Origin: Thermoplasmata archaeon
GTDB taxonomy: Archaea; Thermoplasmatota; E2; DHVEG-1
NCBI GenBank assembly: GCA_030637965.1
Contig: DAOWFO010000019.1
Span: 1 to 30,753, forward strand
Reading direction: 5' to 3'
DNA: 30,753 nt
Shown: positions 1 through 30,753 of the stretch, piece by piece
How positions within the stretch are numbered: the stretch's first letter is position 1
How the letters are laid out: the number at the start of each line of letters is the position of its first letter
The notes under the pieces: generated by a model
What the model was told of the DNA's origin: nothing
The model's input: the letters and a program-made list of their open reading frames with translations, nothing else
Database searches by the model: none
Program-made: the position numbers and the translations under genes

Positions 1-755
1 TCTTCTGGTCCATCGTATTCGCCATCTATTGAAAACATCTTCCTCATTGGTTTAAATTCTGTCTGTTCCTCATATACATGAGCAGTAAGACCAGCAACTC
101 TTCCAATTAAAAAGAATGCTTTACCCAGTTTCCAGTCAAAATCCATATCAGAAATTATCGCTGCTATTGCACCATCCACATTTATCGGAAGTTTCTTTCC
201 TTTTGATATCTCAAGTTCTTTTTCTATTGCTTTAGATAGAGCGATATTGTCTCCAGTAATTTTCAATTCTTCTGCAAGTGAAAAAAGCCTTTCGGTGCGA
301 GGATCTGAAGTGTGAACTCTATGACCAAATCCAAGGATTCGTTTGTTCTGTTCTATTGATTCTTTAACAAGAATTTTTGCTATTTCATCAAATGACTTGA
401 CTTCTTTTTTCATCCTAGATATTCCTTCTTGAAAAAACTTTGCACCTTTTTCAATGGCTCCACCATGTGCATCACCAATAGATAGAATCCCTGCAGCAAC
501 AGCTGTAGGGAGCGGTACTCCACCAGAGGCAACAGATCTTGCAGCAATAGAAGATGGTGGTGTTAAACCATGATCAATACAGGCGGTTAGAATTGCATCC
601 ATCATATGGCCATGTTCTTTAGATGGCAATTCTCCTTTTAAAAGTAAATATACTACATTAGAATAAGATATATTACCTATCAAATCCTCTTGCCTATAGC
701 CCTTTGTTACCAGATGGTTCGGCTCTACTTTAGTAATTTTTGTAGTCCATTTCAT
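1..755 (-). CDS. Citryl-CoA lyase / short citrate-synthase-family protein (3' end truncated by window; missing from ORF track)
   Basis: Manual translation from ATG at 755: MKWTTKITKVEPNHLVTKGYRQEDLIG...DHGLTPPSSIAARSVASGG...GDAHGGA...GFGHRVHTSDPR...NVDGAIAA...GRVAGLTAH...EYDGPE. Citrate-synthase-fold His/His/Asp motifs are present. Starts 3 nt after the citF stop. Confidence 0.85.
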   Translation of the reverse strand, partial: MKWTTKITKVEPNHLVTKGYRQEDLIGNISYSNVVYLLLKGELPSKEHGHMMDAILTACIDHGLTPPSSIAARSVASGGVPLPTAVAAGILSIGDAHGGAIEKGAKFFQEGISRMKKEVKSFDEIAKILVKESIEQNKRILGFGHRVHTSDPRTERLFSLAEELKITGDNIALSKAIEKELEISKGKKLPINVDGAIAAIISDMDFDWKLGKAFFLIGRVAGLTAHVYEEQTEFKPMRKMFSIDGEYDGPE

Positions 756-758
756 TTT

Positions 759-2252
759 TCATTCCAACCCTTTTACCTTTTTAATAATATCTAATACAGT
801 ACCATCAAACCATTTAGTGCAACCAACAAGTCGATCCTCAAATTCTAACTCTTGAGGACCACCTGTTGCATCATAAGCTAATTCTTTTAATTCTTCTATT
901 TGAACGATATCGATTTTTCCTTTTAGATTTTCAATTAAGTCTTCTCTTTTTGGATTTATTGCAATTCCCTTGTCCGTTACAATTGCATCAACTACTTCTC
1001 CAGGTGTTGATATTGTTGTAACTTTTTCTCTAACAATTGGATTTTTTTTTCTGAATATTGGACATGTTATAATACATAGTGACGCTCCAGCAGCCGTGTC
1101 CTGATGGCCACCTATACCGTGAAGCATTCGTCCATCGCTGTGAGTGTTTACATTTACATTGAAATTAATATCAACCTCAGTTGCACCTAACACAACAGTG
1201 TCAAGTCCATCTATTGTTCTACCCTTAGATGTAGGGTCAGCATAATGACCGATATCTGCAGGTATCCCCAGAGTTTCTTGAACGAAATTTACAGCATAGT
1301 CATCAAAAACTTGAGAATAATATAGATTCCTAACATGTCCTGCTTTATAAATGTCAACAATAAGTTTAGTTAAACCACCTGTTGCAGTTGATGCTATAAC
1401 TTTTTTTTCTTCAAGTCTTTCACCAAGATATTTCATTGCAGCAAGAGATATTCCTCCTGCTCCTGACTGAAAAATCATTCCATCCTTTATTATTTCTGCT
1501 GCATCCATTAAATCAACACAGTCTCGTGCTATTTTAAGTTCCATAGGGTCGTCAGTTATTTTTGTTGTCCCTGACATAATATTTGATGAATCTCCAATTC
1601 TATCAATTTGTGCAACATAATCAACATATCTTTCTTGAATTTCTTGATATTTACATGGGTAATCAATAATACTGTCTGTTACCATAATTACATAATCCGC
1701 ATGCATTGCATCAACTTGCGAATAAGAAATTGGACCAAATGCACTCTTCCCAATTATTCCTGTTGAATTTCCTCGTTCATCGGAAGCTGATGCAGCAATA
1801 ACTGCAATATCTATATGTAATTCATCTTTTTTTATTGCAGCCCATCTTCCACCGTGAGAACGTAAAACAACTGGATAAGGTAAAGGATTTCTGGAAATAT
1901 AATCTCCAACTACACCGTTTATACTACCCTCTATACGTGTAACAATTCCTTCTTTAATCAGATCAATAATAGGATTATGTACATTAAACATAGCAGTCTG
2001 TGCTATCATAATGTTTTTAACACCAAGATTGAGCACTGTTTCAAGGGTTTTATTAATTACAAAATCACCATTACGAAGTTGATGATGAAATGAAAGAGTC
2101 ATACCATCTTTTAGACCGCATTTTTTTAATGCATCAGAAAGATTGGTAATTTTTGAAGAATAATTATGTTTTTTTGCACCTGAAAATGGTTTAAATGTTT
2201 CACCAGAAATATCTGTTTCAATTAACCTTCCAGCTGCATTTACAACTTTCAT
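759..2252 (-). CDS. citF: Citrate lyase alpha subunit / citrate CoA-transferase family
   Basis: 497 aa; CitF-type motifs SFHHQLRNGD, RSHGGR, QSGAGG, EVDINFNVNV, GGHQDTA, TPGEVVDAIVTDKGIAINP. Confidence 0.9.
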   Translation of the reverse strand: MKVVNAAGRLIETDISGETFKPFSGAKKHNYSSKITNLSDALKKCGLKDGMTLSFHHQLRNGDFVINKTLETVLNLGVKNIMIAQTAMFNVHNPIIDLIKEGIVTRIEGSINGVVGDYISRNPLPYPVVLRSHGGRWAAIKKDELHIDIAVIAASASDERGNSTGIIGKSAFGPISYSQVDAMHADYVIMVTDSIIDYPCKYQEIQERYVDYVAQIDRIGDSSNIMSGTTKITDDPMELKIARDCVDLMDAAEIIKDGMIFQSGAGGISLAAMKYLGERLEEKKVIASTATGGLTKLIVDIYKAGHVRNLYYSQVFDDYAVNFVQETLGIPADIGHYADPTSKGRTIDGLDTVVLGATEVDINFNVNVNTHSDGRMLHGIGGHQDTAAGASLCIITCPIFRKKNPIVREKVTTISTPGEVVDAIVTDKGIAINPKREDLIENLKGKIDIVQIEELKELAYDATGGPQELEFEDRLVGCTKWFDGTVLDIIKKVKGLE

Positions 2253-2256
2253 AAGT

Positions 2257-2778
2257 TTAACCCAAAGATTTCCTTATTTCAAAATCAATAAAATCACAAT
2301 GATTAACAATAATTGATTCAGGATTTCTTTCTGTTATATCCCCCTCTTTAGAATGCGCGTAAATAATGTATATGATTTCATCTGGAAGACCTAACTCTTT
2401 AGCAAGTAAAGCACCGGATACAGGATGACGGAATTTTTTTGCAGAATCGCATTTTATATATTTACCATTTTTAAATTCATATTCCAATAGTTTACCGACA
2501 TCATGAAGAAGAGCTCCCGCGATTAAATAATCATTATTTATATTCTCTTTTCTTTGTTCCAATATTTTTTTCGCAAGTCTTGTAATACGTTTAGTGTGAT
2601 CAGTTAATTTACCAGAGTTTTCAATTAGAAGGGTAAAAGGTGCATCATCTAGTTTTTTCCATTTTCCACGATCAGATGCCACCTTCCAAACTTGGACAAC
2701 TTTAACTCTTATTTCATTATCTTTTATCCATTTTAATTCTTCTGAAAAACAAGTTTCGATATCACTTTTTTCAACCAT
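2257..2778 (-). CDS. HD-domain (HDIG) metal-dependent phosphohydrolase
   Basis: H(TKR)...GALLHDVGK...RHPVSG...YAH...HCD HD-superfamily motifs. Probable start is ATG 2778 (track starts at GTG 2787). Ends 4 nt before citF. Confidence 0.85.
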   Translation of the reverse strand: MVEKSDIETCFSEELKWIKDNEIRVKVVQVWKVASDRGKWKKLDDAPFTLLIENSGKLTDHTKRITRLAKKILEQRKENINNDYLIAGALLHDVGKLLEYEFKNGKYIKCDSAKKFRHPVSGALLAKELGLPDEIIYIIYAHSKEGDITERNPESIIVNHCDFIDFEIRKSLG

Positions 2779-2904
2779 AGATAACACCCAATGTACTCCT
2801 GTAATTCATATCTATTTATTAACGTTCTGTTTAGAAATATAAATTATTATAACTAATTATAAATAGTAATTTTTTAAAAAAATTGAAATTAGGTTAAAAG
2901 ATAT

Positions 2905-3138
2905 TCAATCAAAGTCTGACCCTAAATCATAACCGCAATACGAACATTCATTTCCATCTAAAGATTGATTACAATTTGGACAAGTATATTCATCATCATA
3001 CTTTTGTTCTTCTGCATTGATTGTGCAACCACATTCTGGACATATATATAACTGTGAAGATTCTAATTGCAATAAATTCATTTTTGTTCCGCAATTTGGA
3101 CATATCCATATTTCTTTTAATTCAGTTTTTGCGTCCAT
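2905..3138 (-). CDS. Small double zinc-ribbon protein (4 CxxC)
   Basis: CPNC, CPEC, CPNC, CSYC. GGAG precedes ATG 3138 (track start 3159). Confidence 0.75.
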   Translation of the reverse strand: MDAKTELKEIWICPNCGTKMNLLQLESSQLYICPECGCTINAEEQKYDDEYTCPNCNQSLDGNECSYCGYDLGSDFD

Positions 3139-3265
3139 ATACAACAACTCCAATATCATTTAAGATTATTCTACCCTCTGGTACATATAATATATAAACT
3201 TAATGTGGAAAAATACCAATATGAAAAAATTACCTAAATTTTCACCATTTATAAATCAATATAAA

Positions 3266-3338
3266 GGGAAGGAGAAGAGGTGATTTAGAGGGTATCGGAT
3301 GGGTATTCTCTAAATAAAATTGGGTTACTTTCCTTCCC
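3266..3338. other. Intergenic nested stem-loop (candidate structured RNA)
   Basis: GGGAAGGA 3266-3273 pairs with TCCTTCCC 3331-3338. Inner 13-bp stem 3284-3296/3302-3314 has 3 G.U pairs on the + strand. Confidence 0.45.
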
Positions 3339-3524
3339 AATCGCTAATTAATAATAAGAGAATATTAGATTTAAATGTCCTTTTCGCAGATAGTTATGTA
3401 GATGTATATGAACATCGATAAAAAATATCAGGTGATTAGCCGAGAATTCAGATAATAGATAATAATTGTAAAGAAACATTTAATAATTAATATTTATAAA
3501 TTAATATATCGTAGCGGAGTTTAT

Positions 3525-4808
3525 ATGTCTTCCAAGCCTAAATTAAAGATTAAACTAAAAAAAATTGATGCAATAATTGTAGTTATTTTGTTAGTTATTG
3601 CTGGACTTGTATTAGTTAAGGCGGGATATGTAGCTCCTCTGCAGAAAGACATATCTGAGCCAACTCCAGATGATATAGAGGATATACCTCCACTTCCAAT
3701 ACCTACGCCACCAGAATCGATAACGATGGGGTACATGAGAGCTGTTTCTCCAGAGGATGAAGGAGTTCATTTTAACAAAATAAATATATGTAGGGAATGG
3801 TGGTATTTTAGCGCAGTTTTTGATGAAAGTAGCGATTTGAATGGATGGGTGGTGTCCATTAGCTTCAACCATATGGCGCGTAGTGATCTGCTTGGTACAT
3901 CAAAACCAGACCTTATGGTATTAACATTACATGGACCAAATGGCGAAGAATATGGAGGTATGATAAATAAGGAAAGAGGACTTGGGATAATCAAACAACC
4001 TACATTGAAAGCAAAAACCCCTGGAGTAAGTGTTAGATTCGAAGATTCATGGGCGGAAGGAGAATCACCTGAATGGCATGTTCATGCTGAAGATAATGAC
4101 ATTGACAAAAGCCACGATATCATTATTGATCTAGATTATTTCGCACCATTTGCTCCTGTGTGGACCGTTGGAGAAAGAGCTTTTCAAAAATCAAAAAGTA
4201 ATATCGCAAGCTACATGTTTACAGGATGCAATATAACCGGAACTGTCCAAATTGATGGAAAAGAATATACAGTGAAAGGAACAGGACATCATGAACATTC
4301 TTGGTCGCCAAAAATTGTAACAAGAGGATCAATCAATGGATGGGATTGGTCACATATAACATTAGATAATGGATGGAACTTATACTATTCAAATTATTAT
4401 CAAACTCCACAATATATATCATCCTTAACATCAAAAGTTAATCCTTTTGGATCATTAGTCATAACTACAGATAAAGGAAACTCTATTACTGTATTCAATA
4501 ATATAAACCCTGAAATAACAAAATCTGATGATGAATTATTCCCTTTTGTAAAAATGCCTACTGAAATTAATATAAATGCAGTAGCAGGGATTGAACAACC
4601 ATTATTATCCACCTATAATATTGAGCTTGATATTGAATTATCTGCTAGAAATACATGCGAAAAAGTATGGAAGTTTCCAACATATGTAGGAATGACTGTA
4701 GGAATGAATACCATAAGCGGTACAATATCATGGATAGACGATGAGGGAAACCATGAATTAGAATTGAACGGAGTGGGTGTAATTTGGAGTATGAGGGCAC
4801 TTTTATAG
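3525..4808 (+). CDS. Membrane-anchored AttH/CrtC-like (lipocalin-like, hydratase-fold) protein
   Basis: Basic N-terminus plus hydrophobic helix (IDAIIVVILLVIAGLVLV), Pro-rich linker, then EWWYF, GHHEHSW and GWDWSHITLDNG motifs typical of CrtC/AttH-like double beta-barrels. Confidence 0.65.
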   Translation: MSSKPKLKIKLKKIDAIIVVILLVIAGLVLVKAGYVAPLQKDISEPTPDDIEDIPPLPIPTPPESITMGYMRAVSPEDEGVHFNKINICREWWYFSAVFDESSDLNGWVVSISFNHMARSDLLGTSKPDLMVLTLHGPNGEEYGGMINKERGLGIIKQPTLKAKTPGVSVRFEDSWAEGESPEWHVHAEDNDIDKSHDIIIDLDYFAPFAPVWTVGERAFQKSKSNIASYMFTGCNITGTVQIDGKEYTVKGTGHHEHSWSPKIVTRGSINGWDWSHITLDNGWNLYYSNYYQTPQYISSLTSKVNPFGSLVITTDKGNSITVFNNINPEITKSDDELFPFVKMPTEININAVAGIEQPLLSTYNIELDIELSARNTCEKVWKFPTYVGMTVGMNTISGTISWIDDEGNHELELNGVGVIWSMRALL

Positions 4809-5053
4809 TATCTAACACCATTCTAAAAAGGGTATATTCTCCGGTTTTATTAAATTTTGAAAAATTATTGAATCCTCTTTCACTCCTAGGAAACTATGAT
4901 AACTCTAGTGATATAATAAACTAAAATTTTTTTTTACTTAATTTTATCTCCATATTAAGAAAATTATTAAAGAAATGTTTGTTTTTAATTGGATTTTTTT
5001 AAACTTTTTTGAATTTTAATGTTTAATTATGATATATGTTAACTTTATAAGGA

Positions 5054-5063
5054 AACATATGTT
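5054..5063. promoter_or_regulatory. Palindrome AACATATGTT just downstream of a TATA-like box; possible autoregulatory operator of the Lrp gene
   Basis: Perfect 10-bp palindrome next to CTTTATAA (5043-5050). It is AT-rich, so it may be chance. Confidence 0.2.
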
Positions 5064-5097
5064 GTCTATTTGTAAATTAAAAGGAGATATGTCTGTT

Positions 5098-5625
5098 ATG
5101 GCCAGAAGTAGCATGAAACAAATTGAAAACGATGAAATAAAAATTATTCTTGAATTACAAAAAAATGCAAGAGAAAGTATAGACAAAATTGCAGAAAGAT
5201 GTAATTTTTCAAGACAGAAAGTTTGGAGAATCATGAATAAACTTGAGGAGAAAAATAAGATTTGGGGATATACTGCTGTAACCGATGATGAAAAAATGGG
5301 TGTTAACAGATATTTTGTGCTTATCAAACGAACTTTAACACCGCTTACAAATGATTTGGCTGAAAAAATTGTTAAAAGAGATATAGAAAAATCAATCGCA
5401 AAAGAGGCAATCACTATTGAAAATAGCTATTTTGTCCATGGAAAATATGATTGGATTATTTGTTTAACCGCTGAAAATATCAAACAAGCAAAAAAATTCT
5501 GTGATATTTTACAAAATGTATATTATGGATACATCGCAAATATAATAATTTTAGAAAATCTATTCTCCATTCGTAACCATGGTCTGTTAAATCCTAATAA
5601 AGATGAAATAAAAGATTTTTTATGA
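5098..5625 (+). CDS. Lrp/AsnC-family transcriptional regulator
   Basis: HTH IDKIAERCNFSRQKVWRIMNKLEE..IWGYTAV plus C-terminal RAM-like domain (GKYDWII). AAGGAG at 5081-5086 favours ATG 5098 over track start 5029. Confidence 0.85.
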   Translation: MARSSMKQIENDEIKIILELQKNARESIDKIAERCNFSRQKVWRIMNKLEEKNKIWGYTAVTDDEKMGVNRYFVLIKRTLTPLTNDLAEKIVKRDIEKSIAKEAITIENSYFVHGKYDWIICLTAENIKQAKKFCDILQNVYYGYIANIIILENLFSIRNHGLLNPNKDEIKDFL

Positions 5626-5726
5626 AATAACACAATTAGATAAAATCTATGAAGGAGAATTTACAAATTATTGGTATTTTAACGGGTGTCTCTGCTTCAA
5701 TTTTATAATATATTTATTTGCATATT

Positions 5727-6110
5727 TTATTGTATAGTTACTAATGCCTTCTCAGCATCTAATAAAACGGTGTCTCCTTCTTTTATTTTTAATATATCAA
5801 TTTTATCTACACAAGGTATCCCTGCAAGTATGACACCGGTTGCAACAATCGTCTCAGTCTCTTCATTAATTATACCTCTTGGTGCTACACCATTTTTCTT
5901 AAGTCCATAGATTACATAAGAACCTACGGTTGAACCTTTTCCGCATGGAAAAACTAGAATTTTATCTTTAACACATCTTCCTTTAAGTGGATGCTCTTCT
6001 TCAATAACAATGCCAGTATTACTATCAATTCCACCATAGAAACCTATCGGTTCATTTGACACAATTGCAATTCCCTTTGCTCTTCCTGGATATATTGTTC
6101 TTCCTTTCAT
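5727..6110 (-). CDS. Phosphomevalonate dehydratase small subunit (AcnX swivel domain, DUF126)
   Basis: 127 aa; ILVFPCGKGSTVGS motif with putative catalytic Ser; ATGA overlap with the large subunit. Confidence 0.85.
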   Translation of the reverse strand: MKGRTIYPGRAKGIAIVSNEPIGFYGGIDSNTGIVIEEEHPLKGRCVKDKILVFPCGKGSTVGSYVIYGLKKNGVAPRGIINEETETIVATGVILAGIPCVDKIDILKIKEGDTVLLDAEKALVTIQ

Positions 6111-7291
6111 GCTTGCCCCTTTATAAGTTTATCAATATTCGAAAATACAACTTGCTGCTTACAAAATCCGGGCAAATAATTAGCGGCCTTACCAGAATTT
6201 ACCCCCGTTGTTTTATATCCCATCTTCTCAATAGGTGAAACAACCATACAAGTATCTGCTACAACATTACCTCCAGCCCTCTCAATTATTTCAGTAAAGC
6301 CCATTCTATCTGCAACCTCCTTCATAATCCTAGAGGTGCATACCCAAACAGGTTTTTTCAGTTTTTTATCTTTAAGTTTCTCAGAAATTACTGAAATCTC
6401 CTTAATAGATGCATGGGGACATCCAAGAATCACAATGTCTGGGTCTTTACCAGTATTTAATTTTTCATATGTTTCTTCTATTTCTTTTTTTCCGATATCG
6501 ATTGTTTCCAAACCATCTTTTTCTATCAAATCAGCTTCTGGGGTTAGTTCCTTAACATGATACAATGCAACAGCTCCAGAAGCAGCCATTGCAGCTCCGA
6601 GAGCTTTCAATTGATCAGTATTTGCATTTTTAATGCCGGTAAAGTATGGAATCTTGTTTTTTATCATTTTACCAACAAGATATCCTAATGCACTAAAATC
6701 CGAGTTGAAAATCATATCTACATCAATCCTTATTTTAATATTAGGTTGTCTTTTTTCCCAAATATGCAAACCGTAGTTTGGTGTTCTACCGCATATAGCA
6801 GCAGCAAGGGCAGAAGGGCCCCCCTCTCTATTAGTTCTTGCCCCAATAACTGAATTCGAAAACGAAACAGCAGAAGATTCTGACCAAGCAATATGTTCTC
6901 TAAACCTTGGAAGATTTCCAGCTAGATACGGCGTACAAGTAGACGTAACTACAATACCCATTTTCTTAAATGCATCCATAATACGAAGTTGGTTTTTTGC
7001 AAAATCTTTAGGGAATCCAAGTTTGTCCCAGTTTTCAAGATCCATGCCAGCAGGATTAAGATAAGTGAGGACTTGAACTTTGGCACCTTTTGAAGCCATA
7101 TCCTCTAAAAATTCAACTCCAGGATCACCGATTGATTTATAAGATACACCTGCAACTTGGACAGAACCAATAGGGATCATTCTGTCAGCACCATAAATAT
7201 CCCCGAGTCTTACAAGCAGTCTGAACATCCTTTCAAATATCTCACTTTTTTCCCCCTCTAGAATTTTTTCTTCTTCTTTAGTTAGATACAT
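6107..7291 (-). CDS. Phosphomevalonate dehydratase large subunit (aconitase X, DUF521)
   Basis: MYLTKEEEKIL start; Fe-S Cys motifs CTPY, GCPH, DTC; WSESSAV and TNREGG; in an operon with mvk and ubiD. Confidence 0.88.
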   Translation of the reverse strand: MYLTKEEEKILEGEKSEIFERMFRLLVRLGDIYGADRMIPIGSVQVAGVSYKSIGDPGVEFLEDMASKGAKVQVLTYLNPAGMDLENWDKLGFPKDFAKNQLRIMDAFKKMGIVVTSTCTPYLAGNLPRFREHIAWSESSAVSFSNSVIGARTNREGGPSALAAAICGRTPNYGLHIWEKRQPNIKIRIDVDMIFNSDFSALGYLVGKMIKNKIPYFTGIKNANTDQLKALGAAMAASGAVALYHVKELTPEADLIEKDGLETIDIGKKEIEETYEKLNTGKDPDIVILGCPHASIKEISVISEKLKDKKLKKPVWVCTSRIMKEVADRMGFTEIIERAGGNVVADTCMVVSPIEKMGYKTTGVNSGKAANYLPGFCKQQVVFSNIDKLIKGQA

Positions 7292-7599
7292 TCTATTAAA
7301 CTCCTACAATTTTCAACAATTTTATCAATATCTGCTTTAGATGCACTATCTATATGTATGCCACCAAGAGCAACTACTTTTGTGTTATATTTTTTACATG
7401 CTTCTTCTGCAATAGGTTTTAACACAATATAATCATAATGTCCTTCTAATCTTATAACATCTGTTTCTTTTTCAGGTTCACAAACAACAATACCACCAAG
7501 ATGCGATTTTTCTCCTCCACCTAAAATATAGATTCTATCAATACCAATTTCTATCTGTTTTAACCATACTTTGAATTTACCTTTACCCAAGGTAATCAT
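7282..7599 (-). CDS. LpdD-like prenylated-FMN chaperone (proteasome-assembly-chaperone-like fold)
   Basis: IG.D...GG..(S)HLG...GHYD...GGIHID.AS..DI matches the recalled LpdD pattern (IG.D..GG..PHIG...H.D...GIH). It overlaps both neighbours. Start could be 7599, 7605 or TTG 7608. Confidence 0.7.
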   Translation of the reverse strand: MITLGKGKFKVWLKQIEIGIDRIYILGGGEKSHLGGIVVCEPEKETDVIRLEGHYDYIVLKPIAEEACKKYNTKVVALGGIHIDSASKADIDKIVENCRSLIECI

Positions 7600-8893
7600 T
7601 GACATCAACTTTTTTATATTTTACAATTTCATATTTGTTTCTATCAATGTCAAATGGGAGGGTTGCATCAATACCTACTTTTGTTGTTAGAGTCTTCTTT
7701 CCTGACTCATGTTTGCCAGAAGGATCAAGAGAACTTCCAGGTTGATTGGGTTTTATTATAAGGTCTTTATTTCCTTGGAAACGTGTTGCTATGGCCCATT
7801 CAACAGCATTTGGACTGTAAATATCTACGTCTTGTTCAACAATTATCACATGTTTCATACTTTTATGACCTTTAAATGCTGCCTCAATTGCATTTTTTGG
7901 ATCATCTGGATTTTTCTTATCGATCTGGACAATCCCATGAAGCCATGATCCTCCACCCATAGTAACAAGGACATTCTTACAATCAACTACTTTGCTTACC
8001 TCATCGTAAATTGTTGGTTCTTTAGGCATACCCATCAGTAATTTATGTTCTAATCTGCCGGGAATCAATGCTTGATATATTGCGTTTTTTCTATGAGTAA
8101 TATGATCGATAATGAAAACTGGCTCCTGTCTTTCAAAATCTCTCGTTTCAGTAAGATCAACAAAAGGTCCTTCCCTATCAAGGTCTCTCGTTAGTCTACC
8201 TTCAAAAACAAATTCAGAATAAGCAGGGACTTCAAGATCTTTTGTTATACATTTTACCATAGGAGTTTCATCAAGTGCATTAGCAATACCAAATTCATCA
8301 ACACCTGAAGGTGGACCAAGAGATGCTCCAACCATAACTGCAACAGAATTACCAATACAGACTGCCATCTCGAGATCTCCATCAATCTTATCATACGTAG
8401 TGCGAGTTTGTCTATTTTTGATAAGACGTGCAGTAAATTTATTTTTATCAATTTCCATTATACGGTGATATGAGACATTTCTACCTGTTTCAGGATCCTT
8501 TATAGTTGAAACTGTGGCTGAACCATATCTACCACCATCACCTTTTAAATGATATAAAAGTGGGATTTTACTTAAATCAGGATCTTTAATGATTATTTCT
8601 TGACAAGGAGCCTTATCTACCATTTTAGGTTTCTTTGGATTTCGTAAAGCATCAACCAGTTTAAACAGAAGTTTTTCTTTAGTTGTGCCTAAACCTTCGG
8701 CAATAATGTCACGATTTGAAGTAATACCACCAAAAACAGGGAAATTGAATCCTTTCACATTATCAAAGATAACTGGTTTCTCAGATAGAGAATACATAAT
8801 ATTTGCGATTTCAAATTCATGGGATACTTCTTTTTTTATACGTACTAGTTTCTCTTCATGTTCAAGTTTATCAAGAAAACCACGAAGCATCAT
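7583..8893 (-). CDS. UbiD-family prFMN decarboxylase; probable trans-anhydromevalonate 5-phosphate decarboxylase
   Basis: 436 aa; SYHR, EGPFVD, DIY...VEWAIATR, SSLDPS, KVGIDAT motifs; ATGA overlap with mvk. Confidence 0.88.
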   Translation of the reverse strand: MMLRGFLDKLEHEEKLVRIKKEVSHEFEIANIMYSLSEKPVIFDNVKGFNFPVFGGITSNRDIIAEGLGTTKEKLLFKLVDALRNPKKPKMVDKAPCQEIIIKDPDLSKIPLLYHLKGDGGRYGSATVSTIKDPETGRNVSYHRIMEIDKNKFTARLIKNRQTRTTYDKIDGDLEMAVCIGNSVAVMVGASLGPPSGVDEFGIANALDETPMVKCITKDLEVPAYSEFVFEGRLTRDLDREGPFVDLTETRDFERQEPVFIIDHITHRKNAIYQALIPGRLEHKLLMGMPKEPTIYDEVSKVVDCKNVLVTMGGGSWLHGIVQIDKKNPDDPKNAIEAAFKGHKSMKHVIIVEQDVDIYSPNAVEWAIATRFQGNKDLIIKPNQPGSSLDPSGKHESGKKTLTTKVGIDATLPFDIDRNKYEIVKYKKVDVNDYLG

Positions 8894-9843
8894 CGATTAT
8901 ATCCGCTCCCGGATGCGCCAATAACAGTTTTTAATGTTTGAAATCCTTCTTTCTCAAAAGCATTTGCAACCTCTTCTTGTAGTCCTCTACCCGGTGTTAG
9001 TGCAATCATATTCCCCCCTAAACCTCCTCCGGTAAGTTTTGCTCCAAAAGCACCATGATCACGTGCAACACCAACAAGGAAATCAAGTTCTTTTGATGAT
9101 ACTTCAATCTGTTGTAAAAGTTTATGATTTTCATTCATTAATTTACCGACTTCTCTATAATCCTCTTCTTGAAAAGCTCTCTTTGCTAAATAAGCAATAT
9201 TTTCAGCTCTGTTAAAAATTTCTTTGTATTTATTAGAATTTTTCTCTTTTCTCCCTCTAACCCCTTCTACGGCAGCATTTGTATCAGTTACCTTTCCAGT
9301 ATTTCCCATTACGATTTCTACTTGTGAAGGCAAAGAAATTTTTTCTATAACATTTGGATTAGTTTTTTCAAACCATATAAGCCCACCAAAAGTAGATGCG
9401 GTATTATCTACACCAGATGGCGTGCCATGATATCCTTTTTCTCCCTCATATGCAATATCGTTAATCTCATCATCTGACAAATCAAGAGCATAGTATTCTG
9501 AAAGGGCTCTTACCAATGCCACACATGATGCAGCACTAGCACCTATTCCACTTGCAGCATAAAGATTACCACTTAATTCAATTGCCACACCATCTTTAGA
9601 AAAATCGATATTCATCTTCTCTATAATATTCTTAATTGAAACTTTTTGTTGTTCTAACTTATCCTCTTTATATCCTGGCGTAGCCAATCTATTGTCATCA
9701 AGTTTCAACTCAGGAATCTCAAAGGGTGACACCCTCGCAACAGTGTATTTTCCTATTGCTGATACAATAGCTGGAACACCATATACAACAAAGTGTTCAT
9801 TAAATAAAATTACTTTACCAAAACCTATGCCCTCGCCCTTCAT
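8890..9843 (-). CDS. mvk: Mevalonate kinase (GHMP family)
   Basis: GKVILFNEHFVVYG, SGIGASAA, HGTPSGVDN, GAKLTGGGLGG. Probable start ATG 9843. Confidence 0.88.
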   Translation of the reverse strand: MKGEGIGFGKVILFNEHFVVYGVPAIVSAIGKYTVARVSPFEIPELKLDDNRLATPGYKEDKLEQQKVSIKNIIEKMNIDFSKDGVAIELSGNLYAASGIGASAASCVALVRALSEYYALDLSDDEINDIAYEGEKGYHGTPSGVDNTASTFGGLIWFEKTNPNVIEKISLPSQVEIVMGNTGKVTDTNAAVEGVRGRKEKNSNKYKEIFNRAENIAYLAKRAFQEEDYREVGKLMNENHKLLQQIEVSSKELDFLVGVARDHGAFGAKLTGGGLGGNMIALTPGRGLQEEVANAFEKEGFQTLKTVIGASGSGYNR

Positions 9844-10147
9844 ATATATCACATATATTATTTTGTAATATTCTTCTCATATGTTCATTTTTTACTACGT
9901 AATATAGAAATCAGTATTTCTTTTTTATCATTAAAGTAAAGCTTAGGTGGGCAAGTATATATGCAAGATTATGAATATATTTTTCGATTTTTAACTACTC
10001 CGTTCACCCTAAAGAAATATTATCTTAAAATTAGATTGCAAATAAATTCTACTGATAGCCTTCCAAACTTATGTATTCAATATACTTTTTAATGAATATA
10101 AAGTTAAACGTTAAATTCTAAATATTTTAAAATTCATACATGTTCAG

Positions 10148-10714
10148 ATGAAGAAAGATCTTCGTAAAGAGTTGTTGAAAAAGAGAAAAAGTTTATCGAA
10201 TTTAGATGTGTTAAAGAAAAGTAGTCAAATTGAAAAAAGACTTTTTAAAATGAATGAATACAAGAAATCACAGATGATTCTATATTATATTTCATATGAT
10301 AATGAGGTTTGTACCCATTATATGATTAAAAATAGCTTGTTAGAAGGGAAAAACGTAGTTGTACCATTATCTAATAAAAAAAACATAACGCTGATTTTAT
10401 CAAAATTGGATAAATGGGATGATCTTAAAATTGGTTCCTATAAAATACTAGAACCGAAAAAAGAATATATAAAAAGAGTTTCAATCGATAAAATTGATTT
10501 AATCATTGTTCCCGGCGTGGGGTTTGATAAACAAGGAAATAGAATTGGACATGGGATAGGATACATCGATAAATTATTGCAAGATTCTAATTATGCAAGT
10601 CACATCGGCCTAGCTTTTGAACTACAAATAGTTGACAGTATATCAACAGAAAAACATGACATCTCAGTAAACAAAATTATCACGGAAAAAAGAATTATAA
10701 ACTGTTCTGAGTGA
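10148..10714 (+). CDS. 5-formyltetrahydrofolate cyclo-ligase
   Basis: K..LRK N-terminus, Y.SYDNEV.T, ILEP, DLIIVPGVGFD..GNRIGHGIGYID. Confidence 0.93.
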   Translation: MKKDLRKELLKKRKSLSNLDVLKKSSQIEKRLFKMNEYKKSQMILYYISYDNEVCTHYMIKNSLLEGKNVVVPLSNKKNITLILSKLDKWDDLKIGSYKILEPKKEYIKRVSIDKIDLIIVPGVGFDKQGNRIGHGIGYIDKLLQDSNYASHIGLAFELQIVDSISTEKHDISVNKIITEKRIINCSE

Positions 10715-10749
10715 CATCGAAAATAATTGCTAAGAATTTTTTCTCTATT

Positions 10750-11880
10750 CTAAGTGACAATTTTCTTAAGTTTATCCTCTTCTATTGCTTTTTTAATCTC
10801 CATTGATATCCGTTCACCATAGCTAATCGAATCTCCGTAAAGATAACCAGAATGGGGTGTGAATCGAGTTAGTGGACTTCCTGGTATTCTCATTGAAACG
10901 TCAAAAACAACCATTTCTTCTCTACCCTTATCAGCTGCTATTGCTCCCTGAAGTGCAAATGGTCCAATGATACCTGGAGGAAATTCTTTTTGTGTTGTTT
11001 TTACAAATTTTTCTCCTAATTCAAAGATTTTCTCAATAATAGATTCTTTGGTAGTTGCTGCAATGTGGCCTGTCTCGATTATTTTAGGTTTTATATATTT
11101 TAAAACTCCTAATTGCTCATTAGCAGGAAGTCTAATTAGTCCATCAAGGTTAGTTTGTCTTCTCGTATCTGTCCCCATTATCTCTAGTTCATCATCAACT
11201 GCCGAATAGAAATAATTGAAATTAACCTGAGCACCAATAACATATTCCTCAATTATTGCTTTTTCAAGCGATTCTTTTGTTATCAATTTTTTCTTAAATA
11301 ATTCATCTGATTTTTTCTTGTAATCCTCAAAATCAATTGCATAGAAAAAAGCTCTTTCATAGCCGCGAATAGCTTCATTTACTTTCACAATAACAAGTCT
11401 ATCAATATCTTTTGGTGATTTGATTATTTTCGGAAATCTTATCCCAGCTTTTTCTAATAGGTAATATTGATTATGTGGAACATCTCTTTCTTCGAGTTTT
11501 AACATACCTCTAGTTCCATAAATTGGTACCCTGAAATTTTTTTCAATATCATTGAAATCAAAATAAACCCAGAAATATCTGTTGTGTATGAAAATTGTAT
11601 TTCTTCTTCGTAATTCTTTTTGAACCTCTTGTTTTGTTATATCTGCAAATTTTTTTAGAATAATAGTTTCATCGATACAACCTCTCCCGTCATTACGAGT
11701 TTTATAATATTTTGTGTATGTCTTCTCTCGGCCTTTTTGACATACTGCAATTGTTCGAAAACCATGTTTTTTAGCTCCTCTACAAACATCAAGACCTGAA
11801 TGGCCACCTAAAACACCTATTGTGATTCTTTTCTTATCATATGAATTTACTAATTCCTGTATTTTTTTCCTTTCTATCAT
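10750..11880 (-). CDS. purP: PurP-family ATP-grasp formate:AICAR ligase (FAICAR synthetase or PurP-like)
   Basis: GGHSGLDV..GAK..GFRT, RGYERAFF, IEEYVIG, GIIGPFALQG, RIPGSP. Probable start ATG 11880. Confidence 0.85.
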   Translation of the reverse strand: MIERKKIQELVNSYDKKRITIGVLGGHSGLDVCRGAKKHGFRTIAVCQKGREKTYTKYYKTRNDGRGCIDETIILKKFADITKQEVQKELRRRNTIFIHNRYFWVYFDFNDIEKNFRVPIYGTRGMLKLEERDVPHNQYYLLEKAGIRFPKIIKSPKDIDRLVIVKVNEAIRGYERAFFYAIDFEDYKKKSDELFKKKLITKESLEKAIIEEYVIGAQVNFNYFYSAVDDELEIMGTDTRRQTNLDGLIRLPANEQLGVLKYIKPKIIETGHIAATTKESIIEKIFELGEKFVKTTQKEFPPGIIGPFALQGAIAADKGREEMVVFDVSMRIPGSPLTRFTPHSGYLYGDSISYGERISMEIKKAIEEDKLKKIVT

Positions 11881-11936
11881 AAACAATCCCCCTATATTCT
11901 AATAATATGTATTTCTTTTTTAGTTTGTTGGAATAA

Positions 11937-13799
11937 TTATTTAAATTTCGGTCTTTTTGACAAATATACAGGAAGTGGCAATTTCTGTTGTGGGAATTCC
12001 ATAGTCTGTTTAATTATTAGATCATTTAATTCCTTTATAGAGTAAAACCTGTCATTTTCTCCAACACTGTTACTTCTAAAGCGTGGTGTAAATAATTTTT
12101 CTTTTCGCTCTTTGTCCCCCACAACAATAATTATTGGTATCCATTCTTTTTCTGCATCACGAATCTTTCTACCGACGCTTTCTTCTCGATCATCTATATC
12201 TGATCTTATAATGAAATGAGAAGATATATCATCTAACTCATTTATAAAACTCTCACAATCAGTAACAAATTCATCTTTAACAGGTAGGAATCTAATTTGT
12301 ATTGGTGAAATCCATAGTGGCAACATAGGTTTTATACCCTTTTTTATTTTTATTGCTTCTCGTTCAAGAAGCGCATAAAGACAGCGGTCAATGCTTCCCG
12401 ATATACTTGTATGTAGAATGTAAGGATATTGTTTCTTACCTTTTTCATCTGCGTAAGATATATCAAACCGTTCGGCATTTTCAACATCGATTTGAACAGT
12501 AGAGAGAGCACTTGCCTTTTTCATTGAATCAATAACATTGAATTCGAATTTCATAACAAAATAAAAATATCTTTCATCCCAAATTTCAATCAGGATAGGT
12601 TTTCCTGCAAGTTTAGCTAGATTCTGGGCTAATTTTTTGTTATTATCATAAAATTCCCTAACAAATCTAAAAGCAACCTCATGATCTAGTTCAAGATCTT
12701 CCATCCATTTCATTGAAGTTATAAACTGTTTTTCAAATTCCTTCGTCGCCTGACATATTTCTGAACAAAACGTATGTAAATCTGGCATAGTGAAACATCT
12801 AAGACGTTTCAGACCGCTTGTTTCACCACTCTGTTCTCTTCTGAAACTATAATGCGTGAGTTCATAAAGTCTCAATGGCAGATTTCGGTATGATATTGTC
12901 ATGTCTTTTGCTATCATGTACTGCCCAAAACATGCTGCAAAACGAAGGAAATATTCTCTATCGTCTGATCTAACTCTATATTGTCGCGCTGGGAATTTCT
13001 TTAAGTAAGCACTCAAAGCAGGATGTTCGAGATCATACATTATCGGTGTTTCTACCTGCATCCCTCCAATGTCTCCGACCATATTGTTGATGTGTTGCTC
13101 CAGAAGTCCTTTAATCATCCTACCCTTAGGATACCATCTAAAATTTCCCGAATCACTTGCAGATTCGTAGTCAACGAGTTCAAGCGATTGCATCATTTTA
13201 ACGTGAGGGGGTTCACCCTCTGACTTACGTTTTCCTTTACTTTCGTATTCATATAATAGTTTAAGTTCTTCATAATCAGAGAAATCAAACTTATCAGCAT
13301 CTATAAGTTCTCCCTCAAGAGTCAAGATATACCATTGAGATTTAATCTCCCTTTCAATTTCTTCTGATTTTTTCTCCTTACTGAGAGTAATATCTCTTGA
13401 TAGCTCTGACAAAGGATGACCTTTACATGAAATTTTAAATGATTTATACCATCCAAAAGGAGATCGTTTAACGTTGAAATCTTTGTTTTTTAATTCATAT
13501 TCAATTTCAACAAAAATCTCTTTTGCAACCTTTGGCCCCCCCAAATCAGAGGAAAGGTGTGCATATGGATAAATCATTATATTCCTAACTTTAAGTTGTT
13601 CTGCTGTTTTTTCGATTTCTGAAACTGCATCTATAACAACTTGTCGTGGAGATTTTTCATCATTTTTTTCCACAGCAATAAATACCGTCAAAGCTTCTTC
13701 CAATCTATCATTTTTTTGTGATATCTCTTCTGGATTTGAGATGGCCTTATCCTTTACCTCGTATTCAATATAATCGCTATGTATAAGTAGTAATTTCAT
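11937..13799 (-). CDS. thrS: Threonyl-tRNA synthetase, archaeal type with N-terminal DTD-like editing domain
   Basis: MKLLLIHSDY, YPYAHLSS, PFGWYKSF, GHPLSELSR, LRFAACFGQ, FRREQSGE, FTMPDLH, QIDVEN. Confidence 0.97.
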   Translation of the reverse strand: MKLLLIHSDYIEYEVKDKAISNPEEISQKNDRLEEALTVFIAVEKNDEKSPRQVVIDAVSEIEKTAEQLKVRNIMIYPYAHLSSDLGGPKVAKEIFVEIEYELKNKDFNVKRSPFGWYKSFKISCKGHPLSELSRDITLSKEKKSEEIEREIKSQWYILTLEGELIDADKFDFSDYEELKLLYEYESKGKRKSEGEPPHVKMMQSLELVDYESASDSGNFRWYPKGRMIKGLLEQHINNMVGDIGGMQVETPIMYDLEHPALSAYLKKFPARQYRVRSDDREYFLRFAACFGQYMIAKDMTISYRNLPLRLYELTHYSFRREQSGETSGLKRLRCFTMPDLHTFCSEICQATKEFEKQFITSMKWMEDLELDHEVAFRFVREFYDNNKKLAQNLAKLAGKPILIEIWDERYFYFVMKFEFNVIDSMKKASALSTVQIDVENAERFDISYADEKGKKQYPYILHTSISGSIDRCLYALLEREAIKIKKGIKPMLPLWISPIQIRFLPVKDEFVTDCESFINELDDISSHFIIRSDIDDREESVGRKIRDAEKEWIPIIIVVGDKERKEKLFTPRFRSNSVGENDRFYSIKELNDLIIKQTMEFPQQKLPLPVYLSKRPKFK

Positions 13800-13813
13800 A
13801 GAATCGAACCATA
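13797..13813 (-). other. tRNA T-arm-like hairpin overlapping the thrS AUG
   Basis: Minus strand UAUGG-UUCGAUU-CUAUG: 5-bp stem (2 G.U) around a 7-nt T-loop consensus closed by G-C. Confidence 0.3.
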
Positions 13814-13856
13814 TAAAACGAGTTAACGTTTTTAAAGATAATGATTAAATTTTTTA

Positions 13857-13938
13857 ATGGGGGAGGCGGCGGAGGTGTTAAACACCGTTAATAAAAAAAA
13901 TTTTAATTTGATCTTCTTGCAATCCCATCTCTCCGCCT
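13857..13938. other. GC-rich structured element upstream of thrS
   Basis: GGCGGAG 13868-13874 pairs with CTCCGCC 13931-13937. Internal hairpin GGTGT-TAA-ACACC 13874-13886. Alternative pairing ATGGGG 13857-13862 with TCCCAT 13923-13928. Confidence 0.45.
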
Positions 13939-13962
13939 GAGAATATACATATAATATATAAT

Positions 13963-13977
13963 ATAATAAAGTTTCGG
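13963..13977 (-). promoter_or_regulatory. BRE/TATA-like archaeal promoter
   Basis: Minus strand CCGAAAC-TTTATTAT, positioned about 25 nt before the structured element. Confidence 0.45.
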
Positions 13978-13988
13978 AAAAGCAGTTT

Positions 13989-14375
13989 CTACTTTTTTAA
14001 TTTTTTTTCTTTCTTAATCTCAGCTTTTGCTTTTTTCTTTTCAATTTTCAAACGTTCTTTTTCAAGTTGAGATTCTATTTTTTTATACTCTACTTCATCT
14101 GTAGATGAATGCATTGTTACTGATTTTACATCTGCGGAAAGCCCAGTACGATATCTATAAGTGAAAATTAGAGCAACCAACATATACCCAACAAGTATAG
14201 CACCAACAAATAATATAATTCGATCATCAACATTTATTTCAGAGGCTTCTATAAAAATTCTTATTGCAAGCAATATCGCAAGTAGTATGGAACCAGCCCA
14301 TGCATGATGCTTTGAAATTGCATATCTTTTTTTATATTCCAATAATCTTTTTGCATCCATATCATCACTAAACAT
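13989..14375 (-). CDS. Hypothetical two-TM membrane protein with Lys/Glu-rich C-terminal coil
   Basis: 128 aa ORF with two hydrophobic segments; codirectional with neighbours. Confidence 0.75.
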   Translation of the reverse strand: MFSDDMDAKRLLEYKKRYAISKHHAWAGSILLAILLAIRIFIEASEINVDDRIILFVGAILVGYMLVALIFTYRYRTGLSADVKSVTMHSSTDEVEYKKIESQLEKERLKIEKKKAKAEIKKEKKLKK

Positions 14376-14423
14376 TGTTGATTGGCATATTGAAATTAAA
14401 AATATTAACTATTATTATCTTTA

Positions 14424-14648
14424 TTATTCTTTCTTAATCACTTTCTCTGCAACAGAGACACAAGCCAAATAGTCATCCAGAGTATGAAGAAGAGAAGAAA
14501 TGGAATTACATTCGATATGGGTTTCTAATTTCTTCCCATTGATTTGTGATTTTACAAAATTTAAATTATCAACTTCAATTGATTTTAGAACTGTCATTGC
14601 TTTTTTTACATCATCATATTTGATGCTTACATCACATGTAATATTCAT
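14424..14648 (-). CDS. pcc1: KEOPS complex subunit Pcc1
   Basis: 74 aa; A..V.KSIEVDN...SSLLHTLDDYLACVSVAE pattern; directly after the DHH gene as in the conserved archaeal cluster. Confidence 0.85.
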   Translation of the reverse strand: MNITCDVSIKYDDVKKAMTVLKSIEVDNLNFVKSQINGKKLETHIECNSISSLLHTLDDYLACVSVAEKVIKKE

Positions 14649-14650
14649 AC

Positions 14651-15994
14651 TTATACCTTCAGTTGCTTAGAAATAATCATGTTTGTTTTATCAAAAAAAT
14701 CTTTTTCCTTTTTAGAGTTTATTGTTGCACCAGCAGCAATTTTATGACCCCCTCCTTTACCGTTTAGATTTGTTGCAATTTCCCTCATAGCAGAGCCCAA
14801 ATCTAGCCCATTACTTACTAAAAATTGATTTCCTCTACAAGAAATATGTGTTTCATCTTCCTTTCTTGCAAGGGAAAACAAAGGCTTTTTTTTATCGAGA
14901 ATAAAGTTAGTTGCAATACCTCCAATTACACCACCTAACGAAGATCTATTGCTATAGAAATATCGAAAATATTTCTTCTCTATAACGCCATCCTTTTCAA
15001 GTTTTAACAATTCATCTAGAATATCTTTCTTATAATTCCGTTCTAGTTTTACTGCTTTATTAAAAGAATTTTTATCTCCTAAACATACAGCAAGTCCAAG
15101 TCCGCGATTTCCACCCTTCCCACATGCATCAAGTAAATCTGCAAAACGTTCCAATTCACATTGAAGAGCTTCAGACCAAAAACGTTTCCTTATTACTGTA
15201 TCAAGAATATTTTTTTCGCAACCCTTTTTTATCAAATTAAAAAGTAATAAGGACTGGAGTTTTCTTTTCTGCTCATCATTAAGATCTTCAATTTTTGCTT
15301 TTTTATCTAGATCCAAATGTTCTAACAGTTCATTTATTGCTTCTTTGTTTCCCGATATACCTACATAAAAGGGATCAACAGAATAATATAAAGCATCAAA
15401 AAGTGATTCGCCATAAAGTTTTATTCCAGTAAATTTCGTTAAAAATCCATTTTTCAAAGCATCTTCCAAAATAGTTTTATTATATCCTCTTATATTACCA
15501 ATATACTGTTTATCACCTGTAGCACCAGCAAGTGCAAGTGGTGCTAAATCCATATTTTCCTGATTAATAGCTTTTACAATAGAAAAACTCAAACTCGCCC
15601 CAGATGCCTCATAGTTGCCATTAATTTTACAGAGATTTGCATTTATTTGAAGGATATCATCACTAGTTTTAGATTTTTGGACCTGATGATGATCAATAAT
15701 AATTGCCTTACAATTGAGATGCTCAATGGTTTCTATCTGACCACTACCCATATCAGAAAAAATAATAATTTCATTTTCCTCTTTTTTTATACGTTCTAAA
15801 CCTTGTGTAAAAGGATTTCTCATAAGACTGACATGAAAATCATATCCCTCGCGGTTAAGAGCGGTACAAATAATTCCAGCCGCTGAAATTCCATCAGCAT
15901 CGTAATGTGAAATAATTCGAAATCTAGTAGATTTTGGAGTAGATAGTATAATCTTTGCTGCTTTTCTGCTCAAATCTAGTACATTTTCTTCCAT
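14651..15994 (-). CDS. RecJ-like DHH/DHHA1 phosphoesterase
   Basis: HYDADG, FSDMGSG, IDHH, GGGHKIAAG motifs. Confidence 0.92.
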   Translation of the reverse strand: MEENVLDLSRKAAKIILSTPKSTRFRIISHYDADGISAAGIICTALNREGYDFHVSLMRNPFTQGLERIKKEENEIIIFSDMGSGQIETIEHLNCKAIIIDHHQVQKSKTSDDILQINANLCKINGNYEASGASLSFSIVKAINQENMDLAPLALAGATGDKQYIGNIRGYNKTILEDALKNGFLTKFTGIKLYGESLFDALYYSVDPFYVGISGNKEAINELLEHLDLDKKAKIEDLNDEQKRKLQSLLLFNLIKKGCEKNILDTVIRKRFWSEALQCELERFADLLDACGKGGNRGLGLAVCLGDKNSFNKAVKLERNYKKDILDELLKLEKDGVIEKKYFRYFYSNRSSLGGVIGGIATNFILDKKKPLFSLARKEDETHISCRGNQFLVSNGLDLGSAMREIATNLNGKGGGHKIAAGATINSKKEKDFFDKTNMIISKQLKV

Positions 15995-16487
15995 GTTATA
16001 AATTATAACTATCTACTATCTTAAAAAGATAGTATTAAATTTTTTTACTATATTATATACTTGGGTAATTGACACTTTTTTCATTATCTTATTTTCCAAT
16101 CCTATATACCCATAATAGAATCGTTTTAAAAACTTTAGTATAAAAAAGGAAGAGAAATTAAATTTTCGCGATTAAAGATATTCTTATTATAGGAATGAAT
16201 ATTGAATGTGTGATTTTCTTTTAAAGTATCATCTGAATTAAAATATCTCAAATAAATAACTGTTGATACAAGTATTGTAAATAATACTCATTCTATTGGT
16301 ATTTTTATGAGTTGTTCGGCTTCTCTCATATTTGATATTATCATATTTTTCTTTTATTCGATATTTCCTAGTAAGAAGTCATATTTCTATCATCCTTATT
16401 AAGAACGAATAAACGTTTTATAAATTCGTCATATGCCGATATAATAAACGGCAAATATAAATATCATTAATTACAAAGATATCATTA

Positions 16488-16558
16488 GAGGTGGGTCAAA
16501 AATATTCAGATTTTTATATTTCCTCCTTTAATATTTTTATTTTTAGCCGACCCATCTC
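16488..16558. other. Intergenic stem-loop
   Basis: GAGGTGGGTC 16488-16497 pairs with GACCCATCTC 16549-16558 (10 bp, 1 G.U on +) around an AT-rich spacer. Confidence 0.4.
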
Positions 16559-16681
16559 CTTCCTCCCAATAATAATACCCATGGTAATCCATTAATGTTA
16601 TTTTTTATAAAATGAATGACATCTTAAAATTTTGATGATATGGAAAAAAATTTGATTATTTTTTAATAATAAACCAAACAG

Positions 16682-16816
16682 ATGAATACAGTAAGATGTT
16701 ATAATTTCCAGATAGACATTGCCATTATTCAATTATTGTATGATGAATATATGAAGGAGCTTAAAACAAGAATTAGCGAAGTGATGGGGAAGTTACCTGA
16801 TTTATTTACCTATTGA
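16682..16816 (+). CDS. Possible 44-aa small protein
   Basis: MNTVRCYNFQIDIAIIQLLYDEYMKELKTRISEVMGKLPDLFTY; no clear SD or recognised homologue. Confidence 0.2.
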   Translation: MNTVRCYNFQIDIAIIQLLYDEYMKELKTRISEVMGKLPDLFTY

Positions 16817-16860
16817 ATATATATAATATTATTTTTTTATTAACCCTCTCTATTATATTC

Positions 16861-16935
16861 GGGAGAATGGGGGAAAGAGATTTTTATCTACCATCTCTCT
16901 CCTCTCTAAATTTCCATCAAATCCTCCATTCTCTC
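16861..16935. other. Intergenic nested stem-loop
   Basis: GGGAGAATGGGGG 16861-16873 pairs with CCTCCATTCTCTC 16923-16935 (13 bp, 2 G.U on +). Inner AAAGAGAT/ATCTCTCT pairing has one mismatch. Confidence 0.45.
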
Positions 16936-17310
16936 AATACTTTTCACGCCTCTCCTTTACCTATCCTCCCCTAATGATATATTAGCAAATTATCTAAATG
17001 AAAATTTTCTTTATAATAATTTTGAAATTATTAAGTTTGATAAATTAAATCTTTAATATCATAACCATTTTATTGCAAAATATTACTCAATTATTATTAC
17101 TGATGATAATATGAATTAAAATATTTCTATTAAATAAAGATCAAGTTCTGTTAATAACTATGAAATTATTGTTAATAGGATTATAATAATTCAAAAGAAA
17201 ACACTCATAATTGGAATTATGTTAGCTTTAAAACCAGTTTCATTAATCTCTTAATTCATTTCATTTTGATTTGCTATATTCTAACTCTTTCAAATCTTCA
17301 ATTATATTAA

Positions 17311-17496
17311 TTATTTTTTAACAATGTTTTCTTTACCAATAATTAGTTTGTGAATTTTATTTTCTTGTTTTTTCAATAATTTTGAAATTAACGACAAATC
17401 TTTTGGTTTTAAGAACGAGTTTAAATCTTGGTGTAAATCATAATTTCCTTCTTTAGTTATATCTATCCACAACTCAAAATCATGTTTTCTTACCAT
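17311..17496 (-). CDS. Hypothetical small protein (61 aa)
   Basis: ATG start, purine-rich upstream, protein-like composition; no motif recognised. Confidence 0.45.
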   Translation of the reverse strand: MVRKHDFELWIDITKEGNYDLHQDLNSFLKPKDLSLISKLLKKQENKIHKLIIGKENIVKK

Positions 17497-17760
17497 ATTC
17501 TATTCCACTTTCATAATTTTATTTATAATATTCCAAACAGGCGAATATATAAATACTTATTTGGATAATAGATATAGGCGTATTTGTCTCCAAGGAGATA
17601 TTTGATTTCATTATATTAATCATTTTGAGGTTCAATATGTGGATGAGTTTGTTTATGCTTATTTTTGGTATTCCATCCTTTTCACCATCATCATAGGTAT
17701 TTTTTAATTTGGATATATCTAATCACAAAAAATAATAGTCAATAATAAAAGATATAAATT

Positions 17761-18696
17761 CTATAAGAGAACATCTATATCTAGTTTATCGACAATCTCT
17801 TTATATCGATTTCGAATAGTAACTTCAGTAACTCCTGCTACATCTGCTACTTCTCGCTGTGTTCTTCGTTCTCCACAAAGAACTGATGCAATATAGAGAG
17901 TTGCTGCTGCCATACCTGTTGGACCTCTTCCACTAGTAAGTTCTCGATTTGCAGCTTCATGCAATATCTCCAAGGTCTTTGCTTTTACATCAGCACTTAA
18001 TTTTAAAACACTACAGAATCTTGAAATATAATCCTGTGGGGAAGTAGGCATTAATTTTAATTCTAATTCACGTGAGATATATCTATAGGTTCTTCCGATC
18101 TCCTTTCTAGATATATGTGCGGTGTTACTTATTTCATCAAGTGTTCTAGGTACATTGCATTGCCTGCATGCAGCATACAAAGAAGCGGCTGCAACACCTT
18201 CGATGCTTCTACCACGGATTAATTTCTTCAATACTGCTTTTCTATAAATCATTGCAGCAGTTTCTCTAACTGTTCTTGGAAGACCCAAACTTGATGAGAG
18301 TCTATCAAGGCCTGATAGAGCAAGTGCCAAGTTTCTCTCTGTAGCATCACTTATTCTAACTCTTCTTTGCCATTTCCTTAAACGATAAAGCTGAGCTCTA
18401 TTTCTAGTTGGTATTGATTTACCATAAGAATCGCGATTTTTCCAACTAATCATAGTACTAAGACCTTTATCATGAATAGTATATGTCATTGGTGCTCCAA
18501 CACGTGCTCTTTTCTCACGTTGATCACTATCAAACGCACGCCATTCAGGACCATGATCGATAAAAGCCTCATCAATAACTAGTCCGCAGTCTTCACATAC
18601 CAATTCTGCTCTCGAATAATCCTTCGTTAAATGTGTACTCCTACACTCAGGGCAATTAATTGTTTCTTCAATTTTCTGTTTTTCTTTTTTAGCCAA
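17761..18696 (-). CDS. tfb: Transcription initiation factor IIB (TFB)
   Basis: Zn ribbon CPEC/CEDC, B-reader GPEWRAF, two cyclin repeats, [11 protein letters not shown]. Apparent TTG start. Confidence 0.97.
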
Positions 18697-18854
18697 AATA
18701 TATCAAATCCATTAATAACTTACTAATTTATCAGATATGTTGGATAAATATCCCTATGCCAAGTAATTAGCATTAACACATTAATAATGTTATTTATACA
18801 ATATTGCTTTAATAGAAAAATTAATTATTACTTACCAAGAAATTAGTAAAAAAA

Positions 18855-19454
18855 TTAATTTTTAATTGCCTTTATTGAATAAATCCATTTATTTTTTCCC
18901 ATAAAATTAACCAACTTAATTGTGAAACTTAATTCATTTAATATTTCTAGAATTTTTTCTGACGGTATATGATATGTTTTTCCAAGGGTAAATTCTTCAA
19001 TTCTTGTATAAATTTTTGTCATAAACGTCATAGGATAATGTAGATCTATTATGAAAAAAGTTCCATTCTTTTTCAAAATTCGAGATATCTCCTGAAATAA
19101 TAACTTATGATTTTTTTCATGAATATGATGTAAAACATTGATTAATAATACAATACTAATTGATTCATTCTTAAAAGGAAGAAATGTACCATCTCCTTGA
19201 ATTTTAAATATGTTTTTATTTTTTAATTGTTGTAGCATATTTTTTGAAGTGTCTATATTAATGGTCATAAATGCTTCTTTATAAATCTCTTGCAAAATAA
19301 AACCAGTACCGCCGCCAATATCAAGAATAATGTCTGATTCATTAAAAACTAAATTCTTCCTTATAACTAATAAAGCTCTTTCGTAATCTCTAATATAATG
19401 CTTTTCTGCAAAATCATAGAATTTCGAAATAGTATATCGTGTAAATTTTGACAT
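18855..19454 (-). CDS. Class I SAM-dependent methyltransferase (UbiE/Methyltransf_11-like)
   Basis: ILDIGGGTG, QGDGTFLPF, VLHHI, RILKKNG motifs. Confidence 0.85.
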   Translation of the reverse strand: MSKFTRYTISKFYDFAEKHYIRDYERALLVIRKNLVFNESDIILDIGGGTGFILQEIYKEAFMTINIDTSKNMLQQLKNKNIFKIQGDGTFLPFKNESISIVLLINVLHHIHEKNHKLLFQEISRILKKNGTFFIIDLHYPMTFMTKIYTRIEEFTLGKTYHIPSEKILEILNELSFTIKLVNFMGKNKWIYSIKAIKN

Positions 19455-19642
19455 GAGTTCAACCGTTTCCTATCATTATAACATTTATAGAAGTTTACTC
19501 AAAACTTTTGATAAGTTATTAAACAATTATTAATATTCAACAAAAGAAGTTTAGTTTTATTGTTTTGAAAAAGAAAAATAAGGATAATCTTAAATATAAT
19601 ATCAACATTTGCATGTTAAATATCATAAGGGAATAAATATAT

Positions 19643-19810
19643 ATGTATCGAGAAAATAGAAACAGAGGATTTGATAGAGGGCCTCGAGAAATGCACGAAG
19701 TAACTTGTGCAGATTGTGGAAAACAAACTGAAGTTCCTTTCAAACCAGATGGTACAAGACCAGTCTATTGTAGGGATTGCTTTCAGAAACATAAACCAAA
19801 AAGATTTTAG
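19643..19810 (+). CDS. CxxC-x17-CxxC zinc-binding small protein (55 aa; missing from ORF track)
   Basis: MYRENRNRGFDRGPREMHEVTCADCGKQTEVPFKPDGTRPVYCRDCFQKHKPKRF; exact 17-residue spacer and PFKP...RPVYC signature. Confidence 0.9.
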   Translation: MYRENRNRGFDRGPREMHEVTCADCGKQTEVPFKPDGTRPVYCRDCFQKHKPKRF

Positions 19811-19934
19811 TAAAAAAATGAAATTTGTATAAATATTATTATTTTTACAAAAAATCTTTCTCACTATTTTTTTGGGAGATTGTAATTTAGGAAAGTAAAA
19901 GTGATATCTACATTCCCATATCAAAAATATAATT

Positions 19935-19968
19935 GAGAGAGAAATTATAATTCTCTTTCTCTTTTTTT
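19935..19968 (+). terminator. Hairpin plus T-tract, terminator-like
   Basis: GAGAGAGAA/TTCTCTTTC 9-bp stem (1 G.U) followed by TCTTTTTTT, in a convergent intergenic gap. Confidence 0.35.
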
Positions 19969-20097
19969 GATAAGTGTTTTAAAATGATAGTATTATGTGG
20001 TTTTAGGAGTGGGCAATAAGATAATGAATAAAGTTTCAAACAATAAAGAAGCATATAGAATAGTAAACAAATTAATACTATCTGATAAAGATAGTGA

Positions 20098-20556
20098 TTA
20101 TTCAAACATTAGTTTCGCTTGTTTAGGACTATATTTCCAATCTTTTGGAAGTTTTTGTATGGATTTGTAATATTTTGTAATACGTCGGATCTTGGATTCG
20201 GTATTTTGTAGGTGTCTTTTATTTGATAAATCTTTTCTATGAGTACCAATGTGCTCTCTGAGTTGTAAGGCTTTACTAATAAGATTTTTCAAATCCTCAG
20301 GGATTTCTGATTGCATCTTGTTTTCTTCAAGTATCATTGCAATTCTTTTACCTGTAGCTATTTTTACATCCGGAACGGCAAATTGATCTCTCAATATCAT
20401 ACCAATCTCACTTGTAGATTTACCCTCTTTTGCTAATTCTATAACATGAGATTCTATTTCACGAGGTTTAAGTGAACTCCAATCAGGGTGTTTTTCTCTA
20501 CCAACAAAGTGCGTAGATCCTGACTTTCCTTTTCTTCTTGCATGCATTCGCGCCAT
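20098..20556 (-). CDS. rps15: 30S ribosomal protein S15 (uS15, S13e-like)
   Basis: MARMHARRKGKSGS...PEDL..LI.KA..LR.H...H.KD...ESKIRR...YYK...LP..WKY. Start ATG 20556. Confidence 0.97.
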   Translation of the reverse strand: MARMHARRKGKSGSTHFVGREKHPDWSSLKPREIESHVIELAKEGKSTSEIGMILRDQFAVPDVKIATGKRIAMILEENKMQSEIPEDLKNLISKALQLREHIGTHRKDLSNKRHLQNTESKIRRITKYYKSIQKLPKDWKYSPKQAKLMFE

Positions 20557-20782
20557 TACAATAAACTCCAAGATACTTGTTTGTAAAGATAAATTCCGAA
20601 TAAAGTTTTAATATATATAACTTAGGATGTCTTAACCTTTAAAATTATATGATTAAAATTGTCAATTATTAAAAGTAATAAAAGCAATTATAATAATTCT
20701 ACATTTGATTGGATGTTTGTAAAAGGGAAGTTGAAATTATAAATAAATGAAATATAGAATTAATAATTTTGAAGTGTTGTTT

Positions 20783-21214
20783 TTATTGTACAATAACAAA
20801 GGTTCCTAGTACATATCCATGTAATGTAGCAGTAACTTCATCTGCATTATTAGCCCAAGTATTAACTATGATTTCAACCTTTCCAAATCCTAATAAAATT
20901 CCACCTTCGCTTGATTTCTCTGTTTTTATTAAACCAGGTTCTATAGTAGTACCACAATTAGTGCAACCACTACATTCATGATATATATGGATTTTATTAA
21001 ATATTCCACCCTGAACAAAAATGGATATTGCTACATCTTCTGCTGTTACTTCGCCAACATTTTTTACATCAACTTCTACTGAAAAAATACCTCCTCTAAC
21101 ATCATTTATTTCAAGTTCAGTCTGCGATGCGGATTTACCTATAACGATTGACGTAGATATTAATAACAATAATACTACAATTATTCCAGTTAACTTCAAA
21201 ATTTTTATTTTCAT
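20783..21214 (-). CDS. Small secreted Ig/CARDB-like protein with CxxCxxC insert
   Basis: Signal-peptide-like N-terminus; LEI..V.GG...V.V.VKNVG...A.DV...GG...LGFG...G.VLG.FV beta-rich pattern; HECSGCTNC. Confidence 0.7.
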   Translation of the reverse strand: MKIKILKLTGIIVVLLLLISTSIVIGKSASQTELEINDVRGGIFSVEVDVKNVGEVTAEDVAISIFVQGGIFNKIHIYHECSGCTNCGTTIEPGLIKTEKSSEGGILLGFGKVEIIVNTWANNADEVTATLHGYVLGTFVIVQ

Positions 21215-21363
21215 ATTTTTGCCCCTTTTTATTTTTTTCGGTTGTTAATAATAATATATAGTATATAAATAGATTCCGTTTTAAAAAATCGATAACCTAA
21301 ACGATTAAAGCATAATATTAAGGATAAACCTATTTTAATATTGTTACATCAATCGGATTTTAT

Positions 21364-22032
21364 CTATAAAATAATTAGAAATATAATAATATCGATTCCA
21401 ATAAGTAATCCCCATAATTCTTTTTTCCATCTGAAGATCTTTAATCCATCAAAAGGACCAAAAGGTAGAAGATTAAATAGAGAAAGGAATACGTTGATAT
21501 AAGATATAAAAAAAGATATAGAAGAAATGATGCCATCACTAAAAAACCATATGATTAAAAATATCAAACATAATACCAGATTTGCTGATGGACCTGCCAC
21601 AGCAATCTTTCCCATTTCATCTCTGTTGGGTGTTCCAAATATCTGAACTGCACCAGGAGCTGCAAACACAATTCCAGCTATAACACCTAAAAAGAGGGCA
21701 AATAAAAGTCCTTGCGGATACATTCTAAATTCTGACCAGTACCCGAATTTTTGTCCTACATATTTATGAGCAATTTCATGACATAAAAATGCTGTTACGA
21801 TAGCAAGAAAAGAAAGAGGTAAAAATCCAATGACCTCATTAATGTGACTTAATGGTGGATATTGCGCGAAAGCAAATGAAAATGCTATTGTTAGAATCGT
21901 CATAGCTATAAGGATATGTATTATCTCTTGTTTACTGAATTTGATTCCTGACGGTTGAATAACACCATTATAGTGATCTTTATCTTTAAAGGGCACATCG
22001 TGGAATGAGTAGTATGTTTTTCTGCCATTCAT
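21364..22032 (-). CDS. Site-2 protease (M50) family membrane metalloprotease
   Basis: HEIAH, AGPSAN, NLLPFGPFDG; multiple TM segments. Confidence 0.92.
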   Translation of the reverse strand: MNGRKTYYSFHDVPFKDKDHYNGVIQPSGIKFSKQEIIHILIAMTILTIAFSFAFAQYPPLSHINEVIGFLPLSFLAIVTAFLCHEIAHKYVGQKFGYWSEFRMYPQGLLFALFLGVIAGIVFAAPGAVQIFGTPNRDEMGKIAVAGPSANLVLCLIFLIIWFFSDGIISSISFFISYINVFLSLFNLLPFGPFDGLKIFRWKKELWGLLIGIDIIIFLIIL

Positions 22033-22296
22033 AATAAATCATAATATGTAATATTTCATTATTTTTCAACTTTTTTAATCAATAAATCTAATAACCTATA
22101 TTCAACTTTATAAATCATAAAATATATTCATTATCAAGATACAATTATGTTCTTTTCATCATTCTAATCATAATACAATACTCTTTTAACAGTTATATAT
22201 GGGCATTACCCTAATTTTATAATTGAAATTTTTTTGTAAGAAAAGAGATTATAAAGTAAATATTGTTTTTAATTTGTAAATATGAGGTGAAACTAC

Positions 22297-22614
22297 ATGG
22301 TTAATTGTAAAAAATGCGGAAGAGAGTTGTCTAAAAATGCTAATTATTGTTCATATTGTGGAATTTCTATAAAAGAGGTAAAAACTGAGGAATATAATGT
22401 ATCCTCAGATGATCTCGTAAAAACAGTGAAGAAACTAATTCATGAGGGAAATGTAAGAAGGATTATTATAAAAGATGAAAAAGGAAAAAATCTATTAGAC
22501 ATGCCAGTAACAATTGGTGTTGTAGGAGCAATTATTGCGCCATGGTTGGCAGCTCTTGGAATTATTGGGGCGTTAGCAACAAATTGTAAAATTGTTGTTG
22601 AAAAGAAAAAATAA
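22297..22614 (+). CDS. Zinc-ribbon plus DUF4342 protein
   Basis: CKKCG...CSYCG; VKKLIHEGNVRRIII...P.TIGVVG...APWLAALG; GAGGTGA SD. Confidence 0.8.
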   Translation: MVNCKKCGRELSKNANYCSYCGISIKEVKTEEYNVSSDDLVKTVKKLIHEGNVRRIIIKDEKGKNLLDMPVTIGVVGAIIAPWLAALGIIGALATNCKIVVEKKK

Positions 22615-22738
22615 CAAATTTAAACTATCTTTCTAAACTTGAGAATTTAAAGTTGGGTAATAAGATAAATTAAAAGTTAATAAATATTAATAACTTATGT
22701 TTACAAATTCATAGGATGTCGATATTTATGTTTTCTAA

Positions 22739-23851
22739 TTATTTTGTCTTTTTAAATCTCGCCCCCAGTTTTTTCATAATTTTTGGAAGTGTTGTATACT
22801 CCATGTCAGCCATTGGTAAACGGTGGGGTTCAAAGGGACCGTGTCTCCTCATATAATCAGTAATATATTGGGCTTCTTCTCTTGTACGATCGAATGCAGG
22901 ATCGTCAAATAGATCTACAGGATCTGTCAATTTTCCATTTTTTAGTTGAAACCCAAGTGCTGTAACTCTTGGTGGGCCATCAAATCTCGTACATTGCGCA
23001 TCTTTTACTGATACTGGCATAAGAGGACCATTATGAGATCCCCTCATCCATCCTGATACGAGATGCCCCAATGAAAAACCTTCTAGAACTTCGCCAACAG
23101 CTGGAAGTCCTGATTGCGCCCTTACAACACCGGCTGGGTCATCCTTACCAACATACTCTCCAGCAATTTGATAGAGTTTTTCAGTTGAAATTACAGATAC
23201 AGGCTCATTTGAATCTAACTTAGAACTCTTCTTTGGATAAACTCGTTTTACAACAAATCTAGATTTTGCTCCTATCAATGCTAAAAGATCGTACATCTCC
23301 TCAGGCGTTTCTAAGTAAACTTGTTTATGTTCTTGAATATCCCATACTTCAAAAACAAATCCATCATGAATAGAAGGATCAATAATTAAACCTGCAGTAT
23401 TGAAAGGATCTGCAAAAATCTTGAAAATTGGAAAATTGAAAGCACCTGGTTCTGTTTTGTCCATCATGAATGCAAGTATAGGTTCGGCCTTTCTTTCGGT
23501 AAATTCCATCTCAGCGACACCTGGGCCCATACCCTTCACATTACCAGAAAACGCATCTGAAAGTAAATCTTGACCTGCTCCATATAAGCCCAAATCGCGT
23601 GCTTTCTCTGTTGCCTCACAAAAAGTATCCCATGCAAGACGATGAATCTCCTTACTATCAGTACCGTTGGTATGGGTCATAATAAGTTCCAAATCATCCC
23701 CACAATGTGTCACATGGAAGTCCTTTAACAAATTGGATCTTTTTGCATCTACAAGTTTTTTATAAGCAATTTTTTCAAGATCTGGATGAACCAGTGCATG
23801 TCCTGGCCAACCTCCGACATCTGCTTTAATAATACTAAATGTAGTTTTCAT
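22739..23851 (-). CDS. fbp: Bifunctional fructose-1,6-bisphosphate aldolase/phosphatase (class V)
   Basis: IKADVGG, HCGDD, YGAGQDLL, NVKGMGPG, DKTEPGAFN, YVGKDDP, GWMRGSH, RHGPFEP. GGAGG precedes ATG 23851. Confidence 0.96.
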   Translation of the reverse strand: MKTTFSIIKADVGGWPGHALVHPDLEKIAYKKLVDAKRSNLLKDFHVTHCGDDLELIMTHTNGTDSKEIHRLAWDTFCEATEKARDLGLYGAGQDLLSDAFSGNVKGMGPGVAEMEFTERKAEPILAFMMDKTEPGAFNFPIFKIFADPFNTAGLIIDPSIHDGFVFEVWDIQEHKQVYLETPEEMYDLLALIGAKSRFVVKRVYPKKSSKLDSNEPVSVISTEKLYQIAGEYVGKDDPAGVVRAQSGLPAVGEVLEGFSLGHLVSGWMRGSHNGPLMPVSVKDAQCTRFDGPPRVTALGFQLKNGKLTDPVDLFDDPAFDRTREEAQYITDYMRRHGPFEPHRLPMADMEYTTLPKIMKKLGARFKKTK

Positions 23852-23968
23852 CTGAGGCCTCCATCCCATCGTATATGTAAGCTATTTATAAATAATTTGG
23901 AAAAAAATAATCCAACTTAGAAAAGTATATATTTTTATCCATATTCTATATAAACCGATGTGCGAAGA

Positions 23969-25468
23969 ATGACTCTAAATATTTACAACACACTATCTAG
24001 AAAAAAAGAGGTTTTTATCCCTGTAGAGAAAAATAATGTAAAAATGTATGTTTGTGGCATGACCGTATATAGCGATGCTCATATCGGTCATGCGCGCACA
24101 TATTTTGCCTTTGATGTAATTAGGCGTTATTTTGAATATAAAGGATTTGAAGTAAAGTATGTTCAAAACATAACAGATGTTGATGATAAAATAATCATGG
24201 CTGCAAATAAAGAGGGTATTGACGCGTTGGAATACTCTCGCAGTTTTGCAGATCGATGTTTTGGAGATCTAGATAAACTAGGAATAAGAAGAGCTAATCT
24301 ATATCCCAAAGCCTCTGAAACAATTCCAGATATGATAGAAATGATTCAGAAGATTATAGAAAATGGATATGGTTATGAATCTGAAGGAGATGTTTATTTT
24401 TCTGTTGAAAAATTTGAAGATTATGGAAAATTATCAGGGCAAAAGCTTGATGATTTAAAAAGTGGTTCGCGTATCCAGCCTGGTGAAAAAAAACATAGTC
24501 CGCTTGATTTTGCATTGTGGAAAAAAGCAAAACCTAGCGAACCATCATGGAACTCTCCATGGGGAAATGGAAGACCAGGTTGGCATATCGAATGCTCTGC
24601 GATGAGTAGCAAATATCTAGGATTACCTTTTGATATTCATGGCGGTGGAATGGATCTTCGTTTTCCACATCATGAAAACGAGATTGCCCAGACTGAAGCA
24701 GCTACCGGAAAAACATTTGCAAAGTACTGGATGAATATAGGTCTTCTTACTGTTGATGGAGAAAAGATGTCAAAATCTCTTGGGAATATAATCAACATAA
24801 AGGATCTTCTCAAAACTTGGAATCCTGAGATCATTCGCTTTTTCTTTGCCCAAGCTCATTACCGCAGTCCGCCAGATTTCAGCGAAAAAGGTCTAAAAAA
24901 TGCTGAAAAGGGACTTAGTAGAATTCATAGACTGAGAGAAAAACTGGAAAGTTTTTCAGAAGGTAATTCTTCTAATATAGAAAAAGAGAATTTTGAAAGA
25001 GAAGAAAGTATATATTATGAGGTAGTGCAAAGTTTTAAAGAACAATTTGAACAAGCTATGGACGACGATATTAACACACCAGAAGCTGTTGCTATTCTTT
25101 TTGATTTTGTTAATAAAAGCAACAAATATCTAGAAAATAACCCTAAACCAAATGAAAAACTCTGTAAATATGCACTTGATATAATAATTAAACTAGGGAG
25201 CGTTTTAACCCTATTCCAACCAAAAACTATATCAGCTGATTTAGAAGATGAAAGTCTATCAAATAAACTTCAAGAAATTATTTTAAAATATGGTGGAAAT
25301 ACTGAGAGAAAAAGTATTAATAAATTACTTGACATAATTCTAGAAATAAGAAATGAGTCTCGCAAAAGGAAAGATTGGAAAATTTCGGATGATATCAGAA
25401 AAGAATTAGAAGTTATTGGCTTTGAAATACAGGACACAATTGATGGTTCAGTATGGAGAAAAAAATAG
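23969..25468 (+). CDS. cysS: Cysteinyl-tRNA synthetase (class I)
   Basis: YVCG, HIGH, NITDVDDK, DFALWK, GRPGWHIECS, HHENE, KMSKS. Confidence 0.97.
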   Translation: MTLNIYNTLSRKKEVFIPVEKNNVKMYVCGMTVYSDAHIGHARTYFAFDVIRRYFEYKGFEVKYVQNITDVDDKIIMAANKEGIDALEYSRSFADRCFGDLDKLGIRRANLYPKASETIPDMIEMIQKIIENGYGYESEGDVYFSVEKFEDYGKLSGQKLDDLKSGSRIQPGEKKHSPLDFALWKKAKPSEPSWNSPWGNGRPGWHIECSAMSSKYLGLPFDIHGGGMDLRFPHHENEIAQTEAATGKTFAKYWMNIGLLTVDGEKMSKSLGNIINIKDLLKTWNPEIIRFFFAQAHYRSPPDFSEKGLKNAEKGLSRIHRLREKLESFSEGNSSNIEKENFEREESIYYEVVQSFKEQFEQAMDDDINTPEAVAILFDFVNKSNKYLENNPKPNEKLCKYALDIIIKLGSVLTLFQPKTISADLEDESLSNKLQEIILKYGGNTERKSINKLLDIILEIRNESRKRKDWKISDDIRKELEVIGFEIQDTIDGSVWRKK

Positions 25469-25472
25469 ATTT

Positions 25473-25871
25473 ATGAACAAAATTCTGGTAGGAATTGATG
25501 GATCTGAACATGCACTTAACAAAGCTATGACTCTTATTTCAGAATATGGCGAACTTATTCTACTTGCTGTTGTTCCAAGCCCCTCTGATAAAACTTTTGT
25601 GGATGATGAAATATATAAAAAACTAAAGAAAAAAGCCGATCATATGATTAAAGACATAATCGAGGATATCGGAGTTCATGACTATACAATTACAGGAACA
25701 GTTGAAGTTGGTGATGCTGCTGCAAAAATTATTGACATTGCTAATAACCTAAATGTTGATTTAATAATGCTAGGAAGCAAGGGATCAAGCGAACTAGAAC
25801 AGTTCCCTTTAGGTAGTAATGCAAATAAAGTTGTACAATATGCACATAAACCTGTTATGATAGTAAGATAA
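25473..25871 (+). CDS. Universal stress protein (UspA family)
   Basis: KILVGIDGSE, GDAAAKII, DLIMLGSKG...LGSNANKVV; start refined to ATG 25473. Confidence 0.93.
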   Translation: MNKILVGIDGSEHALNKAMTLISEYGELILLAVVPSPSDKTFVDDEIYKKLKKKADHMIKDIIEDIGVHDYTITGTVEVGDAAAKIIDIANNLNVDLIMLGSKGSSELEQFPLGSNANKVVQYAHKPVMIVR

Positions 25872-25886
25872 AAATCTTAACAGATT

Positions 25887-26474
25887 TTATTTTCCTCGAC
25901 CTTCTTTGGCTCGTATACTAGGTCTTATTTTCTCAGCACCCCTGCCCTTATGATAGAGGCCTCTACCTTTCCTACCTGCACTGGTTTTACCACGTAAAAC
26001 TCTTCTCGTATTAGAAGGATTGCAAATCCAATTTATCTTTGTATCTTTCACTATAGAAGGATGAAAAGGATCCACAAGTATGATCTCATAATAATGATTT
26101 TTACCGTCTTCTCCAATCCAATAAGAGTTCAAAACCTCCATGTTGGGAAATTTTTTAGAAGTACGTTCCTCAGCTATTCTTTGCGTACTCTTTGCAGCTG
26201 TAATTTTTTTAATACCTTTAGCTGCTGGTTTTCTTCCAGATCTTATATGCGGCTTCCTTAAACTACCTCTTCTTACCCTTGCACGAACAACAATATATCC
26301 CTGTTTTGCCTTATATCCCAAGGACCGAGCTCGATCTATCCTTAATGGTTTTTCGACTCTAGAAAAATTTTCTTCTTTTCTCCATTGAATAAGACGTTGT
26401 TGTTGCGGTGATTTAAATGAAGTATCAGGTTTTTTCCATTGTTCTCTAACGTAATCATATAAACTTTTTACCAT
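25887..26474 (-). CDS. rpl15e: 50S ribosomal protein L15e
   Basis: Y.YVRE.WKKP, RIDRARSLGYKAKQG, AEER, EVLNSYWIGEDG, GKTSAGRKGRGL. Start ATG 26474. Confidence 0.97.
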   Translation of the reverse strand: MVKSLYDYVREQWKKPDTSFKSPQQQRLIQWRKEENFSRVEKPLRIDRARSLGYKAKQGYIVVRARVRRGSLRKPHIRSGRKPAAKGIKKITAAKSTQRIAEERTSKKFPNMEVLNSYWIGEDGKNHYYEIILVDPFHPSIVKDTKINWICNPSNTRRVLRGKTSAGRKGRGLYHKGRGAEKIRPSIRAKEGRGK

Positions 26475-26609
26475 AATTTTTACACTAGTCCTTAGATTTG
26501 GTGGAGGCATATGAAGGTAATTCTTTATTTAAAACTTTTGTCATCAAATATTGCTTTTATTACACCAGATTTAATAATGATAATTCTATTTCCGTCTTGG
26601 AGAATCTAA

Positions 26610-27920
26610 ATGGACAAGCCCTTTAATAAAAAAATTGAAACAATGCCACGAAAAGATTTAAAAGAAATACAATTAAAAAATTTAAAAAAGACTGTGAAAA
26701 ATGTAAACGATAATGTCCCGTTTTATAATAAGAAATTCAAGGAATTTAAGATAACACCAGATGATATTAAAACCTTAGATGATATTCGAAAGCTTCCACT
26801 TACAACTAAGAATGATCTTAGAGATAATGCTCCTTTTGGAATGATGGCTACATCCTTAGAAAATTGTAACGAACTTCATGCATCATCTGGAACTACAGGT
26901 ATTCCTATAACAACCTGCTATACTCAAAATGATATAGATGTCTGGTCAGAAGTTATGGCCAGATGTCTGTCCATGTCAGGTCTTACTAAAAAAGATATAT
27001 TTCAGAATCCTATTCCATATGGAACGTTCACCGGTGCTTTTGGATTTCATTATGGAGCACAAAAGGTAGGTGCACTTGTTATACCTACAGGGAAAGGACA
27101 GTCAGAAAGACAGCTAAAACTTATGGATTATTATGGAACCACGTTTATTTCAGGTGTTGCATCCTATGCAATGCGGCTATCTCAGGTTGCACAGGATATG
27201 GATATCAATTTGAAAAAACTAAAAGTCCGAAATGGTCTTTTTGGGGCTGAAATGTTCACCCCTGGTTTAAAAAAGCGAATAATGGATGCTTGGAACATGG
27301 ATGTCCACGATATTTATGGACTTACAGAAATGTGTGGTCCAGGAGTTTCAACAGATTGTGATCAACACGATGGTCTTCATTTATGGGAGGATCATTTCTT
27401 AATTGAATGTTTAGATCCGAAAACGTTGGAAAGTGTAGAACTTGAAGAAGAAGGTGAAATTGTTCTTACAACACTTACAAAAGAGGGGATGCCTCTTTTA
27501 CGTTATAGAACTAGAGATATTGCAAAAATCTATGATCAAGTGGTATGTGAGTGTGGTAGGACCCATGTTAAACATACAACCATCAAAGGGCGAAGTGATG
27601 ATATGTTGATTATACGTGGAACAAACATCTATCCTGGTCAAATTGAATCTGTTTTAATGAAAAACCAAGAGGTTGGAGGAAATTGGAGAATGATACTAAC
27701 TACTGAAAATAATGTTGACGTGCTAAAAGTAGAAGTAGAAAGTAAAACCATAATGAGTCAGGTTGAATCTATGAACCTTGAGGAAAGTTTAAAAAATAAT
27801 ATAAAATCAGTCATTGTATTCACTCCAAGGATAGAAATTTTACCTCCAAAAGGCATTCCTAAAACAGGTTTAAAGGCTAAACGTGTTATTGATGAAAGAA
27901 AAAGGAATGAAGATGAATAA
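26610..27920 (+). CDS. Phenylacetate-CoA ligase (PaaK)-family AMP-forming acyl-CoA ligase
   Basis: SSGTTG, DIYGLTEMCGPG, HLWEDHF, LRYRTRDI, GRSDDM..IRGTN..P.QIE. Confidence 0.9.
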   Translation: MDKPFNKKIETMPRKDLKEIQLKNLKKTVKNVNDNVPFYNKKFKEFKITPDDIKTLDDIRKLPLTTKNDLRDNAPFGMMATSLENCNELHASSGTTGIPITTCYTQNDIDVWSEVMARCLSMSGLTKKDIFQNPIPYGTFTGAFGFHYGAQKVGALVIPTGKGQSERQLKLMDYYGTTFISGVASYAMRLSQVAQDMDINLKKLKVRNGLFGAEMFTPGLKKRIMDAWNMDVHDIYGLTEMCGPGVSTDCDQHDGLHLWEDHFLIECLDPKTLESVELEEEGEIVLTTLTKEGMPLLRYRTRDIAKIYDQVVCECGRTHVKHTTIKGRSDDMLIIRGTNIYPGQIESVLMKNQEVGGNWRMILTTENNVDVLKVEVESKTIMSQVESMNLEESLKNNIKSVIVFTPRIEILPPKGIPKTGLKAKRVIDERKRNEDE

Positions 27921-28569
27921 AATCATTGATAAAATCATAGATAGAAAGGGAGCTCTATCAGAAAACGAAGTAAAGGATTTGATGAAAGCCTTTGGTATAA
28001 GAACTACAAACTATAAAGTTATAAAAAATCTAGAAGATTTAGATAATTTGGGACTTTCATTTCCTGTAGCTCTCAAAGTTTGTTCTAGAAAAATTTTACA
28101 TAAAACTGATTTGGGTGGTGTAATATTAGACATAAAAAATATGGATGAACTTAAAAAAACATTCAAAGAGTTTAAGAAAAAGTTCCCAAAAGAAAACCTC
28201 CTTGTTGACCAGATGGAAAAAAAAGGCGTTGAGATAATCATTGGGCTTGTACAAGATCCAACATTTGGCCTGTCCATTATGTATGGAATTGGCGGGATTT
28301 ACACTGAACTTTATGAGGATGTGTCGTTTCGAATTGTGCCTATCGATCAATATGATGCAGAACAGATGGTTGAAGAAATTAAGGGGAAAAAACTGCTGGA
28401 AGGGTTTAGAAACATACCAGCTAATAAACAATTAGTTATTGATCTTCTAATAAAAGTATCAAAAATTGGAGAAGAGCTAATTAACCATATTGATCAGATG
28501 GATTTAAATCCAATATTTGTGTATGAAAACAATATTTGTGTTGTTGACGCTAAACTTATATTAAAATAA
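27907..28569 (+). CDS. ADP-forming acyl-CoA synthetase (ACD) beta subunit, ATP-grasp
   Basis: FPVALKV, HKTDLGGV, EIIIG...DPTFG...GIGGIYTE...DV, DLNP, VDAK; overlaps the PaaK-like stop. Confidence 0.9.
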   Translation: MKMNKIIDKIIDRKGALSENEVKDLMKAFGIRTTNYKVIKNLEDLDNLGLSFPVALKVCSRKILHKTDLGGVILDIKNMDELKKTFKEFKKKFPKENLLVDQMEKKGVEIIIGLVQDPTFGLSIMYGIGGIYTELYEDVSFRIVPIDQYDAEQMVEEIKGKKLLEGFRNIPANKQLVIDLLIKVSKIGEELINHIDQMDLNPIFVYENNICVVDAKLILK

Positions 28570-28584
28570 AAAAAATAGGTGTTT

Positions 28585-30006
28585 ATGAAAATGATGTCTG
28601 AAATGGGAGATTATAAAATCAAGGATATTAATCTTGCTGATTTTGGTAGAAAGGAAATTGATATTGCAGAAAAGGAAATGCCTGGGCTTATAGCTGTAAG
28701 AGAGAAATATGGCCCTCAAAAACCATTAAAAGGGGCTAGAATAACTGGAAGCCTACATATGACTATACAGACTGCTGTTCTAATTGAAACTTTAATTGAA
28801 CTTGGAGCACATGTAAGATGGGCAAGCTGCAATATTTTCTCAACCCAAGATCATGCTGCTGCTGCAATTGTAAAAACTGGAGTTTCCGTTTTTGCATGGA
28901 AAGGAGAAAGTTTGAAAGATTACTGGTGGTGCACTCAAAAAGCATTAGATTTTGGGGATGGTAAAGGACCTCATCTAATTGTAGACGATGGCGGTGATGC
29001 AACACTGATGGTTCACAAGGGAGTTGAAATCGAAAAGAATCCAAATCTACTTGAAAAGGATTATTGCAATGAAGGGGAAGATTTCAGAGAATTGATGGCT
29101 CTTTTAAAGGAAACTTATTCACGGGATAAGAAAAAATGGTCTATGATTGCTGAAGGTATAAAAGGGGTATCAGAAGAAACTACTACCGGAGTTCATAGGC
29201 TATATCAAATGAAGGAAAATAATACGTTATTGTTTCCTGCATTTAATGTAAACGATTCCGTAACAAAATCCAAATTCGATAATCTTTATGGATGTAGAGA
29301 AAGCCTTGCAGATGGAATAAAAAGGGCAACAGATGTAATGGTTGCCGGTAAGACAATTGTTGTATGTGGCTATGGAGATGTTGGAAAAGGTTGTTGTCAA
29401 TCCATGAAGGGTTTTGGTGCAAGAGTGATAGTCACTGAAATTGATCCCATCTGCGCGCTACAAGCCGCTATGGAAGGTTATGAAGTAAATACTATTGAAG
29501 ATACTCTTGATGAAGGCAACATCTTTGTCACTGCAACAGGGAACAGAGATGTTATAACAGCGGAACATATGAAGAAAATGAAGGATCAAGCAATAGTCTG
29601 TAACATAGGACACTTTGACAATGAACTCCAAATAGAAAGACTTGAAAAAATACCAGGAATTAAAAAAGTAAATATCAAACCACAGGTGGACAAATACATT
29701 TTTTCAGATGGACATGAAATATTTTTACTTGCAGAGGGAAGACTTGTGAATCTAGGTTGTGCAACAGGACATCCAAGCTTTGTAATGAGTAATTCATTTA
29801 CAAATCAATGTCTTGCTCAGATGGCACTATGGAAAAAAGAACATGATATTGGAGTATATATGCTTCCAAAAATACTTGATGAAGAAGTAGCTAGGTTGCA
29901 TCTTAAAAAACTTGGTGTAAAATTAACAAAACTTTCACAAGAACAGGCTGATTACATTGGAATAAAAATCGAAGGTCCATATAAACCCAAATATTATAGA
30001 TACTAG
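28585..30006 (+). CDS. ahcY: Adenosylhomocysteinase (bacterial/plant type, with insertion)
   Basis: [76 protein letters not shown]. Exact start among several nearby ATGs is uncertain. Confidence 0.97.
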
Positions 30007-30073
30007 AGAATGAAAATAACAATATATTAATTTATTTGCTAAGCGACTTCATTTTTATTAAATTCGTGTGTTA

Positions 30074-30753
30074 TTAAGAAAATATATTGAGCTTCTTGAA
30101 CCTATCTTCCATATCTTTAACAGGTTTAAGAGGTAATGTAAAACTAAAAGTACTTCCTTTATCCAATTTACTATCAACACTAATATTACCACCATGGGCA
30201 GCCACAATCCCCCGTGAAATGGTAAGACCCAAACCTGTACCACCCATCAGTTTCCTGTCTTTTGCAGAATCGACCTGATAAAATGTATCAAAAATTTTTT
30301 CTTTCTTATTTTTTGGTATTCCTCTACCAAAATCTTGAACGTTAAATACTACATAATCTCCTTCTTTTTTAACATATATGTTGATTTTCGATTTGCACGG
30401 TGAAAATTTTATTGCATTGCTTAAAAGATTAACTATAACTTGTTTAATTCTCTCACAATCTATGATAAGACAAGGTATATTATCCTCCAAAATTGTGTTT
30501 ATTTTCATCTGTTTAATATTTGCAGAAGATTGCATTGTCTCAACGGTTTCCTTGATCATTTTACCTATATCTATTTCTTCGGCGATGAATTTCATGGTTC
30601 CCGATTCAAGTCTTGAGATGTCAAGAATGTCTTGAACAAGCTTGTTCAGACGGTTTGTATTTCGAAGAACAATACCTAGAGCTTTTTTCTGCTTTTTAGT
30701 TATTTCTCCTAAAGACATATCGGAAATAAGTTGAGCATATCCTTTTATTGCAA
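30074..30753 (-). CDS. Sensor histidine kinase (HisKA plus HATPase_c), 5' part beyond window
   Basis: Frame is open to the window edge (..AIKGYAQL..); LDISRLESG, NLLSNAIKFS, DFGRGI, FDTFYQ, GGTGLGL. Confidence 0.93.
   Translation of the reverse strand, partial: AIKGYAQLISDMSLGEITKKQKKALGIVLRNTNRLNKLVQDILDISRLESGTMKFIAEEIDIGKMIKETVETMQSSANIKQMKINTILEDNIPCLIIDCERIKQVIVNLLSNAIKFSPCKSKINIYVKKEGDYVVFNVQDFGRGIPKNKKEKIFDTFYQVDSAKDRKLMGGTGLGLTISRGIVAAHGGNISVDSKLDKGSTFSFTLPLKPVKDMEDRFKKLNIFS

Follow-up and report, generated by a model that had tools for sequence, protein, structure and literature searches.

What is a citrate CoA-transferase doing next to a lyase with the fold of citrate synthase? Three enzyme solutions to the cleavage of citrate are known to us: CitDEF, which works through a carrier arm; ATP-citrate lyase or Ccs with Ccl; and reversed citrate synthase. 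At the left end of a 30,753-nucleotide stretch of DNA (the window, which is the entire contig C28) from an uncultured sediment archaeon of the Thermoplasmatota, MBG-D type, citF is followed by a short gene, ccl, for a citryl-CoA lyase of the citrate-synthase fold. A sequence-only reading had proposed that the two enzymes cleave citrate in two steps, dispensing with ATP and with acyl carrier protein (ACP), and comparative genomics lends that proposal support.

The genes of the operon are all on the minus strand (Table 1), and the gene limits drawn in the sequence-only reading hold. The ccl gene does start 3 nt after citF and does retain the His/His/Asp residues that had been pointed out; it is, though, incomplete in the window, running off base 1 with its final 7 codons missing there. 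A second contig, C46, matches the left end of C28 over 141 identical bases and completes Ccl to 258 aa. Beyond ccl, C46 continues into a gene for a 587-aa fused protein of the aconitase/LeuCD family, which rules out a citDE (CGX) set just past base 1, a placement that had been considered. The 3-nt spacer implies co-transcription and makes coupled translation probable; the spacing in orthologous loci is likewise 3-4 nt, or a 4-nt overlap. The HD-domain gene, 4 nt upstream of citF, is part of the citF-ccl unit: HD-CitF-Ccl-(aconitase-family) is a single operon. (The HD protein finds no match among PDB sequences, and an atlas search gave only generic HD-domain clusters.)

Table 1. Features of the citF-ccl locus in window coordinates
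Feature	Position	Strand	Basis and remarks
Ccl, short citrate-synthase-fold citryl-CoA lyase	3..755	-	NF004866, PF00285; 251 of 258 codons inside window
Spacer, citF stop codon (TGA) to ccl start codon, 3 nt	756..758	-	
CitF-type citrate CoA-transferase, class II CoA-transferase, 497 aa	759..2252	-	PF04223, TIGR01584
HD/HDIG-domain protein, first gene of the operon	2257..2787	-	PF01966, TIGR00277

Both proteins can be assigned to a family. CitF scores 466 bits with PF04223 and aligns with PDB 1XR4 over residues 33-495 (E 6e-113); its score with the TIGR01584 citF model, 512 bits, is barely above the cut-off of 501, compared with 617 bits for the CitF of relatives in which the gene is linked to CitDE. 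Ccl scores 301 bits with the "citryl-CoA lyase" model NF004866 (cut-off 245) and 298 bits with NF004869 (cut-off 212), and an orthologue (G017) matches PDB 6HXP, "Citryl-CoA lyase", with E 2e-72. Its H97 (in AHGGA), H145 (GFGHRVH), D194 (NVDG) and R153 (in DPR), together with R219, are invariant or nearly so in 40 sequences and all kept in the window's protein; these His/His/Asp/Arg residues align with those of 6HXP and of citrate synthase 2C6X, and we take R153 and R219, by analogy with citrate synthase, to be the arginines that bind oxaloacetate. We know of no residue-level signature that tells a citryl-CoA lyase from a citrate synthase. The window's gene can be called a short Ccl despite the cut at the contig end because its orthologues are 255-264 aa long. 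That length and the sequence are conserved in dozens of genomes, which rules out a truncated citrate synthase pseudogene, as does the full-length match to a curated Ccl family. Close homologues of Ccl in metagenomes number over 5000; in the nearest representative from outside MBG-D, P0122, an uninformative PPIase-like fragment lies upstream.

The accessory parts of canonical citrate lyase are missing, and not only from the window, where their absence had already been remarked on: CitD, CitE, CitC, CitG and CitX were not found anywhere in the 867-kb MAG, which is 74% complete. The search was widened to 118 genomes of the order, 108 of them from the window's family. None of the 108, many of which are >90% complete, yielded CitD (PF06857), with a positive E. 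coli control; CitC, CitG and CitX (PF08218, PF01874, PF03802) were found in none of the 118, with positive control genomes. Thus neither this MAG nor any of the 107 other family genomes yielded the citD, citC, citG or citX that might have been encoded at a distance. The CitE-type HpcH/HpaI TIM barrel (PF03328) was not found in the window's genome; HpcH-type matches occur in 18 of the 107 others and pass the cut-off in 11; among those listed, no match adjoins citF.

To judge from these sequences and from the company they keep, it appears moderately probable that CitF and Ccl constitute a two-enzyme citrate lyase operating without a carrier protein and without ATP, by way of free citryl-CoA: 1) CitF would transfer CoA from acetyl-CoA to citrate, generating free (3S)-citryl-CoA and acetate (EC 2.8.3.10); 2) Ccl would split citryl-CoA into oxaloacetate and acetyl-CoA (EC 4.1.3.34), and the acetyl-CoA would return to CitF. 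The net reaction would turn citrate into acetate plus oxaloacetate, with free CoA in place of the tethered dephospho-CoA arm, and a citrate-synthase-fold lyase in place of the TIM-barrel CitE. The downstream aconitase-family enzyme would tie the pair to isocitrate, and cleavage would be the favored direction at cellular concentrations. (What the two enzymes do, which thioester serves as donor, and which way the reactions run are what we infer.) Free acetyl-CoA and citryl-CoA are on record as substrates of class II CoA-transferases (PMC8085960). A prediction of the CitF + Ccl complex, with both proteins supplied as alignments, scored 0.00, which speaks neither for nor against binding.

How does this scheme compare with what is already known? 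With CitDEF and its CitC/CitG/CitX retinue (EC 4.1.3.6; E. coli, Klebsiella, Leuconostoc) it shares a CitF that is homologous over its full length and, by prediction, the net reaction as well as both partial reactions. The CitD carrier, the TIM-barrel lyase and the CitC/CitG/CitX proteins, in contrast, were not found here, and free citryl-CoA is predicted to be cleaved by a protein of unrelated fold. With CcsAB + Ccl (Hydrogenobacter thermophilus and relatives) it shares the lyase (the window's Ccl is a clear member of the same family), the free citryl-CoA intermediate and, to judge from Ccs-type cassettes such as L053, HD and aconitase-family neighbors. There, however, an ATP-dependent succinyl-CoA-synthetase-like ligase makes citryl-CoA, where CoA transfer is predicted here; and the net product is acetyl-CoA, whereas CitF-Ccl with an acetyl-CoA donor would give net acetate. 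The C-terminal module of AclA in ATP-citrate lyase (AclAB/ACLY) is a distant homologue of Ccl (stem 4.2 in the tree), while the ATP-grasp, citrate-binding and CoA-ligase parts of that enzyme are absent from CitF-Ccl.

A further comparison is with the sister families, whose HD-CitDE-CitF clusters occupy the same HD-flanked locus, with CitF at ~45% identity and with CitC, CitG and CitX likewise not found; the lyase there is a CitE TIM barrel joined to a vestigial ACP domain, in contrast to the citrate-synthase-fold Ccl here. A fused CitD-CitE beside CitF has also been noted for Ignavibacterium album (PMC3362086). E. coli CitD carries its prosthetic group on Ser14, in place of which the fused CitD-CitE proteins have E or K; carrier-free use of CitF is thus probably older than the exchange of the lyase.

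Are citF and ccl a functional pair at all? CitF is present in 80 of the 108 family genomes, and in ~75 of these the short Ccl is directly downstream on the same strand, the exceptions being contig ends; a survey of citF neighborhoods, as had been suggested, thus finds the pair recurring. The pairing is not chance. The CitFs with a citrate-synthase-fold partner form one clade with 100/100 support, and their partners come from two distinct Ccl branches; elsewhere, one of these branches is fused to CcsB. It is accordingly hardly credible that the two genes are mere neighbors with no common pathway, or that CitF needs an unrecognized carrier encoded elsewhere. Standalone CitF paralogues with no nearby lyase gene do exist in other Thermoplasmatota, beside KsgA, TPR and tRNA-synthetase genes, and the incompleteness of the MAG would leave room for a carrier; against this stand the 3-4 nt adjacency in ~75 genomes and in a second class, the monophyly of the CitFs concerned, and the failure to find a CitD-like ACP in any of the 108 family genomes. 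An argument that CitF has lost its carrier-docking surface was considered and dropped: only 2 columns are fixed differently between CitFs with a citrate-synthase-fold partner and other CitFs (Q58/H and Y311/L), and these, with a ~15-residue N-terminal deletion, are too little to make the case.

What happens in the family genomes that lack CitF is instructive. Seventeen of them carry a citryl-CoA synthetase, ATP-dependent and joined to a citrate-synthase domain: CcsB::citrate-synthase is a 715-aa fusion in 16 and split in two in one. Within the family, Ccs-type cassettes were found only in genomes without CitF, never alongside it. Two of these genomes, G043 and G070, have the fusion and its CcsA partner enclosed as CitF-Ccl is, by the HD gene on one side and the radical-SAM or aconitase gene downstream; in G043 the divergent 427-aa neighbor is shared as well. 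A search of the window's own genome (74% complete) for ccsA/B, which had been proposed, produced, with the G043 CcsA as query, only a weak 30-bit ATP-grasp match at window positions 27961-28575. The HD gene is the conserved neighbor of every cassette variant: it adjoins CitF-Ccl (L010, L012, L014, L019, L034), CitDE-CitF (L006-L008), CcsA-CcsB::CS (L017, L020, L027) and high-GC CcsB::Ccl cassettes (L053). This three-way exchange at one locus, between CitDE-CitF, CitF-Ccl and Ccs::CS, is a clean case of modular non-orthologous replacement.

The exchange bears on two further readings. The first retains the chemistry and changes the substrate: citramalate, 2-methylcitrate or homocitrate, with the corresponding acyl-CoA formed and then cleaved or condensed, and a LeuCD-like dehydratase acting on the product. 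The downstream 587-aa dehydratase is indeed LeuCD/homoaconitase-like, scoring best with LeuC/homoaconitase-type models and below every specific (equivalog) cut-off; the clade of the window's CitF is divergent (stem 0.56, the N-terminal deletion and a TIGR01584 score close to its cut-off); and citramalate CoA-transferase is the second known class II CoA-transferase (PMC8085960). The proximity of Ccl to the solved citryl-CoA lyase 6HXP, its retention of R153 and R219, and the nature of the modules that are interchangeable with it, CitE-type citrate lyase β and Ccs-type synthetase, nevertheless point to citrate and make a different substrate quite improbable.

The second reading keeps citrate and changes the thioester donor, as in citrate + succinyl-CoA → acetyl-CoA + oxaloacetate + succinate. 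In its favor, the cassette is exchanged in place with a Ccs-type system that is ATP-dependent and yields net acetyl-CoA, and citramalate CoA-transferase is listed with succinyl-CoA; with free CoA esters and no tethered arm, acetyl-CoA released by Ccl can leave. If true, the pair would take the place of ATP-citrate lyase in a TCA cycle that is reductive or branched. We consider it very improbable: the operon contains no succinyl-CoA-related gene, and the characterized CitF uses an acetyl thioester.

Citrate cleavage from an acetyl-CoA donor, our preferred reading, is probably not the only such activity in these cells. Most relatives have a standard AclB-AclA beside isocitrate dehydrogenase and aconitase elsewhere in the genome, which makes CitF-Ccl a second citrate system rather than the sole one; it counts against our reading that a second cleavage system then calls for some rationale. 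This MAG (74% complete) yielded no AclB, and there is no ACL at the citF-ccl locus; contig C50, however, has at its end 24 residues that match the C-terminus of AclA, and ACL is probably encoded elsewhere in this genome too, as in relatives.

Might the pair instead run backward? Ccl would then condense acetyl-CoA with oxaloacetate, and CitF would hand CoA to acetate or succinate, the two acting as a thioester-saving citrate synthase whose citrate would feed aconitase and a route to 2-oxoglutarate. There is room for a citrate-making role: a canonical citrate synthase turned up in none of the order's 118 genomes, the best full-length matches being the 360-aa and 715-aa Ccl-like forms. The operon extends into the aconitase-family gene and related cassettes run on into an Iso_dh gene, and there is a precedent in Desulfobacter postgatei, whose ATP-citrate lyase works backward as a citrate synthase. 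The main MBG-D genome paper, in which citrate is not mentioned, also assumes an oxidative TCA cycle (PMC6461988). On the other side, a Re-type citrate synthase, which belongs to the isopropylmalate-synthase family and is distinct from the canonical type searched for, could supply citrate, and the ACL of most genomes could do the same job. Thermodynamics is a further objection: the standard free energy change for acetate + oxaloacetate → citrate is near zero, which at micromolar oxaloacetate makes synthesis unfavorable by roughly 15-20 kJ/mol. We regard operation in reverse as unlikely.

A more liberal version, that CitF-Ccl is a freely reversible, thioester-conserving citrate node in archaea that lack a conventional citrate synthase, is a speculation to which we would give a small but real chance. 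One way, oxaloacetate would be converted to citrate with CoA passed to acetate or succinate; the other way, with succinyl-CoA as donor, acetyl-CoA would be made from citrate with no ATP spent. If true, the key (reverse) TCA step would have a third solution, one free of ATP, beside ATP-citrate lyase and reversed citrate synthase.

No description of a CitF-Ccl pair was found in the literature searched. The pairing of a CoA-transferase and a lyase of the citrate-synthase fold would count as a fourth solution to citrate cleavage, assembled from parts of two known systems, and would need neither ATP nor the elaborate CitC/G/X machinery of the prosthetic group. A two-protein, cofactor-free citrate lyase could also serve pathway engineering. 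The pair is found in most genomes of a cosmopolitan and very abundant group of marine sediment archaea; since annotation pipelines label its parts "citrate synthase" and "citrate lyase alpha", reconstructions of carbon flow in this group are probably wrong at the citrate node.

The sequence-only reading's pairing of citF with a short citrate-synthase-family gene 3 nt away is confirmed: genes for an HD-domain protein, CitF (citrate CoA-transferase α subunit) and Ccl (short citrate-synthase-fold citryl-CoA lyase) lie head to tail, with intergenic gaps of 4 nt (HD/CitF) and 3 nt (CitF/Ccl). The Ccl ORF is incomplete in the window, extending past the end of contig C28, which the window spans in full (30.7 kb), but the first 141 bases are an exact copy of the right end of contig C46. 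When these contigs are joined, Ccl is 258 aa long and is followed, about 30 nt on, by a gene for a 587-aa fused aconitase/LeuCD-family protein and then a TauE-like gene. Since the overlap completes Ccl and adds the aconitase-family gene, the unit is HD-CitF-Ccl-aconitase family; this gene, and no citDE, lies beyond position 1.

Features of the citrate-cleavage region and other genes of the window
Feature	Position	Strand	Remarks
Citrate-synthase-fold ORF (Ccl)	3-755	-	NF004866 "citryl-CoA lyase", 301 bits (cut-off 245)
CitF, 497 aa	759-2252	-	PF04223, 466 bits; TIGR01584, 512 bits (cut-off 501)
HD/HDIG-domain protein	2257-2787	-	
Double zinc-ribbon protein, 84 aa	2905-3159	-	just upstream of HD gene; counterpart in relative G024, 55% identity
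427-aa protein	3525-4808	+	N-terminal hydrophobic stretch; CrtC/AttH/lipocalin-like by atlas features; no Pfam match above cut-off
Archaeal-type mevalonate pathway gene run	5727-9852	-	includes AcnX small (127 aa) and large (394 aa) subunits, UbiD-family decarboxylase (436 aa), GHMP kinase (320 aa)
Class V fructose-1,6-bisphosphate aldolase/phosphatase	22739-23869	-	archaeal gluconeogenic enzyme; PF01950, 603 bits
AMP-binding acyl-CoA ligase (436 aa) overlapping ATP-grasp_5 protein (228 aa)	26610-28569	+	

Over residues 33-495, CitF aligns with 1XR4, the structure of Salmonella CitF (E 6e-113). A Ccl orthologue from a relative (G017; 82% identical) matches the "Citryl-CoA lyase" structure 6HXP over its whole length (E 2e-72), with much lower scores for citrate synthases and for the C-terminal module of AclA. 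The His/His/Asp motifs are intact as first read: H97, H145 and D194, together with R153 and R219, are kept across 40 family members and are all present in the window protein. Might the pair act on something other than citrate and citryl-CoA? The downstream 587-aa dehydratase is LeuCD/homoaconitase-like and falls under every specific cut-off, so that a related substrate is conceivable; citryl-CoA is nevertheless the likelier substrate, given how close Ccl is to 6HXP.

The best-supported mechanism, its activities being predicted, is two-step cleavage of citrate: CitF would convert citrate and acetyl-CoA to citryl-CoA and acetate, and Ccl would split citryl-CoA into oxaloacetate and acetyl-CoA, for a net breakdown of citrate into acetate plus oxaloacetate. 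The standard free energy change of that net reaction is near zero (textbook values), and cleavage is therefore favored at cellular metabolite levels. Operation in the opposite direction is nonetheless conceivable, because canonical citrate synthase was detected in none of the 118 genomes of the order and genuine AclB-AclA lies beside isocitrate dehydrogenase and aconitase in most relatives. The window's metagenome-assembled genome (MAG) probably also has an unassembled ATP-citrate lyase, since 24 residues at the very end of its contig C50 (6219-6290; L079) match the AclA C-terminus of relatives with 71% identity. The ATP-grasp_5 protein in the window is similar to the beta portion of ADP-forming acyl-CoA synthetases; with the acyl-CoA ligase whose gene overlaps its own, it could bear on acetate/acetyl-CoA balance.

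The genome-wide search yielded no CitD (the acyl carrier), CitE-type protein, CitC, CitG or CitX (maturation and activation) in the window's MAG (867 kb, 87 contigs, 74% complete), in line with the carrier-free reading. Because this MAG is incomplete, the search was widened to the order. CitF occurs in 88 of its 118 genomes and in 80 of the 108 of the window's family (the window's own counted); CitD is found in 0/108 family genomes, and CitC, CitG and CitX each in 0/118. HpcH/CitE-type matches are scattered through the family (18 of 107 genomes, 11 over cut-off), and among those listed none adjoins citF. Relatives with a fused CitD-CitE have no CitC, CitG or CitX match in their genomes, and their fusions, which adjoin CitF in sister lineages (L006:233-1366, L008:236-1369, L003:3056-4327), carry E or K at the position of E. 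coli CitD Ser14, a replacement that is moderately secure, being read from alignment at 23-30% identity. Ser14 is where the prosthetic group is attached in E. coli CitD. Carrier-free use of CitF is probably older than the swap to Ccl, judging from these sequences. Class II CoA-transferases are listed as taking free acetyl-CoA and citryl-CoA (PMC8085960).

The surveyed CitF neighborhoods bear out the pairing: in about 75 CitF-bearing family genomes, by coordinate comparison, a 255-280-aa Ccl lies directly 3' of CitF on the same strand; at 25 loci read closely, the two genes either overlap slightly or stand a few bases apart. Family CitF genes lacking an adjoining Ccl are truncated at contig ends. 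(One Ccl-adjoining CitF, G076:C28:20106-21478, is split in two with 2 in-frame TGA codons, which could reflect gene decay or misassembly.) HD-CitF-Ccl recurs in another class of the phylum (G161). In G030 and G154, HD-CitF accompanies a free 350-360-aa citrate-synthase-like protein; the one in G030 shares 69% identity with the citrate-synthase part of the Ccs fusion described below. Additional CitF paralogues in other Thermoplasmatota (L030, L032, L037, L039, L041, L044, L048) have no lyase or carrier gene nearby and adjoin KsgA-type rRNA methylase, TPR, HypF or tRNA-synthetase genes; they accordingly look like putative standalone CitF-family CoA-transferases.

Three cassettes interchange at one locus. 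1) In the window's family, HD-CitF-Ccl is followed by an aconitase-family or a B12/radical-SAM gene. 2) Seventeen family genomes without CitF have HD-CcsA-CcsB::CS, where CcsA and CcsB belong to Ccs, an ATP-dependent citryl-CoA synthetase: CcsA (427 aa) is succinyl-CoA-synthetase-beta-like, and CcsB::CS (715 aa; split in two in one of the 17) is built from a CoA-binding, a CoA-ligase and a full-length citrate-synthase domain. This fusion is in no CitF-bearing family genome. The Ccs cassettes of G043 and G070 share their downstream radical-SAM or aconitase gene with CitF-Ccl loci. 3) The arrangement in sister families and other classes is HD-[fused CitD-CitE]-CitF, or else CitF with aconitase after it. 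The HD gene accompanies every cassette type, including high-GC metagenomic CcsB::Ccl-HD-aconitase-Iso_dh cassettes. Two such metagenome contigs (L053:336-6303 and L054; 68% GC) carry a row of CcsA-like protein, 575-aa CcsB::short-Ccl fusion, HD, fused aconitase and Iso_dh; HD and aconitase thus surround citryl-CoA lyase systems far outside the window's archaeal group. The 427-aa protein adjoining the window's HD gene, which is divergently transcribed from it, keeps its position in CitF-Ccl relatives; Ccs-type G043 has a divergent CrtC/AttH-like neighbor, 45% identical to it, at the same place.

No description of a CitF-Ccl system was found in the full-text literature; the main genome paper on MBG-D, the window's group of sediment archaea, leaves citrate unmentioned and reports having found no aclAB (PMC6461988). 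The component families are known; the combination of CitF with Ccl is new. In the CitF tree, every CitF neighboring a citrate-synthase-fold protein falls in one clade (support 100/100, stem 0.56), with CitDE- or CitE-linked and standalone CitFs outside. The citrate-synthase-fold tree places the short Ccls linked to CitF in a single clade (100/98), nested in a general short-Ccl family to which Ccs-linked and Ccs-fused proteins also belong; a second clade (100/99) holds the long forms, CitF-linked and CcsB-fused members intermixed, and AclA C-termini are very distant. Together, the trees indicate that one CitF lineage has joined with two Ccl lineages, and that one Ccl lineage goes with either CitF or CcsAB. 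We read CitF and CcsAB, on these phylogenies, as putative alternative makers of citryl-CoA for a Ccl-type lyase.

Follow-up and report, generated by a model that had tools for sequence, protein, structure and literature searches.

What role a small gene plays between the decarboxylase and the dehydratase of an archaeal mevalonate operon is the question raised by the locus described here. The archaeal mevalonate pathway, which is being engineered to make isoprenoids at a lower ATP cost, is described with mevalonate kinase (MVK), phosphomevalonate dehydratase (PMDh), anhydromevalonate phosphate decarboxylase (AMPD), the prFMN synthase UbiX and IPK (PMC12547664). The pathway genes given for M. 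mazei in a 2025 paper do not include LpdD, comprising MVK, PMDh, AMPD, prFMN synthase and IPK (PMC12547664), and this gene list bears out the view of the original prediction that the published archaeal scheme lacks LpdD. The paper on LpdD, for its part, mentions neither archaea nor mevalonate (PMC10865409), and a literature search made largely outside subscription journals found no publication linking LpdD to the archaeal mevalonate pathway. The original prediction had taken the small gene for an LpdD-like prFMN chaperone and a candidate additional component of the pathway.

The window, i.e. the whole stretch of 30,753 nucleotides analysed from a Thermoplasmata archaeon, carries five minus-strand genes with overlapping ends. 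The first gene of the operon encodes MVK (8890-9852), which has GHMP kinase domains and overlaps the start of the UbiD gene by 4 nt. It is followed by the gene of a UbiD-family decarboxylase (7583-8893; 436 aa; UbiD_N, UbiD and UbiD_C domains), which was assigned as AMPD by its operon context, and by the LpdD-like gene (7282-7599, stop included), whose product of 105 aa begins with MITLGKGKF. The last two genes encode the PMDh large subunit (PMDh-L, AcnX; 6107-7291; PF04412) and the PMDh small subunit (PMDh-S, AcnX swivel domain; 5727-6110; PF01989). The ATG of the LpdD-like gene lies within the last codons of UbiD, whose gene ends at 7583; an alternative TTG start at 7608 would lengthen the ORF, but the ATG is preferred because the homologues begin at ATG. 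Read from the sequence, the minus-strand overlap between the UbiD stop region and the LpdD-like start covers 17 nt (7583-7599), and that between the LpdD-like stop and the PMDh-L start covers 10 nt (7282-7291), with a GGAG about 9 nt upstream of the ATG at the PMDh-L start (7291). Hence, the gene of about 105 codons overlapping both ubiD and PMDh-L is present as it had been described. The 17-nt overlap suggests that the UbiD and LpdD-like genes may be translationally coupled.

The host genome comprises 867 kb in 87 contigs and is about 74% complete. A search of the whole genome found a single UbiD and a single PF21758 gene, the latter with the same result as in the window. A UbiX fragment lies at a contig end and adjoins the GGGP synthase gene (G000 contig C69:2-1129, L003), which places the cofactor synthase in a lipid-synthesis context, apart from the mevalonate operon. 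Elsewhere in the window, a 427-aa ORF on the plus strand (3525-4808) is hydrophobic over a stretch close to the N-terminus and matches no Pfam family at E <= 1e-4. The minus strand at 3-2252 carries the gene of citrate lyase alpha subunit (CitF) followed by a citrate synthase C-terminal-domain gene cut at the window end, and the two may form a citrate-cleavage pair.

The LpdD-like protein matches PF21758 over residues 6-103 (E 9.5e-23), its score of 80.5 bits lying well above the cut-off, which is 27. The family is named PAC_bac in the Pfam copy used and LpdD_chaperone in the newer Pfam label that appears in precomputed annotations. No family besides PF21758 was found by a Pfam scan at E <= 0.01, and an NCBIfam scan at E <= 0.01, in which the VdcD model was included, returned 0 families. 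Homologues at E <= 0.001 number 341; the 120 of them that were listed are all of 104-107 aa and 64-90% identical. Because of the PF21758 match and these homologues, the gene is considered real and not a chance reading frame.

A broad protein search with phmmer gave 325 representative clusters at E <= 0.001, from which 97 were taken to build the family alignment and profile. Within this 97-member alignment H33, G35 and G80 are invariant, and G28, G29, H54 and H82 are at least 90% conserved; D56 is conserved to at least 90% within the operon subclade. The residues belong to the motifs GGGEKSHLGG (H33), GHYDY (H54, D56) and GGIHID (H82), the last with a conserved GIH at 80-82. The motifs H.D and GIHID had been named correctly in the original prediction, whereas its 'GG..HLG' was slightly off, as three residues separate GG from the histidine. 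When the profile was compared with the PDB, the sole match was LpdD of Lactobacillus plantarum (E 1.2e-19). The family profile was needed for this purpose, as a single-sequence phmmer search of the PDB left LpdD at E ~0.8 among unrelated noise matches. In LpdD, H35, H61 and D63 coordinate Mn2+, and the H35A exchange abolishes the binding of prFMNH2 (PMC10865409). On the profile alignment, these three ligands (PMC10865409 numbering) align with H33, H54 and D56 of the window protein, which are predicted to be its metal and cofactor-phosphate ligands.

The fold leads to the same family. An AlphaFold2 model of the LpdD-like protein, predicted on the alignment, has a mean pLDDT of 98 and a pTM of 0.89. 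The structural match to LpdD that had been expected from Foldseek was found, as LpdD chains occupy ranks 1-6 against the PDB (TM 0.81-0.88, rmsd 1.8-3.0 Å), the best superposition of the AlphaFold model reaching TM 0.88 at 1.8 Å. PAC3 and Pba3/4 rank after them with TM of about 0.55-0.59. Every test of membership in the LpdD family that was run, namely HMM, sequence relation, fold, metal ligands and association with UbiD/UbiX, pointed the same way. All this makes the 105-aa protein an LpdD-family member from an archaeon, and the homology first proposed is confirmed by PF21758, the profile match, the fold and the aligned ligands.

The window protein thus shares with LpdD of Lactiplantibacillus plantarum (lp_0272; PDB 8PO5, 8PZO, 8PZH, 8P4W) its PF21758 domain, its fold, the His-His-Asp ligands and the GIH motif, and its gene, like the LpdD family, is associated with UbiD/UbiX enzymes. 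There are also several differences between the two. The solved LpdD chains have 136-142 residues, whereas the window protein with its 105 aa lacks the C-terminal tail; its loop between the two histidine ligands is 5 residues shorter, as counted on the profile alignment, and its identity to LpdD is only about 16-17%. The low identity and the shorter loop were counted against a chaperone role. The putative client differs as well, being an aliphatic-substrate UbiD of archaeal core lipid biosynthesis and not an aromatic-acid decarboxylase. Moreover, the window gene is built into the operon of its client by overlapping frames. The gene lpdD, in contrast, shares a transcript with lpdB, a homologue of ubiX, and is located away from lpdC (PMC10865409).

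The partner of the protein was judged from the gene neighbourhood. Among 401 sampled genomes of the phylum Thermoplasmatota, in all of which both families were counted, PF21758 occurs in 58 genomes and UbiD in 356. Within the window's own family, 52 of the 53 genomes sampled have the PF21758 gene, as do a few genomes from other families. The loci fetched numbered 30, of which 27 are from the window's family and 3 from other Thermoplasmatota families. UbiD lies directly upstream of the LpdD-like gene and overlaps it in all of them (30/30), and MVK stands upstream of UbiD in every locus whose flank extended far enough. PMDh-L is directly adjacent to the LpdD-like gene in 15/30 loci and within 1.5 kb of it in 23/30; in the remaining 7/30 it was not seen in the flank, with none within 1.5 kb. 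In one genus a TruD gene on the opposite strand separates the LpdD-like gene from PMDh-L while the UbiD-LpdD overlap is kept (L012:1806-3020, minus strand). In five sister loci (L008, L009, L017, L022, L025) the gap is likewise about 1.2 kb, the TruD gene itself having been scanned in L012. The invariance of UbiD as neighbour, set against the partial presence of PMDh-L, argues against a helper of PMDh, and this invariant coupling points to the UbiD decarboxylase as the probable partner. The placement beside AMPD is not a peculiarity of one genome, since it recurs through the window's family and is found in other archaeal lineages too.

The distribution of the gene is nevertheless narrow. As UbiD is found in 356/401 genomes and the LpdD-like gene in 58/401, AMPD activity in general is independent of the latter. 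Eight UbiD loci were fetched from genomes without PF21758, and seven of these UbiDs are 36-42% identical to that of the window and do not stand beside MVK or PMDh. In two LpdD-less genomes that were inspected, no small gene coupled to UbiD was found. A maximum-likelihood tree was built from 31 UbiDs, a small sample that was not random, and is unrooted. It groups 19 of the 21 LpdD-linked AMPDs from archaea in a single clade (support 100/98), which spans three Thermoplasmatota families and DPANN. Another clade (support 94/98) holds the seven LpdD-less UbiDs, and the other two LpdD-linked UbiDs, from unassigned metagenome contigs, fall outside both. The eighth LpdD-less UbiD comes from genome G015 and is placed within the LpdD-linked clade. 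Directly downstream of this UbiD, in the position of LpdD, G015 has a cysteine-rich ORF of 115 aa (L060:1681-2028, minus strand), which may be a replacement of LpdD or may be unrelated. The AMPD-LpdD pair may travel as a unit, although the tree offers this as a lead and not as proof. Rather than a universal pathway enzyme, the LpdD-like protein is a lineage-restricted accessory of one AMPD clade. The proposal of an additional pathway component is supported, with the limit that the component would not be a general one.

Lineages other than Thermoplasmatota also carry the arrangement. A scan for related loci with the single protein gave close relatives in Thermoplasmatota only. A Diapherotrites MAG has the gene order MVK-UbiX-UbiD-LpdD-AcnX-AcnX swivel-IPK. 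Similarly, two unassigned metagenome contigs show UbiX-UbiD-LpdD-AcnX-AcnX swivel without MVK, followed in one of them by IPK. In the DPANN phylum of this MAG, PF21758 occurs in 5/31 genomes, and in four of these five the gene is beside an AMPD-like UbiD that is 63-69% identical to that of the window. The DPANN AMPDs (L034, L043-L046) nest among Thermoplasmatota sequences in the UbiD tree, which suggests that the AMPD-LpdD(-PMDh) module may have been horizontally transferred between Thermoplasmatota and DPANN.

The wider family is likewise associated with the same enzymes, as distant PF21758 members are beside UbiD and/or UbiX in three of the four contigs examined. In the fourth (L038:2319-2702), the gene immediately upstream of the member encodes an aldehyde:ferredoxin oxidoreductase, and the 6.3-kb contig holds no UbiD or UbiX. 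A metagenome protein of 298 aa (P0150) has a class II aldolase domain fused to a C-terminal PF21758 domain. This fusion hints that some members of the family may serve something else than UbiD. The PF21758 model also matches the control genome of Methanosarcina acetivorans above the cut-off, which is of importance because the reconstruction of the M. mazei pathway in E. coli did without a gene of this kind.

The LpdD-like protein is a member of the LpdD family with the LpdD fold and ligand residues and with a gene coupled to that of AMPD, and it is probably, with a likelihood of roughly 0.7, a chaperone that would bind prFMNH2, contact AMPD and affect its activity by loading it with the cofactor. 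UbiX would make the reduced prenylated FMN (prFMNH2), which the LpdD-like protein would take up. Its His-His-Asp metal site would contact the phosphate of the cofactor and so hold prFMNH2, as the authors of the LpdD paper propose for LpdD. The protein would then pass prFMNH2 to the apo-AMPD, with which it is probably co-translated, and the loaded AMPD would convert trans-anhydromevalonate 5-phosphate to isopentenyl phosphate for the synthesis of lipid precursors. This role is modelled on LpdD, whose binding is limited to reduced prFMN; LpdD also activates the UbiD of E. coli, which pulls it down (PMC10865409). Several aspects besides the sequence differences were counted against the chaperone. 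Earlier work cited in the LpdD paper found little or no role of LpdD in native gallate decarboxylation, and the mode of prFMNH2 binding could not be determined in that paper (PMC10865409). Likewise, E. coli can run the M. mazei pathway on a set of genes that lacks an LpdD (PMC12547664). A complex prediction of AMPD with the LpdD-like protein scored 0.00, a value that counts neither for nor against binding.

A bolder form of this idea holds that the separate AMPD clade is defined by an obligate two-protein AMPD-LpdD module. These AMPDs would be unable to load or mature prFMN alone under anoxic conditions and would depend on the LpdD-like partner translated with them, which might be a stable subunit. 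The module would have passed as a whole between Thermoplasmatota and DPANN. It is offered tentatively and considered rather unlikely.

Among the rival explanations, which are taken in falling likelihood, the first would make the protein a small subunit bound stably and stoichiometrically to the AMPDs of this clade, with a structural or regulatory role, and not a transient carrier. Precedents are VdcD and BsdD, small proteins that are also encoded beside a UbiD-family enzyme, VdcD being required for the activity of VdcCD; these are integral subunits, whereas LpdD is a cofactor-binding protein (PMC10865409). The overlapping and probably translationally coupled genes in all 30 loci would suit a subunit, the distinctness of the LpdD-linked AMPD clade could reflect co-adaptation, and E. 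coli UbiD does pull down LpdD in vitro (PMC10865409). However, the window protein has no sequence relation to VdcD, as judged from the NCBIfam scan, the characterised member of its family works via the binding of reduced cofactor, and G015 lacks the gene although its UbiD is nested in the linked clade. A small subunit is hence considered unlikely. Less likely still is a maturase that would aid the anoxic oxidation of prFMNH2 to the active iminium form, a task of the PhdC kind. PhdC, too, is a small accessory whose gene accompanies a UbiD/UbiX pair. Its co-expression activates E. coli UbiD (PMC13040415), as does that of LpdD; the conserved metal site of the LpdD-like protein would also be compatible with such a task. 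PhdC, however, belongs to another family and is catalytic, oxidising a prFMN radical (PMC13040415), whereas the window protein matches PF21758 only and reduced prFMN species are the only ones that LpdD binds, so that a maturase is quite improbable.

Last and highly improbable, both of them poorly supported, are a helper delivering Fe-S clusters to PMDh, which was the fallback of the original prediction, and a proteasome-assembly chaperone of the PAC3/Pba3-4 type merely placed in the operon: the former could draw on the overlap with the PMDh-L start in the window and on Cys40, Cys69, Cys98 and Cys104, which are common in the operon subclade, but was rejected since none of the four is invariant, the consensus of the wider family has no cysteine, PMDh adjacency is partial and a TruD gene intervenes in one genus, and the latter could draw on the general alpha/beta sandwich of PAC3 and Pba3-Pba4 (PDB 2Z5B, 2Z5E, 6JPT), a likeness earlier noted for LpdD (PMC10865409), but was rejected in view of the far stronger LpdD matches, the want of a detectable sequence relation in the Pfam scan, a His-His-Asp site specific to the LpdD family and the lack of proteasome genes in the loci.

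The LpdD-like protein is thus probably a cofactor-loading helper that is missing from the published pathway scheme and is carried by some archaeal lineages only. Activating UbiD enzymes with their oxygen-sensitive cofactor is known to be a hurdle in practice (PMC10865409). If true, a dedicated LpdD-type helper tied to one AMPD clade would be a simple part to try for raising AMPD activity in heterologous hosts and would offer a natural client for the study of the mechanism of LpdD proteins. The core chemistry of the pathway would be unchanged by it, and most sampled archaea manage without the gene; the helper would add an accessory to the scheme of the archaeal mevalonate pathway.
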